From a bacterium (GTDB taxonomy: Bacteria > Actinomycetota > Coriobacteriia > Coriobacteriales > Eggerthellaceae), in NCBI GenBank assembly GCA_963621885.1, contig CAVFFT010000004.1, positions 12-64,011 of the forward strand: 64,000 bases of DNA. The letters run 5' to 3'. Shown piece by piece: positions 1 through 64,000 of the stretch. Made by a program: the position numbers and the translations under genes. Below the pieces are notes generated by a model. That model had not been told where the DNA came from and did not search any database. It was given only the letters and a program-made list of their open reading frames with translations. Every line of letters starts with the position of its first letter. The stretch's first letter is position 1.

Positions 1-12
1 GCATGGGACGCC

Positions 13-52
13 GCGGGCGGCCGGCCGGAGACGGCCCGCCGCCCGCTTTTTT
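13..52 (+). terminator. Rho-independent terminator of an off-window upstream gene
   Basis: GC-rich imperfect inverted repeat gcgggcggccggcc / ggcccgccgcccgc followed by TTTTTT. Confidence 0.6.
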
Positions 53-371
53 ATATCCGAGGCTTGGAGTCTGGTTCCCTCTTTTTCGTGTCAAACGATG
101 CTTCTATCAAATCTGGCTGGACGGGTGCTTTTACCCTTTTCGGATCCAGGCCTGTGCCGCATGATGCTGCTATCAATTAGTTGCGCAGCTGCGCCGCCGT
201 ATGCCTTGCATTCCCGCATATCCTCAACCTGATTCGCAATTTTTGTCTGTGATTCAAGCAGATAGGCGCTCCGGGATTCTTTGTGGTTCTAGTCCGGCTA
301 CGTAAGCTTTGCGCTGAATTCGATTGAAAGTTTTTACGCGTTTGATTCTGCCTCTTAGGCTTCAACGCGAC

Positions 372-404
372 GAGAAAAACAATGCACCCTCGAAAGGGTG
401 CATT
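372..404 (-). terminator. Rho-independent terminator ending the MFS/small-ORF transcription unit
   Basis: Perfect 10-bp stem aatgcaccct/agggtgcatt with cgaa loop (381-404). On the minus strand it is followed by GTTTTTCTC. It lies about 35 nt past the small ORF stop. Confidence 0.65.
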
Positions 405-438
405 AGCTTGTGAGGTATTCGGTGGTTGGTTGGTAGAT

Positions 439-615
439 TTATTTATTCTGTCTCCTGGCAAAGCGCCTCATCAGGAAAACGAGTCCGTAGCCTACCACGC
501 CGATGATGATGAGCGTGTTCGTGTCGTAACCTGTCAGCAATCCGCCAAGCAGAATCACGAAGATGCCGGGGCTCAAAATGTTGCAGAGCAGATTGAAATC
601 TATCATTTTGCTCAT
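439..615 (-). CDS. Small hydrophobic protein (58 aa, two predicted TM helices plus basic tail), below the ORF-track size cutoff
   Basis: Hand translation gives MSKMIDFNLLCNILSPGIFVILLGGLLTGYDTNTLIIIGVVGYGLVFLMRRFARRQNK. ATG at 615 is preceded by GAAAGGTG. Same strand as the MFS gene and followed by a strong terminator. Confidence 0.35.
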   Translation of the reverse strand: MSKMIDFNLLCNILSPGIFVILLGGLLTGYDTNTLIIIGVVGYGLVFLMRRFARRQNK

Positions 616-689
616 CACCTTTCAGCTCCGTCGAACTTGTATGTTTGGTCCGGCGGTGATTATTCCGTGACTGAAGTTTACGGGAATTC

Positions 690-715
690 GCGGCGCCTCG
701 AAAGGGAGGCGCCGC
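690..715. other. GC-rich 10-bp hairpin between the MFS gene stop and the small ORF
   Basis: gcggcgcctc-gaaagg-gaggcgccgc. No clear U-tract on the minus strand, so it could be an intercistronic stabiliser or a weak terminator. Confidence 0.3.
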
Positions 716-772
716 ATTATTTTGGGGGATTTCGGTGCTGGAATTACAAGCGCCGCGTCTTGCTAAGCGGGA

Positions 773-2164
773 TTACGCTTCCTGCTCAGCCATCTTCTTG
801 GCTTCTGCAGCGAGTTCAGCGTCGGACTTGTACCACGTCTTCCGACGGGCCTTGTCACCAGCAAACCAGGTGTAACCCAGAAGGCCGAAGGTGATGGTCA
901 GAACGAGGATACCGCCGATGAAGAAGCCGTCCCAGCCGAAGTTCTCAGAAACGAGGGCCCAACCAGTTGCGCCGAGCGCTCCGATGCCGTTGAAGATCAT
1001 GATCATCCAAGAGTAGATCTTGTCGAAATCGCGTCCACCCATGATCTCACGGGTGATGAACGGGAGCATAGCCGTTGAGCAGGCGTAGGCGAGACCATAG
1101 AACAGACCGCCGCAGAACATCGGCCAAATACCCGCTTCCCCAAAGAGCTTCGGGAGCCACCACATCATGCACAGACCGATAACGCCACCGCAGTAACCGA
1201 TAATCTGTGCAACGACGACCGAACGCGATTCGATGAAGCCGATGAGGACCTTGCCGCCGCCCTGGCCAGCGCTAGCGAATGCTTCGAGTGTGCCGGAGAG
1301 AAGCAGGAGAGCGACAATCGCTTCGCCGCCCCAACCCTCATGGCCGAGGAACTGGACATAGGTTGCGAAGAGCTGAGACATCGTCGTGATGGTGTTCAGC
1401 AGGCCAGCGCCGAGAACGAGAGTCCAGAAGAAGGGCATCTTCAGAACGTCCTTCGCCACGAAACCGGGCTCCTGAATAGCCTTCTTGCCTTCTTCTTCAG
1501 CCAATTCAGCTTCCATGGCAGCGGCGTCGAGCGGCATGCCATAGGGAAGGGTTCCGCATTCCTGAGGAGTGCGCTTGACGAAGATGGCGATCAGCGGAAT
1601 CGTGCCAACCGCGATGCAGACACCAAAGATCAAGTAGAGGGTTCTCCAACCAGTCAGTTCGGGACCAAGGACAAACTGGCCGATGATGTTCCAAACGACA
1701 CCACCAACGCCGGTCATGGCGAACACGATACCGGTCACGGTGCCGTAATTGGTGTGGAACCAGCGGCTCAGGATGCCCGCGGTCATCGTGAATTCGACGC
1801 AGACCAGGCCGAGGCCGATGATGAGGCCGGCAATCCAGTAGCACCAGATTGCAGGATAGATGCAGAAGCCCATATAGGGAATGACGACCATGAGTGCCGC
1901 GATCATGCAGACAGTCTTCGCATTGAATCTGTCAAAAAGCCTCGCAGCGGGGGCAGCGCCAATGCATTGTCCCAAGTATACGAAGGTGACATAGAGCGAA
2001 ACTTGCGATGTCGGCACGCCAAAGTGCTGCGACACCGGGCGATAGCACAAGCCCGCAGCCGTGAACACGATACCAACGGCGGTGAGCATCGCGAGCATCA
2101 TGGTCAGCACGACTCCTACATGGCGTGGTGTCAGACCTTGTCGGGCAATTTTCTCTGTAGCCAT
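773..2164 (-). CDS. MFS transporter (12-TM type; oxalate/formate-antiporter-like by overall look)
   Basis: Track ORF 773..2179. Hydrophobic throughout with a central cytoplasmic loop. The true start is likely ATG at 2164 (MATEK...), preceded by AAGGAGG plus a 5-nt spacer; the track TTG start lies inside that SD. Confidence 0.85.
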   Translation of the reverse strand: MATEKIARQGLTPRHVGVVLTMMLAMLTAVGIVFTAAGLCYRPVSQHFGVPTSQVSLYVTFVYLGQCIGAAPAARLFDRFNAKTVCMIAALMVVIPYMGFCIYPAIWCYWIAGLIIGLGLVCVEFTMTAGILSRWFHTNYGTVTGIVFAMTGVGGVVWNIIGQFVLGPELTGWRTLYLIFGVCIAVGTIPLIAIFVKRTPQECGTLPYGMPLDAAAMEAELAEEEGKKAIQEPGFVAKDVLKMPFFWTLVLGAGLLNTITTMSQLFATYVQFLGHEGWGGEAIVALLLLSGTLEAFASAGQGGGKVLIGFIESRSVVVAQIIGYCGGVIGLCMMWWLPKLFGEAGIWPMFCGGLFYGLAYACSTAMLPFITREIMGGRDFDKIYSWMIMIFNGIGALGATGWALVSENFGWDGFFIGGILVLTITFGLLGYTWFAGDKARRKTWYKSDAELAAEAKKMAEQEA

Positions 2165-2197
2165 TACTACCTCCTTCAACGGTAATGGTTTACGCTC

Positions 2198-2254
2198 ATG
2201 ACCAGGTGGGAACTAAAGCGTTTAGCTAATCCCCCGGCGTGCTCACCTGGTCAT
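2198..2254 (-). promoter_or_regulatory. Structured 5' leader of the MFS gene (11-bp perfect inverted repeat)
   Basis: atgaccaggtg (2198-2208) pairs with cacctggtcat (2244-2254), 35-nt loop, about 20 nt upstream of the SD of the MFS gene. Confidence 0.35.
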
Positions 2255-2347
2255 AGTAGCCTCTTGGCCTTGGATAATTCATAAAGCATGTCGGAAATAA
2301 GGACAAGTAATGGAAATCTAATGAGTATTCCAGTATTAAAGTTTTCA

Positions 2348-2374
2348 AATTGAGACGCGGACTTTCTCTCAATT
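2348..2374. promoter_or_regulatory. 8-bp perfect inverted repeat in the AT-rich divergent MFS/UbiD promoter region (candidate operator)
   Basis: aattgaga-N11-tctcaatt, sitting in the visibly AT-rich 2250-2540 spacer. Confidence 0.3.
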
Positions 2375-2564
2375 GCGGACAATTCTCTTGCTCTGGTGGT
2401 TTCGCTTTTGAGACTTTTAGAAGTCCTCATTAGTAGTGGGCTCATTCGGCGAGAAGGGCATAGTTTCCCGTCATTCATTAATTGCCAGCATTAATGGAAT
2501 ACATGGCAGAAGCCTTTAGAGGGTAAAATCAGAGCGTTGTATCAATGTGAATAAGGAGGCTTGC

Positions 2565-4031
2565 ATGGTTGATAGCTTGCGTTCCGCGATTGAGTTCCTG
2601 AAAACTCTCGACGGGCAGATTGCTTATACCGATACCGAAGTTGATGCGGATGCCGAGATTTCGGGAATTTATCGCCATGTTGGTGCAGGTGGAACCGTTA
2701 TGCGCCCGACGAAGGCGGGTCCGGCTCTGCTGTTCAACAATATCAAGGACTTTCCCGATAAGCGCGTGATCATTGGCGTGCTGGCAACCCGCGAGAGGGT
2801 GGGTCATCTCCTGGGTTGCGATCCGCGGAAGCTCGGTTTCCTTCTGAAGGATGCGGTCAGCAACCCTCAGCAGCCTGTTGTGGTTGAGGGCAAGGTTCCG
2901 TGTCAGGAAGTCGTGAAGTACGCGACGGATGAAGACTTCGATATCCGGAAGATTCTTCCCGCACCGAAGAACACCGAAGAGGATGCAGGTCCGTATATCA
3001 CCCTGGGCATGGCCTATGCCGCCGATCCGGAGACGGGCGTTCAGGATGTGACGATTCACCGCCTCTGCCTGCAGGGCAAGGACGAGATTTCAATTTATAT
3101 GGTGCCCGGCTCTCGCCACATTGGCGCGATGTTTGAAAAGGCCGAAGCCATGGGAATCAATCTCCCCATTTCGGTCAGCATTGGTGTCGACCCGGCCATC
3201 GAGCTTGCAACCTGCTTTGAAGCGCCGACGACGCCTTACGGCTTCGACGAGCTCCAGATTGCAGGCGCTCTGCGCAACAAGCCGGTTGAGCTGTGCAAAT
3301 GCTTGTCCGTGAATGCGAAGGCCATCGCGAATGCGGAGTTTGTCATCGAGGGCGAGATCGTCTGCGGCAAGCGCATTGTGGAGGATGTCAACACGGGTAC
3401 GGGCAAGGCCATGCCGGAGTTCCCGGGCTATACCGGACCGGCGAACCCTTCGGTCCCGGTCATCAAGGTGAAGGCCGTCACCTACCGCGAGCATCCTATC
3501 ATCCAGACCTGCATTGGTCCTTCCGAAGAGCACGTCAGCATGGCAGGCATTCCCACCGAGGCCTCGATTCTGCGTATGGAAGAAGAGGCGTTGCCGGGTC
3601 GCGTCCAGAATGTGTACTGCCATTCCGCGGGCGGCGGAAAGTATCTCGCAATCATTCAGTTCAAGAAGGGAATGCCTTCCGACGAAGGTCGTCAGCGTCA
3701 GGCTGCCCTTATCGCTTTCAGCGCTTTCAGCGAATTGAAGCACGTCATTCTCGTCGATGACGACGTGGATATCTTCGATACGAACGACGTTCTGTGGGCA
3801 CTCAACACGCGCTTTCAGGGTGATAGGGACATCATCACGATTCCTGGCGTGAGGTGCCATCCGCTCGATCCTTCCGAGCGCGTGGCGTACAACCCGCTTC
3901 TGGAAGATGACGGCATCTCCTGCAAGACGATTTTCGACTGCACGGTGCCCTATCGACTGAAGGACAAGTTCCAGCGCTCTAAGTTCAAGGATGTCGACAT
4001 GAGCAGCTACGATATCAAGCCGCTGAAATAG
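2565..4031 (+). CDS. UbiD-family (prenyl-FMN-dependent) aromatic acid decarboxylase
   Basis: Track ORF 2547..4031. UbiD-like over the full length (LFNNIKDFP..., GPYITLGM..., HRLCLQGKDE..., ELQIAGALR..., FDCTVPY). ATG at 2565 is preceded by AAGGAGG. Confidence 0.9.
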   Translation: MVDSLRSAIEFLKTLDGQIAYTDTEVDADAEISGIYRHVGAGGTVMRPTKAGPALLFNNIKDFPDKRVIIGVLATRERVGHLLGCDPRKLGFLLKDAVSNPQQPVVVEGKVPCQEVVKYATDEDFDIRKILPAPKNTEEDAGPYITLGMAYAADPETGVQDVTIHRLCLQGKDEISIYMVPGSRHIGAMFEKAEAMGINLPISVSIGVDPAIELATCFEAPTTPYGFDELQIAGALRNKPVELCKCLSVNAKAIANAEFVIEGEIVCGKRIVEDVNTGTGKAMPEFPGYTGPANPSVPVIKVKAVTYREHPIIQTCIGPSEEHVSMAGIPTEASILRMEEEALPGRVQNVYCHSAGGGKYLAIIQFKKGMPSDEGRQRQAALIAFSAFSELKHVILVDDDVDIFDTNDVLWALNTRFQGDRDIITIPGVRCHPLDPSERVAYNPLLEDDGISCKTIFDCTVPYRLKDKFQRSKFKDVDMSSYDIKPLK

Positions 4032-4064
4032 CAGTTCCGAGTCGCTAGAGGAACGCAACAGAAT

Positions 4065-4098
4065 GCGCCGGGGTTCGTGAAGAGCTCCGGCGCTTTTC
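4065..4098 (+). terminator. Rho-independent terminator of the UbiD gene
   Basis: gcgccgg-N15-ccggcgc followed by TTTTC. Confidence 0.7.
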
Positions 4099-4217
4099 TA
4101 TTAATAGGAGGGGAAGCGGGGGAAGTACTCCGGTTGCGCAGAGGCGCCCCGTGTTAGAAGTCGTGAAGAACCTGTGGATGCGTGACCGCTCGGGAAAAAT
4201 ATAAGCGATAAGGCTTG

Positions 4218-4426
4218 CCTAACAAATGGAAACTGGTATTCTAAATGCTGTTAGGACAACCTAACTAATTCGTTGAACCCGAGAGGTTCAAAGCAAGCCG
4301 CGCAGGCTTCTACCATCCCTGGTATCTGCGTTTGAGCGCCACCCGGAACCAGCCACCGGGAGTCTCCTTGGCGCGATGCGATTCGGGGAAGTCTCCTGTC
4401 TCCTCCTGCGCGGCTCTATTTATCTT
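4218..4426 (+). ncRNA. Candidate structured RNA of unknown class in a convergent intergenic region
   Basis: Hairpins cctaaca/tgttagg (4218-4255) and ttgaacc/ggttcaa (4273-4291). An 11-bp closing helix agccgcgcagg (4296-4306)/cctgcgcggct (4405-4415) encloses nested helices gcgcca/tggcgc and cccgg/ccggg, then CTATTTATCTT. Strand is assumed from the T-rich tail. Confidence 0.35.
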
Positions 4427-4620
4427 ACTGCACTCCTCGCCTTATGCTGCTGAAATCATTTGAGCGCCTGACGCTTCTGATTAATGGCGAAAGGGACGCT
4501 TCGCGAATATCGGAAGCGCCGTTTGTTCGCGATCCATGAACAGGGGATTGGCTGAGCGCATCCGCGCTTCTGCTATGTATGCAAAACCCGCGAGGATTCA
4601 ATAGCCGACGACTTTCCGGC

Positions 4621-4681
4621 TCACGAAAATGACGAAGGGCGTGCTTCACGAAAATGGTGAAGGGAAGGTCACGATAAGGTG
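4621..4681. repeat. Three imperfect tandem direct repeats (about 23-25 nt period)
   Basis: tcacgaaaatgacgaaggg (4621), tcacgaaaatggtgaaggg (4646), tcacgataaggtg (4669); immediately 3' of the GT2 stop codon. Confidence 0.4.
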
Positions 4682-4690
4682 TTAAGCCGT

Positions 4691-5653
4691 CTATTTCCCC
4701 TGTTCGCGATGCATCTTCTCGTAGTAAGCAATGACCTGCAGCTCATAGCTTTTTCGGGCGCTCTTCGCGGTGGTATCCAGAATGAGGCCACAGCCTTCAG
4801 CCAGGAGGCCGCAGAAAACGAGTCCGGTCGCGAGCATGGCGGAGGGGAAGCGTTCAACGAGACCGGTGCGCGAGAAGTCGACGACGACCGGAATACCGAC
4901 GATAAGGCCAAGCGCTATGAACACAATTGCGATGATGCTAAAGAGCGCGAGCGGTCGGTAGTCCTTGAACAGCGATGCGATCATTCTCAGAACGGCTATT
5001 CCGTCTGAGAAGGTGTTGAGCTTTGAAACGCTGCCCTCCGGACGGTCGCGATAGGCGATGGGAATCTGCGCGATGCGCCAACGCTTGTCGGCTGCGTGGA
5101 TGGACATTTCCGTCTCGATTTCGAAGCCGGCCGATTCAACCGGGAGGGTCTTGGCGAAAATGCGGCTGAATGCGCGATAGCCGGTCATGACATCGTGATA
5201 GTCGTACCCGTAGATGCGCTTGATCAGGCTACGAACAAGGTCGTTTCCAAAACCATGGAACGCGCGGGTGTTCTCTTCGCCGTAGCTGCCATTGGAAAGT
5301 CGGTCGCCAACGGTCATGTCCGCTTCGTCATTCAGAATGGGCTCGACAAGCGCACGAGCGGCCTCCGCGGGGTAGGTGTCGTCACCGTCAACAAGGATGT
5401 AGGCATCGGCATCGATGTCGCGAATCATCTGGCGAACGACGTTTCCCTTGCCTTGGCGCGTTTCGCGGCGCACGATCGCGCCATGCTCCCGCGCGATTTC
5501 GGATGTCGCGTCAGATGAGTTGTTGTCGTAGACATAGATGTCCGCTTCGGGCAGCTCACGATGGAAATCGTCAACCACCTTCGCGATGGTCAGAGCCTCG
5601 TTGTAGCAGGGTATAAGTACCGCAACGGAGGCGCCTTCCTTTATGTCACTCAT
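4691..5653 (-). CDS. Family 2 glycosyltransferase with C-terminal TM helices (polyprenol-phosphate sugar transferase-like)
   Basis: Track ORF 4691..5662. Motifs VLIPCYNE, YVYDNNSSD, VDGDDTY, plus C-terminal hydrophobic helices. ATG at 5653 is preceded by AAAGGTGG plus 5 nt. Confidence 0.85.
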   Translation of the reverse strand: MSDIKEGASVAVLIPCYNEALTIAKVVDDFHRELPEADIYVYDNNSSDATSEIAREHGAIVRRETRQGKGNVVRQMIRDIDADAYILVDGDDTYPAEAARALVEPILNDEADMTVGDRLSNGSYGEENTRAFHGFGNDLVRSLIKRIYGYDYHDVMTGYRAFSRIFAKTLPVESAGFEIETEMSIHAADKRWRIAQIPIAYRDRPEGSVSKLNTFSDGIAVLRMIASLFKDYRPLALFSIIAIVFIALGLIVGIPVVVDFSRTGLVERFPSAMLATGLVFCGLLAEGCGLILDTTAKSARKSYELQVIAYYEKMHREQGK

Positions 5654-6133
5654 GAATTCCACCTTTCAGCTATCGGGGTGCTGAGTATAGCAAGCGGACG
5701 AACGCATGCCGCGTATCCACAATCACGCTATGTAAAAGGATTTCATTCCCCCGCGGTCTAGGATAGCGCGTGTAAAGCTGTGGGTTGTTATCCCTCATAT
5801 GAATGGCGGATTCACTTGCGCGAATGCCGTTGGTGGTGCGCAAAATCTATCCTGGAAACCGATTTGCTGCACGCGTAAGTAGTTTGTAAACAGCCTGCGA
5901 GCTCGGCCGCGCGTGGATTCGATTTATGGTTCGGCATAAGGTTTTGCCACCTCATCGGGCGTTTCTTCATATACCCAATGATTTTCGGCGCACTATGTTG
6001 CGTCCTTGTTTCGGGAAGGTTCCAAATGCGTCAAATGCCGTTCTCGTCGGCACTTGCTTCGCGACATTTGCGCATGATGATAGGCATGCAGTGCTATGAG
6101 AGTCTTATCCCATGAGATGAGGAGGGACTGCCA

Positions 6134-6355
6134 GTGGGTAGAACAATGAGCAATGTGTTGGAACCACACCCTCTGCAGCGCGATGCCGATGAGCTCAGGC
6201 TTATCAATCGCGCGAAGAGCCTTCTCATGTCAAATTGCGATTTGACAGAGGCGCAGGCGCACCGGTGCCTGCAGAAGATAAGCATGGAGACATCCCGACC
6301 CATGACGGTTGTGGCACAGCAGCTTATCGACGCTTTCGGGAGACGCGTCGATTAG
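6134..6355 (+). CDS. Single-domain ANTAR RNA-binding (antiterminator-type) protein
   Basis: 73 aa. ...INRAKSLLMSNCDLTEAQAHRCLQKISMETSRPMTVVAQQLI matches the ANTAR helix pattern. GTG start is 8 nt after GGAGG. Confidence 0.75.
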   Translation: MGRTMSNVLEPHPLQRDADELRLINRAKSLLMSNCDLTEAQAHRCLQKISMETSRPMTVVAQQLIDAFGRRVD

Positions 6356-6356
6356 G

Positions 6357-6378
6357 ATCTTGGCAAGGACGACAAGAT
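6357..6378 (+). promoter_or_regulatory. Hairpin holding the gltB SD in its loop and part of the ATG in its stem
   Basis: Stem atcttg/caagat plus a c-g pair, hexaloop AAGGAC (6365-6370). Starts 2 nt after the ANTAR stop codon; the 3' arm overlaps the ATG at 6377. Confidence 0.3.
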
Positions 6379-9300
6379 GAGGAGTGGACAATTGAGTCAG
6401 GGGCATTTGAAAACGGAGGGTGCCCGTCATCCTTCGCGCGGGCTGGACGTGATGGAATCGCATGATTCCTGCGGCATCGGTGGCGTTGTCGACATTCAGG
6501 GACGCAAAAGCCATGCCATTGTGGACGACGCGCTGAAAATCGTGGAGAAGCTTGAGCATCGCGCGGGCAAGGACGCGTCAGGCAAGGTCGGCGACGGTGT
6601 CGGCATGATGCTTCAGGTTCCTCATGCGTTCTTCTCCGCCGCATTGGCTGAAGAGGGGATTGAGCTGGGCGAAGAGCGCTCATATGGCGTCGGCATGTTC
6701 TTCTTCCCTCAGGGGCGCATTGAGCGGAGCCGTCGCAAGAAGCTGTTCGAAATCATTCTCGAGAAGGAGGGTTTCGAGCTTATCGGATGGCGTCATGTTC
6801 CGACGTGCCCGGAGGTTCTTGGCGAGCGTGCGCTTGTCTGCATGCCCGATATCTGGCAGTGCTTTGTGCGCGAACGCGAGGGCAATGCGCGCGGCATCGA
6901 GCTTGATCGGCGCCTTTATGTCATCCGCCGCGAGTTTGAGCAATCCGCAGACGACACCTATGTCGTTTCGCTCTCAAGCCGCACCATCGTTTACAAGGGC
7001 ATGTTCCTGGTAGGTCAGCTTCGCTTGTTCTATCCCGATTTGTGCGACGCGCGCTGCGCATCGGCGTTTGCCCTGGTCCATTCGCGTTTCTCCACGAATA
7101 CCGACCCGAGCTGGGAACGCGCGCATCCGAACCGCTTTATTTTGCATAACGGCGAGATCAACACCATCCGCGGCAACATCGACCGCATGCTTGCTCGTGA
7201 GGAGACGATGCACGCCGAATCGTTCTTGCGTGAAGACCTCGAGAAGGTCCTGCCCGTTGTCGATACCGCCGGTTCCGACTCGGCGATGCTTGACAACATG
7301 CTCGAATTCCTCGTGTTCTCCGGGATGCCGCTTCCCAAGGCGGTTTCTATCGCGATTCCCGAGCCGTGGAGCAAGAACCCTGCCATGTCCCCGGCGCTGC
7401 GCGATATGTATCACTACTACGCGACCATGATGGAGCCTTGGGACGGCCCGGCCGCGATCCTCTTCAGCGATGGCGACCTTGTGGGCGCGGCGCTTGACCG
7501 CAACGGCCTGCGTCCGCTTCGCTATTACGAAATGGCTGATGGACGCATCATTCTGTCCTCTGAGGTCGGCGTGCTCGATATCGACGAGCGTGATATCGTC
7601 CGCAAGGACCGCCTCCATCCGGGCAAGATGCTCGTCATCGACACCCAGGCGGGCGTCGTTCATGAGGACAACGAGATCAAGGGCGGTTACGCGAAGAGCC
7701 ATCCTTATGGTGAGTGGCTCGACGCGGAGCTGGTGCCCCTGTCGTCTCTCCCCATTCCGAACAAGCGCGTGGTGCGTCATAGCAACGAGATGCGCGACAA
7801 GCTTTACAAGGCGTTTGGCTATTCGTGGGAAGAGATTCGCACGACCGTCATCCCGATGGCGGAGACGGGCAAAGAGCCGACGGTCGCCATGGGCGTCGAC
7901 ACGCCGCTCGCGGTGCTCTCCAACCATCACCGCCCACTGTTCGACTACTTCAAGCAGATGTTTGCGCAGGTCACGAACCCGCCGATTGATGCGGTGCGTG
8001 AAGAGGTCGTCACCGACACGACGGTCTATGCGGGATCCGATGGCAATCTGCTTGAGGATGTGCCGGAAAACTGCCATGTCTTGCAGGTGAACAACCCGAT
8101 TCTGACGAGCACCGACCTCTTGAAGATCAAGAACCTCGACATGCCGGGTCTGAAATCGGCGGTTGTGTCGCTTCTCTATTACAACAATACGCCGCTCGAT
8201 CACGCGATTGACAGGCTTTTCATTGAATGCGACAAGGCCTATCGCGATGGGGCGAACATCATCATCCTGAGCGACCGCGGCGTCGACGAGAACCATTCCG
8301 CGATTCCGAGTCTGCTTGCGGTGTCCGCGCTCGAGCAGTACCTCGTCCGGACGAAGAAGCGCACGGCGGTTTCCGTGGTGCTTGAAAGCGCCGAGCCGCG
8401 CACCGTTCATCATTTTGCGACGCTTCTGGGCTACGGCGCCCGTGCGGTGAATCCGTATCTCGCACAGGAATGCATCGAGGAGGCGGTTGAAGACGGGCTC
8501 CTCGACAAGGATCCGTACGCCGCGATTGACGATTACAACTCCGCCATTTTGAATGGCGTGGTGAAGGTCGCTTCAAAGATGGGCATCTCCACGATTCAGT
8601 CGTACCAGAGCGCTCAGATTTTCGAGGCGGTTGGCATCGAGCAGTCGGTCATCGACATGTACTTCACCAACACGATCAGTCGCGTTGGCGGCATCGGCCT
8701 CGCAGAGATCGCAGAAGATGTGAGCTGGCGTCATGACCTGGCCTTTGATCCGCTTGGACTCGATTCCGACGCGACGGTCGACTCTGTGGGCGTGCATCAG
8801 CTCCGTAGTGGCGCGCGTGCCGAAGACCACATGTACGATCCGGAAACGATCATCAAGCTGCAGGAGGCGACGCGTACCGGCGACTACGATCTCTTCAAGG
8901 AGTACACGGGCCGGGTGGATAGCGTCAAGCGCCCGCATACGTTGCGCAGCCTGCTCGAGATCGACTACGAGAAATGCGACGCGATCGACATCAGCGAGGT
9001 TGAGCTCGCATCCGAAATCGTAAAGCGCTTCAAGACGGGCGCGATGTCCTATGGCTCTATTTCGCAAGAGGCACATGAGTGCCTCGCGATCGCGATGAAT
9101 CGCCTTGGCGGCAAGTCGAATTCCGGCGAGGGCGGCGAGGTCAAGGACCGCCTGGGTACCGAACGAAATTCCGCTATCAAGCAGGTGGCTTCGGGTCGTT
9201 TCGGCGTCACGAGCGCCTACCTGGTGAGCGCGCGCGAGATTCAGATCAAGATGGCGCAGGGCGCGAAGCCGGGCGAGGGTGGACACCTTCCGGGTAAGAA

Positions 9301-10921
9301 GGTGTGGCCGTGGATCGCGCATACCCGTTATTCCACGCCGGGTGTCGCGCTGATTTCGCCGCCGCCACATCACGACATCTATTCGATTGAGGACCTGGCG
9401 CAGCTCATTTACGACCTGAAGAACGCGAATAAGAACGCAGACATCTCGGTGAAGCTTGCGAGCGAAGCGGGCGTTGGCACCATCGCCTGTGGCGTTGCGA
9501 AGGCTGGCGCGCAGACTGTTCTCGTTTCGGGCTACGACGGCGGCACGGGTGCTGCTCCGGGGAGCTCGGTTCACAATACGGGCTTGCCGTGGGAGCTCGG
9601 CCTTTCCGAAGCGCATCAGGCCCTGCAGCATGCCGGCCTGCGTGGTCGTGTGCGGCTCGAGACCGACGGCAAGCTGATGAGTGGCCGCGATGTGGCGATC
9701 GCTTGCATGCTCGGCGCCGAGGAGTTCGGCTTTGCGACGGCCCCGCTGGTAAGCCTTGGCTGCCGCATGATGCGCGTCTGCAACCTCGATACCTGCCCCT
9801 TCGGCATCGCGACGCAGAACACCGAGCTTCGTTCCCGCTTCTGCGGAAAGCCGGAATATGTCGAGAACTTCATGATGTTCATCGCCGAGGAGCTGCGCGA
9901 GATCATGGCGGGGCTTGGCGTGCGCAGCGTCGATGAGCTTGTCGGTCGCACGGACCTTTTATGCACGCGGAAGGCGCATGCGGCGGACCGCGCGGGACTC
10001 GTTGATGTGTCACGCCTCCTGATGCAGATTCCCGATGTGCCGCAGCATTCCGACCCGGATGACGTCTACGACTTCTCGCTTGGCAAGACGATTGACGAAC
10101 GCGTCCTGATGAAGGCCCTCGATGGCAAGAAGGTGGGCGTGCAGAAGATCTCGAGTACCGACCGCGCGGTTGGCACGCTGCTTGGTGCAGAAATCACGCG
10201 CCGCTTCGGCGAGGATCTTCCGGATGATAGCTACCACCTCCGTTTCAAGGGCGGTGCGGGCCAGTCGTTTGGCGCCTTCATTCCCAAGGGCCTCACGATG
10301 GAGCTCGAGGGCGATGCGAATGACTACATTGGCAAGGGCCTCTCGGGCGGCGAGATCGTCGTGAAGCCGTCGCCGCGCGTGAGCTTTGACCCCGCCGAGA
10401 ACGTCATTGTCGGCAATGTCGCCTTCTACGGCGCCACGAGTGGTCGCGCGTTCATTGGCGGCGTCGCAGGCGAGCGCTTCTGCGTGAGGAATTCTGGCGC
10501 GACGGCGGTTGTCGAAGGCGTCGGCGATCACGGTTGCGAGTACATGACCGGCGGTTGCGTGGTTGTCTTGGGAAAGACGGGCCGCAACTTCGCGGCGGGC
10601 ATGTCCGGCGGCGTGGCATATGTGCTTGATGCCGACCACAACCTTTACAAGCGCCTCAACAAGGAGCTGGTGACGAGTGAGCCGGTGACTGAAGAAGTTG
10701 ACAGCGCGCATTTGCGCAAGCTGATTGAGGAGCATGTGGCGCGGACCGGATCCGTTCGCGGCCAGAAGATTCTCGAGAATTTCGACGAGCATGTCTCCGA
10801 TTTCAAGAAAATCATCCCACGCGACTACAGCATGGTTCTTGAACGAATAGGCGCTTGGCGGGCGCGGGGCCTCAGCGAGGAGCGCGCCGAACTCGAAGCA
10901 TTCCTGGAAGGGGGTAACTAG
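6377..10921 (+). CDS. gltB: Glutamate synthase large subunit
   Basis: Ntn-amidotransferase Cys (HDSCGIGGV), then FMN/Fe-S and GXGXG domains across about 1500 aa. The start may be ATG 6377 (propeptide) or ATG 6452 (MESHDSCG). Confidence 0.95.
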   Translation: MRSGQLSQGHLKTEGARHPSRGLDVMESHDSCGIGGVVDIQGRKSHAIVDDALKIVEKLEHRAGKDASGKVGDGVGMMLQVPHAFFSAALAEEGIELGEERSYGVGMFFFPQGRIERSRRKKLFEIILEKEGFELIGWRHVPTCPEVLGERALVCMPDIWQCFVREREGNARGIELDRRLYVIRREFEQSADDTYVVSLSSRTIVYKGMFLVGQLRLFYPDLCDARCASAFALVHSRFSTNTDPSWERAHPNRFILHNGEINTIRGNIDRMLAREETMHAESFLREDLEKVLPVVDTAGSDSAMLDNMLEFLVFSGMPLPKAVSIAIPEPWSKNPAMSPALRDMYHYYATMMEPWDGPAAILFSDGDLVGAALDRNGLRPLRYYEMADGRIILSSEVGVLDIDERDIVRKDRLHPGKMLVIDTQAGVVHEDNEIKGGYAKSHPYGEWLDAELVPLSSLPIPNKRVVRHSNEMRDKLYKAFGYSWEEIRTTVIPMAETGKEPTVAMGVDTPLAVLSNHHRPLFDYFKQMFAQVTNPPIDAVREEVVTDTTVYAGSDGNLLEDVPENCHVLQVNNPILTSTDLLKIKNLDMPGLKSAVVSLLYYNNTPLDHAIDRLFIECDKAYRDGANIIILSDRGVDENHSAIPSLLAVSALEQYLVRTKKRTAVSVVLESAEPRTVHHFATLLGYGARAVNPYLAQECIEEAVEDGLLDKDPYAAIDDYNSAILNGVVKVASKMGISTIQSYQSAQIFEAVGIEQSVIDMYFTNTISRVGGIGLAEIAEDVSWRHDLAFDPLGLDSDATVDSVGVHQLRSGARAEDHMYDPETIIKLQEATRTGDYDLFKEYTGRVDSVKRPHTLRSLLEIDYEKCDAIDISEVELASEIVKRFKTGAMSYGSISQEAHECLAIAMNRLGGKSNSGEGGEVKDRLGTERNSAIKQVASGRFGVTSAYLVSAREIQIKMAQGAKPGEGGHLPGKKVWPWIAHTRYSTPGVALISPPPHHDIYSIEDLAQLIYDLKNANKNADISVKLASEAGVGTIACGVAKAGAQTVLVSGYDGGTGAAPGSSVHNTGLPWELGLSEAHQALQHAGLRGRVRLETDGKLMSGRDVAIACMLGAEEFGFATAPLVSLGCRMMRVCNLDTCPFGIATQNTELRSRFCGKPEYVENFMMFIAEELREIMAGLGVRSVDELVGRTDLLCTRKAHAADRAGLVDVSRLLMQIPDVPQHSDPDDVYDFSLGKTIDERVLMKALDGKKVGVQKISSTDRAVGTLLGAEITRRFGEDLPDDSYHLRFKGGAGQSFGAFIPKGLTMELEGDANDYIGKGLSGGEIVVKPSPRVSFDPAENVIVGNVAFYGATSGRAFIGGVAGERFCVRNSGATAVVEGVGDHGCEYMTGGCVVVLGKTGRNFAAGMSGGVAYVLDADHNLYKRLNKELVTSEPVTEEVDSAHLRKLIEEHVARTGSVRGQKILENFDEHVSDFKKIIPRDYSMVLERIGAWRARGLSEERAELEAFLEGGN

Positions 10922-10922
10922 A

Positions 10923-12260
10923 ATGGGCAAGCCGACGGGATTCATTGATTATCCGCGTGTCGATTCTCCGAATCGGCCGGTGAAGGAACGTATTTGCGAC
11001 TATGGCGAATTCCATGGCGCGCTTGGCGAGCACGAACGGCGCGAACAGGCGGCAAGGTGCATGAATTGTGGCGTGCCCTTTTGCCAATCGCCGCGACAGG
11101 TTTCTCCTGGCGTGAAAGGGCTGGTTGGCTGCCCTCTGTGCAACCTCATTCCCGAATGGAACGATCTCGTGTGGTCGGGGAATCTGAGCCTGGCGCTTTC
11201 GCGTCTGCTCAAGACGAATTGCTTCCCTGAATTCACCGGTCGCGTGTGCCCGGCGCTTTGCGAACGCGCCTGCGAGTGCCGCAACGCCTGTGGCAGCGCG
11301 GTGACGATTCGCGACAACGAGCGCGCGATTATCGAAGAGGCATGGCGTCGGGGCATCGTGCCTAAGGCGAGCCCCAAGGCACGCTCGAACTACCGGGTCG
11401 CGATTGTGGGCTCGGGTCCGGCAGGCCTTGCGTGCGCCTATTGGTTGAACGCTCGTGGACATAGTGTCTGCGTCTACGAGCGTGATGAGCGTCCGGGCGG
11501 TCTGCTTTCCTATGGCATTCCCGAAATGAAGCTTCCTCAGGATGTGGTTCTTCGTCGCCTGAAGGCCATGGAAGAAGACGGCGTACGCTTTGAGACGGGC
11601 CACACCATCGAATCACTTGATGAGCTGCGCGAAGACTACGACAGCGTGATCCTGTGCTGCGGCGCGCAGAAGCCGCGCGAGGTTCCTTTTGAGAACGCGG
11701 GGCTCGCGGGCATCGTGTATGCGCTCGAATATCTTGGCGATTCGCGACGGGCGCAGTTTGGCGAGTCCGAGTTGGCTTTGTCCGCGCAGGGCAAGCATGT
11801 CGTGATCATCGGCAATGGCGATACCGCGACCGACTGCGTTGCGACGGCGATTCGTCAGAAGTGTGCATCCGTCACGCAGTGCATTCGCAAGCCGGCGTCG
11901 TACTACGGCGACGAGATTGACTATGCGCATGAAGAGGCGCTTGAAGTGTTTGGCGAAATTCGCCGCTTCGAGACCGAAGTCAAGGCCGCTCTTGGTGAGG
12001 GCAAGGTTGAGCGCCTGACGCTTAAGACTCCTGAAGGCGATGTTGAGGTGCCTTGTGACCTGCTTGTTATCGCGAGTGGTTTTTCCGGCTGCGATGATAC
12101 CGGCGCGAAGCTGGCTGAACAGGCCCAGGAAGACGACGGCATCTTCATTGCAGGCGACATGGCGCATGGTGCGACGCTGGTCGTGAAAGCCTTGTCTGAC
12201 GCAAGAGAGGTTTCCGCCAGAGTTGATCGTTATCTGACGGGCTTTACGAGCATCATGTAG
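10923..12260 (+). CDS. gltD: Glutamate synthase small subunit (NAD(P)H-dependent)
   Basis: MGKPTGFIDY..., Cys clusters CMNCGVPFC and CPLCNLIPEWN, Rossmann VAIVGSGPAGLACA. Starts 2 nt after the gltB stop. Confidence 0.95.
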   Translation: MGKPTGFIDYPRVDSPNRPVKERICDYGEFHGALGEHERREQAARCMNCGVPFCQSPRQVSPGVKGLVGCPLCNLIPEWNDLVWSGNLSLALSRLLKTNCFPEFTGRVCPALCERACECRNACGSAVTIRDNERAIIEEAWRRGIVPKASPKARSNYRVAIVGSGPAGLACAYWLNARGHSVCVYERDERPGGLLSYGIPEMKLPQDVVLRRLKAMEEDGVRFETGHTIESLDELREDYDSVILCCGAQKPREVPFENAGLAGIVYALEYLGDSRRAQFGESELALSAQGKHVVIIGNGDTATDCVATAIRQKCASVTQCIRKPASYYGDEIDYAHEEALEVFGEIRRFETEVKAALGEGKVERLTLKTPEGDVEVPCDLLVIASGFSGCDDTGAKLAEQAQEDDGIFIAGDMAHGATLVVKALSDAREVSARVDRYLTGFTSIM

Positions 12261-12285
12261 CTCTGATTGACGCGATTCCGCTTGC

Positions 12286-12328
12286 CGGCCTGCTTCTTCC
12301 TATTGGGAGGGGCAGGCCGCTTCTATTT
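12286..12328 (+). terminator. Terminator after gltD
   Basis: cggcctgc-N18-gcaggccg followed by CTTCTATTT. Confidence 0.55.
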
Positions 12329-12408
12329 GGTAATGGTGTCTCTGCGAGCGGCATTCGTCTGCGTTGTCTCGCGAAGAGATTGCGCTAGAATGAGTAGCTG
12401 TTCTAAGC

Positions 12409-12485
12409 GCGCCCATAGCCCAATTGGATAGAGCATCGGACTTCTAATCCGGCGGTTGTAGGTTCGAATCCTACTGGGCGCGCCA
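12409..12485 (+). tRNA. tRNA-Arg (anticodon TCT)
   Basis: Acceptor GCGCCCA/TGGGCGC, anticodon arm TCGGA-CTTCTAA-TCCGG, T-arm GTAGG-TTCGAAT-CCTAC, encoded CCA. Confidence 0.9.
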
Positions 12486-12566
12486 GATTTCCCTTGTTGA
12501 TGCGTTTTTGATAGCGCGCGTTTGAGCGCTTTTCCTAGTCGATTTTTCTTTGACGAAATTGCATAT

Positions 12567-14087
12567 TTAGTCACGGGGGATCTCATCGATTTCCCCAGAC
12601 CATGGGCTGTAGGGCAGACGGCGCCTTTTCCTGAGGGCATAGCCCGCGCAGGTGGCAGAAGCCGCCACGGTCCCAGCAAGTGCCACCAATGACCGTGAGA
12701 CCTCGTCCGTATCGCCCGTTAGCGGCGAGGCGCTCGCTTCTCCGCTGCAACTATCCGCTTCCTCATCGGGGACTTCCTCGTCAATGTTGGCATCCACGGT
12801 ATCGGAATCCTCCGATTCGCTTTCCTCGGCGCTGTCGTCGGGATCTTCGCCGGCTGGATCCTCATCTGCATCTTGGCTGTCATTTTCTCCGGCATTTGAA
12901 GCGCTGCTTTCAGCACTCTCGTCTGTTTGCGTACCGTCGCTTTCTTCCTGAGCGTTTGATTCGCCTTCAGTCGTTGACTCTGAATTTGAAGTGTCGCCAA
13001 GTGCAATGAGTCCGCCCAAGACCGCTGCCTCGATATAGGCGACCTCCTCGTCAGTGCTTGCGTCGCGAATAGCGAGCGAGCCATCCTCTTGAGGCGTTGC
13101 AATGAGCTCGTGGTTTTTGTCTCCCGAAGATGACTTCGTGCTCACGATGAAGGAGAGGTCTACGTTGGCTTTGGCGCATTCCAGCTTGTTAACAAGCTCG
13201 TTGAAGGACTCAAACGAGACGTCATCGACCGCGAGGCCCTTTGCAAGCGCATCGGCGAGTGTCTCTTGAAGCTTTTCTCTCTTTGATTCGTCCGTTTCGA
13301 TGCTTGCTGAGCTGGATTCTGGCTCACCGTCGCTGCCTGCTTCACTCGAGGAGGATGTGTCTGCAGTGCCAGCAGAGCTGCTTGGTTCATTCGTTTCGTT
13401 TTGACCCGCTGATGTGGCCTCATTTGTAGGCTCCGCCCCGGAAGTTGACTTGGAAGGATTCTTGTCATCCGACGCGGATGACGCATCGTCGCCCGCCGAA
13501 GGGGAAGAGCTGTCATCCCCATCAGCAGAAGTTCCCGCACCCGCTGTGCTCGAGCTGACATCAGCGCCGGTCGAGGAGCTGGATTCCGTTGCGGCGGCGT
13601 TCCCGTTTTCAATCGGGGAAGTGTCGGAATCCGACGCGCCCGAGGTCTCGCCACCGCTCTCGGAATCTGAATTCTCAAGTTCCGTTTCGCTTCCTGATAA
13701 CGATGCCTCTTCATTGGCTACCGCGCTTGTTGAAAGCGTGTTGTTGGTGCTCTCGCTATTTTTGAACATGCTTTCGGTTTGCTCGTCTTGAGCCGATTCG
13801 CTTTGGCCTTTTTGCCCCACAGCCGCCTGGATGTTCCCATCTTGACTTCCTTGTGATCCGGCATCATCGCTCGAGTCCTGCTTTACGCTTCCCGCATAGC
13901 TCCCCGAAGAGCTTTCGCTAGAGGACTCAATTGCTCCCGCTCCTGCAGGTGGCGCTATTAGGGCGAAATAGACAACCAGGGCTAAGGCGCAACTGATAAG
14001 CGGCGAGACAAGGCGATTCCGCTTAATGCTTTCCAAGGTTTCAGCCGGGGAAGAGGGCAGGTCGCCCCAGAGATTTCCGCTATTCAC
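12567..14087 (-). CDS. Secreted, probably wall-anchored, highly acidic Ser/Asp/Glu-rich low-complexity protein
   Basis: Track ORF 12567..14102. N-terminal TM/signal (LISCALALVVYFALIAPPAGAGA) and long S/D/E/G/A-rich tracts around one roughly 110-aa ordered segment. C-terminal SPLTGD plus hydrophobic stretch plus RKRRR resembles a sortase signal. Start uncertain: GTG 14087 after GGGAGGA, or GTG 14102. Confidence 0.6.
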   Translation of the reverse strand: MNSGNLWGDLPSSPAETLESIKRNRLVSPLISCALALVVYFALIAPPAGAGAIESSSESSSGSYAGSVKQDSSDDAGSQGSQDGNIQAAVGQKGQSESAQDEQTESMFKNSESTNNTLSTSAVANEEASLSGSETELENSDSESGGETSGASDSDTSPIENGNAAATESSSSTGADVSSSTAGAGTSADGDDSSSPSAGDDASSASDDKNPSKSTSGAEPTNEATSAGQNETNEPSSSAGTADTSSSSEAGSDGEPESSSASIETDESKREKLQETLADALAKGLAVDDVSFESFNELVNKLECAKANVDLSFIVSTKSSSGDKNHELIATPQEDGSLAIRDASTDEEVAYIEAAVLGGLIALGDTSNSESTTEGESNAQEESDGTQTDESAESSASNAGENDSQDADEDPAGEDPDDSAEESESEDSDTVDANIDEEVPDEEADSCSGEASASPLTGDTDEVSRSLVALAGTVAASATCAGYALRKRRRLPYSPWSGEIDEIPRD

Positions 14088-14344
14088 GATTCCTCCCTTC
14101 ACCTCTTTAAAAGAGCGTAATGACCTGGTATCACATGGTTTTGAGAGAAATACCTCATAGACCTCACGAGCGTTTTCGTACGTGCGGAAACAAGCCGAAG
14201 AGAGACGCTAAATTGAGGCGCTCGCACCGCAGCGCGGCGGTATATTGGAAATCTGCGGTTGGCTTCAGCTTCCGCGACAGCCCGATAAATGGCTTCAAGT
14301 GGTTTCTGATGGGCTTTCAAGTCGCGCCAAGGCAAGGAGTAAAG

Positions 14345-14902
14345 GTGAGCGAACAAATAATTACGTTGAAACTGGATGTCGATGCGACCCGGCAATCCAT
14401 CCGTGACCAGCTCTTTGATCGTCTGGATGCCTCCCAGCTTTCCGTTATTGAAAGCATGCTCGCGCAGGCATTTCCCGAAGCGGAGCATTTCCACAATGTG
14501 GGCGAAGTGAATGACGCCATAGAAGCACTCTCAATTTCGCGTTCGGTAAAAGACCATGCGAAGGCCGTCTACCAGGTGCTCGCCGAGGCGGAGGCGAGCG
14601 TTCATGGCTGCGCGCTCGAGGAAACGCATTTTCACGAGGTGGGAAACGCTGAAGCGATTTGCAATGTCCTTGCGATTTGCCTCGCGCTTGAGGCACTTGC
14701 ACCCGAGAAAATCATTGCGACCCCCGTTCAAACCGGTCGGGGGAAAGTGAAGTGCGCCCATGGTCTGCTTGACATTCCCGCTCCCGCAACAGCGGCCATA
14801 ATCGCGCGTGGCATTCCCGTTGTGGCTAATCGTCGTGAAGGTGAGTGGTGTACGCCAACTTCCGCCGCAATAATTCTGCATTTCGTCGATGAATTCGTGT
14901 GA
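14345..14902 (+). CDS. LarC/DUF111-like protein fragment (central region only)
   Basis: HAKAVYQVLAEAEASVHGCALEETHFHEVGNAEAI...TPTSAAII resembles the middle of nickel-pincer LarC. The N-terminal GISGDM region and the C-terminal domain are absent. GTG 14345 follows AAGGAG plus 5 nt. Confidence 0.5.
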   Translation: MSEQIITLKLDVDATRQSIRDQLFDRLDASQLSVIESMLAQAFPEAEHFHNVGEVNDAIEALSISRSVKDHAKAVYQVLAEAEASVHGCALEETHFHEVGNAEAICNVLAICLALEALAPEKIIATPVQTGRGKVKCAHGLLDIPAPATAAIIARGIPVVANRREGEWCTPTSAAIILHFVDEFV

Positions 14903-14986
14903 GTTGCCTTTGGACGGCGTGATACCGTGCAATCGCCCGGTCAACGCATTACAATGGCACTTTCAATAAACGAGAGAGGACATGAC

Positions 14987-15991
14987 ATGCCTTTGGGACT
15001 TTCCGGCTGTGACTTTCTGAAAATGCTTGATTTGAGCTCCGCCCAGATTCAGGGGCTCGTGGATCTGTCTGCCTGGCTGAAGGGCATGAAGCATGCGGGT
15101 GAGCCGCATCGTTTCCTTGAGGGCAAGAACATCGTGCTGCTGTTCGAGAAGACCTCGACGCGCACGCGCAGCTCGTTCGAGGTTGCAGGTCGCGACCTTG
15201 GCATGGGCGTCGTCTGCATGGATGAGGGAAGTTCCCAGATGGGCCGCAAGGAAAGCATTGCCGACACGGCGCGCGTCCTCTGTCGCATGTACGACGGCAT
15301 CGAATATCGCGGCTTTGGCCAGGAGATCGTCGAGGAGCTTGCTGAATTCTCGAGTGTCCCGGTTTGGAACGGCCTCACTAACGAGTCGCATCCGACGCAG
15401 ATGATTGCCGACCTGCTGACGGTCGAGGAGAATTTCCCGGGCGGACTTGCCGGTCGCAAGCTTGTCTTCATGGGCGACGCGCAGAACAATGTCGCGAACT
15501 CGCTGATGGTCGCTTGCGCGAAAATGGGCATGCATTTCGTCGCCTGTGGTCCCGCCGAGCAGATGCCTGATGCCAAGCTTGTCGCGCAAGCGCAGGCCAT
15601 TTGCGAAGAGACGGGCGGCTGCGTCGAGCTTGAAAGCGACGTGGCGCGCGGCTGCGCTGATGCCGATGTCATTTACACGGACATCTGGGTTTCGATGGGC
15701 GAGCCCTTTGAGCTCTGGAGCGAGCGCATTCGCCTTCTGTCGCCTTATCAGGTGAACAGCAAGGTCATGTCTTACGCGAAGCCGGACGCGATCTTCATGC
15801 ATTGCCTGCCCGCTTACCATGACGTGAAGACGAAGGTCGGTTCGCAAATCAACGAGCAGTTCGGCCTGACCGAGATGGAAGTGACCAACGAGGTCTTCGA
15901 ATCGGCTCAGTCCCGGGTGTTTGACCAGGCGGAAAACCGCATGCATAGCATCAAGGCGATCATGTACGCCACTTTGGCGCCGGAAAAGTAG
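14987..15991 (+). CDS. Ornithine carbamoyltransferase
   Basis: Motifs STRTR, HPTQ, DIWVSMG and HCLPA. ATG 14987 is 6 nt after GAGAGAGGA. Anabolic versus catabolic role cannot be told from sequence. Confidence 0.9.
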   Translation: MPLGLSGCDFLKMLDLSSAQIQGLVDLSAWLKGMKHAGEPHRFLEGKNIVLLFEKTSTRTRSSFEVAGRDLGMGVVCMDEGSSQMGRKESIADTARVLCRMYDGIEYRGFGQEIVEELAEFSSVPVWNGLTNESHPTQMIADLLTVEENFPGGLAGRKLVFMGDAQNNVANSLMVACAKMGMHFVACGPAEQMPDAKLVAQAQAICEETGGCVELESDVARGCADADVIYTDIWVSMGEPFELWSERIRLLSPYQVNSKVMSYAKPDAIFMHCLPAYHDVKTKVGSQINEQFGLTEMEVTNEVFESAQSRVFDQAENRMHSIKAIMYATLAPEK

Positions 15992-16136
15992 CGTTTCGCT
16001 TCGGCGAGCTAACGTGTCGCGGCGCCCCCTTGCGCATCGCTTTTCTAAGGAATGCGCCACGGCCGCCCGCCACGTTTTGCCCGAACGATAGTCCGGTTAG
16101 ACGCCTTGTTTCATTATTGGTTTTGAAAGGATAAAG

Positions 16137-17879
16137 ATGCAGACACGCATAGCGCTTGAGAATGTGGTGGCGGAAGCCATTCAATCGGCTTGCACGGATG
16201 GCAGCCTCGTGATGGACGCCGTTCCGGAACCGGCGCTTGAACGCCCCAAGGACAGCGCGAATGGCGATTGGGCTTCGACGGTGGCCCTGCGGAGCGCGAA
16301 GAGCGCCCATCGTTCTCCGCGTGATATCGCGCAGATCATCGTTGACCATCTGCCCGAGAACGAGCTTATCGAGAAGACCGATATCGCCGGTCCTGGCTTT
16401 ATCGATTTCACGCTGCGGTCCTCCGCGCTTCAGGCGACGGTTGCCGACGTCCGTTCTTGCGGCATGGATTACGGCAAAAGCGACATCACCAATGGGGGAT
16501 GCCGCGTGAATCTCGAGTACGTGTCGGCCAATCCGACCGGCCCGATGCATGTGGGCCACGGCCGTTGGGCCGCGCTCGGTGATGCCCTTGCGCGCGTGAT
16601 GCGTTTCGCCGGCTATGAGGTCTACGAGGAATTCTATGTAAACGACCACGGCGTCCAGATGGACGTATTCGCCAATTCCATCGTCGTTCGCTATCAGCAG
16701 CTGTGCGGCCAGGATGTCGAGATGCCGGAAGCCTGCTACGGCGGCGCCTACGTGCGTGATATCGCCCAGCAGATTCTCGATGAGGACGGCGAAAAGTGGC
16801 TCGATGCCGACCCGACCGAGCGCGAGATCAATTTCCGCGAGCGCGGCTATCGTGCGATGCTCGACAACGTGAAGGCGACCCTCGAGCGCTTCGGCAACCG
16901 CTTCGACCGCTTCTTCTCGGAGCGTTCACTTTATGAAAAGGACGAAACGGGCAAAAGCGCTGTCGACAAGGCACTCGCCGCTTTCAATGAAGCGGGCTAT
17001 ATCTATGAGAAGGACGGCGCGACCTGGTTCCGTTCCACGGCCTTCGCTGACGAAAAGGACCGCGTTCTTATCAAGGGCAATGGCGAGATGTCCTATTTCA
17101 TGAGCGACTGCGCCTACCACCACGACAAGCTTGCGCGCGGCTTTGACAAGCTGATCGACATCTGGGGCGCCGACCACCACGGTTATGTCGCGCGTTGCGA
17201 ATCCATGATGTCGGCGTGGGGCAGGGAAGGCGACCTCGAGGTCGTGCTTGGTCAGCTCGTCAATCTCCTGCGCGACGGCAAACCGGTCCGCATGTCGAAG
17301 CGTACTGGTGAAATGGTCACCTTTGAAGAGCTTATCGACGAGGTAGGACCCGACGCGACGCGTTTCCTCATGCTTTCGCGCTCGAGCGATCAGCCTATCG
17401 ATTTCGATATCGAGGTTGCGAAGCGTCGCGACGCAAGCAACCCGGTTTACTACGCGCAGTACGCCCATGCGCGCATCTGCTCGATTCTGCGCAAGGCGGC
17501 GGAAGCGGAAGGTCTCGATGCCGAAGCTGAAACCGAGGCTCTCGCGGCGCAGCTCATTCCCGAGAATGTGAACCTTTCACTGCTGACGGACCCGAGCGAG
17601 CTCGCGCTCATGCGTCAAATGGATGGCTTCTCCGACCTCGTCGCCGGTTGTGCGCGCGATCGGGCGCCGTTCCGCCTGACGCACTACGCGCAGGATCTGG
17701 CGTCGCTGTTCCATTCCTTCTATACGAACTGCCATGTTCTGGGTGTGGAAGAGGGACTTTCGAAAGCGCGTCTCGCTTTGGTCGATGCCGCTCGCATCAA
17801 CCTCGCTCAGGCACTGGGTTTGCTGGGCGTTTCGGCACCGGCGCGAATGCAGCGTGAAGAGGAAAGCGCCGAGGCGTAA
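16137..17879 (+). CDS. argS: Arginine--tRNA ligase
   Basis: SANPTGPMHVGHGR (HIGH), MSKRTGE (KMSKS-like), 580 aa class I architecture with DALR-type C-terminus. Confidence 0.95.
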   Translation: MQTRIALENVVAEAIQSACTDGSLVMDAVPEPALERPKDSANGDWASTVALRSAKSAHRSPRDIAQIIVDHLPENELIEKTDIAGPGFIDFTLRSSALQATVADVRSCGMDYGKSDITNGGCRVNLEYVSANPTGPMHVGHGRWAALGDALARVMRFAGYEVYEEFYVNDHGVQMDVFANSIVVRYQQLCGQDVEMPEACYGGAYVRDIAQQILDEDGEKWLDADPTEREINFRERGYRAMLDNVKATLERFGNRFDRFFSERSLYEKDETGKSAVDKALAAFNEAGYIYEKDGATWFRSTAFADEKDRVLIKGNGEMSYFMSDCAYHHDKLARGFDKLIDIWGADHHGYVARCESMMSAWGREGDLEVVLGQLVNLLRDGKPVRMSKRTGEMVTFEELIDEVGPDATRFLMLSRSSDQPIDFDIEVAKRRDASNPVYYAQYAHARICSILRKAAEAEGLDAEAETEALAAQLIPENVNLSLLTDPSELALMRQMDGFSDLVAGCARDRAPFRLTHYAQDLASLFHSFYTNCHVLGVEEGLSKARLALVDAARINLAQALGLLGVSAPARMQREEESAEA

Positions 17880-17971
17880 AGCCACAGGATGCGCAATCGG
17901 CTTTCGAATGGCCTTAAACAGAGACTCTTACGATGGGCCAGAAGGCGTCCCGAGTCGTGAACGATAATCGC

Positions 17972-18013
17972 AGCCCCTTTGAGCGTTCAAGCTCAGAGGG
18001 GCTTCCTTATTTG
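17972..18013 (+). terminator. Rho-independent terminator of argS
   Basis: agcccctttgagc-gttcaa-gctcagaggggct followed by TCCTTATTT. Confidence 0.7.
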
Positions 18014-18156
18014 CTCAGTCAACAGCCCGCTGGCATCTCACTGCGGAATCGGCGACACCAAAGTCGTTCGGGTGTTCGCAAGCAACAATAGGCGCGAGCC
18101 CCGTCTTATAAAGCCGGCAACATCAGCTCGCGATCGCAAATCTTGCCGTTCGCGTT

Positions 18157-18173
18157 TTTGTCCTATGGACAAA
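18157..18173. promoter_or_regulatory. Perfect 17-bp palindrome (candidate operator)
   Basis: TTTGTCC-TAT-GGACAAA in the 650-bp argS/acyl-CoA dehydrogenase spacer. Confidence 0.25.
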
Positions 18174-18442
18174 TATCAGATTCTGTTGGGCATATAGTTT
18201 GAAATCACGCAAAATTTGTTCACAAGATAAGCTGCCAGTTAAACTTTTTCTCCTAAATGCCAAATACTGTCCATGTGAGGATTCGAAGGCGCGCGTCAAT
18301 TCTTCGGGTTGATAACGTCGCAGGTCAATCGGGAGGTCACGAATTTTCGAGCCGCAAACGCGCTCAGGAACCTTCCGATTCATGCCCTCCGTGCAAACAC
18401 TCTCTGTGGCGCTTTTGCCGTCGACCGACGTTCGATATTGTG

Positions 18443-18471
18443 TTCGTTCACCCATGGGGAACTGGTATAAT
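18443..18471 (+). promoter_or_regulatory. Candidate extended -10 promoter of the acyl-CoA dehydrogenase/etf/fix operon
   Basis: TGgTATAAT at 18463-18471, weak -35 TTCGTT 17 nt upstream, 63 nt before the ATG. Confidence 0.4.
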
Positions 18472-18534
18472 CCACCCGTTGTGAAACTGCGCTCGGCACG
18501 TTGCGAGGGCGCGATTCGACCTAAGGAGTTACAT

Positions 18535-19692
18535 ATGGACTTCAGCTTGACTGATGAGCAGGAGCTTTTGCTCGAGAGCATCGATGAGTTCGCAGAGCGT
18601 TACTTCGACGAGGACACCATCAAGGCAATGTATGAGAACCATGGTTGCCCGGATGAGATCACCGATGCATATCGCGACGCGGGCTTCGGCTACATGGGCC
18701 TTCCCGAGTCCGTCGGCGGCATCGACACCGACTACCTCACCCTCGCTCTCATGACCGAGCGTCTTTACCACAAGACCGGCTGCATGACCCCGTTCATGAC
18801 CGCTATGCTCGCCATGAAGGACGTCGCTGACTTCGGCACCGAAGAGCAGGCTCAGATGATCATCGACGTGTACAACGAGCAGGGCGGCTGCGCTGCTGCA
18901 CTGGGCATTTCCGAGCCCGCTGCTGGTTCTGACAACAACGGCATGACCACCGTTGTCAAGAAGCAGGAGGACGGCACCTACATCATGAACGGCCAGAAGA
19001 CCTGGGTGACCAATGGTGCTGTGGCCAAGTTCTTCCTCGTTATCGCCAAGGACGAGGATCCCTCCTACGAGAACAAGAGCTACTCCATGTGGCTCGTTCC
19101 GGCCGACGCTGAGGGCATCTCCGTTGGTCTCCTCGACAAGGTTGGCCAGCAGGCCATCGCCTTCACCGACCTCTTCCTTGACAACGTCAAGCTGACCGAG
19201 GCCAACCGCATCGGCGAGCCGGGCAAGGGCTTCTACCTGCTCATGAAGAACTTCGAGTTCGAGCGCTGCCTCGTTGTCGCTCAGGGTCTGGGCCAGGCTC
19301 AGGCTGCTATGGACGACGCTGCCAACTACGTCTCCGAGCGTATGGTCTTCGGCAAGCCGCTCGCTTCCAACCCGCTGGTCCGCGACCTCCTCGTTGAGGC
19401 TGAGACCATCCTCGAGAACGTCCGCACCTACCTCTACAAGTGCTGCTGGATGCTCGACAACGGCGAGTCCATCCGCTCCGAGGTTGCTATGCTCAAGCGT
19501 TACGCGACCAAGGGCTGCACGAAGGTTGCCGACATCGCGATGTCCCTCTACGGTGGCCTTGGCTACACCAACGAGGTTCGCATCGGCCGCATTTGGCGCG
19601 ACCTCCGCGGCAACGAGTTCGCTGGTGGCGCTGTCGAGGTCATGAGCTACATCGCTGGCCGTGAAATCGTCAAGAAGTATAAGAAGAACTAA
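18535..19692 (+). CDS. Acyl-CoA dehydrogenase family protein, CaiA-like
   Basis: MDFSLTDEQELL..., ISEPAAGSD, FEFERCLVVAQ, RIWRDLRGNEFAGG. ATG 18535 follows TAAGGAG. The track ORF begins upstream at 18382. Confidence 0.9.
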   Translation: MDFSLTDEQELLLESIDEFAERYFDEDTIKAMYENHGCPDEITDAYRDAGFGYMGLPESVGGIDTDYLTLALMTERLYHKTGCMTPFMTAMLAMKDVADFGTEEQAQMIIDVYNEQGGCAAALGISEPAAGSDNNGMTTVVKKQEDGTYIMNGQKTWVTNGAVAKFFLVIAKDEDPSYENKSYSMWLVPADAEGISVGLLDKVGQQAIAFTDLFLDNVKLTEANRIGEPGKGFYLLMKNFEFERCLVVAQGLGQAQAAMDDAANYVSERMVFGKPLASNPLVRDLLVEAETILENVRTYLYKCCWMLDNGESIRSEVAMLKRYATKGCTKVADIAMSLYGGLGYTNEVRIGRIWRDLRGNEFAGGAVEVMSYIAGREIVKKYKKN

Positions 19693-19780
19693 AATTAGCA
19701 TCAATTCGGAACCGCTCTCCGGGGCGGTTCCGTCTATAATGCATAGGTCCGTAAGTTTTGGGTAGAAAACGAGGAACAGT

Positions 19781-20527
19781 ATGAAGATTGTTGCTGCAAT
19801 CAAGGTTGTCCCGGACGACGAGGCAATCAAAGTCGCTGCCGATCGCTCTCTTGATGCTTCCAAGGCGAAGGAGAAGATCAGCACCTACGACCTGAACGCG
19901 ATTGAGGCTGGTGCTCAGCTTGCTGCCGCTACTGGTGGCAACCTGGTGGCCATGACCGCTTCTTACGAGGGCGCTAGCTCCAAGAAGGTCCAGAAGGACA
20001 TCCTTGCTCGCGGTCCCGAAGAGCTCTTCGCGTACGCTGACGAGAAGCTTGCTACGGCTGACTCTCTCGCAACCGCCAAGGCCCTGCAGGCTCTGCTTGG
20101 CCAGATCGGCGACTATGACCTCGTCCTCTGCGGCGACGGTTCTGCCGACATGTTCGCTGGCGCTGTTGACGCTCAGCTCGCCGCTCTTCTCGACGTGCCG
20201 GTTGTCAACAAGGTGACCAAGATCACCCCCGAAGGCGACAAGCTCGTCGTCGAGCGCACCCTTGACGCTGTTGTCGAGGAGATCGAAGTGCCGCTGCCTG
20301 CCGTCATCTCCGTGTCGCCTGAGATCGCTCAGCCGCGCATCACCGGCATGAAGGACATCATGGCCGCCGGCAAGAAGCCTGCTCATGTTGATCCTATCGA
20401 CGCTGTCGAGGGCGCTGTCGAGGTTGCCGAGATCAAGGCTCCGGAGCCCACGCCGCGCAAGCAGGAGATTTTCACCGAGGACGACATCGACAAGTTCGCT
20501 GCCGCTCTCGCCGAGGCTATTCGCTAA
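19781..20527 (+). CDS. etfB: Electron transfer flavoprotein beta subunit (FixA-like)
   Basis: MKIVAAIKVVPD..., DLVLCGDGSADM, typical ETF-beta length. Confidence 0.9.
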   Translation: MKIVAAIKVVPDDEAIKVAADRSLDASKAKEKISTYDLNAIEAGAQLAAATGGNLVAMTASYEGASSKKVQKDILARGPEELFAYADEKLATADSLATAKALQALLGQIGDYDLVLCGDGSADMFAGAVDAQLAALLDVPVVNKVTKITPEGDKLVVERTLDAVVEEIEVPLPAVISVSPEIAQPRITGMKDIMAAGKKPAHVDPIDAVEGAVEVAEIKAPEPTPRKQEIFTEDDIDKFAAALAEAIR

Positions 20528-20546
20528 GAGGAGAGGACGATAACAA

Positions 20547-21434
20547 ATGGCTAAAGTACTTGTTCTCGCAGAGTCTGCAGATGCGCAGCGCAGCCTTGCG
20601 GCCGGCGCTCGCACCATTGCTGACGAGGTCGTTCTTGTTGCTGTCGGCACCGCTGAGACCGGTGTCGCTGACAAGGCTTATCAGGTTGAGGTTCCCGCAG
20701 GCGCTGTCGCTGACGACGCTTACCCGGCGATCCAGGGCGTCTTCGACGCTGAGGCTCCCGCAGTCGTTCTGATCGAGCCCTCCGCGCATGCCAAGACCAT
20801 TGGTGCCAAGCTTGCCGCCAAGGCCGGCGCTGCCATCATCCCGAACATCACCGCTCTTGATGGCGATGTTGCTTCCAACATGTACTTCGGTGGTCTTGCA
20901 ATCAAGGCTCAGAAGGCTTCCAGCGACGTGAAGTTCTACACCACCAACGGTGCGCTCTTCGGCGATGCTGCCGCTTCTGGCACCGACGTTGTCGAGAACG
21001 TCGCTTGGGTTGCTCCCGCGAATGCTCTCGTGCTCCGTGGCACGAAGGAAGTTCCGGTTGAGGGTGCTGACCTCACCAAGTCCGACGCTATCGTTGCTGT
21101 CGGCCGTGGCTTCGCTGAGGAAGCTCAGCTCGAGCTCGCCAAGGAACTCGCTGCCAAGATTGGTGCTGACCTCGGTTGCTCCCGTCCTGTCGCTGAGAAC
21201 CTCGGTTGGATGCCCCGCAACCTCTACGTTGGCGTTTCCGGCGTCCAGTGCGCTCCGAAGGCCTACGTTGCCGCTGGCATCTCCGGCCAGATGCAGCACA
21301 TGGTTGGCTGCCAGGACTCGAAGGTCATCTTCGCCATCAACAAGGATGCGAACGCTCCGATCTTCAAGCAGTGCGATTACGGCATCGTTGGCGACGTCGC
21401 CAAGGTGCTCCCGGCTCTGACCGCCGCCCTGTAA
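20547..21434 (+). CDS. etfA: Electron transfer flavoprotein alpha subunit (FixB-like)
   Basis: C-terminal FAD-binding segment VGVSGVQCAPKAYVAAGISGQMQHMVGCQDSKVIFAINKD; follows etfB by 19 nt. Confidence 0.9.
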   Translation: MAKVLVLAESADAQRSLAAGARTIADEVVLVAVGTAETGVADKAYQVEVPAGAVADDAYPAIQGVFDAEAPAVVLIEPSAHAKTIGAKLAAKAGAAIIPNITALDGDVASNMYFGGLAIKAQKASSDVKFYTTNGALFGDAAASGTDVVENVAWVAPANALVLRGTKEVPVEGADLTKSDAIVAVGRGFAEEAQLELAKELAAKIGADLGCSRPVAENLGWMPRNLYVGVSGVQCAPKAYVAAGISGQMQHMVGCQDSKVIFAINKDANAPIFKQCDYGIVGDVAKVLPALTAAL

Positions 21435-21531
21435 GAACCGGCGATTTGAGATTTTAATTGTAGGCAAAGCCCAGTTTATGGATTAAACTGGGCTTTGCTG
21501 TGTAAAGAGACAAGGACTTGGAAGGAGACCC

Positions 21532-22869
21532 ATGGCTGATATCGAGTACGATTTCGACGTAATCGTCGTTGGCGGTGGCATGTCAGGTCTTGTGGCGGCT
21601 TATGAGCTGGCCAAGGCCGAGAAGTCCGTTTTGGTTATGGAGCGTGGCGAGTATTGCGGCGCTAAGAATATGACCGGCGGACGCGTGTATGCGCACTCAC
21701 TGTACAAGGTGTACGGCGACGCGCTTGAGGATGCGCCGTTCCAGCGCAAGATCGTCCATGAGAAGCTTTCGCTTATGAACAAGGATGGCTTGTTCACGAT
21801 GGACACCACCACCCCTGAATTCAGGGAGCAGGGCAAGGAGTCTTACTCCGTGCTGCGCGCACCCTTCGATCAGTGGATGGCGGAGCAGGCTGAGGACATG
21901 GGCGTCGAGATCATGTGCGGCATGCCTGTCGAGGACCTGCTGAAGGGCGAGGACGGCTACATCAACGGCATCGCTGTCGGCAAGGAAGAGGACGGCACTC
22001 GCGAGGAGATGCACGCAAAGGTCATCATGCTGTGCGACGGCGCGAACTCCCTTCTCATCCAGAAGGCCGGCCTGTCCGACCAGAGCGCTCCGACCACCCA
22101 TGAGATGGCTGTTGGCGCGAAGGAAGTCATCGAGCTTGGCGCAGACGTCATCGAGGATCGCTTCGGCGTTGCTCCGGGTGAAGGCACCGCTTGGATGTTC
22201 GCTGGCGAGCTGACCGACGGCAAGCCCGGCGGCCTTGCGCTCTACACGAACGAGGACAGCGTCTCCATCTGCATGGTTGTGCCGCTTGCCGGACTTATCG
22301 AGTCCAACGTGCCGGTCTACCAGCAGCTCGAGAACTTCAAGAACCGCGAAGAGATCAAGCCGCTCCTCAAGGGTGGCAAGACCGTCGAGTACTCGGGCCA
22401 CCTGGTTCCCGAAGGCGGTTACAACATGCTGCAGCGTCATCGCGTCTGCGGCAATGGCGTCATCGCTTGCGGCGACAACATCGGTCTCTGCATCAACTCG
22501 GGCTACTCCGTCCGCGGCATGGATCTCGCCGTCACCTCTGGTCAGCTCGCTGCCCAGGCTGTGAACGCCGCTATCGATGCTGACGACTTCTCCGCTACCA
22601 AGCTCGGCGCTTACAAGACCGCGCTTGACAGCAGCTACGTGGTCCACGACCTCAAGAACTTCCAGAACTTCCCGGCGTTCATGGACAACGACCTCGACAT
22701 GCTCTGGGACAACACGCTGCCCGATTTCGTGCTTAACCTGTTCAAGAAGCTTTACGTGATCGATGGCACGGGCGAGACCCCCATCAAGAAGAAGGTCATG
22801 CCCATGGTCAAGGAACTCGGCATGATGAAGCTTGCGAAGCTGGTCTGGAAGGCGATGAAGGCACTATGA
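21532..22869 (+). CDS. fixC: FAD-dependent ETF-quinone oxidoreductase-like protein FixC
   Basis: DVIVVGGGMSGLVAAYELA..., GAKNMTGGRVYAHSL, SYSVLRAPFDQWMAEQAE; colinear with my memory of E. coli FixC. Confidence 0.9.
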   Translation: MADIEYDFDVIVVGGGMSGLVAAYELAKAEKSVLVMERGEYCGAKNMTGGRVYAHSLYKVYGDALEDAPFQRKIVHEKLSLMNKDGLFTMDTTTPEFREQGKESYSVLRAPFDQWMAEQAEDMGVEIMCGMPVEDLLKGEDGYINGIAVGKEEDGTREEMHAKVIMLCDGANSLLIQKAGLSDQSAPTTHEMAVGAKEVIELGADVIEDRFGVAPGEGTAWMFAGELTDGKPGGLALYTNEDSVSICMVVPLAGLIESNVPVYQQLENFKNREEIKPLLKGGKTVEYSGHLVPEGGYNMLQRHRVCGNGVIACGDNIGLCINSGYSVRGMDLAVTSGQLAAQAVNAAIDADDFSATKLGAYKTALDSSYVVHDLKNFQNFPAFMDNDLDMLWDNTLPDFVLNLFKKLYVIDGTGETPIKKKVMPMVKELGMMKLAKLVWKAMKAL

Positions 22870-23180
22870 GTAAGGGATATCCGGAAATCACCGTCAATGT
22901 AGACGAAAAGCTCGCGCTGAACAAGTTCAACGTCAACGAGGAATATCCTCACATCGAGGTTGAAGAGAATGCTCCTGAGGGGGAATTCCGCAAGCTCGTT
23001 CTCGCGTGCCCTGCTGCTCTGTTCAAGGTAGACGAAGAAGGCAACCAGTCTTATGACTACGCCGGCTGCCTCGAGTGCGGCACTTGCCGTGTGGTCTGCG
23101 GCAATACCATTATCAAGAAGTGGAGCTTCCCGATTATGGGTATTGAAGGCGGATCGGGCGTGCAGTATCTGTACGGCTAA
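22866..23180 (+). CDS. fixX: Ferredoxin-like protein FixX
   Basis: KFNVNEEYPHI..., CPAALFK..., YDYAGCLECGTCRVVC..., ends YLYG. Overlaps the fixC stop by 4 nt. Confidence 0.85.
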   Translation: MSKGYPEITVNVDEKLALNKFNVNEEYPHIEVEENAPEGEFRKLVLACPAALFKVDEEGNQSYDYAGCLECGTCRVVCGNTIIKKWSFPIMGIEGGSGVQYLYG

Positions 23181-23218
23181 GATTCATTTGCCGACATACA
23201 TCCTTTGATGGATTTGGA

Positions 23219-23251
23219 AGAGACCTCCGCATAGGGGGTCTCTTTGCGTTT
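23219..23251 (+). terminator. Terminator after fixX
   Basis: agagacc-N11-ggtctct followed by TTGCGTTT. Confidence 0.65.
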
Positions 23252-23345
23252 CCCGTGTGTTACTCTCTAGTGCTGAACGGAATTGGAGATATTCGTTCTT
23301 TTCGCATGCGCCAAGCATGTTGGCATAGAGAAGGGTCATTGCAAG

Positions 23346-26300
23346 ATGCAGATGTCAGACTCACTGGAACAGCCCAGGAAGAACAATCGATACGCGGCCG
23401 CCATTTCGGCAATGATTGCCGTTAGCATCACCGCGGGCGCCGTTGCTGCGACGCCGGCATACGCCGAAGAAGAGGCCGTAGCGGCGGGCGAGACCCCGGC
23501 AGTAGTTCTGGACCAGAAATCAGCCGCTTCAACGACACCCAAACATGCGGCCGTTTCTTCTGCTTCTGTGAGCGACGAAAGCAATGGTGAAGTTTCGGGC
23601 TCTGCGGGCGCAACCACGGAAGCCGCGAGCGAAAACGGCGAGGCTAGCTCTGTCGTAAGCGGCGCTTCCGAAAATGGTGAGACGAATGAAGCGGCGGGCA
23701 CCGCTTCCGAAAGCAACGCCGCGAGTGAGGGCAACAATTCGAGTTCGGATGCTTCGTCTGCCGGCAATGCTTCTTCCAATAGTTCTCCGGCAGCCGGTGA
23801 CGAGAATGCTGCTTCAGGCATGAATAACGCCACTGTTGATACGAGTGCCACGCCTGCAGAAACTCCTGCGAATGAAACCGCGAATGAAACCACAAACGCC
23901 AACAGCTTGACTGGTACCGCCCAGAACGCGAACAACGTTGAGTTGCCAATCGTATCTGGCAAACCCGCCAACAAGATTTGGAATTCACGTACTGCCTACG
24001 CGTACGACTCACTCTATGGGGCACTTGTCGAAGCGCAGGACGGAGACACCTTGCTCGTGGATGGCACCCTTAAAGAGGGAAGTTCCTCCACTATCACGAA
24101 GAAGCTTACGATTGCGGCCAGCATCAATGGCGGCAAAATTAGATTCATGATCAGCACGCAGCTCACTGTCGATGGAGGCGACCTCACTCTCGGTGATGGT
24201 GACGAAGAGAGCGCGGGTCTCGAGCTCGTTTGTGAAAGCGGATGGCCTGCATTCATTGTTGTAGAGGATGGCGGCGTTCTCACCTTGAAGGACGGCGTGA
24301 CTATCACCAATCCCAAAAATACTACTGAGTATGCGATTTATGTCGGCGAGGACGCGGCGGAGAATAAGCAGTCTAGCTTTCACGGCGAGGGCGGCACCGT
24401 CAAGGGTGGCGAAGTCCACCTGGGTGAAAATTGCGTGGGCGCCACCATCTCGGGCGGTACTTACGAGAATACCGGAAACTATAACGGTATGAATAGTTTC
24501 GCCCTCTACAATGATGGCCAAATTGAGTCCATCACGGGTGGTACTTTCACGGCAAATGAAATCGCTTTCGTGAACTTCGGGACCGTCAAAAGTATTAGCG
24601 GAGGATCCTTCACGGCAAAAGCCGACAATTGGAACTTGATTCCTTCAAGCTGGCTTGAATGGTACGAGGAACGCCCAAGCGGCCTTTTGAATCTTGGCAC
24701 CATTACGGAAATTAGCGGCGGCGAATTTAATGGTACGGGTAACAGTCGCGCCTGCGGCTTAAGCAATGGCCTGATGAGCTGGGGAAGAATCTCGAACACC
24801 TACGCCTGTTCAATCGGCAAAATCACCGGCGGGAATTTCAATGCGAATAGTTTCGGCATTTTCAATGGATATCAGACTCAGCAAGGAATCAGCAGTGGAG
24901 CTGCTATTTCAAGCATAAGCGATGTAACCGTGTTATCTCGAACGAGCAGCGGACTTGAGAATTATGGCGAGATTTCGGCTATTGCCAATTCGACTTTTAC
25001 CGGAGCTGATGCCGGAGTGCGAAATAGGCCCAGTGGAATCATCGAAAAGCTTGTCTCAGGCACCTATGTAGGACTTGGTGGTTCGCAATACCAATACGGC
25101 TTTGGGTATATTAACCTCTCCAGTGAAGCGACAGCAGCGACCAAGATTGAGATAGATCTTGATGGTGGAATCGGTGCTGGACGCTATTGGGGTGGAAAAG
25201 GTTTTGACAAAACTGGAACCGAACCGCCGATGACCCCTGTTGGCGACGGATACCATATGCACTTTATGATGACGTATGCTATCTACGGGAACGTCATTCT
25301 TCCTTACGGCTATTCGCTTACTACTAAGTCAGACCCACGACTTCCGAGTACCCGTGCCGATATCGACGGTTATTCCAACTACGACTTCCGCTATTTGAAG
25401 GACAACTGTACCCGGCTGAGCTACAACGGAAATGGCGCGACTGGTGGCGCAACCGCTTCGCAGAAGGCGAGCTCGCGTGGTGAGAGACTTGGGGTCGCGG
25501 AAAACGGTTTCACCCGCCCGGGATACAAATTCGTGTGCTGGAACACGCAAGCCGACGGCATGGGCACGTCCTATGTTCCCTACACGGGCGGCACCATGAC
25601 GTGGGAAAACTCGATTGCGCTTATGTCCAGCGTGATTCTTTACGCGCAGTGGGAGCCCTACAAGCTCAGTTACGACGCGAACGCGACGAACGCGACAGGC
25701 AAGATGGGCGACAACATTCCCGCCAAGGACGATGTGACCGGCCAAGTCACGGTGTCCGCGAACGATCCGACGGGCGGCAATGGCTTCGAGCGTCCAGGCT
25801 GGAAATTCATTGGTTGGAACACCAAATCCGATGGCACCGGCACGGCTTACACGGCGGGCACGAAGCTCGTGCTCGAGAGTGACCTCACCCTTTACTCGCA
25901 GTGGGAGGCGTACGCGCTGACCTACAATGCGAACGCCAAGACGGCGACTGGCTCTATGAAGAACACGACCGTCGCGGATGACGCCACCGACGCCAAGGTG
26001 AAGGTCTCCGCCAACGATCCGGCCACCGGCAACGGCTACACACGCCCGGGCTGGAGGTTCACGGGCTGGAACACGCAAGCCGACGGCCAGGGCGATTCCT
26101 ACGCGCCCGATGACGTTATCGACCTGTCCAATGGCGGGTTGACCCTTTACGCTCAGTGGGAGCCCTACACGCTGAGCTATGACGAGAACGCGAACAGCGC
26201 AACTGGCAAGATGGCTCCAGCCACGCCCGCCGAGGATGATGCGACCGGCAAGGTCACGGTTTCCGCCAACGGCTTCGAGCGTCCCGGTTGGAAGTTCGCC

Positions 26301-28025
26301 GGCTGGAAGGACAAGGACGGCAACGTTTACGCGGTTGGCAAGGAGCTGACGCTCGAGAGCGACCTCACGCTTTATGCGCAGTGGGAGGCCTACAAGCTCA
26401 GCTACGACAAGAACTCCGAAGGCGCCACGGGCACCATGGACGACACCACTGTGGCGGAGGATGCCACCGATGCCAAGGTGAAGGCGTCAGCGAATGGCTT
26501 CGACCATCCGGGCTGGAAGTTCACGGGTTGGAACACAAAAGCCGACGGCACGGGCGATTCCTACGCGGCTGGCGAGACGATCGAGCTTTCCGAAGCCGGT
26601 CTGACACTTTACGCGCAATGGGAACCCTACAAGCTCAGCTATAACGGCAACGGAGCTATCAGCGGAACCGTCGACCCCTCGACACCCGCGGAGGACGACA
26701 CCAAGGGCGAGGTAACGGTATCGGCCAATGGCTTCGAACGTCCGGGCTGGCACTTCCTTGGATGGAAGGACGCGTCCGGCAACGAGTACGCCATCGGTCA
26801 GACGATGACGCTGACTGATGACCTTGAGATCATTGCTCAATGGGAGGCCTTCAAGGTCAACTACTTTGCTAATGCCGCCAATGCGAAGGGCTCCGTCGAA
26901 TCCGGCATGCCTTCACCGACCGATCCCAAGGCGACGATCACCGTTGCAAAGAACGGCTTCGATCGCGCAGGCTGGAAGTTCACCGGTTGGAAAGACGAGG
27001 CTGGCAATGCCTACGAGCCGGGCGCAACAGTAATAGAGCTTGCTTCCAACCTTAACCTTTACGCCCAGTGGGAGGCGTACGCGCTGACCTACGACGCGAA
27101 CGCCTCTAAGGCGCAGGGTTCCATGGAGGACACGACCGTCGCTGAGGATGCGACCGACGCCAAGGTGAAGGTCTCCGCCAACGATCCGGCCACCGGCAAC
27201 GGCTACACGCTTGCGGGCTTCCGCTTCGCGGGATGGAACACGCAAGCTGACGGCCAGGGCGACTCCTATGCGCCTGGCAGCGATATCGACCTCGCCAATG
27301 GGGGAGTGACCCTTTACGCGCAGTGGGAGGCTTACAAGCTGACCTACGACAAGAATGCTACGGCGGCGGAAGGCGAGATGGAAGACGGCGTCCCGTCTTC
27401 CAAGGATGAACCGGCGATCACAGTTTCCGATAGCGTTTACTATCGTCTGGGCTATAAGTTCACCGGTTGGAAGGACACAGCTGGCAACGTTTACGCTGTC
27501 GGCAAGGATCTGACGCTCGAGAGCGACCTCACGCTTTACGCGCAGTGGGAGGCTTACAAGATTACCTACGATGCGAACGCAAGTGACGCAACTGGTTCGA
27601 TGAACCCGAGCGTTCCCGCTTCAGCGGAAGATCTGAACGCCAAGATCACTGTGGCGGAAAATGGCTTTGTCCGCGATGGCTACAAGTTCATCGGATGGAA
27701 CACCGCAGCAGACGGCTCTGGCTACGATGTCGCTCCCGGTTATGAGTTCACCCTGAAAGAAACCGATCTCACGCTTTACGCTCAGTGGGAAAAGGCCGCG
27801 GATGATAGCGGCGAAGACGATGAAGAAAAGGCCGATAACACCAACACCGATACAGGCGACAAGGCGCACAAGATCGTAACGAAAGCCAAGAACGGCAAGG
27901 TCGTCATCAAGGACGCTATTCCCAAGACCGGCGATGGCACAACGCCGTTCGGTGCCGCTATTCTCGCAATCGCTTCGTTGCTGGCCGGATTCTTCGCCCG
28001 CTTTAGGAAGCGCAAGGCGGAGTAG
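23346..28025 (+). CDS. Giant sortase-anchored surface protein: signal peptide, Ser/Ala/Asn-rich linker, solenoid-like region, 10 Listeria-Bacteroides-type (InlB B-repeat-like) repeats, IPKTG anchor
   Basis: Track ORF 23283..28025; ATG 23346 follows GAGAAGGG. Signal NRYAAAISAMIAVSITAGAVAATPAYA. Ten units end in [YI][AS]QWE and contain GF.RPGW.F.GWNT. C-terminal IPKTGD plus hydrophobic stretch plus RFRKRK. Confidence 0.85.
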   Translation: MQMSDSLEQPRKNNRYAAAISAMIAVSITAGAVAATPAYAEEEAVAAGETPAVVLDQKSAASTTPKHAAVSSASVSDESNGEVSGSAGATTEAASENGEASSVVSGASENGETNEAAGTASESNAASEGNNSSSDASSAGNASSNSSPAAGDENAASGMNNATVDTSATPAETPANETANETTNANSLTGTAQNANNVELPIVSGKPANKIWNSRTAYAYDSLYGALVEAQDGDTLLVDGTLKEGSSSTITKKLTIAASINGGKIRFMISTQLTVDGGDLTLGDGDEESAGLELVCESGWPAFIVVEDGGVLTLKDGVTITNPKNTTEYAIYVGEDAAENKQSSFHGEGGTVKGGEVHLGENCVGATISGGTYENTGNYNGMNSFALYNDGQIESITGGTFTANEIAFVNFGTVKSISGGSFTAKADNWNLIPSSWLEWYEERPSGLLNLGTITEISGGEFNGTGNSRACGLSNGLMSWGRISNTYACSIGKITGGNFNANSFGIFNGYQTQQGISSGAAISSISDVTVLSRTSSGLENYGEISAIANSTFTGADAGVRNRPSGIIEKLVSGTYVGLGGSQYQYGFGYINLSSEATAATKIEIDLDGGIGAGRYWGGKGFDKTGTEPPMTPVGDGYHMHFMMTYAIYGNVILPYGYSLTTKSDPRLPSTRADIDGYSNYDFRYLKDNCTRLSYNGNGATGGATASQKASSRGERLGVAENGFTRPGYKFVCWNTQADGMGTSYVPYTGGTMTWENSIALMSSVILYAQWEPYKLSYDANATNATGKMGDNIPAKDDVTGQVTVSANDPTGGNGFERPGWKFIGWNTKSDGTGTAYTAGTKLVLESDLTLYSQWEAYALTYNANAKTATGSMKNTTVADDATDAKVKVSANDPATGNGYTRPGWRFTGWNTQADGQGDSYAPDDVIDLSNGGLTLYAQWEPYTLSYDENANSATGKMAPATPAEDDATGKVTVSANGFERPGWKFAGWKDKDGNVYAVGKELTLESDLTLYAQWEAYKLSYDKNSEGATGTMDDTTVAEDATDAKVKASANGFDHPGWKFTGWNTKADGTGDSYAAGETIELSEAGLTLYAQWEPYKLSYNGNGAISGTVDPSTPAEDDTKGEVTVSANGFERPGWHFLGWKDASGNEYAIGQTMTLTDDLEIIAQWEAFKVNYFANAANAKGSVESGMPSPTDPKATITVAKNGFDRAGWKFTGWKDEAGNAYEPGATVIELASNLNLYAQWEAYALTYDANASKAQGSMEDTTVAEDATDAKVKVSANDPATGNGYTLAGFRFAGWNTQADGQGDSYAPGSDIDLANGGVTLYAQWEAYKLTYDKNATAAEGEMEDGVPSSKDEPAITVSDSVYYRLGYKFTGWKDTAGNVYAVGKDLTLESDLTLYAQWEAYKITYDANASDATGSMNPSVPASAEDLNAKITVAENGFVRDGYKFIGWNTAADGSGYDVAPGYEFTLKETDLTLYAQWEKAADDSGEDDEEKADNTNTDTGDKAHKIVTKAKNGKVVIKDAIPKTGDGTTPFGAAILAIASLLAGFFARFRKRKAE
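25415..27791 (+). repeat. Ten tandem roughly 75-80-aa coding repeats (B-repeat domains) inside surface protein 1
   Basis: Recurring DNA blocks such as ctttacgcgcagtgggaggc and ggctggaagttc; protein motif ...LYAQWE[AP]Y.L.Y... counted 10 times. Confidence 0.85.
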
Positions 28026-28076
28026 TAAAGTTTCCGTTACACGGCAATAACCGAAGCTTCTGTCTTCGAACGAGGG

Positions 28077-28104
28077 GAGGGTCATTCAAATGGCCCTCTT
28101 TTTC
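28077..28104 (+). terminator. Terminator after surface protein 1
   Basis: gagggtcat-tcaa-atggccctc (one G-U pair) followed by TTTTTC. Confidence 0.55.
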
Positions 28105-28418
28105 TTGTTATGCGTTAGAAGCGATCAATGGATGACGGTCGGTATCACTTGCGTATCGCTTCGACTGCGGCACCTTCCCATAAGTCATGGCAAGCGCGAT
28201 TCATTTGCCGTTTCAGTGCGAATGACCAGTTCCCACCTCCCTTCGCTTGCGCGTTTGAATGGTGCGGCGTATGGCCGCAGAATTGCATTCCAAAATTCGA
28301 TTGAATAAAGATTCAGATGTTATGTGTTGATTCTGTGTTAGTGTTTGACTATGAGGCGGTAGCGGGGTCACCGCATCATTTCTGACTGGTTTGTATGACA
28401 CAAAGGGGACGATGCCAT

Positions 28419-31400
28419 ATGAAGCAATCGCAAGGTTTTTCCGAAAACACGAAAAGGCAAAACAGGTACGCTGCGGCAATTTCTGCCATGATCGCTTTCA
28501 GCATCACGGCTGGGGCGGTTGCAGCAACGCCCGCTTACGCAGACGAAGGAGACGACGCTGCGCAAGTGAAGACCGTTCAGGTGGAGCAGAAGGCTGCGCC
28601 TGAAACAAACGTACAGAAAGAGGCTGCCGCAGAACAGCCGAGTTCAGCACCGCAAAGTGTTTCTGAAGCGCCTGCGGCTCCCGCTCCCGCACCCGCTGCT
28701 GAGAGCGGAAGCACGTCTGGAACTTCCGCATCGACATCTTCTGCTGAAGCACCACCAGCCGAGAACGGAGGTGAGAACACCAGCAGCGTAACCGAAACCC
28801 CCGAAGGAGAGACGGGCGGAACGAATTGTTCGGCGACTGACTCTGAGAGTGCCGCCGGGAGTAGTTCGAACGAATCCGGCTCTGAAGGCACGGGTACCAA
28901 ATCCGGCACCGAAGGCGGCGGTAGCGCTGTCGAAACAGCGACCAACAATTCTGTTGTTGATGAATCTACGCCCGACTCATCCGCAACGCCCACGCTAGCA
29001 AATGCCAACACGAATGGAACCTTGCAGGAAACAAGCCCAAGCTTGAACAACCCCGCGCCTGCAGTGGCAAATGTCGTGCGCAATAGGACTACGGGCGCTA
29101 CGTATCAAAATCTCTCAGCTGCTATCTCTAATGCAAACACCAATGACATTTTGGACGTTAGCGGCTCTATTACTGAAGAAGCATCTTCTTTCATTAAAAA
29201 GAACAAGACGATCACGATCATTAGCACAAATGGCGGTGTGATCAATTTCAGCGGTGGAAAAGGCATCCTTGTTTACGGTGGCGTTCTCATTCTTGGTGAC
29301 GGTTCGGCCACTGGAAAAGGCCTTACCCTTATCAAGTCGAACGGCAATATTCAGCTCATAGATGTCGAAGAAGGCGGCAAGCTCATTGTCAACGATGGCG
29401 CGACTATTGATACGACTGGCAATAAATCTTCTGACGCGATAACCGTTGGGTTGTATAAGAGCTCGAAGAAAGGTTCGCCGAAAGCAAGCTATGAAGGCAA
29501 TGGCGGTGTGGTCAAGGGTGGACAGGTAAATTTGGGCGAATATAGTTCCAACTCCACCATCTCTGGCGGCATCTACACAAATGCTAATGGGGTATGCGCA
29601 GTCTACGTTGAGGGGCAAGTCAAAGTAATATCTGGTGGTTCCTTTACCGCAGGTTACGATGGCCTCGCCAACCTGGGAACCATAGACCTCATCAGTGGAG
29701 GCGCCTTTGCCGCTGACTACGATAAGGAGAAAGTTAAGGTTCCTCAGGATTCACTCTTGCTTGCTCAAATGCCGGCAGGCTTGCTTAACCTAGGAACAAT
29801 CAAATCCATTTCTGGTGGTAATTTCACCGGCGAAGGCAATAGCGACGCTTGCGGTTTGCTTAATGGATTTGTTTTCCTTCCGATACTGGAAGCCTACCAG
29901 GCTTATCCCTCCTCTATCAAGGGGATTACCGGAGGTACGTTCACCGGTACGGGATATGGCATTTACAATTCGTTGAGCAAAAATAAGAAGGGTTTCTCTG
30001 TAAAAACGAAAGATGCCAAGATCGACTCCATCAGCAACGTCACCGCCACAGGGACGACCTATTGCGGACTCGAGAATCATGGTACCGTTACCGAAATATC
30101 CAATTCGACGTTTGTCGGATGCTGCGCAGGTGTCCACAACCGAGCGGAAGGAGTTATCTCCAAACTTGTGTCGGGAACCTACTACGGATTTGGCGGCTCA
30201 AAGTTTTTCCCCTACGGCTATGGTTATCGGAATGAATCCAAGACTGCCACCAAGATTGAACCCGACCTTACCTCTGGTAATGGCATTGGGCGTTATTGGG
30301 GCGGAATAGGCTTCGAAACTTCTGAGGCTCTAGAGTCGCCCGTGCGCATTAGCGACGGAAAGGAACAGATTCTCTACACGACTGCCATTTATGGCAAAGT
30401 CATTCTTCCGAAGGGCTATCGTCTCACGACTGCCAGTGAACATAAGCTCCCGAGCTTGCGTGGCAAAATCGACACGTATACCGGAAATAACTTCCGTTAT
30501 CTGAAGGCCCTTCAGTCGCTTAGCTATAACGGGAATGGTGGTACCGGCACGGTTGCCTCGCAAACCGAAACGACTGGCGGCGAAAGTCTCAAGGTTGCCC
30601 AGAATGGGTTCACACGCCCAGGGTACAAGTTCACGGGCTGGAATACCGCGGCAGACGGAACAGGGACGGCCTACATCCCTTATATCAGCGGCGAACCGAC
30701 CAGCTCCAACTCGATTGTCCTCGTCAATGATACGGTTCTCTATGCGCAATGGGCACCCTACGTGCTGAGCTATGACAAGAATGCAGGCGCCGCAACAGGC
30801 AAGATGGACAACAGCGTACCCGCCAAGGACGATGCAACTGGCCAAGTCACAGTATCCGCTAATGCATTTGAGCTGCCGGGCTGGAAGTTCGCAGGCTGGA
30901 ACACCAAGGCCAACGGAGCGGGAACGTCCTATGGCGCCAACACGAAGCTTGTGCTTACAGATGACCTCAAGCTCTATGCGCAATGGGCACCCTATGTGCT
31001 GAGCTACGACAAAAACGCCGAGACAGCGGAAGGCAAGATGGAAAATAGCTTGCCTATCTCCAAGGATGACCCGGCCGTCTTCATCTCTGATTGTGGGTTC
31101 AGTCGATTGGGCTATATGTTTACTGGTTGGAAGGATGTTAACGGTAACTCCTATATCCCTGGATCGCCGCGGCTCCTTTGTGATGATCTGACGATCTATG
31201 CCCAATGGGAGCCTTTCAAGCTGCATTACAACAAGAATGCCGATGACGCGACCGGCAAAATGACACCGAGTATTCCTGCGTCTGAAGACGATCCGTATGC
31301 CCTTATTTTCATTGCGGAAAACGGCTTCACGCGTGATGGCTATAAGTTCATCGGATGGAACACTGACCCCAATGGTGAGGGCGGCTCCTTCATGCCCGGC

Positions 31401-31676
31401 ATGGATTTGATGCTTTCCGAGATGGAAATGACGCTCTTCGCCCAGTGGGAGAAGATCGCCGAAGATGACAGTGACGACCCCATCAATGTCGTGCCGGCTG
31501 ACAACGACAAGAAGGTTGTGAAGAAGGCGAAGGCCGAGGCTACCCCAGCAGTGGCCGCTGAAGAGGCCATCCCCAAGACTGGCGATGAAGCAACGCCGTT
31601 CGGTGCTGCTATTCTCGCAATCGCTTCGTTGCTGGCGGGATTCTTCGCCCGCTTTAGGAGCCGCAAGTCCGAGTAA
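28419..31676 (+). CDS. Paralogous sortase-anchored surface protein with the same architecture but 4 B-repeats
   Basis: Track ORF 28395..31676; ATG 28419. Signal NRYAAAISAMIAFSITAGAVAATPAYA. Solenoid-like I[ST]GG.F periodicity. Four ...[YF]AQW[AE] units. IPKTGD plus TM plus RFRSRK. Confidence 0.85.
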   Translation: MKQSQGFSENTKRQNRYAAAISAMIAFSITAGAVAATPAYADEGDDAAQVKTVQVEQKAAPETNVQKEAAAEQPSSAPQSVSEAPAAPAPAPAAESGSTSGTSASTSSAEAPPAENGGENTSSVTETPEGETGGTNCSATDSESAAGSSSNESGSEGTGTKSGTEGGGSAVETATNNSVVDESTPDSSATPTLANANTNGTLQETSPSLNNPAPAVANVVRNRTTGATYQNLSAAISNANTNDILDVSGSITEEASSFIKKNKTITIISTNGGVINFSGGKGILVYGGVLILGDGSATGKGLTLIKSNGNIQLIDVEEGGKLIVNDGATIDTTGNKSSDAITVGLYKSSKKGSPKASYEGNGGVVKGGQVNLGEYSSNSTISGGIYTNANGVCAVYVEGQVKVISGGSFTAGYDGLANLGTIDLISGGAFAADYDKEKVKVPQDSLLLAQMPAGLLNLGTIKSISGGNFTGEGNSDACGLLNGFVFLPILEAYQAYPSSIKGITGGTFTGTGYGIYNSLSKNKKGFSVKTKDAKIDSISNVTATGTTYCGLENHGTVTEISNSTFVGCCAGVHNRAEGVISKLVSGTYYGFGGSKFFPYGYGYRNESKTATKIEPDLTSGNGIGRYWGGIGFETSEALESPVRISDGKEQILYTTAIYGKVILPKGYRLTTASEHKLPSLRGKIDTYTGNNFRYLKALQSLSYNGNGGTGTVASQTETTGGESLKVAQNGFTRPGYKFTGWNTAADGTGTAYIPYISGEPTSSNSIVLVNDTVLYAQWAPYVLSYDKNAGAATGKMDNSVPAKDDATGQVTVSANAFELPGWKFAGWNTKANGAGTSYGANTKLVLTDDLKLYAQWAPYVLSYDKNAETAEGKMENSLPISKDDPAVFISDCGFSRLGYMFTGWKDVNGNSYIPGSPRLLCDDLTIYAQWEPFKLHYNKNADDATGKMTPSIPASEDDPYALIFIAENGFTRDGYKFIGWNTDPNGEGGSFMPGMDLMLSEMEMTLFAQWEKIAEDDSDDPINVVPADNDKKVVKKAKAEATPAVAAEEAIPKTGDEATPFGAAILAIASLLAGFFARFRSRKSE
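30519..31451 (+). repeat. Four tandem B-repeat coding units inside surface protein 2
   Basis: Units end in LYAQWAPYVLSYDKNA (twice), IYAQWEPFKLHYN and LFAQWEK. Confidence 0.8.
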
Positions 31677-31717
31677 ACGCTTGCACGCTAGCTTCAAAGC
31701 AGCTTGAGTCCTAAAAT

Positions 31718-31753
31718 GAGAAGAGCCCGGTTTCGGGCTCTTCTCTTGTTCTT
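31718..31753. terminator. Bidirectional terminator between surface protein 2 and the antiporter gene
   Basis: 12-bp stem gagaagagcccg/cgggctcttctc with gttt loop; T-rich on the + side, A-rich before it. Confidence 0.7.
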
Positions 31754-31836
31754 ATGACTCCTGCCGTCGCTCGCGCGGGCAGCAATTTCAGCGGCAACAC
31801 CCACGCCACTCTCAAAACGCCCGTCACAGATGCATT

Positions 31837-33894
31837 CTAAATACGATTCTCCAGGTCGAGCTGCATGAGGTAGACATTCTGGCGCAGCAGCCTCATGAGC
31901 TCACGCGAGATCGTGCCGTTCTCATACAAGCGCTGAATCTCGTCGAGCTCCATGTAGTAGCCCTTGCGCATGATGTCCTCGGTGCTGTCGTAAGTCTCCG
32001 CAATGAAGGTAATCAGCGGGCGCCGTCTTTCGAGTGAATCAAGGTTGTTCGCGTGCTCGCCGTAAACGACATTTACGATCTCGGGCGGATACTTGGCGTC
32101 CTTGCTGTCGCGCAAACGCGCAAGATAATCGAGCGTGTCGCGCTCCATCGCAATACGCATCTCGCGATGATGCGATTCGTTCTCATCCTTATCCACGCCG
32201 GGCAGCGACTCGCGCAGTAGCGAGGTGGTGGCGCGCAAGGTAATGACAATACGCCGCAAGAAACGGTGGAGTCTCAATCGCGTCTCTTGCTTGCTGGAGA
32301 GCAGCTGTTTCTGTTGTGAGAGCGAATGGATAAGGCGGTAAGCGACAGCGGGGTCCGCACCTTCTTTGTCGACCATTCTCGTGACATAGTCGATTTGATG
32401 CTGAATTATCTTCGCCTTCAGTTCCTTTTCCTTCTCCTCATGGAGCTCCTCATCCATCTTGTCGGACTGCGACACAATGCGCTGGATGCGGCTGTTGTAC
32501 ATCGAAATCACGGCTTGCGTCGCATTGGCGGTATCCGCGTCCTGCTCGGCGGCAAGACGCTCTATAACGCGGCGCAAAACTTCAATCCGCAGCGGCGAGC
32601 TCTCCTCGAATTGCACGGCCAGGTCGCTCTTCTTTGGGGTGGGGGAGACCAAAGGAAGAACGAAGTTCGCCAAAAGCAGCGTGCAAAGAATAACGCCCGA
32701 GGCGACGAAAATGATGAGATCCCTGTTGGGGAAGCGATCGCCCGACGCGACGAGATAGGGTATCGAAAGGATGATAGACAGCGTGACCGCACCCTTCGGG
32801 CCGCCGATGGTGAGGGCGACGCAGCTCAGGATGCGCTTCTTGTTCAGAGGGCTGCGCTTATTTGTCACCGGGTTGCGATGCAGGCGCTCCATAAGCACGA
32901 TCCAGCCGAATCGCACCGCTACAATGACGACGGTTATCAAGATAACGAGGCTGATCAGGAACGCGTTGTTGATGTAGGTGAGTTCCCAGGTCGTATTGAA
33001 GGCAGCGGGCAGCTCGAGGCCCAAAATGACGAACACGATGCCATTCAGCACAAAGGAGATGATCTTCCAGACATTGTCCTGGTGAATTTTCATTTGTGAA
33101 ATCGAGGGCCCCATGAAACGGTCTGTGAAGCTGCTCACCAGCAAGCCGCAAGCTACGACCGCAAGAATGCCGCTGACGTGAATCTTTTCGGAAATGAGGT
33201 AAACCGCAAACGGTGCGATGATGTCGAGAAGCGAGTAAAAGGTCAGCGATTCAAGGCCAAAGTCGCGGACCTTTCGCTCGATGAGACACATCAGGATGGC
33301 GATCACGATGCCGAGGAAAATGCCCCCAAAGAACTCGATTGCGAAATCGAAAATCGCGCTCTGCCAGGAATAGAAGCCGGTGACCGCCGCGGCGACCGCA
33401 AACTGAAAGGCCACGACGCCGGATGCGTCGTTCAAGAGGCATTCGCCGTTCAGGAGCGCGTTTTCGCGGCGCGTAAGCTTCACTTCCTTCTTGAGCGAGC
33501 TTACTGCGACCGCGTCGGTCGGGCCAAGAGCGGCACCGAGAGCGAAAGCGGCGGCAAGCGGAATGGAGGGCACAAGGAAATTAAGCGTGAAGCCGACGAT
33601 GAGCATGATGGCGACTACCAGGCCGATAGCGAGCGACAGCACGCTGGTGCGATGACGCCAGAGCGAGGTGCGATCGGATTCTCGCGCCTCGTTGTAAAGC
33701 AGTGGCGCGATGAAGAACAACAGGAAGATGTCAGGTGAAATATCGAGCGTTATCGGACTCCATGAGAAGAGCGCGATGATGACGCCAAGCCCAATCTGAA
33801 TGAGCGGCATGGACACGCGAGGAATGAGTTCATCAAGAATAACGGACACGAGCACTGCAGATGATGCCAAGAGAATGAATTGCAGCGTTGCCAA
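31837..33894 (-). CDS. Na+/H+ antiporter (CPA1/NhaP-type) with long C-terminal cytoplasmic domain
   Basis: 685 aa. N-terminal roughly 420 aa polytopic (…FFIAPLLYNEA…, GAALGPTDAVAV), C-terminal helical soluble region. Confidence 0.85.
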   Translation of the reverse strand: MATLQFILLASSAVLVSVILDELIPRVSMPLIQIGLGVIIALFSWSPITLDISPDIFLLFFIAPLLYNEARESDRTSLWRHRTSVLSLAIGLVVAIMLIVGFTLNFLVPSIPLAAAFALGAALGPTDAVAVSSLKKEVKLTRRENALLNGECLLNDASGVVAFQFAVAAAVTGFYSWQSAIFDFAIEFFGGIFLGIVIAILMCLIERKVRDFGLESLTFYSLLDIIAPFAVYLISEKIHVSGILAVVACGLLVSSFTDRFMGPSISQMKIHQDNVWKIISFVLNGIVFVILGLELPAAFNTTWELTYINNAFLISLVILITVVIVAVRFGWIVLMERLHRNPVTNKRSPLNKKRILSCVALTIGGPKGAVTLSIILSIPYLVASGDRFPNRDLIIFVASGVILCTLLLANFVLPLVSPTPKKSDLAVQFEESSPLRIEVLRRVIERLAAEQDADTANATQAVISMYNSRIQRIVSQSDKMDEELHEEKEKELKAKIIQHQIDYVTRMVDKEGADPAVAYRLIHSLSQQKQLLSSKQETRLRLHRFLRRIVITLRATTSLLRESLPGVDKDENESHHREMRIAMERDTLDYLARLRDSKDAKYPPEIVNVVYGEHANNLDSLERRRPLITFIAETYDSTEDIMRKGYYMELDEIQRLYENGTISRELMRLLRQNVYLMQLDLENRI

Positions 33895-34060
33895 GCGAGG
33901 ATTCCTTCACGGGTATGCGTTCAAACCTACTTATTTAAAATAACATGGATAAAAGCTTCTCTGTTAGAATTGCATGCTTTAATAGCTTCTGCTTATTTCA
34001 CGACGCGCATAGATTCGCTTTCGCTCCGTGCGCGCTTGGTTTTGAATAGACGGGACATAC

Positions 34061-35647
34061 ATGAGTAACTTTGATGAACTGGGATTATCTCCGGCGGTAT
34101 TGGATGCTGTCGCCGCGCTTGACTACGAAGAGCCTTCGCCGGTGCAAGAACAGGCGATACCGCTCATTTTGTCGGGACGTGACGTGGTCGCCGCGGCGAA
34201 GACGGGCACGGGAAAGACGGCTGCTTTCAGCCTGCCGGTCTTCAACCTGATGGAGCATGTGCACGCGAAGAAGGGCGAGGGTCCGTTCGCGCTTGTCGTC
34301 ACGCCGACGCGCGAGCTTGCGGAACAGATTGCGCGCGTGTGCAATGTCATTGCGAGGAAGACGAAGCATCGGGTCGTATGCCTGTACGGCGGCGTTTCGC
34401 TTGAGCCGCAGAAGGACAAGCTGCGCCGCGGTTGCGATATGGTGGTTTCCACACCGGGCCGTCTTTTGGACCTGATGGGACAGGGCGACCTTTCGCTTTC
34501 GCAAGTATCCACGCTTGTGCTTGACGAGGCGGACCGCATGCTTGACATGGGTTTTCTTCCCGATGTGAAGCGTATCGTGGCGAAGTGCCCGAAGGAACGC
34601 CAGACCCTGCTGTTCAGCGCGACGCTTGATGAGGGCATTCAGAGCAACCTGTCGAACCTTCTGAATGATCCGGCCTATGTCGAGGTCGACCACAAGGGCG
34701 AGGTCACGCGTCTTATTAAGCAATACCGCATCGATGTCGACCATCGTGCCAAGCAGAACCTGCTGCATGCCTTCCTATATGCGAAAGGCTCCGAGCGTGT
34801 CATCGTGTTCGCTCGCACCCGCTATCGCGTTGATGCCTGCGTCCGCAAATTGCGCAAGGAGGGTTTCAGCGCCCAGCCGATCCATTCCGACCGCTCTCAG
34901 GCGCAGCGCAAGAAGGCGCTCGAGTCGTTCGCGGTAGGGGATACCGATATCCTTGTGGCAACAGACGTCCTTGCTCGCGGCATTGATATCGAACGCGTGA
35001 ATTACGTTATCAACTTCGATATGCCAACAGAAGCTGAAGACTATGTGCACCGCATTGGGCGTACCGGCCGTGCGGGTGAAGACGGCATTGCCGTATCTTT
35101 CACCACGACGGACAACAAGCAGGTGCTGAAAGATATCGAGAAGCTCTTGGGCCACCCCCTTGAGGCGCTTGAGTTCCATTGGGAGGGCGGCGACAAGAGC
35201 GACGCCGCGTTGGCCTCCAAGGTGAATCGCACCGCCGCGCGAAAAGATCCCGAAATCGCCGAGGTCGTGCGCGCGCAGAAGGTGAAGAACCGCCAGAAGC
35301 GCAACAAGGCTGCCAAGCAGCATGAAGCATCCGAGGCCCGCGATGCGGCCGCCAAATCGCGAAAGACACGCGGGAAGAACGCTCCCGCCGAACAGGACGA
35401 AGAACGCCAGACGTCGCGGAAGCGTTCTGGTGGCGCGCGCAACACCAAGAGCAAGAATGCCCGCAGAGGCAGTCAGGATGCGAATAAGAAAGGTCGTAGC
35501 GGCGCCTTAAGCTCAAGCAAGAACGGTCGCGCGGACAAGACTGGACGTGCCAATAAAGCGGCGGGGAAGAAACGAGCAGGCGGCTTCGCCGGCGATGTGC
35601 GTCCGGGTCGCAGCCAGCGCCGCGATTCCCGAAGCCGTCATGCGTGA
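34061..35647 (+). CDS. DEAD-box ATP-dependent RNA helicase with Arg/Lys-rich C-terminal tail
   Basis: Motifs AAKTGTGKT, PTRELA, VLDEADRMLDMGF, SAT, HRIGRTGRAG; the last roughly 150 aa are basic low complexity. Confidence 0.9.
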   Translation: MSNFDELGLSPAVLDAVAALDYEEPSPVQEQAIPLILSGRDVVAAAKTGTGKTAAFSLPVFNLMEHVHAKKGEGPFALVVTPTRELAEQIARVCNVIARKTKHRVVCLYGGVSLEPQKDKLRRGCDMVVSTPGRLLDLMGQGDLSLSQVSTLVLDEADRMLDMGFLPDVKRIVAKCPKERQTLLFSATLDEGIQSNLSNLLNDPAYVEVDHKGEVTRLIKQYRIDVDHRAKQNLLHAFLYAKGSERVIVFARTRYRVDACVRKLRKEGFSAQPIHSDRSQAQRKKALESFAVGDTDILVATDVLARGIDIERVNYVINFDMPTEAEDYVHRIGRTGRAGEDGIAVSFTTTDNKQVLKDIEKLLGHPLEALEFHWEGGDKSDAALASKVNRTAARKDPEIAEVVRAQKVKNRQKRNKAAKQHEASEARDAAAKSRKTRGKNAPAEQDEERQTSRKRSGGARNTKSKNARRGSQDANKKGRSGALSSSKNGRADKTGRANKAAGKKRAGGFAGDVRPGRSQRRDSRSRHA

Positions 35648-35819
35648 TAGTGCGGCTCAAATCGACTGAGAGCCAGCGATCGGGCAATACCGCCTAAACC
35701 AGCAATTGGCGATACCGCCTCGGCAATCTTCCTGACGACGCTTAAAACCGCCGGGACACGCAATCCGAGCACAGCGGCGCTGAAAGTGCGCGTGGGCCTT
35801 CAGTTCAAGCCTTCAACAA

Positions 35820-35871
35820 GCCCTCATAAGAGAACCCTAGTTTTGGTCACTTTATGAGGGCGAGTTTTTTC
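35820..35871 (+). terminator. Terminator after the helicase gene
   Basis: gccctcataa-N22-ttatgagggc followed by GAGTTTTTT. Confidence 0.7.
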
Positions 35872-35900
35872 TTGCGCAGAGGTCATCAAGCGGGTATAGT
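35872..35900 (+). promoter_or_regulatory. Candidate promoter of tRNA-His
   Basis: TTGCGC-17 nt-TATAGT, 15 nt upstream of the tRNA. Confidence 0.45.
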
Positions 35901-35915
35901 ATCCACTTGCGCTAC

Positions 35916-35993
35916 GGTGGGTATAGTTCAGTTGGCTAGAACGCCAGATTGTGGCTCTGGAGGTCGTCGGTTCGAGTCCGATTACCCACCCCA
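35916..35993 (+). tRNA. tRNA-His (anticodon GTG)
   Basis: Extra 5' G(-1), acceptor GTGGGTA/TACCCAC, anticodon arm CCAGA-TTGTGGC-TCTGG, encoded CCA. Confidence 0.9.
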
Positions 35994-36012
35994 GGCGCTC
36001 GAAAAAAAGTTC

Positions 36013-36041
36013 TTGCATTCCTTGCGAGTCTCGCTTAGAAT
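36013..36041 (+). promoter_or_regulatory. Candidate promoter of tRNA-Lys
   Basis: TTGCAT-17 nt-TAGAAT. Confidence 0.5.
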
Positions 36042-36076
36042 AGCAAAGCGCTTTTTGCGAAAGACATATTTACCAT

Positions 36077-36152
36077 GGACCGGTAGCTTAGTTGGTAGAG
36101 CAGGGGACTCTTAATCCCAAGGTCCGGGGTTCGAGTCCCCGCCGGTCCACCA
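36077..36152 (+). tRNA. tRNA-Lys (anticodon CTT)
   Basis: Acceptor GGACCGG/CCGGTCC, anticodon loop CTCTTAA, T-arm CGGGG-TTCGAGT-CCCCG, encoded CCA. Confidence 0.9.
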
Positions 36153-36161
36153 TGAAATTCC

Positions 36162-36181
36162 AAGCCCGCAAGGGCTTTTTT
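36162..36181 (+). terminator. Short terminator after tRNA-Lys
   Basis: aagccc-gcaa-gggctt followed by TTTT. Confidence 0.55.
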
Positions 36182-36317
36182 CATATATCGACACTTTTCG
36201 CAAGCCCTTTGCCTTGAGCCTTCGCGCAACGAAATCGAAGCGGTTATGACTTGCAAGAGCGTTTTGGTATCATGACTAGGCTCTCATTTGAAATACTCGA
36301 ATGATGAGCAAGCATAT

Positions 36318-36401
36318 GCGGGCGTGGCGGAATTGGCAGACGCGCCAGATTTAGGTTCTGGTGGGATACCCGTGAAGGTTCAAGTCCTTTCGCCCGCACC
36401 A
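36318..36401 (+). tRNA. tRNA-Leu (anticodon TAG)
   Basis: Acceptor GCGGGCG/CGCCCGC, anticodon arm CCAGA-TTTAGGT-TCTGG, long variable arm, encoded CCA. Confidence 0.9.
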
Positions 36402-36495
36402 GATTTCACGGGCCAGACTCGCATCTGGCCCTTCCCGTCGTCAAAGCGACACGAGTCAGGAACATGCAGCTGCAGAATTGCGAAGAGGTAACGCA

Positions 36496-36945
36496 ATGAT
36501 GGAGAACAATTTGAAGGCGCTTCTCGAAGAACGCGAATTGAGCATTTCCGAACTGGCGCGACAAACGGATATCGCGCCCTCAACGCTGAATCGAATCGTG
36601 AACGGCAAGGTGAACATCGACTCGATCAGCGTGGTCCATTTTCTCAAGCTTGCACATGGCCTGGGCCTTACCGTCGAGCAGCTCTATTACGGCGACATGA
36701 ATTACGAGGCGAACAAACACCTGATAGACCGCGCTTATACGCTCACTTCGACTGAGGGACGCCGCGCGATGGTGGCGAATGCCATTGGCGTAGCGCGCGC
36801 TTACGGCCCCTCTTGTGAGTCGGAGCTCCCTTCGATACGCAATTGCGGTTCCTCTTGCGAGTCCGCATTGCCTCCGATGCGTGATTACGGGTCCTCTTGC
36901 GGTTCCGAGCTGCCCCCGGCGCGCGAATTTGTCGGGATTATCTAA
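36496..36945 (+). CDS. XRE-family helix-turn-helix regulator with a triplicated Cys-containing C-terminal repeat
   Basis: Track ORF 36478..36945; ATG 36496 follows AAGAGG. HTH LSISELARQTDIAPSTLNRIVNGK. C-terminus GPSCESELPSIRNC / GSSCESALPPMRDY / GSSCGSELPPAREF. Confidence 0.75.
   Translation: MMENNLKALLEERELSISELARQTDIAPSTLNRIVNGKVNIDSISVVHFLKLAHGLGLTVEQLYYGDMNYEANKHLIDRAYTLTSTEGRRAMVANAIGVARAYGPSCESELPSIRNCGSSCESALPPMRDYGSSCGSELPPAREFVGII
36805..36930 (+). repeat. Three tandem 42-bp coding repeats within the XRE gene
   Basis: Units at 36805-36846, 36847-36888 and 36889-36930, all starting gg.{1,2}cctcttg[tc]g. Confidence 0.8.
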
Positions 36946-36955
36946 ATCGCCACAC

Positions 36956-37001
36956 ACAACTGGTGCTATTCCGCGGGGCGCAGCAGCCGACAACTGGCGC
37001 T
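36956..37001. promoter_or_regulatory. Direct repeat pair between the XRE gene and echA (candidate operator half-sites)
   Basis: acaactggtgct (36956-36967) and acaactggcgct (36990-37001): 11 of 12 identical, 34-nt spacing. Confidence 0.3.
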
Positions 37002-37168
37002 AACAAGCGACGAACGGCAGGCTCGTCTCCGTTTGTCGGGTAAATGACCTCCGCCGAACGATACGCCCCGCGGCATCCCTTCCTCATACGTAAAGTAAGG
37101 CTGTCAGGCGCTAATGGAGATGGCGTCGAACGTCATGAAATGCGCCATATGGGAGAAAGGGGATACGT

Positions 37169-39115
37169 GTGGAACTAATGGGCTTCCTGCTGCTTTTCCC
37201 TCTTGCAGTCGCAGCCGTTATCGCACTATTCAGAAACGGCGGATTCCGTAAGACAGTAATCTACATTGCATCAATCGCCATTGCGGGCGCTTCAATTGCG
37301 CTCGTCGTTCTCAATTTGGGAACCACTGGCGAGTACTTCGATTTCGAATCGGAAATCGTCAACGTGGTCTGCACGATTGTCGACTTCCTGATTGGCGCCA
37401 TCGTCGCGTATCTCGCGTGGCGCTACAAGAAATGGCTCGCCTTGGGGCTGGCTCTCATTCAGATCGCGGTCGCGGCGGTGTTCGTGGCCGGCGGCTGGGA
37501 AGAGACCTATCCGGTGACCCAGAGCCTGTACATCGACAGCCTCACGCTTCTGATGACGGCCATCATCGGCGTTGTCGGCTGTTCCATCGCCGTATACGCC
37601 ATCGGCTACATGGATGACCACCATGAGACGCATCCGGAAACCAAAGATCGCCGCGCACGCTTCTTTGCGCTCTTCTTCGTCTTCCTGTCCGCGATGTACC
37701 TCATCGTGTTCTCGAACAACATGATCTGGATGTTCACGGGCTGGGAAGTCACGACGGTCTGCTCGTTCCTGCTTATCGGCTACGACCAGAACCAGGTTTC
37801 CATCACGAACGCCTTCCGCCAGATTGTCATGAACATGCTCGGCGGCATCGCGTTCTGCTGCGCGCTCATCTACTGCGGCGAGGTTCTGCACACCTTCAGC
37901 TTCATCGTGTTCATCACCGGCGGCGCTTCCGCTCCGGCGATGGTGCTTGTTCCGCTCGTGTGCCTCTCGCTTGCCGGCATCACGAAAGCAGCCCAGATGC
38001 CGTTCCACACCTGGCTGCTTGGCGCCATGGTCGCGCCCACGCCGACGTCCGCGCTGCTCCACAGCTCGACGATGGTCAAGGCCGGCGTCTTCCTGCTGCT
38101 GAAAATGGCTCCCATCTACGCGGTGAGCCTTGTTCCGTCGTTGATGCTCATTCTCATCGGCGGCCTGACCTTCTGCTTCTGCTCGATGCTCGCCATTTCG
38201 CAGTCCAATGCGAAGCGCGTGCTTGCCTACTCGACGATCGCGAACCTTGGCCTGATCGTGGCCTGCGCCGGCGTTGGCAGCCCTGAGGCCGTCTGGGCGG
38301 GCATGTTCCTGATCCTGTTCCACGCGGTCGCGAAGTCGCTGCTCTTCATGTGCGTCGGTACCGCGGAGCATCACATCGGCTCTCGCGACATCGAGACGAT
38401 GGACGGCCTGTTCCAGCGCATGCCGCGCCTCGCACGCTACATGATGCTCGGTATCATGATCATGTTCATCGCACCGTTCGGCATGATGATCGCGAAGTGG
38501 GGCACGCTCGTGTCCTTCCTCGAGGCGACGCCGCCTCAGGTGCTTCTGATCCTGCTGCTGGCCTTTGGTTCCGCCGCGACCTTCCTGTTCTGGGCCAAAT
38601 GGCTCGGCAAGCTTTCCGCCATTGCCGGCAACCCCGACAACATCGAGGGCACCGTTCATACGAGCGAATGGATTGGCGTGGGCCTCATGGTGATACTGTG
38701 CATCGCCTGCTGCATCTGCATGCCGCTGATTTCGGACGGCATCGTGCGTCCGTACATCGAGGGCATGTGGGGCCAGTTCCACACGGTCCTTTCGAGCGAC
38801 AACCTCTGGATCGCAAGCATTTGCTCGATCTTTGTGGTCTGCGTCCTCTTCGGCGCGCTCGGTCGTCCTTCCAAGAAGAAGAAGGTGGGCATCTACCTTT
38901 CCGGCGTTTCCGCCGACAACGAGGCGCGCGTGTTCCGCAACTCCATGTCGGGCACCAGCATGGCGACGAGCCGCAACTGGTACATGGAAAGCTTCTTCGG
39001 CGAAGCGGTGCTCAATTCGCCCGGCACGATCATCTGCTCCGCGATTATCATCATCGCCTTCGTGATTGCTCTCTTAATGTCATTCGCTGGCATTTCGATT
39101 CCAGGCCTTGTGTAG
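37169..39115 (+). CDS. echA: Ech-type hydrogenase membrane subunit A (NuoL/HyfB-like proton-translocating antiporter module)
   Basis: 648 aa polytopic with antiporter-like core (…WEVTTVCSFLLIGY…, HSSTMVKAGVFLL…, FHAVAKSLLFM…); first gene of the six-gene cluster. Confidence 0.8.
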   Translation: MELMGFLLLFPLAVAAVIALFRNGGFRKTVIYIASIAIAGASIALVVLNLGTTGEYFDFESEIVNVVCTIVDFLIGAIVAYLAWRYKKWLALGLALIQIAVAAVFVAGGWEETYPVTQSLYIDSLTLLMTAIIGVVGCSIAVYAIGYMDDHHETHPETKDRRARFFALFFVFLSAMYLIVFSNNMIWMFTGWEVTTVCSFLLIGYDQNQVSITNAFRQIVMNMLGGIAFCCALIYCGEVLHTFSFIVFITGGASAPAMVLVPLVCLSLAGITKAAQMPFHTWLLGAMVAPTPTSALLHSSTMVKAGVFLLLKMAPIYAVSLVPSLMLILIGGLTFCFCSMLAISQSNAKRVLAYSTIANLGLIVACAGVGSPEAVWAGMFLILFHAVAKSLLFMCVGTAEHHIGSRDIETMDGLFQRMPRLARYMMLGIMIMFIAPFGMMIAKWGTLVSFLEATPPQVLLILLLAFGSAATFLFWAKWLGKLSAIAGNPDNIEGTVHTSEWIGVGLMVILCIACCICMPLISDGIVRPYIEGMWGQFHTVLSSDNLWIASICSIFVVCVLFGALGRPSKKKKVGIYLSGVSADNEARVFRNSMSGTSMATSRNWYMESFFGEAVLNSPGTIICSAIIIIAFVIALLMSFAGISIPGLV

Positions 39116-39128
39116 AAGGGGGGTTGGC

Positions 39129-40016
39129 ATGTTGTCTGTTGTAACGAATCCGATATTCATGGTTGTTATTGGAACCATTGCTTTTGCGATAGTTGCGCCA
39201 ATCGTTGGCTGCCTGCTCGCAGGCCTCGAGCGCAAGATTGCCGCACGGATGCAAGGACGCGTGGGGCCGTCCATTCTCCAGCCCTACTACGACGTGCGCA
39301 AGCTCATCGAGAAGGATGACGTCTCCGTCAACGGCGCCGATGGCATCTACATCTCTTGCGCCTTGATATTCGCACTGCTCGCGGGAGGCATCTTCTTCTC
39401 GGGTCAAAACCTGCTCCTGTGCATCTTCGTCATCACGCTGAGCTCGCTGTTCTTCATCATCGCGGCGTATTCCACCCGCAGCCCCTATGCGGAAATCGGC
39501 GCGGCGCGTGAAACGATGCAGGTCATGTCCTACGAGCCGATGGTGCTTCTGATGGCAGTTGGCTTCTACCAGGTCACGGGCACTTTCAATGTCGATGGCG
39601 TCTTCTTCCTGAATGGCCCTGCGGCGATCCCGCTTATCGGCGTCTTTGTCGGCCTGATGTTCATCCTGACGATCAAGCTGCGCAAATCGCCGTTCGACAT
39701 CTCCTATTCGCACCATGCGCATCAGGAGATCGTGAAGGGCATCACCACCGAAATGAGCGGCAAGACGCTCGCGCAGGTGGAGATCATGCACTGGTGCGAG
39801 ACGGTTCTGTTCCTTGGCTGGACGGGCATGTTCTTCGTCTGGGGAGGCCCGGCACTTGCTATCGTGGGTGTTGTGGTCGCGCTGATCGCCTGGTTCTTCG
39901 AGATATGGGTCGACAACAATTTCGCGCGTGTGAAATGGAAGTCGATGCTGAAGTGGTCGTGGATTGTCGCCCTCGTTTTCGGCGGCCTCAATGTCGCGAT
40001 TCTCGCTTTCATTTAA
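39129..40016 (+). CDS. echB: Ech-type hydrogenase membrane subunit B (NuoH/HycD-like)
   Basis: Track ORF 39108..40016; ATG 39129 follows GAAGGGGGG. RKIAARMQGRVGPSILQPYYD is the NuoH-type signature. Confidence 0.8.
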   Translation: MLSVVTNPIFMVVIGTIAFAIVAPIVGCLLAGLERKIAARMQGRVGPSILQPYYDVRKLIEKDDVSVNGADGIYISCALIFALLAGGIFFSGQNLLLCIFVITLSSLFFIIAAYSTRSPYAEIGAARETMQVMSYEPMVLLMAVGFYQVTGTFNVDGVFFLNGPAAIPLIGVFVGLMFILTIKLRKSPFDISYSHHAHQEIVKGITTEMSGKTLAQVEIMHWCETVLFLGWTGMFFVWGGPALAIVGVVVALIAWFFEIWVDNNFARVKWKSMLKWSWIVALVFGGLNVAILAFI

Positions 40017-40031
40017 CGGAAGGAGACTGAT

Positions 40032-40475
40032 ATGCCTTTCGCATCCAAATCGCCCTGGGTCATCCATTACGATGCCAGCAGCTGCAACGGCTGCGACATC
40101 GAGGTGCTGGCCGCTTTATGCCCCGGCTATGACGTTGAACGTTTCGGCATCATCAATACCGGCAATCCGAAGCACGCCGACATTTTCCTTGTCACCGGCG
40201 CGGTGAACGAGCGCAACATCAAGGTTGTGCAGGAGATTTACAACCAGATGCTCGAGCCGAAGGTGGTTGTCGCGTGCGGCGCCTGCGCCTGCACGGGCGG
40301 CATCTTCCACGACTGCTACAACGTCCTCGGCGGCGTCGACAAGGCCATTCCGGTTGACGTGTACGCGCCCGGCTGCGCTGTTCGCCCCGAGGCGATCATC
40401 GACGCGGTTGTCCAGGGCATCGCCGTTCTCGACGAGAAGTCGAAGGCTCTCGCGCAAAGCAAGAAGGGAGCGTAA
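40032..40475 (+). CDS. echC: Ech-type [NiFe] hydrogenase small subunit (NuoB-like, proximal 4Fe-4S)
   Basis: SCNGCDIE..., ACGACACTGG..., PGCAVRPE Cys pattern; ATG follows GGAAGGAG. Confidence 0.85.
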   Translation: MPFASKSPWVIHYDASSCNGCDIEVLAALCPGYDVERFGIINTGNPKHADIFLVTGAVNERNIKVVQEIYNQMLEPKVVVACGACACTGGIFHDCYNVLGGVDKAIPVDVYAPGCAVRPEAIIDAVVQGIAVLDEKSKALAQSKKGA

Positions 40476-40479
40476 GAAC

Positions 40480-41028
40480 ATGGCTCTTGAACATCGCTTC
40501 ATAGATATGGAAATCGCGGACATCACCCGCATTAAGGACGAGAAGCTCGTCGATGGCTGGCGCGCCGTGCAGATTCTCTGCACGACCTGCGACGATGGGC
40601 TTGAAGTCGTCTACAGCTACACGAAGGGTGATGTGCTCGAGAACTACATCGTCCATGGCGTGAAGAAAGAGGACGAGATTCCGAGCATCACCGACGCGTT
40701 CATCGGCATGTTCCCCTTCGAGAACGAGGCGCGCGAGCTTTTCGGCCTGAACGTAAAGGACATCGCAATCGACTTCGATGGCAACTTCTACGACCTCGCA
40801 CAGCCGGAACCGATGACCATCCTCTCCGCTGAAAAGATCGCGGCGAAGGAGAAGGCTGCGAAGGTGGCAGCGGCAAAGGCGGCTGCAGCTGCCAAGCGTG
40901 CTGCGGCGGCGAAAGCGAAAGAGGCCGCCGAGGCTGGCGCGGAAGCGCCCGACGCGCCCAAGGCTCAGGAAGCAGCTCCTGCTGCCGAGGCCGAGCAGCC
41001 CGCAGCGCAGGCGAAGGAAGGGGAGTAA
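40480..41028 (+). CDS. echD: Ech-type hydrogenase subunit D (NuoC-like) with a 66-aa Ala/Lys/Glu-rich tail
   Basis: In-frame ATG 40480 within track ORF 40225..41028. About 115 aa of ordered domain, then AEKIAAKEKAAKVAAAKAAAAAKRAAAAKAKEAAEAGAEAPDAPKAQEAAPAAEAEQPAAQAKEGE. Confidence 0.7.
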   Translation: MALEHRFIDMEIADITRIKDEKLVDGWRAVQILCTTCDDGLEVVYSYTKGDVLENYIVHGVKKEDEIPSITDAFIGMFPFENEARELFGLNVKDIAIDFDGNFYDLAQPEPMTILSAEKIAAKEKAAKVAAAKAAAAAKRAAAAKAKEAAEAGAEAPDAPKAQEAAPAAEAEQPAAQAKEGE

Positions 41029-41031
41029 GCC

Positions 41032-42120
41032 GTGTCTAAAGCAACTATCATCCCGTTCGGTCCGCAGCACCCGGTCCTTCCCGAACCGCTTCATCTCGAC
41101 CTTGTCATCGATGACGAGAAGGTCGTCGAAGCCGTACCGCAGATCGGCTTCGTGCATCGCGGCCTTGAGAAGCTCACCGAAACGCGCGACTACAACCAGT
41201 TCATCTACGTGGCTGAGCGCATTTGCGGCATTTGCGCCTTCGGCCATTCCATGGGTTATGCGGAGACGATCGAAAGCCTGATGGGAGTCGAGATTCCCGA
41301 GCGTGCGCAGTACATCCGCGTGATTCTCCACGAGCTTTCGCGTGTCCATTCGCACATCCTCTGGATGGGCCTTGCGGCTGACGCCTTCGGTTACGAAAGC
41401 CTTTTCATGCATTGTTGGCGCCTGCGTGAACGCGTGCTCGACCTCTTCGAGCTGACGACCGGCGGCCGCGTCATCTTCTCCGACGTTTGCGTCGGCGGCG
41501 TAAACCGCGACCTGACGCCCGATATGCAGCGCAAAATGGTTGAGGTGCTTGATGGCCTCAAGGGCGATTACGCCACGCTGTGCAACGCCTTCCTGAATGA
41601 CACTTCGGTGAAGAGCCGCCTCGTGGGCGTTGGCGCCATCACGCAGGAAGCCGCGTTCGCCCAGGGCATGGTGGGTCCGTTCGCCCGCGCGTCCAATGTG
41701 AACAACGACGTTCGCTGCTACGGCAACGGCGCATACGGCAAGCTTTCCGACTTCCAGCCGATTCTTGAGACCGACGGCGACTGCTACGCCCGCGTGAAGG
41801 TTCGCGCGCTTGAGGTGCTCCAGTCGATCGACATCATCGAGGAGCTCCTGAAGACGATTCCCGATGGCGATATTGCCGTGAAGGTGAAGGGCTCGCCGAA
41901 GGAAGGCGCGCAGGCGACCAATACGCTTGAGCAGCCGCGCGGCGAATGCTTCTACTACGCGAAGGGCAACGGCACGAAGTATCTCGAGCGCATGCGTATG
42001 CGCACCCCAACCAGCATGAATCTTGCTGGCATGACGACCGCGCTCGCCGGCTGCGACCTCGCGGACGTGAACATGATCGTCCTGACCATCGACCCCTGCA
42101 TCAGCTGCACGGAAAGGTAG
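41032..42120 (+). CDS. echE: Ech-type (group 4) [NiFe] hydrogenase large subunit
   Basis: N-terminal Ni-binding motif ERICGICAFGHS and C-terminal DPCISCTER; 362 aa (short, NuoD-like). GTG start follows GGAAGGGGAG. Confidence 0.9.
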   Translation: MSKATIIPFGPQHPVLPEPLHLDLVIDDEKVVEAVPQIGFVHRGLEKLTETRDYNQFIYVAERICGICAFGHSMGYAETIESLMGVEIPERAQYIRVILHELSRVHSHILWMGLAADAFGYESLFMHCWRLRERVLDLFELTTGGRVIFSDVCVGGVNRDLTPDMQRKMVEVLDGLKGDYATLCNAFLNDTSVKSRLVGVGAITQEAAFAQGMVGPFARASNVNNDVRCYGNGAYGKLSDFQPILETDGDCYARVKVRALEVLQSIDIIEELLKTIPDGDIAVKVKGSPKEGAQATNTLEQPRGECFYYAKGNGTKYLERMRMRTPTSMNLAGMTTALAGCDLADVNMIVLTIDPCISCTER

Positions 42121-42126
42121 ACCGGA

Positions 42127-42603
42127 ATGGGAAGCTTCAAACTCGGGGGCATGACCCTCAAATCACTCTTCTCCAAACCTGAGACCATCATGTATCCCGT
42201 GCAGGAGCGGTATCGTCCTGAGGGTCTGAAGGGCCATATCGTTCTCGACACGAGCAGTTGCATCCTCTGCGGCGTGTGCCAGCGTGCCTGCCCGAGCCAT
42301 GCCATCACGGTGGACAAGGAGAACAACAGCTGGAGCATCAACCGTTTCAGCTGCATCCAGTGCCGCGCATGCATTGCTCCGTGCGCGAAGAACTCGCTGA
42401 GCATGGCGGATACCTACACGGCGCCCGCTGCCCAGATGTCGGTTGATACCTACGAGGTGCATCCGCCTGAGCGCCCGGCCCGCAAGGCCAAGGCGGAAGG
42501 GGAGGAGAAAGCCGCTCCTGCCGCAAAGGCTGAGAAGGCCGCCGCTGCGGGCGAGGCGAAAGCTGAGGCGAAGGCGGCAACTGAGCCTACCGCCGAAGCG
42601 TAG
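42127..42603 (+). CDS. echF: Ech-type hydrogenase 2x[4Fe-4S] ferredoxin subunit (NuoI-like) with Ala/Lys/Glu-rich tail
   Basis: CILCGVCQRACP and CIQCRACIAPC clusters; the last 46 aa are PPERPARKAKAEGEEKAAPAAKAEKAAAAGEAKAEAKAATEPTAEA. Confidence 0.85.
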   Translation: MGSFKLGGMTLKSLFSKPETIMYPVQERYRPEGLKGHIVLDTSSCILCGVCQRACPSHAITVDKENNSWSINRFSCIQCRACIAPCAKNSLSMADTYTAPAAQMSVDTYEVHPPERPARKAKAEGEEKAAPAAKAEKAAAAGEAKAEAKAATEPTAEA

Positions 42604-42760
42604 GCCGAATCCGACACCGTAGACGAAGCGAAAGCCGCTGAGACGCCTGCCGAATAGCTTGCGAAAGCGGAATTTGCTGAAGCCTGCAGAGGTGCTTCCA
42701 CTACGCTAAAGGGACGCAGCTTCCTCAGCGTTGGACTAGAGCACAGGATCCTGATAACTT

Positions 42761-42790
42761 GCGCCCTCCCTCGTGAGGGCGCTCTTCTTG
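42761..42790 (+). terminator. Terminator after the ech operon
   Basis: gcgccctc-cctcgt-gagggcgc followed by TCTTCTT. Confidence 0.6.
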
Positions 42791-42972
42791 AAGCCGCAAT
42801 TATCGAGCCGGCCTTCCCTCACGGGTGTCCATGCAGGGAGAGAGCGGCATATTTCGAGCGGCAATCGCGTAGCGGCGCCTCATGCGTGCGAAACCCAATG
42901 AAAGAGCTTCGTTAATTCTTGCTCGCGATATGGGTGTTCGGTGCGTGTGATTCAGCGACGGGCTTGAGTTGC

Positions 42973-42988
42973 TATACTCAAGTTTATG
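42973..42988 (+). promoter_or_regulatory. -10 element placed for a leaderless pgsA transcript
   Basis: TATACT at 42973-42978, 7 nt before the ATG at 42986; no SD upstream of that ATG. Confidence 0.3.
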
Positions 42989-43651
42989 CGTATTTACGAG
43001 GAGACATATGCAAGCGCGCCCGCGCCCGATTCTGAGGTGAGCAACCGCATCTTCACCGCGGCCAACATCATCACCTTCGCGCGCCTGTGCCTGATACCCG
43101 TTTCCCTCTATCTGCTCTTCCAGGGAGCCAATGTGGAAGCGGCCGTTCTCTTCGGCATCACGGCGGCGACCGACTTTCTCGACGGCCTTGTCGCACGCAA
43201 GACAAACACCGTTACGCGATTGGGGCAATTGCTCGATCCGCTTGTCGACCGCGTGCTGATTATCGGCGCGGTCGTTGGCCTTCTCATTGTCGGTCGCCTG
43301 CCTTTATGGACAGTCGCGCTTGTAATCCTGCGCGACCTCTACCTGCTTATTGGCGGTGCCATCCTCCTGCGGCAGTCCATCCGCGTGCCTGTGAGCTACG
43401 TCGGCAAGACGAGCATGTGGTTCATTTGCATCGGTTGTGCGGGACTCATTCTGAATATGCCAATGGTGCCCGGCCTGGGCCTCTGCGAATGCGCGTTTCT
43501 TCCCGGCTTTAATTCCGCGGAATGCTGCGCGTTTATCTGGGTTGTCTATGCAGGCATCGCGCTCGCAATATTCGTTGCAGGCATTTACACGCGTCAAGGA
43601 TACCTTTCCTTGCGCCATGCGCATTCGCTGCGGGAAACAGGGGATCGCTAA
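42986..43651 (+). CDS. pgsA: CDP-alcohol phosphatidyltransferase (phosphatidylglycerophosphate synthase-like)
   Basis: Signature DFLDGLVARKTNTVTRLGQLLDPLVDRV (D-x2-DG-x2-AR...G-x3-D-x3-D); polytopic. Confidence 0.85.
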   Translation: MRIYEETYASAPAPDSEVSNRIFTAANIITFARLCLIPVSLYLLFQGANVEAAVLFGITAATDFLDGLVARKTNTVTRLGQLLDPLVDRVLIIGAVVGLLIVGRLPLWTVALVILRDLYLLIGGAILLRQSIRVPVSYVGKTSMWFICIGCAGLILNMPMVPGLGLCECAFLPGFNSAECCAFIWVVYAGIALAIFVAGIYTRQGYLSLRHAHSLRETGDR

Positions 43652-45903
43652 TGGCAACAGGCAATGGAAATCTCGGCGGGCACAAACCCGCGCGTTCGCG
43701 CTATGCCAATGTACCGGTTCACGCCAACTCGCGCCCGAGCGCGAAAGGCGGGAAGGGTTCGCAGTCCACGTCCGGGCGCAGCAACGCTGCTCCAAAGGCG
43801 CGTAAGGCCGCACCGCGCACGACGCAGAGGAAACGGGTCGCCACTCCAAGCAATACGACGCGAGCCGCTGCCAGCAGCCGCTCTTCCGTAAAGCGTCCGT
43901 CTACGGCAAATAGCCGCCTGACCGCACCGCATCAAAAAGCCCCCAAGCAAGCCCCCCGCAAGAAACAGGGCGCCATCTCGGCGCTTATCGCGCAGAAGCG
44001 TCCGGTTTTCGTCGCGATCATCGCGTTGCTTGCCGCCATTTGCCTTATCGGCGTTATCGACCTGGTTTCTAACGGGAACAAGATCTACCGCGGCGTAAGC
44101 GTGGGCGATGTTGACGTGTCTGGCATGACACGCGAAGAGGCGGCCGCATCGATCGATGCGCGCTACGGCTCGCTGGTAAGCGGAGCGGATGTGCGTATTT
44201 ACGCTGACGAGGATACGAAACAGAAGGCACTTTCCGGTCAAACCGTTGAAGACTCTCAGAATTCTGAAGACGTTTCCGCAGATGACGCGGCAAAGAACCG
44301 CAAGGTGTGGACCTCGACCGCATCCGAACTCGAAGCGCACCTGGATACCGCAGCGCTGGCCGAACAAGCATATGAAGTTGGGCGCGCAGACGGAGGCATC
44401 GGAGCGCGTCTTGCTTCCCAGACCTTCAGCGTCACGATCGAGCCGACCGTGAGCATGAATGACGAGGCGATCGAGAACCTCGCTTACAGCATTGACCGCG
44501 CAATCGGGAACGAGCATGTCGACTATGGCGTCTCGATTGAGAGCGGCGTCGCCACCGTGACCGACGGCCATGATGGCATCGAGGTCAATCGCACGACCCT
44601 CGCACAGGAAATCGGCAAGCAAATGCTGCAGCTCGACTACACCGATGGCATCGTCGCGCATACCGAAGAGGTCACCGCCCATATAACGAAGGAACAGGCG
44701 CAGGAAACCGCCGATTCCATCAACGCCTCCATTTCGCAAGGCGCGACCTTCATGCTCGGCGACACGACCTGGGAGGCGGGAACCGCCGACCTCGGAGCGC
44801 TCATCGTGACGGAAGAGAAGAGCACGGACGACGGCGGGTGGGAGCTTGCCGTGTCCTATGACGAGGCTCTGACGAAGAGCGCGCTCGTCACCCATTTACA
44901 ATCTGCAATCAACAACAAGAATCTCGACGTGGAGTTCGTCAACACGAATGGCGAGATAACCGTCAAGACGGCCCTAGCCGGCACGATGCCCGATACCGTT
45001 CAGGCGCTTTCGGCGTTGACGCAACAAACGCTTGAGGCAACCCCTGAAGCGACACCGGTCATTCAAGTCGCGGAAACCGAAATCCCCACGTCAATGACCG
45101 TTGATGAGGCGCTGGACTACGGCCTCATCAGCACCATCTCCTCTTATGAAACCGAATACACGGCCGGAGCCTACAACCGCAACACGAACATTCACCTGGC
45201 GGCCGACCTGCTGAACAACTCGATTATCAAGGCGAATGGCGGCACCTGGTCATTCAATGACATCGCGGGTGAATGCAACGAGGAGAAGGGCTTCCTCGGT
45301 GCCGGCTCCATCGTCGACGGACAGGTTACCGATGAGGTAGGCGGCGGCATTTGTCAGGTCGCCACGACGGTATTCAACGCGGTATACGAAGCGGGCTATC
45401 CGGTCGATGAGCGCACGAACCATTCGCTCTATATGGCAAGCTATCCCGCCGGGCGTGACGCCGCGGTCAGCTGGCCGGATCTCGACCTCGCCTGGCACAA
45501 CGACACTGGCAACGACATTCTCATGCAGACCTCCTGGACCGAAACCACCGTGACGGTGACCCTTATCGGCGTCGACCCCGGTTATGTGGTGGAATCGGAA
45601 ACGGGCGAATTCAAGGACGGCGCCAAGTACTCGACCCGCACGGTGGAGGACGACAGCCTGGCCCAAGGCGAAACCGAAGTGACACAGGCGGGCGCGAACG
45701 GCTCATCCATTGAGGTCACCCGTACGGTCAAAGACTCATCTGGCAACATCGTGCGAAAAGACACCTTTGAGTCAGTGTATGATGCGCAAGATGAAATCAT
45801 TTCGGTCGGTCCCGGCACGAAAGTGTCATCCTCGACAGACAGCGATTCGGACGGCAGCGACAGCGGCCTGTCCGATGATACTGATGATGAAAGTAGCTAT
45901 TAG
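43651..45903 (+). CDS. VanW-family protein with basic disordered N-terminus, one TM, VanW domain and G5-like C-terminal domain
   Basis: In-frame ATG 43651 overlaps the pgsA stop (TAATG). GGGICQVATTVFNAVYEAGYPVDERTNHS...YPAGRDAAV is the VanW core. C-terminal ...TEVTQAGANGSSIEVTRTVKDSSGNIV... looks G5-like. Confidence 0.8.
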   Translation: MATGNGNLGGHKPARSRYANVPVHANSRPSAKGGKGSQSTSGRSNAAPKARKAAPRTTQRKRVATPSNTTRAAASSRSSVKRPSTANSRLTAPHQKAPKQAPRKKQGAISALIAQKRPVFVAIIALLAAICLIGVIDLVSNGNKIYRGVSVGDVDVSGMTREEAAASIDARYGSLVSGADVRIYADEDTKQKALSGQTVEDSQNSEDVSADDAAKNRKVWTSTASELEAHLDTAALAEQAYEVGRADGGIGARLASQTFSVTIEPTVSMNDEAIENLAYSIDRAIGNEHVDYGVSIESGVATVTDGHDGIEVNRTTLAQEIGKQMLQLDYTDGIVAHTEEVTAHITKEQAQETADSINASISQGATFMLGDTTWEAGTADLGALIVTEEKSTDDGGWELAVSYDEALTKSALVTHLQSAINNKNLDVEFVNTNGEITVKTALAGTMPDTVQALSALTQQTLEATPEATPVIQVAETEIPTSMTVDEALDYGLISTISSYETEYTAGAYNRNTNIHLAADLLNNSIIKANGGTWSFNDIAGECNEEKGFLGAGSIVDGQVTDEVGGGICQVATTVFNAVYEAGYPVDERTNHSLYMASYPAGRDAAVSWPDLDLAWHNDTGNDILMQTSWTETTVTVTLIGVDPGYVVESETGEFKDGAKYSTRTVEDDSLAQGETEVTQAGANGSSIEVTRTVKDSSGNIVRKDTFESVYDAQDEIISVGPGTKVSSSTDSDSDGSDSGLSDDTDDESSY

Positions 45904-45917
45904 GAAAGGAGCAAGTC

Positions 45918-47225
45918 TTGTTCTTTCAAGAGGAACTCGAGACGCTTTCCCGCGAAAAGCTGAATGAGCTTCAGCTCGAGCGGGCACAGGAACTTGTTAA
46001 ATACGTATACGAGCGGATTCCCTTTTATACCGACCTTTTCGACAAGGCGGGCGTGTCTCCTTCTGACTTGAAATCGCTCGATGACCTGCCGCGTTTCCCT
46101 TTCACGGTCAAGCAGAACCTGCGCGATGCCTATCCTTTCGACATGTTTGCGGTGCCGATGGACGAGGTGGCGCGCATCCATTGCTCCTCGGGCACGACCG
46201 GCACGGCAAGCGTTGTCGGCTACACGCAGCACGACCTTGACGAGTGGGCCGACTGCTTCGCGCGTTTCGTGCGCGCAGCCGATTGTGGCCCCGGTTCGGT
46301 GATGCAGGTAGGCTATGGCTACGGCCTGTTCACCGGCGGTCTCGGCGCCCACTTCGGCGGCGAGCGCGCTGGCTGCGCCCTGCTTCCGACCTCGACCGGC
46401 AACACGAAGCGCCAGGTTCGCCTGATGCGCGACTTCGGCACGGAGGTTCTTGCCTGCACGCCGTCTTACGCGCTTGTTATCGCTGACACGATGATCGCAG
46501 CTGGCATCGACAAGTCCGAGCTGAAGCTGAAGTCGGCCATCCTTGGCGCCGAGCCCTGCTCTGAGGGCATGCGCAAGGAGATTGAGGAGAAGCTCGGCTG
46601 CCAGGTCTACGACATCTACGGCCTCTCCGAGGTCATGGGCCCCGGCGTCGCTTGCGAATGCGGCGAGCAGCATGGCCTCCATGTGAATGAGGACAAGTTC
46701 ATCATCGAGATCGTCGATCCGGAAACGCTTCAGCCGGTGCCTGATGGCGAATGGGGCGAAGTGGTCTTCACGACGCTTACCAAGCAGTGCAGCCCGCTCG
46801 TGCGCTATCGCACGCGCGACATCTCGCGCATCATCCCTGGCGAATGCCCCTGCGGCCGTACCGGCAAGCGCATGGACCGCATCGCCGGCCGTACCGACGA
46901 CATGCTCATCATTCGTGGCGTCAATGTCTTCCCGGTGCAGTTCGCCCAGGTCATTTCCGAGTTCCCCGAAGTCACGTCCTACTACCAGATCGTGCTTACG
47001 ACCAAGGGCTCCCTCGACGCGGTCGAACTCGACATCGAGACCGTCACGGATTTCCCCTTCGACGAGATCCGCCGTCTTCAGGACCTGAAGAAGCGCATCG
47101 AGGCCGCTCTGAAGGGCAACCTGCAGGTCGCGGTCAACGTCAAGATCGTCGAGCCGATGACCATCGAACGCGCCGAAGGCAAAGCCAAGCGCATTATCGA
47201 CCTGAGAGGAGAAGCGAATGCTTAA
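45918..47225 (+). CDS. paaK: Phenylacetate--CoA ligase family protein (PaaK-like aryl-acetate CoA ligase)
   Basis: LQLERAQELVKYVYERIPFY..., HCSSGTTGTASV, YGLSE, IRGVNVFP. TTG start follows GGAAAGGAG plus 6 nt. Confidence 0.85.
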   Translation: MFFQEELETLSREKLNELQLERAQELVKYVYERIPFYTDLFDKAGVSPSDLKSLDDLPRFPFTVKQNLRDAYPFDMFAVPMDEVARIHCSSGTTGTASVVGYTQHDLDEWADCFARFVRAADCGPGSVMQVGYGYGLFTGGLGAHFGGERAGCALLPTSTGNTKRQVRLMRDFGTEVLACTPSYALVIADTMIAAGIDKSELKLKSAILGAEPCSEGMRKEIEEKLGCQVYDIYGLSEVMGPGVACECGEQHGLHVNEDKFIIEIVDPETLQPVPDGEWGEVVFTTLTKQCSPLVRYRTRDISRIIPGECPCGRTGKRMDRIAGRTDDMLIIRGVNVFPVQFAQVISEFPEVTSYYQIVLTTKGSLDAVELDIETVTDFPFDEIRRLQDLKKRIEAALKGNLQVAVNVKIVEPMTIERAEGKAKRIIDLRGEANA

Positions 47226-47643
47226 TCAGCTTACTGTCTTCCTGCAGAATCGCGAGGGCCGTCTTGCCCAGATGTGCCGCGTGCTTGCCGATGCGGGCAT
47301 CAACATGCATTCCCTTTTCGTGGCCGACACGGTCGACTTCGGTGTGGCGCGCGTCTTCTGCGACCATCCGCGTGCGGCGCGCAAGGCACTCAATGCCGCC
47401 GGTTTCCGCGTCAGCGTGATTCCGGTTGTCGGCGTCAAGGTGCCGAACCGCGTGGGCGGTCTTGCCGACCTGCTCGAGTTCTTCAACAAGAACGATATCA
47501 ACATCGAATACGGCTACTGCTTCACCATCAATGATGACCAGGCCATCGACATCGTGAAGGCGGATGACGCCGATGTTGAAAAGCTGCTTCTTGACGCTGG
47601 CTTCGAGCTGGTGAGCAAGGAGGAAATCTACCAGCGTGACTAG
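47218..47643 (+). CDS. Tandem ACT-domain protein
   Basis: 141 aa. MLNQLTVFLQNREGRLAQMCRVLADAGINM... repeated as VVGVKVPNRVGGLADLLEFFNKNDINI. Overlaps the paaK stop by 8 nt. Confidence 0.75.
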   Translation: MLNQLTVFLQNREGRLAQMCRVLADAGINMHSLFVADTVDFGVARVFCDHPRAARKALNAAGFRVSVIPVVGVKVPNRVGGLADLLEFFNKNDINIEYGYCFTINDDQAIDIVKADDADVEKLLLDAGFELVSKEEIYQRD

Positions 47644-49045
47644 CCGTTCCGCACAGATCCGTTTCGCTTTCATGCAATACGCAAGCCGCATGGCTTGCGT
47701 ATTGGCGTGTGCGCTTGCCTGTCTTGCAATTTGCGTGCCGACCGCCTCTGCCGAGGTGCGCTCGACCGATATCATTTGCGGTCAGACGGTCGCGCAGAGG
47801 GGCTTCACGAGCAGTCTTTGCCCCGGTATCGAAGCGAATCACGCCATGCTCATCGATGAGGATGGCAAGATCTACTTCGAGCGCGATGCGCACAGCGCCA
47901 CGAAAATCGCCTCGGTAACCAAGGTGATGACCGCCATTGTCGCGATGGAATACAATCCCGCGCTTGATGCGACTATTACCGTGACCGAAGAAGCCGCGGA
48001 AGTGGGCGAGTCGACCGCGAATCTCCAAGAGGGCGACACGCTCACCTTGAAGAACGCGCTGACGGCGATGATGGTGGCATCCGGCAACGATGCGGCTGAA
48101 AGCATCGCTGCTTCCCTTGGCGCGCAAATGCTCTCCGACGATGGCAGCAGCAGCTCCTCGGAAGAAGCATGCGTCGCGCGCTTCGTGCAGGCAATGAATG
48201 ACAAGGCAACCGAAATGGGACTCGAGGACACGCTCTTCACAAACCCGCACGGCCTTGACGACGGCGACAATGAGGGCGATCAGCACAGCACCGCATCCGA
48301 TGTGGCCGCCGAAGTGATGCTTGCAATGCAGAATGAGGATTTCCGCAGCATCGTCGGAAGCGCGACTGCGAAGGTCCAGCTTACGCGTAATGGCGAGAAG
48401 ACGACAATCGAGCTGACAAGCACCGACGAGCTTCTGACCAGCTACGATGGAACCGTTGGCGTCAAGACGGGATTCACCGACCTCGCGGGCGCCTGTTTCG
48501 CTGGCGCCAACGACCACGACGGCAAGGAATACTACGCCATCGTGCTCGATTCACCCGACGAGGCGCAGCGATTCACCGACACCTCGACACTCTGGGACTG
48601 GTGCTACAACTACCTGATTGAATATCAGCTGGTCAACACGCCGGATACCGATGAAGTAACGACCGAAGACGGTTCAACGGACACGACGCCGGTGCTCGCG
48701 TATGTTGCGCACAGCGACTGGATGGATGTCTCGGTACCTGCTACCGTCGCGAATCCCGACGAGGCAATGAAGATATTCACGCTTGACGGCAATGTGTCGC
48801 AGGAAATGACCGTCGAGGACCTGCATGGTTATGTTAATGCGGGCGATAAGGTTGGCACCATCACCTTCAAGCAGCACAATGAAGTTATAGCGACCATCGA
48901 TCTTGTGGCGGCACAGGACGTGGCTGGTCCGAACCCGATAGAGGCCGTGAGCATCTGGTGGCAGCGCCTTACGGGGAATGACGCAGTCGCACAAAGCGTT
49001 CTCGTTAATGAGAGCTTGCTGGTCATAGACAAGACGGCGGTGTGA
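47636..49045 (+). CDS. Serine-type D-Ala-D-Ala carboxypeptidase (peptidase S11, PBP5-like)
   Basis: Signal peptide ...CLAICVPTASA; motifs SVTK (SxxK), SGND (SxN) and KTGFT (KTG). The start could instead be ATG 47672. Confidence 0.85.
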   Translation: MTSRSAQIRFAFMQYASRMACVLACALACLAICVPTASAEVRSTDIICGQTVAQRGFTSSLCPGIEANHAMLIDEDGKIYFERDAHSATKIASVTKVMTAIVAMEYNPALDATITVTEEAAEVGESTANLQEGDTLTLKNALTAMMVASGNDAAESIAASLGAQMLSDDGSSSSSEEACVARFVQAMNDKATEMGLEDTLFTNPHGLDDGDNEGDQHSTASDVAAEVMLAMQNEDFRSIVGSATAKVQLTRNGEKTTIELTSTDELLTSYDGTVGVKTGFTDLAGACFAGANDHDGKEYYAIVLDSPDEAQRFTDTSTLWDWCYNYLIEYQLVNTPDTDEVTTEDGSTDTTPVLAYVAHSDWMDVSVPATVANPDEAMKIFTLDGNVSQEMTVEDLHGYVNAGDKVGTITFKQHNEVIATIDLVAAQDVAGPNPIEAVSIWWQRLTGNDAVAQSVLVNESLLVIDKTAV

Positions 49046-49198
49046 CGGTGATAAGTAAAACCGCGCAGATGGCAAGCGAAACGCACATGAGCAAGGGCTA
49101 AGATAGGCAAGCGCACTCAGCAAGCAAGGGTGCGGCAGGCTTAATCAAAAAGCCCCGCTGAAGTGAAGTGCAGATTGATCGGGAAAGGAAATGTGGAC

Positions 49199-49651
49199 AT
49201 GGAAAAGAATTGCCCCGTATGCAAGCAAGAGGTTTCCCCGCTCGACGCGGTCTGCCCTTCCTGTGGATTCAAACTCCTTGAGGCGACGCAGGCCATGAGG
49301 CCTCTTCACCTTGATGCTGAAGGCAAGCTTCAGACCGCCCCTACAAGCGAGGCGCATCATGCGTCGCTTTCGGTATTGAAGGGGCCGCAAACCGGCATTC
49401 GCATCGATCTTGCCGATGAAGCGGGCGAAGGCCTCATCGCGGGCCGCAATCCGGAATGCGCGGTCTTCCTCAATGACATGACGGTGTCGCGCGAGCATGC
49501 ACGGCTGGAGAAGACGCCGGCTGGCTGGCGCATCACCGACCTCAAGAGCTTCAACGGTACCTGGATCAACAATTGCAATATCACGAGCGTGACTCTGAAA
49601 GACGGAGACATCATTCAGATTGGCGCTTTTTGCCTGCGTTTCGATAGCTAG
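49199..49651 (+). CDS. Zinc-ribbon plus FHA domain protein
   Basis: CPVCKQEVSPLDAVCPSCG, then FHA core AGRNPECAVFLNDMTVSREHARLE...DLKSFNGTWINN...GDIIQIG. ATG 49199 lies within track ORF 49163..49651. Confidence 0.75.
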   Translation: MEKNCPVCKQEVSPLDAVCPSCGFKLLEATQAMRPLHLDAEGKLQTAPTSEAHHASLSVLKGPQTGIRIDLADEAGEGLIAGRNPECAVFLNDMTVSREHARLEKTPAGWRITDLKSFNGTWINNCNITSVTLKDGDIIQIGAFCLRFDS

Positions 49652-49747
49652 AACCTAAAGATGCAAATTGGCTGGCATCCGCGCATGCGGGTGTGAGGGC
49701 AAGCGGCAGACACGCAATCTGCCAATCGGAAAGGGAGAGGAGACAAG

Positions 49748-51496
49748 GTGGCATTCTTATCGGGTAACGAGGCGATTGCCCAAGGCGCTTGGGAGGCAGG
49801 CGCTCATATCGGCGTCGCTTATCCTGGCACGCCTTCGACGGAAACGATGGAGGAGTTCGCGAAGAAGAGCGATGTCTACGCGGAATGGGCTCCGAATGAA
49901 AAGGTGGCCGTCGAGGTCGCTGTTGGCGCAAGCGCAGGTGGCGCGCGTGTTCTTTCGACCATGAAGCACGTCGGCGTCAACGTCGCTGCCGACCCGCTTT
50001 TCACCTCGTCCTACACGGGCGTGAATGGCGGCATACTTATCCTGTGCGCCGACGACCCGGGCATGTTCTCCTCGCAGAACGAGCAGGATTCGCGCTTCTA
50101 CGCGCATGCTGCCGGCATTCCGATGTTCGAGCCTTCCGACTCCGCTGAGGCCCGTCTCTTCGCGCATGACGCGTACGAGCTCTCTGAACGGTTCGACACG
50201 CCGTGGATGATTCGCACGACCGTCCGCACGAGCCATGCGAAGACCGTTGTCGAGACGGGGGAGCGGGAGAGCGTCGCGATTCGTCCCTATGAGAAGGACC
50301 CGGGCAAATGGGTCATGATGCCGGCATTCGCGAAGCCGCGTCGTATCGTGCAGCGAGCGCGTCTTGATGCGTTGGCGGAATGGGCAAACACCTGCCCGTA
50401 CAACAAGATGGAGCTGCGCGATCGCAAGATCGGCATCGTCTGTTCGGGTGCCGCTTACCAGTACGTGCGCGAAGCCATGCCGGACGCAAGCACCTTCAAG
50501 CTCGGTCTTGTATGGCCGCTTCCGCAGGCTTCTCTCGCTGAGTTTGAACGCGAAGTCGACGCCCTCTATGTCGTCGACGAGGCGAGCGACTACCTGTCGA
50601 GCCACGTGAAGGCCCTTGGCATCACCGTCACGCCTTTTGAAAACTCTCTCCCGCTTTGCGGCGAGGTGTCGCCTCTCGCTATCAAGCAGGCATTTGGCGA
50701 GCCCGTTCCCGCACACACGGAAACGCCTGATGACATTCCTGGCCGCCCGCCGGCGCTCTGCCCGGGCTGCCCGCATCGTCCGGTCTTCAAGGAGCTTGCG
50801 CGCCTCCGTGCAATCGTGACCGGCGATATCGGATGCTACACCCTCGGCGCCTTGCCGCCGCTTTCCGCAATGGATACCACGGTTGACATGGGCGCTTCCA
50901 TCTCGATGGCGCATGGCTTCGAACTCGCGATGGCAAACGTCGAGCATCGTCCCATTGTCGGCATCATCGGCGACTCGACCTTCGCACATTCGGGCATTTC
51001 GTCCTTGCTGGGAACCGCCTACAACAATGGCGCGGGCACCATCTGCATTCTCGACAACCGCACGACCGCGATGACCGGCCAGCAGGGCAACCCCTGCAAC
51101 GGCATCACGCTCCAGCATCGCCCGAGCCGCGAACTCAATATCGAGCGCGTGGTGGAAGCCCTCGGCATCACCGATATCCAGACGGTGAATCCGCATGACG
51201 TTGCCGCGGTTCGCCAGGCCTTGAAGTCGGCGACCTCGCGCACCGATGAACTTTCGGTCATCGTCTTCCGCGCCCCTTGCGTCCTGCTCGACAAGAAGAG
51301 CCGCAAGACACCTTATACGGTAGGGGAGAACTGCACCGCCTGCGGTTCGTGCATCCGTATTGGCTGCCCGGCGCTTTCGCGCATTCCCGAGACGGGCTGT
51401 GCCTCCATCGATCCGCAGCTCTGCAACGGCTGCGGCGACTGCGCGCAGTACTGCAACTTCGATGCGATTTCCATCCCGGCAGGAGAGGATGAATAA
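49748..51496 (+). CDS. iorA: Indolepyruvate:ferredoxin oxidoreductase alpha subunit
   Basis: FLSGNEAIAQGAWEAG...YPGTPSTE, TPP-binding GDIGCYTLG...GDSTFAHSG, C-terminal 2x CxxCxxCxxxC. Confidence 0.9.
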   Translation: MAFLSGNEAIAQGAWEAGAHIGVAYPGTPSTETMEEFAKKSDVYAEWAPNEKVAVEVAVGASAGGARVLSTMKHVGVNVAADPLFTSSYTGVNGGILILCADDPGMFSSQNEQDSRFYAHAAGIPMFEPSDSAEARLFAHDAYELSERFDTPWMIRTTVRTSHAKTVVETGERESVAIRPYEKDPGKWVMMPAFAKPRRIVQRARLDALAEWANTCPYNKMELRDRKIGIVCSGAAYQYVREAMPDASTFKLGLVWPLPQASLAEFEREVDALYVVDEASDYLSSHVKALGITVTPFENSLPLCGEVSPLAIKQAFGEPVPAHTETPDDIPGRPPALCPGCPHRPVFKELARLRAIVTGDIGCYTLGALPPLSAMDTTVDMGASISMAHGFELAMANVEHRPIVGIIGDSTFAHSGISSLLGTAYNNGAGTICILDNRTTAMTGQQGNPCNGITLQHRPSRELNIERVVEALGITDIQTVNPHDVAAVRQALKSATSRTDELSVIVFRAPCVLLDKKSRKTPYTVGENCTACGSCIRIGCPALSRIPETGCASIDPQLCNGCGDCAQYCNFDAISIPAGEDE

Positions 51497-51497
51497 C

Positions 51498-52103
51498 ATG
51501 CTAGAAATTGATATGAAAGCCACCAAGACGCTCCTGCTCTGCGGTGTCGGTGGTCAAGGAACCATCCTCGCATCCGATCTCTTGAGCCGCACGATTCAGG
51601 CAGCGGGCCTCGATGTCAAGATGAGCGAGATTCACGGCATGGCCCAGCGTGGCGGCGCTGTGACGACGATTGTGCGCTTTGGCGAGCACGTGAACTCCAT
51701 GGTGTGCGACACCGGAAGCGCCGATTACATCCTCTCGTTTGAGACGACCGAAGCGCTGCGCAACATCTCCTTCCTGAAAACCGGCGGTACGCTGCTCGTG
51801 AATGACGAGTCTATGAAGCCGCAGCCGGTTCTCACAGGGAATGCCGAAATGCCCGCCAATGTGGAAGAGCGCCTGCGCGCGCTTGGCGGCGTGCTCATTC
51901 CGGCTTCGAAGCTCGCACGTGAAGCGGGCTCGCCGAAGTCGGCAAACGTCGTCCTTCTTGGCGCGCTTGCTGCCTCCATGCCTTTCTCGACCGAGAGCTG
52001 GGAAGCGGTCATCGCGGCGAAGGTTCCGCCCAAGACGATCGAGGCGAACATTCTCGCCTTCCATCTGGGTCTTGACGCCGCGAAGAGCGAGCAGAACAAG
52101 TAA
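51498..52103 (+). CDS. iorB: Indolepyruvate:ferredoxin oxidoreductase beta subunit
   Basis: LLCGVGGQGTILASDLL..., MSEIHGMAQRGGAV. ATG 51498 is 9 nt after AGGAGAGG, within track ORF 51360..52103. Confidence 0.85.
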   Translation: MLEIDMKATKTLLLCGVGGQGTILASDLLSRTIQAAGLDVKMSEIHGMAQRGGAVTTIVRFGEHVNSMVCDTGSADYILSFETTEALRNISFLKTGGTLLVNDESMKPQPVLTGNAEMPANVEERLRALGGVLIPASKLAREAGSPKSANVVLLGALAASMPFSTESWEAVIAAKVPPKTIEANILAFHLGLDAAKSEQNK

Positions 52104-52239
52104 GACGCGGCAACGCGACTGCTGATGCAGACGCCGCCATTTGAATACGAATGAGAGAAACGCGGTTTGGAAGCAGGCCGCGTTTTCATCTTGAATTGTT
52201 TAGAAGCAGTTTGTGATGGGGAAGGGAGGAGCCCACAGT

Positions 52240-53202
52240 ATGGAGACGACAAACGCGTTCCAAGCGCCTTGCGAAATGCCCGTGGTAGGGCGCATGGCAC
52301 CCACGCCAAGCGCCGATATGCATGTGGGGAACATCTTCTCCTGTCTTGTCGCCTGGCTTTGCGCGCGCAGTGCAAATGGCCGCATCGTCTTGCGCATTGA
52401 GGACCTTGACGAAGCACGCTGTTCACAGGCTCACGCAGACAGCATCATGCGCGACCTCGAGACACTCGGACTTTTCTGGGACAACGCTGAAGTCGTTTAC
52501 CAGTCGAAGCGCCGTGAAGCATACGACAAGGCCTTTGCGATGCTCGACGCTGAACAGCGCGTATACCCCTGCTTCTGCTCGCGTGCCGACCTTCACGCCG
52601 CATCAGCCCCGCATGTGGGGGAGCGCTATCTCTATCAGGGAACCTGCCGCGAACTTTCGCCTGATGAAATTGCCGAGCGCGCGACAAAACGCAAACCGGC
52701 GATGCGCTTGCGGGTCGAGAATCACCGAATCGAGATTGACGACCTCATTCAAGGTCGATACGTTCAGAATCTTGAAACGGAATGTGGCGACTTCATCATC
52801 CGGCGCTCAGACGGCGTTTATTCCTACCAGCTCGCCGTTGTGGTCGACGACCTCTATCAGGGCGTCAACCAGGTGGTACGCGGCCTCGACCTGCTGGATT
52901 CCGCGCCCCAGCAGAGCTATCTTCGTGAACTGATTACTCCCGATTCGCCAACAATCAGCTATGCGCATGTCCCGCTTCTTGTTGATGAGCAGGGAAGACG
53001 CTTGTCCAAGCGCAATCACGACCAGAGCCTTCAGGGCATGCTTGAACACTTCAAAAGCGTCGAGCACTTCATCGGGCGCGTTGCCTATCTCACGGGCCTG
53101 ATCGAGAGGGAAGAGCCTCTCACTGCTGCGGATCTCGTTGATGAATTCAATCCTGAAAAGCTCGCAGGGAAGCGCGTAATCGCCTGGAGCCTTCCCGAAT
53201 AG
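52240..53202 (+). CDS. gluQ: Glutamyl-Q tRNA(Asp) synthetase (truncated GluRS paralog)
   Basis: GRMAPTPSADMHVGN (HIGH-like), RIEDLD, YQLAVVVDD, LSKRN. About 320 aa with no anticodon-binding domain. Confidence 0.8.
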   Translation: METTNAFQAPCEMPVVGRMAPTPSADMHVGNIFSCLVAWLCARSANGRIVLRIEDLDEARCSQAHADSIMRDLETLGLFWDNAEVVYQSKRREAYDKAFAMLDAEQRVYPCFCSRADLHAASAPHVGERYLYQGTCRELSPDEIAERATKRKPAMRLRVENHRIEIDDLIQGRYVQNLETECGDFIIRRSDGVYSYQLAVVVDDLYQGVNQVVRGLDLLDSAPQQSYLRELITPDSPTISYAHVPLLVDEQGRRLSKRNHDQSLQGMLEHFKSVEHFIGRVAYLTGLIEREEPLTAADLVDEFNPEKLAGKRVIAWSLPE

Positions 53203-53293
53203 CCGGGTCGCTAAGAATTAAGGATCAAATCAGCCTAAAGCACTCTTACGCAAAGGCAGCCAAAGCCCGCTACAGCAGTCAGCCGGCAATCCC

Positions 53294-54496
53294 TTACGCG
53301 ACAACCATCACGACGCCGGAAAGCAGAATCGCCGCGCCGTAGACAAGTCCCAGGCACACATTGGCAGAGGTGATAGCCGACATAGCCGCCTGACGCGACT
53401 CGGCCTTCAGCGGGTTCCTGAAAAGCCCGGTCAGCGGGGGAATGGCGGACAACAGGAAGAGCAGCCCAAGCGAACCCGTGGGGTAGAAAATAACCACGAG
53501 AAGCGCGATCAGGATTATCCACGCGAACACGAGAATATGGTAGACGGAAACCGCGTCCTTGCGCCCGAGCACGACGGCCAGTGTATTGCGGGAGGCCTTG
53601 CGGTCCTTCTCGATGTCGCAGGTGTTGTTCGTCATCATGATCAGCCCGATGCCGATGATGCACGGAAGCGACAGGATGATCACCAGGAAAGAAACGGTCC
53701 CGGTCAGCGCAATGTAGCACGCGAAGGTGATGAGGCCTCCCATAACCACGCCGCTGACGATTTCACCCGCGGGCGTGTAGGAAAGCGGCTTGGGGCCACC
53801 GGAATAGAGATATACGCACACCGCGCCGATAATCGCGATGACAAGCGGCAAGAAGCCGGCATTCACGATCACGTAGATGCCGAGAACGAAAGCCGCAACC
53901 AGGAAGGCGACCGCAAGGTTGCGCGCGCCATAAGGCTCAACATTGTTGTAAACCAGCACGGCGTCGGTCGGATCATCCTGATTTTCGCGCGTGTCGGTGC
54001 CAGCGACGAAATCCTTGTAGTCGTTGAAGGTGTTCACAGCAGACTGCATTAACACGCTGATAAGCAGAAGAACGACGACCATAAGTGAAGAGAGCTGGCC
54101 TTCATCGGCAGTCGCAAGGCACATGGCGAGAAATACCGGCATGATGGATGCGGCCCAGGTATGAGGCGCCGCGAGCTCGAGAATCATGTGCGGCGTCAAG
54201 CCGCCAAAGAGGCCCTTCGAATTCTCGTCGCCTTTGACCGCGGCATCGAAAATGGAAGGCTTGCCATTGCTGGTCTTCTTGCTCTTGGGAATGAGGTTCT
54301 TCATGCCTCGCGCGACATTGCCGTCGTTAGCCGGCTTTGCCGGCCGTGGTTTCGGCTTCTTGGAGGACGGACGCGCCTTTTGCGGCTTCGGGGCTTTCTG
54401 AGGCTTTTCAGGGCGCTGCTGAGCCTGAGGCTGAGTCTGAGCCGGATTATCCGCGGCCTGCGTATCCGGTGCCTGATTTTGCGTTGTCTCTGGCAT
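53294..54496 (-). CDS. menA: UbiA-family prenyltransferase, MenA-like, with a roughly 100-aa Pro/Lys/Gln-rich N-terminal extension
   Basis: NTFNDYKDFVAGTD motif and 8-9 TM helices. N-terminus PETTQNQAPDTQAADNPAQTQPQAQQRPEKPQKAPKPQKARPSSKKPKPRPAKP. Confidence 0.8.
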   Translation of the reverse strand: MPETTQNQAPDTQAADNPAQTQPQAQQRPEKPQKAPKPQKARPSSKKPKPRPAKPANDGNVARGMKNLIPKSKKTSNGKPSIFDAAVKGDENSKGLFGGLTPHMILELAAPHTWAASIMPVFLAMCLATADEGQLSSLMVVVLLLISVLMQSAVNTFNDYKDFVAGTDTRENQDDPTDAVLVYNNVEPYGARNLAVAFLVAAFVLGIYVIVNAGFLPLVIAIIGAVCVYLYSGGPKPLSYTPAGEIVSGVVMGGLITFACYIALTGTVSFLVIILSLPCIIGIGLIMMTNNTCDIEKDRKASRNTLAVVLGRKDAVSVYHILVFAWIILIALLVVIFYPTGSLGLLFLLSAIPPLTGLFRNPLKAESRQAAMSAITSANVCLGLVYGAAILLSGVVMVVA

Positions 54497-54698
54497 AGTC
54501 TGTCCTCTGAATTACGTCTCGTCTTAATGCGTTCACCATTCTACTTCATAAGAGGGCCGGCCATGCGAGAGGTGAGCGAATGAGCACATCTAGGTTTACA
54601 TAACCTGTATTATCATACTTACATACATAAACAAGGGGAGTGGCGCGTTCTGATTTGCAACCAGAATTCGCGCCAACTCCCCTGTACACAGCACTTGC

Positions 54699-55154
54699 TT
54701 AAGCGGAAAAGCCGCTACTGCCAAAACCGCCCGCGGCACGCTCGGTTTCATCAAGCTCATCGGCCATATGGAAATTCACGTTCTCAACCTTCATGATAAC
54801 CAGCTGCGCAATGCGGTCGCCCGGTTCGATTTCAATCGCGTTCTTCGCATCAAGGTTTATCGCAATGACGCCAATATCGCCGCGATAATTGCTATCGATA
54901 AGCCCCGGGCTATTCACGAGCGAAAGCCCCTTCTTGATCGCGGCGCCCGACCGCGGCAGCACAAAGCCCGCATAGCCTTCAGGAATCGCCATCGCGAGAC
55001 CGGTCGGAATAAGCGCGCGCTCAAAGGGCTGCAGCACGACGCCTTCAAGGGCATGCAAATCGACACCCGCATCGCCGTGATACGCGTTCTCCGGCACAAT
55101 GGCCTTCTCGTCGAGCTTCTTAATGGGAATATGCAGCTGGTCGAGTTGAGTCAT
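54699..55154 (-). CDS. dut: dUTP diphosphatase
   Basis: GDAGVDLHA, LPRSGAAIKKG, GLIDSNYRGDIGVI, FGSSG. Confidence 0.9.
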   Translation of the reverse strand: MTQLDQLHIPIKKLDEKAIVPENAYHGDAGVDLHALEGVVLQPFERALIPTGLAMAIPEGYAGFVLPRSGAAIKKGLSLVNSPGLIDSNYRGDIGVIAINLDAKNAIEIEPGDRIAQLVIMKVENVNFHMADELDETERAAGGFGSSGFSA

Positions 55155-55600
55155 TAGCGATAGTCCTCCAATGCCTGTTTGAATTCCTCGATATTCTTGA
55201 AGTCCTTGTAGACACTTGCGAAGCGAATGTAAGCAACGTCATCAAGCCCCGCAAGACGCTCGAGCGCCATATCGCCCAGACGCTTCGATGCAATCTGAGA
55301 GGTGTTTGTCGCCCGCAAATCAGCTTCGATATCATCTATCAGGGCGTTTACCTGATCCGCGCCAATAGGACGCTTGGTGCAAGCCGTCACAAGGCCCCTG
55401 AAGAGCTTTTCACGGTTGTAGACCTCGGTAGACCCGTCCCGCTTCAAAACCGTCAGCGGAGAATCGCCCAGACGCTCATAGGTGGTGAAACGCTGGCCGC
55501 AAGAAAGGCATTCCCTTCGGCGCCTAATGGTCGCGCCATCATCGGACGGACGCGAATCGACAACTTTTGAATCGGGATGGTTGCAGTTTGGGCACCGCAT
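55154..55600 (-). CDS. nrdR: Transcriptional repressor NrdR
   Basis: MRCPNCNHPDSKVVDSR...RRRECLSCGQRFTTYE plus ATP-cone. Stop overlaps the dut start (TAATG). Confidence 0.95.
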   Translation of the reverse strand: MRCPNCNHPDSKVVDSRPSDDGATIRRRRECLSCGQRFTTYERLGDSPLTVLKRDGSTEVYNREKLFRGLVTACTKRPIGADQVNALIDDIEADLRATNTSQIASKRLGDMALERLAGLDDVAYIRFASVYKDFKNIEEFKQALEDYR

Positions 55601-55671
55601 GTTACACGCTCCTTTGGAGTCCTGTCTCGTTTGTGGTCTCTTTTGACTCGCCGCGCTATTCTACCATGTAA

Positions 55672-55687
55672 CCACAATATATAGTAG
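55672..55687 (-). promoter_or_regulatory. Candidate NrdR box overlapping the -35 region of the nrdR-dut promoter
   Basis: ccacaatatatagtag matches 13 of 16 positions of my remembered NrdR-box palindrome acacwAtATaTwgtgt. TGgTAGAAT extended -10 lies at 55658-55666 (minus strand). Confidence 0.35.
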
Positions 55688-55731
55688 TAGGATTACGAAC
55701 GGTGAATTCCCCGTTGCGGAAGGTGGCCTGC

Positions 55732-57675
55732 ATGCCTAAAGAAGATGCGCTCAAGATAGTTTTGGCTCAAATCGAGGTCGTACCCGGCCAACCAAGCCGC
55801 AATTTCGAAACGATGGCAGCCTGCATAAAGAGAGCTCGCGAAGCTCAAGCGGACCTCGTGGTCTTCCCCGAAATGTGCGTCGGCGGCTATTTCCTCGCCG
55901 ACCGTTGGAACGACAACGCCTTCGTAGACTATCTCGATTCCTTCAACGAGAAGATTCGCGCCCTTTCGGAAGGGATTGGCGTGATTTTCGGCAATGTGAG
56001 CCGCCGCTATATGGAGCCCACGCATCGCGGCAAGGACGGCCGAATCGTGCGCTATAACACCGCCCTGTTCGCGCAGAATGGCGAATGGGTGCCGCGTTGC
56101 GGCAGCGACACCGCACCGGCAGGTCGCTATCTCAAGTCTCTCCAGCCGGACTATCGTATGTTCGATGACGAGCGCTATTTCCTCTCGTCGGTCGATGATG
56201 CTGAGTTTTATGAGGACAAGTCCTGGGAGCAGGACTGGCTTGCGCCTTTCGCATTCAAATGCGGAGGCCGCACGATTCGCATTGGCCTTCAGGTCTGCGA
56301 GGATCTGTGGTCAGGCGATTACGCACAGGATATCACCCGCTTTTATGCCGAAGGCGACTGCAACCTCATCGTGAACATCAGCGCTTCCCCATGGACGCTC
56401 AACAAGGACGCGGGGCGTGACAAGCGGGTTCTCGAGCATGCAAAAGAACTGTCGCAGATTCCCCCGCTCGCCTACGTCAATTGCGTTGGCATGCAAAACA
56501 CCGGTAAGAACGTCCTCTCCTTTGATGGCGGGTCTGCCCTCTATGGCTGCAAAGGTGAACGAATCACTTCGGCTCGCGACGATTTCGAAGAGGATTTCGT
56601 CCTAGTATCGCTTGACCTTGAGAATGGCGCGGCTGATATCGAGATTGAAGCGTCAGGCCCGACCTCTTACGCCGACGAGGATGAAAAGACGCTCGACGCG
56701 CTGGTGAGCACGCTTCGCCGCTTCGATGCCCAGACTTTCCCTTGGGGCCCCAAATGGATCATCGGCCTTTCAGGCGGCATCGACAGCAGCGTGACGGCTG
56801 CTCTTATGTATCTCGCCTTTGGCGGTCCTGACCGCATCGTCGGCTACAACCTCGCCACGCGCTACAATTCCGACGCGACAAAGATGAACGCTTACAATCT
56901 CGCGACAAGCCTCGGGCTTCGCCTGGTCAACGGCTCGATTGAGGACGTGGTCAACGCGACGGCAAGCGTTATGGCCCTGTATGGCTACCCCGAAGAGAAA
57001 ATCAGCGGCCTTGCACAGGAAAACGTGCAGGCGCGTTTGCGCGGCCACATGCTTTCGACCTTCGCTGCGGTTGAATCGGGCGTCATCATGAACAACGGCA
57101 ACAAGGTGGAATCGGCGCTTGGCTATGCCACCTTGTATGGCGACGCAATCGGGGCCATTTCTCCCCTTGGCGACATCACGAAGGCGCGCCTCTTCAGGAT
57201 TGCGCGGATTATCAACCGGCGTCTGGGTCAGGAAGTGGTCCCCGAGAATCTCATTCCGGAGCTCACTGAAGATGGCTACAACTGGGAAACGATGCCTTCA
57301 GCGGAGCTCCGCGATGCGCAAACCGATCCAATGAAATGGTTCTATCACGACTACCTGATTGAGCGCCTTACCAATTATCCGGGTTACGGAATCGAACGCA
57401 TCATGCGCGAATACCTCGATGGAACGCTGCAGGCAGGTGAAATGGGGAAATGGATCCGCTTCTACGGTCTCGACGACCCGAAAGCCTTCATCGAGGACAT
57501 CGAGTGGGTGAATGGCAAGATTGCAAAATCGGTCTTCAAGCGAATACAGATGCCGCCCGTCGTGACGGTGACGCGTGGATCCTTTGGCTTCGACATCCGC
57601 GAGAATCAGATTACGCTCGAGAAAACGCCCGAGTATCTCGAGCTGCGCGAGAAGATTCTGGCGCTCGCGAAATAG
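55732..57675 (+). CDS. nadE: Glutamine-dependent NAD+ synthetase
   Basis: N-terminal CN-hydrolase domain (VVFPEMCVGGY, ...VCEDLW) plus C-terminal synthetase GLSGGIDSSV. ATG 55732 follows GGAAGGTGG. Confidence 0.9.
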   Translation: MPKEDALKIVLAQIEVVPGQPSRNFETMAACIKRAREAQADLVVFPEMCVGGYFLADRWNDNAFVDYLDSFNEKIRALSEGIGVIFGNVSRRYMEPTHRGKDGRIVRYNTALFAQNGEWVPRCGSDTAPAGRYLKSLQPDYRMFDDERYFLSSVDDAEFYEDKSWEQDWLAPFAFKCGGRTIRIGLQVCEDLWSGDYAQDITRFYAEGDCNLIVNISASPWTLNKDAGRDKRVLEHAKELSQIPPLAYVNCVGMQNTGKNVLSFDGGSALYGCKGERITSARDDFEEDFVLVSLDLENGAADIEIEASGPTSYADEDEKTLDALVSTLRRFDAQTFPWGPKWIIGLSGGIDSSVTAALMYLAFGGPDRIVGYNLATRYNSDATKMNAYNLATSLGLRLVNGSIEDVVNATASVMALYGYPEEKISGLAQENVQARLRGHMLSTFAAVESGVIMNNGNKVESALGYATLYGDAIGAISPLGDITKARLFRIARIINRRLGQEVVPENLIPELTEDGYNWETMPSAELRDAQTDPMKWFYHDYLIERLTNYPGYGIERIMREYLDGTLQAGEMGKWIRFYGLDDPKAFIEDIEWVNGKIAKSVFKRIQMPPVVTVTRGSFGFDIRENQITLEKTPEYLELREKILALAK

Positions 57676-57973
57676 GACAGTAAAAACAACTTCATAAGAA
57701 GTAGTGCGCTCATACGCGGTAAGAGTGACGCTACGCGCGCCAAATGGAGAGGCCTCGTGTTATCACAAGGCCTCTTCCCCGTCGCATAGCCAAAGATGCC
57801 AAAGCTACATCAATGCATCCGCTTACGCGCGGCTACTATCGGACCTGCTACTCAGAACCTTTCGAAACTCTGTGCGGCTGTCTAAATCAGCCTTACGTGA
57901 AGATCGTTAAGGCGATGCCAGCGCATGCAACATTCTGCGCGGTCGCGATAAAGCAGCCGCGCGAAACCGCTTC

Positions 57974-58462
57974 TTATAGAAACAGGAACATGAGCGCAAT
58001 TACGAGGCTCAAGCCGATTGCGCCGAAGCGAAGCACTTCGGAGAAGCTCGTCTTTCCTGAATCGACTCCCGCAAGAGAACCGCGATTCAGACCATCCAAA
58101 AGATACCAGGACAATTCGCCGCTCTTCACGGACGCGTAGGTGTCGGAAAGCACACGCGTAGAAGGCGCATACGGGTCGTAAGATTCACAGGCAAGATCTT
58201 GAAGCGTCATGCGCTGTGCAGGGCGAAGATAAGCCGTATCCGTTAATTGAGAAGCACCTGCGTAATGGGCGGCATTGCGACGGACAGAAGGGGAAGCGGA
58301 AATCGTCTGGTTGCCAAACGTTTCAGGCGCATCCAAACGCCGATGGGATTCATAGCTGCGGCGTGCAATGTCATAATCGATGACATGTTTATCCGCACCC
58401 TGAGGCTTTGGGTACGCAAGGGCCGAAGTTCCCTGGATTTCGTAGAGAAGTCGCTCAGACAT
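57974..58462 (-). CDS. Tail-anchored membrane protein of unknown function, divergent from lexA and LexA-box controlled
   Basis: 162 aa with a good SD (AAGGAGA). No domain I recognise. Single TM at the extreme C-terminus (FGAIGLSLVIALMFLFL then stop). Promoter TTGACG-17-TATTAT contains a Cheo box. Confidence 0.6.
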   Translation of the reverse strand: MSERLLYEIQGTSALAYPKPQGADKHVIDYDIARRSYESHRRLDAPETFGNQTISASPSVRRNAAHYAGASQLTDTAYLRPAQRMTLQDLACESYDPYAPSTRVLSDTYASVKSGELSWYLLDGLNRGSLAGVDSGKTSFSEVLRFGAIGLSLVIALMFLFL

Positions 58463-58475
58463 CCGATCTCCTTAC

Positions 58476-58505
58476 TTGCATAGAACCTTTGTTCGTGTTT
58501 ATAAT
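58476..58505 (+). promoter_or_regulatory. lexA promoter
   Basis: TTGCAT-18 nt-TATAAT; the spacer contains LexA box 1. Confidence 0.6.
58483..58494. promoter_or_regulatory. LexA (Cheo-type) box 1
   Basis: GAACCTTTGTTC, perfect GAAC-N4-GTTC. Confidence 0.75.
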
Positions 58506-58529
58506 AAATCGAACATTCGTTCCCGTCAA
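58501..58529 (-). promoter_or_regulatory. Promoter of the lexA-divergent gene
   Basis: Minus strand TTGACG-17 nt-TATTAT. The spacer contains LexA box 2, and the -10 overlaps the lexA -10. Confidence 0.5.
58511..58522. promoter_or_regulatory. LexA (Cheo-type) box 2
   Basis: GAACATTCGTTC, perfect GAAC-N4-GTTC. Confidence 0.75.
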
Positions 58530-58538
58530 TAAGAAATC

Positions 58539-58550
58539 GTACATATGTTC
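58539..58550. promoter_or_regulatory. LexA (Cheo-type) box 3, one mismatch
   Basis: GTACATATGTTC, immediately upstream of the lexA SD. Confidence 0.55.
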
Positions 58551-58560
58551 GGAGGAAGCA

Positions 58561-59214
58561 ATGTCAGAGCTTACGAAAAAGCAAAGGCTGGTTCTCGAGA
58601 CCATTGCGCGCGCGATTGACGAAAAAGGCTACGTTCCGGCCGTGCGCGAAATCTGTACTGCCATCGGCCTCTCCTCCCCTTCCACCGTGCAGGTTCATTT
58701 GAATAGCCTCGAGAAGGGCGGCTTCATCCATCGCGATTCTCAGAAATCACGCTCGATCACGATTACCGCCAAAGGCCAAGAGGAGCTAGGCTTGTCCGAG
58801 GAGGAGCCTGTCGTCTACCAGGAACCATCCGATTTCAACCTGATAACGCTTCCTCTCGTTGGTCAGGTTGCGGCGGGCGTTCCCATTCTCGCGGAAGAGA
58901 ACATCGAGGACAGAATCACCCTTCCCGTCGACATCGTGGGCGATTCCGCCTCTTTCCTGCTTTCGGTACGCGGCGAATCCATGATCGAAGCGGGTATCAA
59001 TGATGGCGACTACCTCGTAGTCAAAGAGCAGCCGACTGCGGTGAATGGCGATATCGTTGTCGCACTCATTGACGATGGCGCGACCGTCAAGCGCTACTTC
59101 CGCGAGAAGGACCATATCCGGCTTCAGCCCGAGAACTCCTCGATGGATCCCATCATCACGCGTGATTGCGCAATTGTCGGAAAGGTTGTCGCCCTCTTCC
59201 GCCGCGTCTATTAA
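58561..59214 (+). CDS. lexA: SOS repressor LexA
   Basis: Winged-helix N-terminus (LTKKQRLVLETI...SPSTVQVHLNSLEKGGFI), cleavage site VAAGVP, VRGESM and VVKE catalytic Ser/Lys. ATG 58561 follows GGAGGAAG. Confidence 0.95.
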   Translation: MSELTKKQRLVLETIARAIDEKGYVPAVREICTAIGLSSPSTVQVHLNSLEKGGFIHRDSQKSRSITITAKGQEELGLSEEEPVVYQEPSDFNLITLPLVGQVAAGVPILAEENIEDRITLPVDIVGDSASFLLSVRGESMIEAGINDGDYLVVKEQPTAVNGDIVVALIDDGATVKRYFREKDHIRLQPENSSMDPIITRDCAIVGKVVALFRRVY

Positions 59215-59442
59215 GGCAAACAGCCAAGCGTTTGGCATCCTCCCGAAGCACGTCGCCTACCCGCCCCTTCCCTCTTGTATGAGTCGCAAGGGGCGGCGCT
59301 CTTTAGGTCTGTCAAATCGATTGGTGATCGTACTCTTCCATTGGTAGAGCCAACCGGCTGAACGAAATAGCGTTCCAATCGCTTTGTTGCAAAGCCCCAC
59401 CTTGATGGCCTTATGTCTTCTCGTCGAGCCAAAAGACGTATC

Positions 59443-59454
59443 GAACATGAGTTC
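59443..59454. promoter_or_regulatory. Fourth GAAC-N4-GTTC box, inside the spacer of the putative tRNA-Pro promoter
   Basis: GAACATGAGTTC, 3 nt upstream of TATACT (59458-59463), which lies 8 nt before tRNA-Pro. Confidence 0.35.
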
Positions 59455-59471
59455 TGCTATACTGTGCCGCA

Positions 59472-59548
59472 CGGGATGTGGCGCAGTCTGGTAGCGCGCT
59501 TGCTTTGGGAGCAAGATGTCGCAGGTTCGAATCCTGTCATCCCGACCA
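59472..59548 (+). tRNA. tRNA-Pro (anticodon TGG)
   Basis: Acceptor CGGGATG/CATCCCG, anticodon arm CTTGC-TTTGGGA-GCAAG, T-arm GCAGG-TTCGAAT-CCTGT, encoded CCA. Confidence 0.9.
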
Positions 59549-59562
59549 CCTACAACAAACAA

Positions 59563-59600
59563 GGCCATGGTTCCCATTCAGGAAGAGCCATGGCCGTTTT
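59563..59600. terminator. Bidirectional terminator (tRNA-Pro on +, small ORF on -)
   Basis: ggccatgg-N17-ccatggcc followed by GTTTTC on +; TTGTTTGTTG follows on the minus strand. Confidence 0.65.
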
Positions 59601-59646
59601 CGTGGATGTGCCTATTGGGCGGAGTGCAGGACTTCCGCTTCTAGCC

Positions 59647-59775
59647 TTACCCATCTGTCGGTGACTTAGCGAGCAAGTCCTTGGCGGTGCCGTTGAGTGC
59701 ATTGTAGTCCCTTTCGGGCGCGGCGTTCCCTTCTGCGGTCTGGTCAACTGCGGGTGCGGCGTTATCTTCTGCCAC
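59647..59775 (-). CDS. Candidate 42-aa hydrophilic small protein
   Basis: GTG preceded by GGAAGGAGGG plus AACC. Product (M)AEDNAAPAVDQTAEGNAAPERDYNALNGTAKDLLAKSPTDG. Followed by the shared terminator. It is the 3' part of track ORF 59647..59967, whose upstream part overlaps tRNA-Leu. Confidence 0.35.
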   Translation of the reverse strand: MAEDNAAPAVDQTAEGNAAPERDYNALNGTAKDLLAKSPTDG

Positions 59776-59792
59776 GGTTCCCTCCTTCCCGT

Positions 59793-59865
59793 GCCCGTGC
59801 GGGCGCGGCTCGTGCCCCGTGCGGGGCGCTTTTATGTATGAAAAAGGGCGCCCGTGCGGACGCCC
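59793..59865 (-). repeat. Three GC-rich hairpins sharing a CCGCACGG core (GCAC tetraloop on the minus strand); the distal one is the tRNA-Leu terminator
   Basis: Plus strand gcccgtgcgggc (59793-59804), gccccgtgcggggc (59814-59827) and gggcgcccgtgcggacgccc (59846-59865). The last is followed by TTTTT on the minus strand. Confidence 0.5.
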
Positions 59866-59886
59866 TGAATCATAGGTTTTGGATGC

Positions 59887-59973
59887 TGGTCGGGGCGGCG
59901 GGAATCGAACCCGCATGGGCTTGCGCCCGCGTGCTCCTGAGACACGCGCGTCTGCCTGTTCCGCCACGCCCCG
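59887..59973 (-). tRNA. tRNA-Leu (anticodon CAG)
   Basis: Reverse complement reads CGGGGCG-TG-GCGGAACAGGCAGACGC..., anticodon loop CTCAGGA, long variable arm GGGCGCAAGCCCAT, T-arm GCGGG-TTCGATT-CCCGC, then CGCCCCG-A-CCA. Confidence 0.85.
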
Positions 59974-59991
59974 ATGTGGTAAAATAAATCT

Positions 59992-60038
59992 GTGCCAAGA
60001 AAAGCCTGGGTTAGTCGCCGGGGCAAATTCCTTGGCAC
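59992..60038. terminator. Hairpin terminator downstream of the toxin-like remnant
   Basis: gtgccaag-N31-cttggcac, flanked by T-runs on both strands. Confidence 0.5.
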
Positions 60039-60042
60039 TTTT

Positions 60043-60840
60043 TTATTTCTTGTAAAGTCTTGCAGACCCATCCCTTATTACCATGATCCTTTTTGCTCGC
60101 GGGTCTTCAAGCATGTCAACCACTGCGGACTCGATGGATTCGGCGTTCCCGTTTACCGACAGGTCGACTATCACGCTGTCGGACTGCAAGAGGCCATCGC
60201 CCACCCGCGACCTTGCCTTTGTCGGATTCTCGGTTGAGATTCGCTTAATCTCCCATAGCTCACCATCAAGCCTGATGTCTGGAGTGTGGTCACCCTGTCT
60301 GATTGATGGAACAAGGAATTCAATCTCATGCCCTTTGCGAGATAGCCAGGATGCGAGCTGGATTTCTTTGCCTTCAGGTTTCGCCCCATGCTGGCAAATG
60401 ATTACCCCTTCAAGCTCATAGGTTTTCACGAACTGCTCGAAGACCCCCGCGTAATCGCGTGCGATTTTCCACTCGTGCCATACCTTTGGTACTGACTGGT
60501 TGATAGCTTCGGCTTCAGCCTTAACGCCCGCTATCGGGAGATCATAGAAGCCATCCTCGTAACGAACCATGGACTCAATGCGTTTCCATGTCCTATACGC
60601 AACCATCGGGTCATGCCCTTCCACCAACTCCGCCATCGGGTGTCCTCGAAGCCCGGCACGACCTTGCAGTCGCAGCCGCGATGGAAGTGCATGAATTCGC
60701 CTGCCGTCTTGCGCGAATGGTAGACCGCGCCGCGCGATGCGAGCATCAGGCAGAACACGCAGTTCTCGCGTCCCGTCGTCACGCGGGCGAACCCCACGCC
60801 CTTCTTGCGGTCGCGCTTGGCGTAGGATCCAGATAAACAA
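60043..60840 (-). pseudogene. 5'-truncated, frameshifted remnant: phage MuF-type head-morphogenesis C-terminal tail fused to a PD-(D/E)xK nuclease-like (toxin-type) domain
   Basis: Track frame 60531..60977 reads ...GFARVTTGRENCVFCLMLASRGAVYHSRKTAGEFMHFHRGCDCKVVPGFEDT. Track frame 60043..60840 continues PMAELVEGHDPMVAYRTWKR... and ends with ...GDHTPDIRLDGELWEIKR.... The switch lies near 60637-60645. The region is visibly less GC-rich. An intact sub-ORF from ATG 60636 (197 aa) remains. Confidence 0.5.
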
Positions 60841-60869
60841 AAAGCCCCGAACCTATTGGCCCGGGGCTT
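60836..60869 (-). terminator. Terminator of tRNA-Asn
   Basis: Minus strand AGCCCCG-N12-CGGGGCT followed by TTTTTGTTT. Confidence 0.65.
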
Positions 60870-60877
60870 GTAATTAC

Positions 60878-60952
60878 TGGCTCCTCGGGTAGGACTCGAA
60901 CCTACAACCCTCCGGTTAACAGCCGGATGCTCTACCATTGAGCTACCGAGGA
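60878..60952 (-). tRNA. tRNA-Asn (anticodon GTT)
   Basis: Reverse complement reads TCCTCGG-TA-GCTCAATGGTAGAGC-A-TCCGG-CTGTTAA-CCGGA..., T-arm GTAGG-TTCGAGT-CCTAC, then CCGAGGA-G-CCA. Confidence 0.9.
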
Positions 60953-60983
60953 ATGTCAACGGTTTTTCAACACGCAAGTGATT

Positions 60984-61011
60984 ATTATAGTCAGACTCTC
61001 AGCTCTTGCAA
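60984..61011 (-). promoter_or_regulatory. Candidate promoter of tRNA-Asn
   Basis: Minus strand TTGCAA-16 nt-TATAAT, 31 nt upstream of the tRNA 5' end. Confidence 0.5.
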
Positions 61012-61145
61012 GGGGTAATTTTGATCAATTTGCAAGTTTCTTTTGCTTTCACAAAACCAGCGCATGCACCCGCGAAATTCGCGCTCATCAACCCGCACGC
61101 GCAGTCGCAAATCGACCGCATCACTCTCGCACGCTTCTCCTAACG

Positions 61146-62510
<1,365 letters not shown>

Positions 62511-62608
62511 GCTAACTCCCTTTCAGATCGATTTCACGCTTATACGTACAGTAATCCAAACGTTATTTATATCACATTATCTTTGCAGCTCACAGCGCCT
62601 CTCGATGT

Positions 62609-64000
62609 TCACAGCATGTTCACAGGGTCGATATCAACCGCTATTCGCGCAGATGAATCGCGCTGCACCTGCATCAGCGCCTCGCGAATGACGGGGCCCA
62701 TTTCGGTATGCGGCGCGGCCTTGACCACGATATGCAAGCGATGATTGCCGCGCAGCTTAGCCAAAACGCAATCCGTCGGAGGAAAGACGGCCCAATCGGA
62801 CAAGCCCTTGCGCTTGACAAGCTCGCTTAGCGCCGCATACGCCTCCTGAGCGCGCCGCTTTACCTCCTCCAAATCCTTTCCCCAGATGAGAAGGTTCGCC
62901 ATGCGGGCGTAAGGCGGATACCGCAAGGCCTTGCGTTTGGGAATCTCCTCACGCAGGAACATCGCACGGTCGTGCGCAGCTGCGGCACGAATGGCGCTCG
63001 AATCGGGCCAGTAGGTCTGCACGAGCACATGGCCTTCAAGATCACCGCGACCCGCTCTACCGGAGACCTGCTCGATGAGTTCATAGGTTGATTCCGCGCT
63101 TCTGAAATCAGGCAGCTTGAGCGTCGTGTCGGCGTTGATCACCCCCACGAGCGTGACTTCGCTGAAATCGTGCCCCTTTGCGATCATCTGCGTTCCCAGC
63201 AGAACCGAGGCGCCAGGCGCCATGAACTCCTCAAGAAGCGCCCGATGCGAACCCTTCTTGCGCGTCGTATCGGCATCCATTCGAATGATGGGAACCGCAG
63301 CAAGGCCAAACGAGTCGAGTAGCGCTCGAAGCTCCATTTCCACACGCTCGGTGCCCGCGCCGAAAAGCCGCAGATAAGGGCTTTCGCACTGGGGGCAACG
63401 CGGCGGCATATGCTCGATATGGCCGCAATGGTGGCAAATGAGTAGCCCCTCATATTCGTGATAGGTCAACGACGTCGCGCAATGCGGGCACTCCGGCACG
63501 AAGCCGCAGTTGCGACAAAGGACGAAACGCGCAAAACCTCGCTGATTCAGCAGGAGAATTGCCTTTTCTCCCTGCTCTAGGCAAGCACGCAGCATATTCT
63601 CCAGCTTGCGCGAGAACATCGCACGCGACCCGCCGCGAAACTCCTGCGCCATATCGACCACATCAACCGCGGGAAGCGGTTTCCCATTCGCGCGTTCAGG
63701 CAGTTCGACGCGCGTCCAATCGCGCTGTGTAGCACAGGCTTGAAGAGTCTCGATCGAAGGCGTCGCCGAACCCAGAACCAGCGTCGCATGATGGCGCTTG
63801 ACCATCCAGCGCGCAACGTCGCGGGCGTGGTAGCGGGGACTCGAATCCTGCTTGTAAGAGCCCTCGTGCTCCTCGTCAATCACGATAATTCCCAGGTGAG
63901 AAACCGGCGTGAACAAGGCGCTGCGGGCGCCAACAACAACACGCGCCTCACCCGAGCGAATGCGATCCCATTCGTCATAGCGTTCGCCCGCGCTCATGCG
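62609..64000 (-). CDS. priA: Primosomal protein N' (PriA helicase), C-terminal part; the 5' end lies beyond the window
   Basis: VIDEEHEGSYKQ (DExH), Cys-rich insertion CRNCGFVPECPHCATSLTYH...CHHCGH...CPQCES, motif GTQMIAKGHDF. Confidence 0.9.
   Translation of the reverse strand, partial: RMSAGERYDEWDRIRSGEARVVVGARSALFTPVSHLGIIVIDEEHEGSYKQDSSPRYHARDVARWMVKRHHATLVLGSATPSIETLQACATQRDWTRVELPERANGKPLPAVDVVDMAQEFRGGSRAMFSRKLENMLRACLEQGEKAILLLNQRGFARFVLCRNCGFVPECPHCATSLTYHEYEGLLICHHCGHIEHMPPRCPQCESPYLRLFGAGTERVEMELRALLDSFGLAAVPIIRMDADTTRKKGSHRALLEEFMAPGASVLLGTQMIAKGHDFSEVTLVGVINADTTLKLPDFRSAESTYELIEQVSGRAGRGDLEGHVLVQTYWPDSSAIRAAAAHDRAMFLREEIPKRKALRYPPYARMANLLIWGKDLEEVKRRAQEAYAALSELVKRKGLSDWAVFPPTDCVLAKLRGNHRLHIVVKAAPHTEMGPVIREALMQVQRDSSARIAVDIDPVNML

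Follow-up and report, generated by a model that had tools for sequence, protein, structure and literature searches.

A tail-anchored protein family encoded back to back with lexA in Eggerthellaceae is a candidate SOS division inhibitor

Results

Two divergent promoters and three LexA boxes lie between lexA and gene X

The locus described here lies in a 64-kb window of a gut actinobacterium (family Eggerthellaceae), by which we mean the whole stretch of DNA that was analysed, and consists of lexA and a divergently oriented gene for a 162-residue protein, referred to below as gene X, separated by a spacer of 98 bp (Table 1). Within this spacer we read two divergent promoters whose -10 hexamers share 5 bp. 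The gene X promoter was recovered in a promoter scan with 10 of 12 consensus matches; the lexA promoter was not called by the consensus scan, because its TTGCAT hexamer matches TTGACA at only three of six positions.

Table 1 Features of the lexA-gene X locus, with positions numbered along the window
Feature	Coordinates	Strand	Evidence
lexA, 217 aa (start codon ATG at 58561)	58561..59214	+	TIGR00498, E 6.7e-64; PF01726 and PF00717 (LexA_DNA_bind, Peptidase_S24)
LexA box 3, GTACATATGTTC, one mismatch	58539..58550	.	core.AC....GTTC 91-100% conserved
Gene X -35 hexamer, TTGACG	58524..58529	-	promoter scan; GTCAA 100% conserved, 70 intergenic regions
LexA box 2, GAACATTCGTTC	58511..58522	.	arms 93-100% conserved
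Gene X -10 hexamer, TATTAT, 17-nt spacer	58501..58506	-	promoter scan; key A and T positions 97-100% conserved
lexA -10 hexamer, TATAAT, 18-nt spacer from -35	58500..58505	+	sequence and conservation
LexA box 1, GAACCTTTGTTC	58483..58494	.	exact palindromic arms; 89-100% per-position conservation, 70 intergenic regions
lexA -35-like hexamer, TTGCAT	58476..58481	+	TTGC.T positions 94-100% conserved in relatives
Gene X Shine-Dalgarno sequence, AAGGAGA	58468..58474	-	sequence read directly; GGAG/GGAGG-type sequence equally spaced in most homologous loci
Gene X coding sequence, 162-aa tail-anchored protein, stop codon included	57974..58462	-	ORF list, homologue, dN/dS, family profile
N-terminal motif 1, residues 7-16, YEIQGTSALA	58415..58444	-	G11 and A14 invariant, L15 at least 90% conserved (alignments A1, A2)
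N-terminal motif 2, residues 27-38, VIDYDIARRSYE	58349..58384	-	aligns with II.FPG in A1, A2
Juxtamembrane motif, residues 125-137, LNRGSLAGVDSGK	58052..58090	-	consensus L..G...G in A1, A2
C-terminal TM helix, residues 146-162, FGAIGLSLVIALMFLFL	57977..58027	-	AF2 helix 140-161, pLDDT 81-92; family comparison

Putative LexA boxes were sought with the Cheo-type pattern GAAC-N4-GTTC. Single boxes with at most one mismatch were no more frequent in the window than expected by chance (25 observed, 26.6 expected), and three boxes grouped in 70 bp or less, as found in the spacer, arose in 1 of 300 shuffles. Exact boxes numbered three in the 64 kb, two of them between lexA and gene X; the third, at 59443, was taken as a chance occurrence, since about one exact match is expected per 64 kb. 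Box 1 lies inside the lexA promoter spacer and across the predicted start site of gene X, while box 2 lies inside the gene X promoter spacer and across the predicted start site of lexA. Box 3 is located in the lexA 5' leader and takes the form AAACATTTGTTC in most relatives. The original prediction had described this interlocked arrangement, with three Cheo-type boxes, overlapping -10 elements, and each promoter carrying its own box in the spacer and the other promoter's box over its start, and our reading agreed with it down to the coordinates. A three-operator arrangement is also known for yneA-lexA of Bacillus subtilis, to which we give no evidential weight here.

The promoter and operator element is conserved together with gene X

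We compared the sequences upstream of lexA in Eggerthellaceae and their relatives, 70 distinct regions in all, taken from loci whose LexA proteins are approximately 60-93% identical to that of the window. The boxes and all four promoter hexamers are near-invariant across these regions and the bases in between drift, which delimits a nearly invariant element of 75 bp comprising two promoters and three operators; the same layout was present on three further independent contigs. As in the lexA-divergent class of SOS genes, the operators occupy the shared intergenic region, where the three boxes overlap both promoters. Box 2 followed by the GTCAA -35 element was present in 70 of 71 regions containing the X open reading frame and absent from eight of the nine regions without it, the ninth being cut by a contig end; regions without the X reading frame had only two boxes, differently spaced. 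Together, these sequence comparisons indicate that gene X is very probably under LexA control, that is, repressed by LexA.

The position of X divergent from lexA, a feature central to the original prediction, was seen across Eggerthellaceae in the locus comparison. The usual gene order is lexA <> X > nrdR > dut. In the lineage of the window nadE is inserted after X, and in the window itself nadE is oppositely oriented. A same-strand nrdR-dut pair follows X in 55 of 71 members, nrdR at a distance of 54-293 nt, and a strong intrinsic terminator was found in only about ten of the X-nrdR gaps, most having no recognisable terminator, so the X promoter may serve more than X. Taken further, the leftward LexA-controlled promoter could chiefly serve nrdR-dut, coupling dNTP supply to DNA damage and reducing X to a minor or regulatory short upstream reading frame. 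This would fit the finding that nrdR is itself the gene divergent from lexA where X is absent, but we consider it very unlikely: X, its Shine-Dalgarno sequence and its promoter are fully retained where nrdR lies 1.7-3.3 kb away, as it does in the window clade and in eleven further members, and X shows purifying selection with conserved motifs and helix (see below). Moreover, loci without X lack the GTCAA -35 element and the third box, so the presence of this promoter follows that of X rather than that of nrdR.

Gene X encodes a protein of a family without recognisable domains

Next, we examined the coding status of X. A homologue with 51% identity is present in the same synteny, and comparison with it yielded a dN/dS of 0.12; values of 0.12-0.58 were obtained for 18 of 20 pairs, the ones permitting an estimate. 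A profile of the family from which the window clade had been left out matched X end to end (E 2.4e-5, Z = 1e6), and X was its only match among 840 six-frame segments of the window. About 70 lineages share the Shine-Dalgarno sequence, the position of the start, the motifs and the terminal helix. The protein is fast-evolving: in a pair of strains with 93% identity in LexA, X is 51% identical. That the reading frame arose by chance and the boxes regulate lexA alone would account for the absence of a database name and known domain, but we find it hardly credible when dN/dS lies below 1 in every estimable pair, when start, motifs and helix persist as described, and when a dedicated -35 element co-occurs with the frame. 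By these comparisons X is a real gene, in agreement with the original prediction, for which purifying selection and the strong Shine-Dalgarno sequence both argue.

The window protein had no match in Pfam or NCBIfam at E values up to 1, and 42 family members had none in Pfam at E values up to 0.01 and none in NCBIfam. PHROGs and PADLOC likewise gave no match for the window protein or the 42 members, a sequence-profile search of the PDB returned no match, and the best Foldseek match of the AF2 model of X to the PDB (E 1.8) was meaningless. The first description of X as a protein without recognisable domain was thus borne out in every collection searched, and profile, sequence and structure searches appear to set the family apart as unnamed and undescribed. 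An exhaustive phmmer search identified 11 relatives. One of them, P0008, a 2810-residue Ig-repeat protein, was rejected as an artefact because six weak repeat matches, all identical, had inflated its score.

Family members share a terminal helix and vary in the N-terminal part

The family follows a common plan. An optional N-terminal module (GT(S/A)ALK plus II.FPG) precedes a variable linker that is probably disordered; then come a juxtamembrane G..G motif and basic residues, and the last element is a TM helix extending as far as the stop codon. In the 71 members the uncharged C-terminal run has a median length of 21 residues and reaches the stop codon in 69, leaving 0-2 residues after the helix, and the 15 residues ahead of the run contain on average 2.6 lysines or arginines. 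Alanine, glycine and serine make up 36% of the helix, whose last 20 residues are without charge. In alignments A1 and A2, the juxtamembrane G132 is nearly invariant (conservation of at least 90%). The AF2 model of X (pTM 0.29) is unfolded apart from isolated helices, including one at residues 30-44, and is confident only for the terminal helix. With no signal peptide seen in the family, X combines the features of bacterial tail-anchored proteins, namely a single TM helix no more than about 30 residues from the C-terminus, absence of a signal peptide and a positively charged N-terminal flank. The tail-anchored topology proposed at the outset is therefore well supported by the uncharged run to the stop, the basic residues before the helix and the AF2 terminal helix, and places the N-terminus in the cytoplasm.

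Family members range in length from 163 residues down to 23, the latter consisting of the TM helix alone (Adlercreutzia-type members, MSRYEFPVVFTLSALVSFFIFFA). Members of 45-60 residues lack the N-terminal motif; the promoter and operator layout is unchanged there, and likewise behind the 23-residue members. Because the family shrinks to a 23-residue helix, its conserved core is the helix with the juxtamembrane segment and not the long N-terminal part.

This core raises the question of whether X resembles TisB (29 residues) and DinQ, the type I toxins of E. coli, which are small hydrophobic LexA-regulated membrane peptides. Insertion of the X helix would then lower the proton-motive force and lead to growth arrest or persistence instead of a specific block of the divisome. 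Such small LexA-controlled hydrophobic toxins exist in E. coli, the minimal X members are 23-residue hydrophobic peptides under the same LexA-type operators, and the helix is the only universally conserved element of the family. We nonetheless regard a toxin of this kind as quite unlikely. TisB and DinQ are amphipathic, charged, depolarising and controlled by antisense RNA encoded in cis or in trans, and the primary transcript of such toxins is translationally inert, whereas the X helix is uncharged and rich in small residues (alanine, glycine and serine), and X loci carry strong, exposed Shine-Dalgarno sequences, unlike typical type I toxin loci. No antisense gene overlapping X is evident, as the two transcripts diverge from overlapping -10 elements, so that on sequence grounds X would fall outside the type I toxins. 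In addition, most members retain a conserved cytoplasmic module, which suggests a specific partner, and the lexA-divergent position is a hallmark of division inhibitors.

The module itself was detected through the motif G[TSN][STAVN]A[LM] in 59 of 71 members and is missing from the other 12; its second part occurs in the window protein as IDYDIARR, the window-clade version of the family's II.FPG. Its retention in 59 members suggests an important cytoplasmic interaction that a model centred on the TM helix leaves unexplained. One way to account for it is that X is a membrane-tethered adaptor, in which the helix is no more than an anchor and the N-terminal motifs, in the course of the SOS response, recruit or sequester a soluble protein at the membrane; FtsZ, SepF, a repair or TLS factor and a protease are examples of what this protein could be. 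Here, GT(S/A)ALK and II.FPG are the best-conserved residues of the family, two of them invariant, they sit in a fast-evolving, poorly ordered region in the manner of short linear motifs, and the tail-anchored topology places them in the cytoplasm. On the other hand, promoter and operators are kept in the 12 members without the motif, some of which are helix only, and the motifs match no known family or structure from which a partner could be named. We consider an adaptor role a real but minor possibility.

X occupies the position of known SOS division inhibitors with a different topology

The SOS division inhibitors characterised in Gram-positive bacteria have a single TM segment and genes divergent from lexA, and they share no homology with one another (PMC6851548). 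YneA (B. subtilis, Listeria) and ChiZ/Rv2719c (Mycobacterium tuberculosis) are small single-TM proteins that share this position with X and are LexA-repressed, and their induction by DNA damage delays septation (PMC6851548). In YneA and ChiZ the TM segment lies near the N-terminus or in the middle of the protein and is followed by an extracellular LysM domain, on which YneA activity depends. X, in contrast, is cytoplasmic for the most part, and its helix is terminal and ends at the stop codon, leaving no extracellular C-terminal region; LysM (PF01476) was likewise missing, neither the window protein nor the 42 members having any Pfam match. X thus differs from YneA and ChiZ in topology and in lacking LysM, as had been anticipated. 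Sequence similarity of X to these two proteins was not detected. In a comparison that is weak because the ChiZ sequence used is unverified, the X profile showed no similarity to ChiZ (0.2% probability), and this ChiZ sequence had no match among PDB sequences. The gene order nrdR-chiZ<>lexA of M. tuberculosis parallels the lexA<>X>nrdR order of the 55 members noted above.

SosA (Staphylococcus aureus) and DivS (Corynebacterium glutamicum) resemble X in being encoded beside lexA, SOS-induced, without LysM, lineage-restricted and fast-evolving, the staphylococcal SosA orthologues being 25-60% identical (PMC6851548). Their arrangement is the opposite of that in X: SosA, at 77 residues, has its TM segment at residues 10-30 and a functional extracellular C-terminus, and the C-terminus of DivS is extracellular by description (PMC6851548). 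X has neither the size and TM position of SosA nor its conserved extracellular membrane-proximal segment, and matches nothing in NCBIfam or Pfam that would link the two.

SidA of Caulobacter crescentus is LexA-controlled, comprises 29 residues that are essentially one TM helix, and blocks division via FtsW (PMC13396833). The 23-residue Adlercreutzia-type members resemble it in size and character, as well as in having LexA boxes, but the 162-residue window protein does not, and most members differ from SidA by an additional cytoplasmic extension of 40-140 residues with conserved motifs. The host of SidA is a Gram-negative alphaproteobacterium, in which sidA is not known to adjoin lexA.

Discussion

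Our leading hypothesis, on which our own judgement is evenly balanced, is that X is a LexA-repressed protein that delays septation through the action of its TM helix on the divisome. The proposal of division inhibition draws on genomic position and on the precedents of YneA, ChiZ, DivS, SosA and SidA. Occupancy of the boxes by LexA in the living cell, the induction of X by damage, its target and its effect on division are inferred. Our literature search turned up nothing on the SOS response in Coriobacteriia.

In the mechanism that we propose, X would be a small inner-membrane protein whose gene is expressed from the sigma-70-type promoter that overlaps the lexA promoter in opposite orientation. 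While cells are undamaged, boxes 1 and 2 would be occupied by LexA dimers that block both promoters at once, since each box sits in the spacer of one promoter and over the start site of the other, and box 3 would add autoregulation of lexA. Upon DNA damage, RecA-stimulated self-cleavage of LexA would release both promoters, and X would be made alongside fresh LexA, giving a self-limiting pulse. The terminal helix, together with the G..G and basic juxtamembrane segment, would then bind a membrane component of the septal peptidoglycan synthase or divisome, with FtsW-FtsI or FtsQLB as candidate targets and delayed septation as the outcome. The optional cytoplasmic module (GT(S/A)ALK plus II.FPG, or IDYDIARR in the window clade) may tune this activity, possibly by offering a handle for cytoplasmic proteolysis while the cell recovers or by contacting a division protein in the cytoplasm.

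The choice of candidate targets accords with work on the known inhibitors: TM7 of FtsW is bound by the YneA TM helix, and ChiZ, SosA and SidA also appear to target FtsW in AlphaFold 3 models (PMC13396833). The YneA helix alone localises without inhibiting, and both YneA and SosA exert their effect through an extracellular part (PMC13396833; PMC6851548). The X family has no extracellular part, so the analogy with YneA and SosA cannot be complete. Neither FtsW nor another SEDS protein was among the multi-TM proteins scanned in the window, which were an MFS transporter, a Na/H exchanger, an Mrp/Nuo-type antiporter subunit and UbiA.

A related reading, which we think rather unlikely, treats X as a damage checkpoint at the cytoplasmic face of the membrane, where the N-terminal motifs would capture a cytoplasmic factor of division or replication, FtsZ or SepF for instance, and keep it at the membrane. 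It would account for the retention across Actinobacteria of a slot between lexA and nrdR whose occupant is replaced or remodelled, and, if true, would represent a mechanism unlike that of the characterised Gram-positive SOS inhibitors, all of which act via extracellular parts.

Returning to the helix-centred hypothesis, X sits in the slot used by other Gram-positive bacteria for a damage-induced division brake, with its membrane topology reversed. In all Gram-positive lineages studied to date, lexA is accompanied by an SOS division inhibitor that is particular to the lineage and unrelated to the others, and none has been described for Coriobacteriia, which include the drug-metabolising gut genus Eggerthella and its relatives. 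By analogy, the X family may fill this gap and widen the class to tail-anchored proteins without an extracellular domain. The natural deletion series from 163 residues to a 23-residue helix marks the minimal functional unit, and should the helix by itself be enough to block septal synthesis, it would offer a compact natural probe for FtsW and the divisome in Actinobacteria. Judging from its layout, the 75-bp element should also make a clean model of one repressor closing two divergent promoters via shared sites.

Divergent promoters and LexA boxes between lexA and X

The start codons of lexA and the divergent 162-aa ORF (X) lie 98 bp apart, and the two divergent promoters and three Cheo-type boxes originally predicted for this interval are all present where they had been placed and are conserved across 70 lexA upstream regions. 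The leftward (X) promoter, TTGACG-17-TATTAT, has 10/12 consensus matches and was called independently by a consensus scan. The rightward (lexA) promoter, TTGCAT-18-TATAAT, combines a perfect -10 with a -35 that matches at only 3/6 positions, and it received no call in the consensus promoter scan. With transcription starts placed approximately 7 nt downstream of each -10, box 1 falls inside the lexA promoter spacer and over the predicted X start site, and box 2 inside the X promoter spacer and over the predicted lexA start site, reproducing the proposed geometry of a box in one spacer and over the other start; box 3 lies within the lexA leader.

GAAC-N4-GTTC is the LexA operator of Gram-positives and actinobacteria, and finding it conserved in front of lexA itself is the classical mark of a repressor that controls its own gene. 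One-mismatch boxes occur in the window at the chance level for isolated boxes (25 observed vs 26.6 expected); three boxes within 70 bp were obtained in 1 of 300 shuffles. Only three exact boxes are found in the 64 kb, two of these in the lexA-X spacer. The third lies 18 nt ahead of tRNA-Pro; a sequence of 64 kb should contain approximately one exact match by chance, which makes an operator at this site improbable.

Features of the window around lexA and X
Feature	Position	Strand	Details
nadE	55702-57675	+	glutamine-dependent NAD synthetase; convergent, between X and nrdR in the window clade (compare 2052-3446 of locus L087)
X ORF	57974-58462	-	162 aa; ATG start, AAGGAGA five bases upstream
Box 1	58483		GAACCTTTGTTC
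Box 2	58511		GAACATTCGTTC
Box 3	58539		GTACATATGTTC
lexA	start 58561	+	TIGR00498, E 6.7e-64; LexA_DNA_bind and Peptidase_S24
Third exact box	59443-59454		GAACATGAGTTC
tRNA-Pro	59472-59548
tRNA-Leu	59887-59973
265-aa ORF	60043-60840	-	between tRNA-Leu and tRNA-Asn
tRNA-Asn	60878-60952

Conservation of the regulatory element

A scan with the window LexA, using one genome per species, yielded 80 loci, mostly from Eggerthellaceae (Paraeggerthella, Raoultibacter, Adlercreutzia, Senegalimassilia, Slackia, Ellagibacter, Berryella, Hugonella and Curtanaerobium, as well as many MAGs). In an alignment of 70 distinct lexA upstream regions, 90-100% conservation at nearly every position was confined to cTTGC.TA, box 1 (GAACCTTTGTTCG), the TA...TA core of both overlapping -10 hexamers, box 2 (CGAACAAA.GTTC), TGTCAA and box 3 (AAACATTTGTTCG), with near-random sequence between and outside these elements.

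The leftward -35 (GTCAA right after box 2) was found in 70/71 distinct regions with a divergent ORF and was missing from 8/9 regions without one, the exception being cut off by a contig end 104 nt upstream of lexA. Three further metagenomic contigs, reached via protein homologues, share the conserved layout of promoters and boxes. At six Eggerthellaceae loci without X (L023, L034, L065, L077, L078 and L079), nrdR comes next on the divergent side of lexA, TGTCAA is missing upstream of lexA, and there are only two boxes, 25-26 bp apart as opposed to 28. This two-box arrangement represents either loss of X with operator remodelling or the ancestral state. In a Slackia MAG (L084), a 105-aa family member that has both the GTSALK motif and the helix at its end starts 183 nt from lexA, and the rearranged intergenic region retains only one recognisable box; the regulatory layout is therefore not universal.

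The order lexA <> X > nrdR > dut is shared by 55/71 family members. Because nrdR follows X closely on the same strand (54-293 nt) in these members and most X-nrdR gaps hold no recognisable intrinsic terminator, the leftward promoter might be thought to serve mainly nrdR-dut. This is highly unlikely, as the leftward -35 travels with X and not with nrdR, and the window clade keeps X intact despite the convergent nadE inserted after it. In M. tuberculosis, Rv2720, Rv2719c and Rv2718c are likewise arranged as lexA <> small membrane protein > nrdR. Gene order suggests that the lexA-nrdR interval is an old, conserved slot with a changing occupant.

A rapidly diverging family

Word-indexed and exhaustive single-sequence searches with X returned only a handful of relatives, all unnamed. 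The nearest distinct relative (P0002) is 51% identical and has the same context as X (priA, sigma-70 factor gene, 65-aa gene, lexA <> X, nadE, nrdR, dut); the LexA proteins of the two share 93% identity, so that X is diverging far more quickly than the adjacent gene. When the lexA-divergent ORF was taken from all 80 loci, almost all had a protein gene starting approximately 100-120 nt from lexA; in most the SD is of the GGAG or GGAGG type, and in nearly all the product ends in a hydrophobic helix. This distribution, together with dN/dS values of 0.12-0.58 in all 18 estimable pairs of 20 (Nei-Gojobori; synonymous sites were saturated in the other two), bears out the view that X is a real gene conserved next to lexA, and a spurious ORF is extremely improbable.

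The aligned family has an N-terminal Y...GT(S/A)ALK motif, in which G11 and A14 are invariant, followed approximately 10 residues later by II.FPG, or by (V/I)IDYDIARRSYE in the window clade. A linker of highly variable length and sequence leads to a juxtamembrane L..G...G, which takes the form SEMYCSL..ED..G in one large subgroup; several basic residues come next, and then a helix of approximately 20 residues that ends at the stop codon. Even with the window clade left out, a family profile aligned to X end to end (E 2.4e-5, Z set to 1e6), and X was its sole match among 840 six-frame segments of the window.

Lengths range from 163 aa down to 45-60 aa in L016, L022, L043, L051 and L056, which lack the N-terminal motif. 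At three Adlercreutzia/Enterorhabdus-type loci (L061, L062 and L067), the gene lies on the strand opposite lexA, approximately 115 nt upstream of it, and encodes only 23 aa, the TM helix alone (MSRYEFPVVFTLSALVSFFIFFA and variants); SD, promoter and boxes 1 and 2 are kept, and box 3 falls below the one-mismatch threshold. Since shrunken members down to this size retain SD, promoter and operators, the helix and juxtamembrane flank constitute the invariant core of the family. Standard gene callers would miss the 23-aa peptides.

In a large subgroup whose members are approximately 110 aa long (P0012-P0047, alignment A2), the juxtamembrane block SSEMYCSL(K/R)(F/Y)E(D/S)..GC.Y is strongly conserved, with two cysteines in most members; it is missing from X itself. 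The block might serve in metal binding, in redox chemistry or as a surface for a specific contact.

Topology and database searches

The 71 distinct members end in an uncharged stretch (median 21 residues) that extends up to the stop codon and is preceded by 15 residues with 2.6 K/R on average. A, G and S make up 36% of the helix, and no N-terminal signal sequence was seen. X should therefore be tail-anchored, as originally predicted, with most of the protein in the cytoplasm. AlphaFold2 (36-sequence alignment, pTM 0.29) gave isolated helices at residues 30-44, 87-94, 101-113 and 116-127, no globular fold, and a single confident helix at 140-161.

The absence of a recognisable domain likewise held up: no member matched Pfam, NCBIfam, PHROGs or PADLOC, the family profile matched no PDB sequence, and Foldseek returned nothing for the X model. 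Against 5.8 billion proteins, the profile retrieved 41, all unnamed and domain-less.

Comparison with SOS division inhibitors and proposed mechanism

Our literature search turned up no work on the SOS response in Coriobacteriia or Eggerthella. YneA, ChiZ, DivS and SosA are mutually dissimilar single-TM proteins under LexA control (PMC6851548). TM7 of FtsW is bound by the YneA TM helix, and FtsW is also the target suggested by AlphaFold 3 models for ChiZ, SosA and the 29-aa SidA (PMC13396833). X resembles this class in genomic position, predicted LexA control, small size, single helix and rapid divergence, but it lacks a LysM domain and an extracellular segment and carries its helix at the opposite end. 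X thus belongs to none of the named families, and its place in the functional class is one of position and regulation only.

There is good support for the regulation of X, its status as a gene, its lack of domains, its tail anchor and the conservation of the family, and to this extent the original interpretation stands; X is very probably a LexA-repressed tail-anchored membrane protein. The division-inhibitor role proposed with it is argued from genomic position and analogy, and we consider the chances about even. LexA on boxes 1 and 2 would shut both promoters, and DNA damage would free both, giving a pulse of X that is then limited by rising LexA. The helix and juxtamembrane core may engage a membrane component of the divisome and so delay septation, with the cytoplasmic N-terminal module tuning the effect through turnover by cytoplasmic proteases or a second contact. 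It is rather unlikely that X is instead an adaptor acting via its N-terminal motifs, with the helix a mere anchor, and still less likely that it is a TisB-like depolarising peptide. X would be the lexA-divergent SOS gene so far missing from Coriobacteriia, unusual in its inward-facing topology and represented by a natural series of truncated forms.

A neighbouring CdiA_C ORF

The tRNA-rich interval (tRNA-Pro, Leu and Asn) from lexA to the sigma-70 factor gene contains an ORF of 265 aa. Its C-terminal residues 186-258 match PF18451, the CdiA_C toxin domain (E 2.4e-7; 31.3 bits, cutoff 26.6). In the closest relative (L001), a 65-aa gene stands alone in this interval. Possible explanations for the 265-aa ORF are an orphan toxin module and an insertion.

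Follow-up and report, generated by a model that had tools for sequence, protein, structure and literature searches.

A segment of about 1.1 kb (1.14 kb) on the minus strand of an Eggerthellaceae genome very probably derives from within the head module of a Coriobacteriia siphophage, as a colinear piece left between the host genes for tRNA-Asn and tRNA-Pro. The segment belongs to the 64,000-nt stretch of DNA analysed here, referred to as the window, and lies in the spacer between these two convergent tRNA genes; by its alignment with related phage DNA, it extends from ~59688 to ~60828. In the proposed explanation, the last ~260 codons of a ~400-codon VG15(MuF-like)-CdiA_C gene would have been retained together with a 3′ hairpin, a phage tRNA-Leu(CAG) transcription unit, and the first ~28 codons of a scaffold gene, and the toxin gene would be dead through the loss of ~137 codons, of its start codon, and of a single nucleotide. 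The segment is an ordinary dead fragment of a known kind, the MuF polymorphic toxins (Jamet et al., 2017). The right flank, outside the remnant, is the host tRNA-Asn(GTT) gene with its own terminator (60842..60952, minus strand), comprising the tRNA at 60878-60952 (tRNA scan, Rfam) and the terminator at 60869-60842 (terminator scan), and this flank is conserved among relatives of the same family. The true left flank is the host tRNA-Pro(TGG) gene (59472..59548, plus strand; tRNA scan, Rfam), and the locus runs rpoD, tRNA-Asn, tRNA-Pro, lexA. A preliminary description had placed the gene between tRNA-Leu and tRNA-Asn, but tRNA-Leu lies inside the remnant, and it was rejected as an integration-site mark because colinear phage sequence is present on either side of it. 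Of the proposed prophage remnant at a tRNA hotspot, the phage remnant stands, whereas tRNA-Leu is no host landmark. Neither a portal gene nor an HK97-type capsid gene was found in the assembled genome (a 92-contig draft, 92% complete), and a second VG15 copy, a second CdiA_C copy, and a second hairpin were likewise not found in it.

The upstream part of the remnant, frame A (60639..60828, minus strand), is the 5′-truncated C-terminal piece of a VG15 (MuF-like) head-morphogenesis gene, identified by Pfam, PHROG, and DNA homology to an intact gene in G027, a genome from a different family of the same taxonomic order. The minus-strand open reading frame (ORF) at 60043..60840 and the overlapping minus-strand frame at 60531..60977 are both present, and the reading of two frames joined by a 1-nt shift, including the peptides quoted earlier, was correct. 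The translation of frame A matches Pfam VG15 (PF25310) with 91.1 bits (cut-off 26; E 1.4e-25) over profile positions 136-193 of 212, and also PHROG 193 (E 2.6e-22), which bears out the earlier statement that the CxFC...HxxCDC...VEGHDP segment represents the C-terminus of a phage head protein of the MuF-like type. The expected HMM support for a MuF tail was obtained from the sister family VG15, whereas Pfam Phage_Mu_F itself (PF04233) gave no match for the window pieces at E<=10; an NCBIfam search returned no match for either the frame A or the frame B piece. Relatives P0010 and P0043, which have the same C-terminal domain, do carry Phage_Mu_F. By tblastn, the VG15 piece matched more than 1,200 (about 1,300) actinophage records at this gene, which is annotated there as minor capsid, MuF-like, or ‘capsid maturation protease and toxin fusion’. 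After the tRNA-Asn terminator, frame A reads ...YAKRDRKKGVGFARVTTGRENCVFCLMLASRG...FHRGCDCKVVPGFEDT and ends ...GFEDT. Its homology opens at about residue 137 of a 400-aa homologue, and ~137 N-terminal codons and the start codon are absent; at the DNA level, homology to the intact G027 gene opens near 60828, 14 nt past the tRNA-Asn terminator, in agreement with the reported 5′ cut. A complete N-terminal domain with a start codon is thus lacking from the window copy of VG15.

The frame switches at 60639-60642, where frame B opens with PMAELVEGHDP, and the apparent lesion (60636..60644, minus strand) is the loss of one G, converting GAC-GAC-CCG-ATG into GAC-AC-CCG-ATG. Intact 400-aa relatives read FEDDPMAELVEGHDP and intact homologues read ...GFEDDPMAELVEGHDP... 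across this site; the loss of one G would change GACGACCCG into GACACCCG in the window. Because the intact homologues read E-D-D-P, a single G appears to be missing from the GAC-GAC-CCG of the window. Furthermore, contigs of related phages (Logan, three public metagenome runs) have one extra base exactly at 60641/60642, which restores E-D-D-P; at most 14% of words are shared by these runs, and their contigs represent related phages and not the genome of the window itself. The 1-nt deletion lies outside any homopolymer run, and the gene is truncated even if the deletion were a sequence error.

The downstream part, frame B (60043..60639, minus strand), comprises a helical linker and a CdiA_C-type PD-(D/E)xK nuclease domain, as identified by Pfam, PDB profile, AF2, and Foldseek searches. 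It runs for 198 codons (coding part 60639-60046) up to a TAA at 60045-60043, and the intact 197-aa sub-ORF starting at ATG 60636 is present as had been described, with its DIRLDGELWEIKR motif. Residues 119-191 match Pfam CdiA_C (PF18451) above the cut-off (32.1 bits versus 26.6; E 1.3e-7). A profile of the family alignment gave one convincing match in the PDB, 4g6v_A (E 4.4e-7), and the same structure was retrieved by Foldseek with the AF2 model (pLDDT 94.1, pTM 0.88) at E 2.6e-5, with a probability of 1.00, a TM of 0.63 on the target, and an rmsd of 3.3 over 111 columns; Foldseek gave no further structure at E<=0.001. An alignment of 26 sequences showed no variation at E92, D121, K132, Q152, and D159 and an E or D at position 130 in most sequences; the window copy retains all of these residues. 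The PD...ExK signature and the reading as a toxin-type nuclease are consequently supported at the level of both family and fold. CdiA_C is also found in CDI toxins (4G6V) and in clusters with a T7SS signal, and a tblastn search with the nuclease half against 50,697 GenBank phages gave no match, the VG15 piece alone being matched there. The known reference, CdiA-CT(II) of Burkholderia pseudomallei 1026b (4G6V; PF18451), shares with the window domain a PD-(D/E)xK-like core with an acidic residue and a lysine in a D...E-x-K arrangement and is its sole significant profile and fold match. By contrast, the identity between the two is 20%, the carrier here is a phage head protein instead of a type V secretion filament, the domain follows a 75-residue helical linker that has no known relative, and a CdiI-like partner is not adjacent.

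The preservation of the nuclease domain raises the alternative that the frameshift made a new gene, and that the 197-aa ORF is expressed as a domesticated, stand-alone functional toxin or defence nuclease. All invariant residues and a confidently predicted fold speak for this alternative, as do the sequence GAGGA located 6 nt upstream of ATG 60636, the stand-alone homologues of the nuclease core, 130-180 aa in length, that are common in the class, and the storage of the exact 197-aa ORF as a called protein in a protein atlas. However, being called as a gene in a database does not show that the ORF is expressed, the stand-alone homologues lack the 75-aa linker carried here, a partner gene is absent, and sister remnants are decaying (a TGA in L017; a deletion in L018/L058). 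No sigma-70-like site was found between 60640 and 60870, and the 12-bp terminator of tRNA-Asn lies directly upstream. Domestication is therefore regarded as unlikely. Since that terminator is strong and no sigma-70-like promoter is present, the nuclease ORF is probably silent or nearly so in the window; residual expression is possible, given the retained family-invariant residues and the GAGGA before the ATG.

The fragment of a phage head module remains the preferred reading, and information regarding the intact state of this module was obtained from related loci. The search for an intact ancestor, which had been suggested earlier, succeeded in G027, where locus L004 (a 2.4-3-kb contig) holds an uninterrupted 400-codon homologue that reads ...FHRGCSCKVVPGFEDDPMAELVEGHDP.... 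An exhaustive HMMER search yielded 158 representative clusters, the best of which are proteins of ~400 aa to which the query aligns at residues ~200-400; their architecture is VG15 or Phage_Mu_F followed by CdiA_C, in some cases with an intein and in some fused to the portal. The order of portal, VG15-CdiA_C, hairpin, optional tRNA, and scaffold is the same in L012, L015, L049, L050, L051, L052, and L055, with the major capsid gene following the scaffold where the locus extends that far and terminase preceding the portal in L015. The portal, VG15, scaffold order was observed in L012, L015, L051, L052, L055, and L070, with the major capsid gene in most, and the order of toxin gene, hairpin, tRNA, and scaffold is common to 10 intact loci. 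Two of these loci, L049 and L050, belong to two IMG/VR phage records with a completeness of 96-97%. A single-protein search of IMG/VR gave no match; in the pattern search of the same database, the 26-sequence alignment was too divergent, and a closer 8-sequence alignment retrieved 2 + 2 loci. The gene order in the intact phages is terminase (seen in L015), portal, VG15-CdiA_C, hairpin, optional tRNA, scaffold, and major capsid.

SPP1 gp7 and mycobacteriophage L5 gp15, the latter the source of the name VG15, are minor head proteins encoded beside the portal. They share with the window gene a CxxC...HxxCxC zinc-like motif near the C-terminus; they differ in being complete, and many of their type have no toxin extension or carry a VIP2 ADP-ribosyltransferase or EndoU. 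By analogy with SPP1 gp7 and with the model for MuF toxins (Jamet et al., 2017), the protein would be placed in the capsid by its VG15 part, its C-terminal nuclease would pass into the next host along with the DNA, and the nuclease would there cut tRNA or another nucleic acid, as the CdiA-CT tRNase 4G6V does. Both virion delivery and tRNase activity are analogies, and they would apply to the intact phage protein. The MuF polymorphic toxins of temperate phages (PMC5576092) have the same arrangement, i.e., a head-morphogenesis N-domain encoded directly after the portal and an exchangeable C-terminal toxin domain, and differ in that the N-domain here is of the actinophage family VG15 (PF25310), the fragment having no match to Phage_Mu_F, and that the window copy is a truncated pseudogene.

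The joining of the MuF/VG15 end to exchangeable toxin domains, another point of the preliminary description, is evident in the family, which is polymorphic after VEGHDP. The conserved N-domain is 50-75% identical across relatives, identity collapses right past VEG(H/Y)DP, and the C-termini found beyond this point are CdiA_C, DUF6883, Ntox50, or an unnamed domain. In the VG15 genes with the three other C-termini, the N-halves are 65-75% identical while the C-termini differ. In every relative, the toxin half is 5-18 GC points below the VG15 half. The reported low GC content of the segment applies to the toxin half alone (0.52, versus 0.593 in the genome), whereas the VG15 piece has a value of 0.656. 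The GC drop and the identity collapse are the polymorphic-toxin signature described for MuF proteins (PMC5576092).

Jamet et al. [quoted passage not shown] Small ORFs of 54-114 aa indeed follow the VG15 genes with the three other C-termini: an 83-aa ORF after Ntox50 (L059), a 54-aa ORF after DUF6883, and ORFs of 114 and 81 aa after the unnamed C-terminus. The CdiA_C-type is the exception to this rule. In eight of the 10 intact CdiA_C-type loci, only the hairpin, with or without a tRNA, and no ORF lies between the toxin stop and the scaffold start, the remaining two having a 64-aa membrane ORF (L052) and a 122-aa ORF (L054). No immunity-sized ORF was found downstream of the toxin in the window, as had been stated, but its absence is not a product of decay; it is native in those eight relatives, and the suggested search for the ancestor and its immunity partner recovered the intact 400-aa homologue in G027 but no partner ORF in the same eight loci. 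The puzzle of a toxin without immunity dissolves, because the truncated pseudogene sits behind a terminator and most intact relatives also have no immunity ORF. In the proposed mechanism, the CdiA_C-type would need no adjacent immunity gene because, as part of the virion module, it is a late gene. In phages of gut Coriobacteriia, a sizeable set of MuF-type toxins has no immunity ORF of the kind that normally defines polymorphic toxin loci, and these toxin genes are followed by a conserved covarying hairpin outside Rfam and often by a phage tRNA. This immunity-less CdiA_C-type architecture and the conserved hairpin-plus-tRNA unit are the main points of value of the locus.

The hairpin is a conserved three-helix structure of 46-47 nt, located at 59992..60038 (minus strand) in the window and identified by a covariance model and by folding of the copies. 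The ORF had been described as followed by only a terminator; the element is instead a conserved, covarying hairpin specific to the 3′ end of the gene, opening 0-6 nt past the stop codon. Its identity is ~90% between phages that share 45-63% identity in their proteins, and it is recognisable at 30% protein identity, and the sequences of its loop and internal loops are kept across phages with proteins 30-60% identical. When 18 copies were each folded alone, the same three-helix hairpin was obtained, with a 7-8-nt loop and -16 to -30 kcal/mol. The covariance model (R1) scores 62.8 bits at the window hairpin. In the alignment fitted to this model, 13 of the 15 pairs vary on both sides, counts that the fitting biases somewhat; the fitted alignment was used because MAFFT alone mis-registered the outer stem. 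Paired cells amount to 86%, compared with 75% in shuffles (none of 500 shuffles reaching the observed value), and pairing drops to 31-70% in shifted registers. The hairpin occurs once in each of the two near-complete phage records and as a tandem pair in L012 and L047. A search for its exact pattern in IMG/VR gave no matches. Rfam 15 gave no match over 59992-60038 at E<=10, with only three tRNAs scoring, except for a 19-bit MicX hit (gathering score 75) on the opposite strand that spans the whole region from tRNA-Leu to the stop codon. HDV-like/theta, twister, pistol, and hammerhead ribozymes, a T-loop or anticodon mimic, and sigma-54 and -35/-10 readings were considered for the hairpin and rejected, with no Rfam support and a topology that misfits by eye.

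Phage RNase III processing hairpins of the T7 type and the U-tract-less ‘I-shaped’ actinobacterial terminators are known elements of comparable form. Like these, the hairpin has a ~46-nt stem with internal loops, is located between low-copy and high-copy late genes, and is followed by no clean U-run; unlike these, it has conserved loops, starts 0-6 nt past a stop codon, belongs to no Rfam family, and occurs singly in both of the near-complete phage records. Conservatively read, it would be a processing or termination signal between the low-copy and high-copy late genes. A bolder proposal is that the CdiA_C-type toxin, having no protein immunity, is functionally coupled to the hairpin, which might serve in cis as an RNA decoy, an antidote, or a processing signal for the nuclease, and to a tRNA slot (Leu, Trp, Ser, Gln), which might supply a toxin-resistant replacement for the host tRNA destroyed by the injected nuclease. 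The remnant would then persist not by chance but because the host has kept the hairpin-tRNA unit, with its captured extra tRNA-Leu(CAG); this proposal is considered improbable. A functional tie between the nuclease and the hairpin or the tRNA would connect two topics now treated separately, virion-delivered toxins and phage tRNAs; failing such a tie, the hairpin would still cleanly mark this phage lineage and the remnants it has left in host genomes.

With the hairpin as query, more chromosomal fragments were found in species-representative genomes. L017, in a Coriobacteriia MAG, is 5′-truncated at NCTLCLMLA and contains an in-frame TGA. L018 and L058, which are orthologous in two Slackia-like species, consist of a VG15 piece joined by an internal deletion to the last codons and the hairpin, and L061, in a genome of the same genus as the window, has two hairpins and a phage-type tRNA-Leu in scrambled order. 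These remnants bear on the alternative that the window segment is an orphan toxin cassette, i.e., a 5′-truncated module kept as a recombination reservoir that phages could swap between VEGHDP and the 3′ hairpin. The starting points of three independent chromosomal remnants fall within ~40 codons of one another in the conserved pre-toxin region, the polymorphism of the family sets in exactly past VEGHDP, where the GC content falls, and the hairpin also follows the Ntox50-plus-small-ORF cassette; it was sought after VG15 genes with three of the other C-termini and was not found there. However, the content shared by the remnants is partly a matter of ascertainment because the hairpin was the query, no full-length VG15 gene is present nearby or elsewhere in the genome, the tRNA and the scaffold stub are needless for a toxin cassette, and the frameshift and stops speak against maintenance. 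Orphan CDI/Rhs modules are similarly 5′-truncated pieces with part of the pre-toxin region and an intact-looking toxin domain, but they lie downstream of a full-length gene and keep an immunity gene, whereas the window piece is alone, frameshifted, and accompanied by phage tRNA and scaffold sequence. A reservoir cassette is thus distinctly unlikely.

The remnants in other genomes, one of which is orthologous between two species, also argue against an assembly artefact, in which a piece of a phage contig would have been misjoined between two tRNA genes in a draft that is possibly metagenome-assembled, with the frameshift as a consensus error. Such an artefact is conceivable for a draft of 92 contigs and 92% completeness, as related phages circulate in comparable samples. 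Nevertheless, a chimera would need two misjoins 1.1 kb apart, the junctions are outside repeats and tRNAs, both flanks are unique host DNA inside one 64-kb contig, and the deletion is not within a homopolymer run; the artefact is highly unlikely. For the preferred phage fragment, two routes to its present position are considered, namely in-situ decay of a full prophage and direct capture of a phage DNA fragment, which is possible. In-situ decay is inferred, as no att repeat, integrase, or other prophage scar was found flanking the fragment. At the edges of the remnant, att-type repeats and copied tRNA 3′ ends were sought, but only short repeats at chance level were obtained, and the ends of the two near-complete phage records showed neither a host tRNA nor end repeats. 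When an empty site was sought in genomes of the same genus, the tRNAs alone matched: in G001, tRNA-Asn is surrounded by other genes, and in G005, the contig stops at the tRNA. As the neighbourhoods are not syntenic at this locus, no empty site could be demonstrated.

The remaining part of the fragment extends past the hairpin into a tRNA unit and a scaffold gene, 350 bp beyond the earlier description. Alignment of the flanks of the hairpin copies identified a -10-like box with the consensus nATTAT-ACCAC (59974..59991, minus strand) upstream of the tRNA, which may act as a promoter. The tRNA-Leu(CAG) at 59887..59973 (minus strand; ARAGORN, Rfam tRNA 49 bits) has an encoded CCA end and is 84-90% identical to the tRNA-Leu(CAG) in the same position of phage loci, compared with 70% identity to the host's own tRNA-Leu(CAG) on contig C79; by this comparison, it belongs to the phage remnant. 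A tRNA comes next after the hairpin and the -10-like box in nine of 15 distinct loci, mostly Leu(CAG) and otherwise Trp, Ser, or Gln. In the window, it is followed by an intrinsic terminator (59845..59866, minus strand; terminator scan) that has a homologous stretch in G027 and then, according to the G027 alignment, by the GCAC-loop hairpins of a phage intergenic region, a Shine-Dalgarno sequence, and the 5′ stub of the scaffold gene starting at GTG 59775 (59688..59844, minus strand). DNA identity between the window and G027 is 77% over 59691-60008. The gene in G027 is followed by the hairpin, a tRNA, and an ORF beginning TVAEENAAPETDQTAD...DYKALYE, and the window past tRNA-Leu reads VAEDNAAPAVDQTAEGNAAPERDYNAL; full-length homologues of this ORF are head scaffolding proteins (PHROGs 9857 and 233). 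The 42-codon ORF beyond tRNA-Leu is, to judge from these homologues, the 5′ stub of the phage scaffold gene; scaffold homology stops near 59690, and the frame then enters host DNA and reaches a stop at 59647. In the annotation, the label ‘hypothetical protein’ of the 197-aa ORF should give way to that of a phage VG15-CdiA_C toxin pseudogene fragment, with tRNA-Leu(CAG) labelled as phage-derived and the 42-codon ORF as a scaffold-gene stub. With its own -10-like box and terminator, the tRNA-Leu unit looks intact, and the tRNA, which is most likely the piece of the fragment that is still functional, may still be made.

The genes encoding a MuF-like head protein (VG15) fused to a C-terminal CdiA_C-type nuclease are followed by a 46-nt hairpin, which is conserved and covarying and starts at or just past the stop codon. 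In the window, the hairpin lies at 59992-60038 on the minus strand, and single copies are found in the related loci L011 (1399-1444), L015 (4610-4655), L049 (3114-3161), L050 (3104-3150), L051 (2682-2727), L052 (3687-3733), L054 (2717-2756), and L055 (2715-2760), while two copies each are present in L012 (11225-11270 and 11294-11339) and L047 (3104-3149 and 3172-3217). Each of two near-complete phage records contains one copy. No Rfam family was found for this hairpin, which may represent a new phage RNA element.

On the 3′ side of the hairpin is a tRNA slot, the occupant of which varies among phages: Leu-CAG is the commonest, and Trp-CCA, Ser-GCT, or Gln-CTG together with Leu-CAG are found otherwise. 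The slot is located at 4672-4745 in L015, 3260-3348 in L047, 3183-3355 in L049, 3171-3256 in L050, 2747-2831 in L051, 3754-3839 in L052, and 63-147 in L060, and the two near-complete phage genomes (32-33 kb) carry no tRNAs besides those in the slot. Phage tRNAs in decay also occur. In G027, a related genome with an intact homologue, a Leu-type tRNA of 85 nt carries the anticodon CAT, and its acceptor and anticodon stems contain mismatches (L004 1553-1637); in L019 (about 4775-4810; the same in L048), only the acceptor-stem mini-hairpin is left, with the 3′ end GACCA.

The GC content of the toxin half (60043-60639 in the window) is 5-18 points lower than that of both the VG15 half and the remainder of the phage locus. 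The same drop is observed in all relatives; it characterizes the family as a whole and does not indicate decay. Further along the remnant (59647-59865, minus strand), a 42-codon ORF that has a strong Shine-Dalgarno sequence and is preceded by GCAC-tetraloop hairpins is what is left of the 5′ end of the phage's head scaffolding gene, and CCGCACGG-type hairpins are also found in the equivalent spacer of the relatives L048, L051, and L055.

Small independent remnants of the gene end and hairpin are present in other Coriobacteriia chromosomes (L017 5280-6005, L018 6365-6650, L058 1320-1545, and L061 3849-4840), and the L018/L058 remnant is old because it is orthologous between two species. In a same-genus genome (G006:C5, L062 3886-5325), a distant VG15 gene (27% identity), with no detectable hairpin after it, is followed by a phage-type tRNA-Leu(CAG), and both adjoin a host tRNA cluster. 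In another same-genus genome, the contig stops directly after the rpoD-linked tRNA-Asn (L005, end of G005:C76), which hints at variable or repeated DNA beyond that tRNA there too.

On a 162-kb contig, a VG15 gene of full length, the C-terminus of which is divergent and D...E-x-K-like (L068 1801-2955), is surrounded by small ORFs and adjoins a tyrosine integrase, with host genes alongside. Accompanying portal or capsid genes are absent, and this locus, instead of being a prophage, may represent a satellite or minimal island. Regarding protein architecture, an intein interrupts the VG15-CdiA_C protein P0017 (727 aa; L052 1501-3684), and portal, MuF, and CdiA_C are fused in single polypeptides in P0043 and P0066 (871-884 aa).
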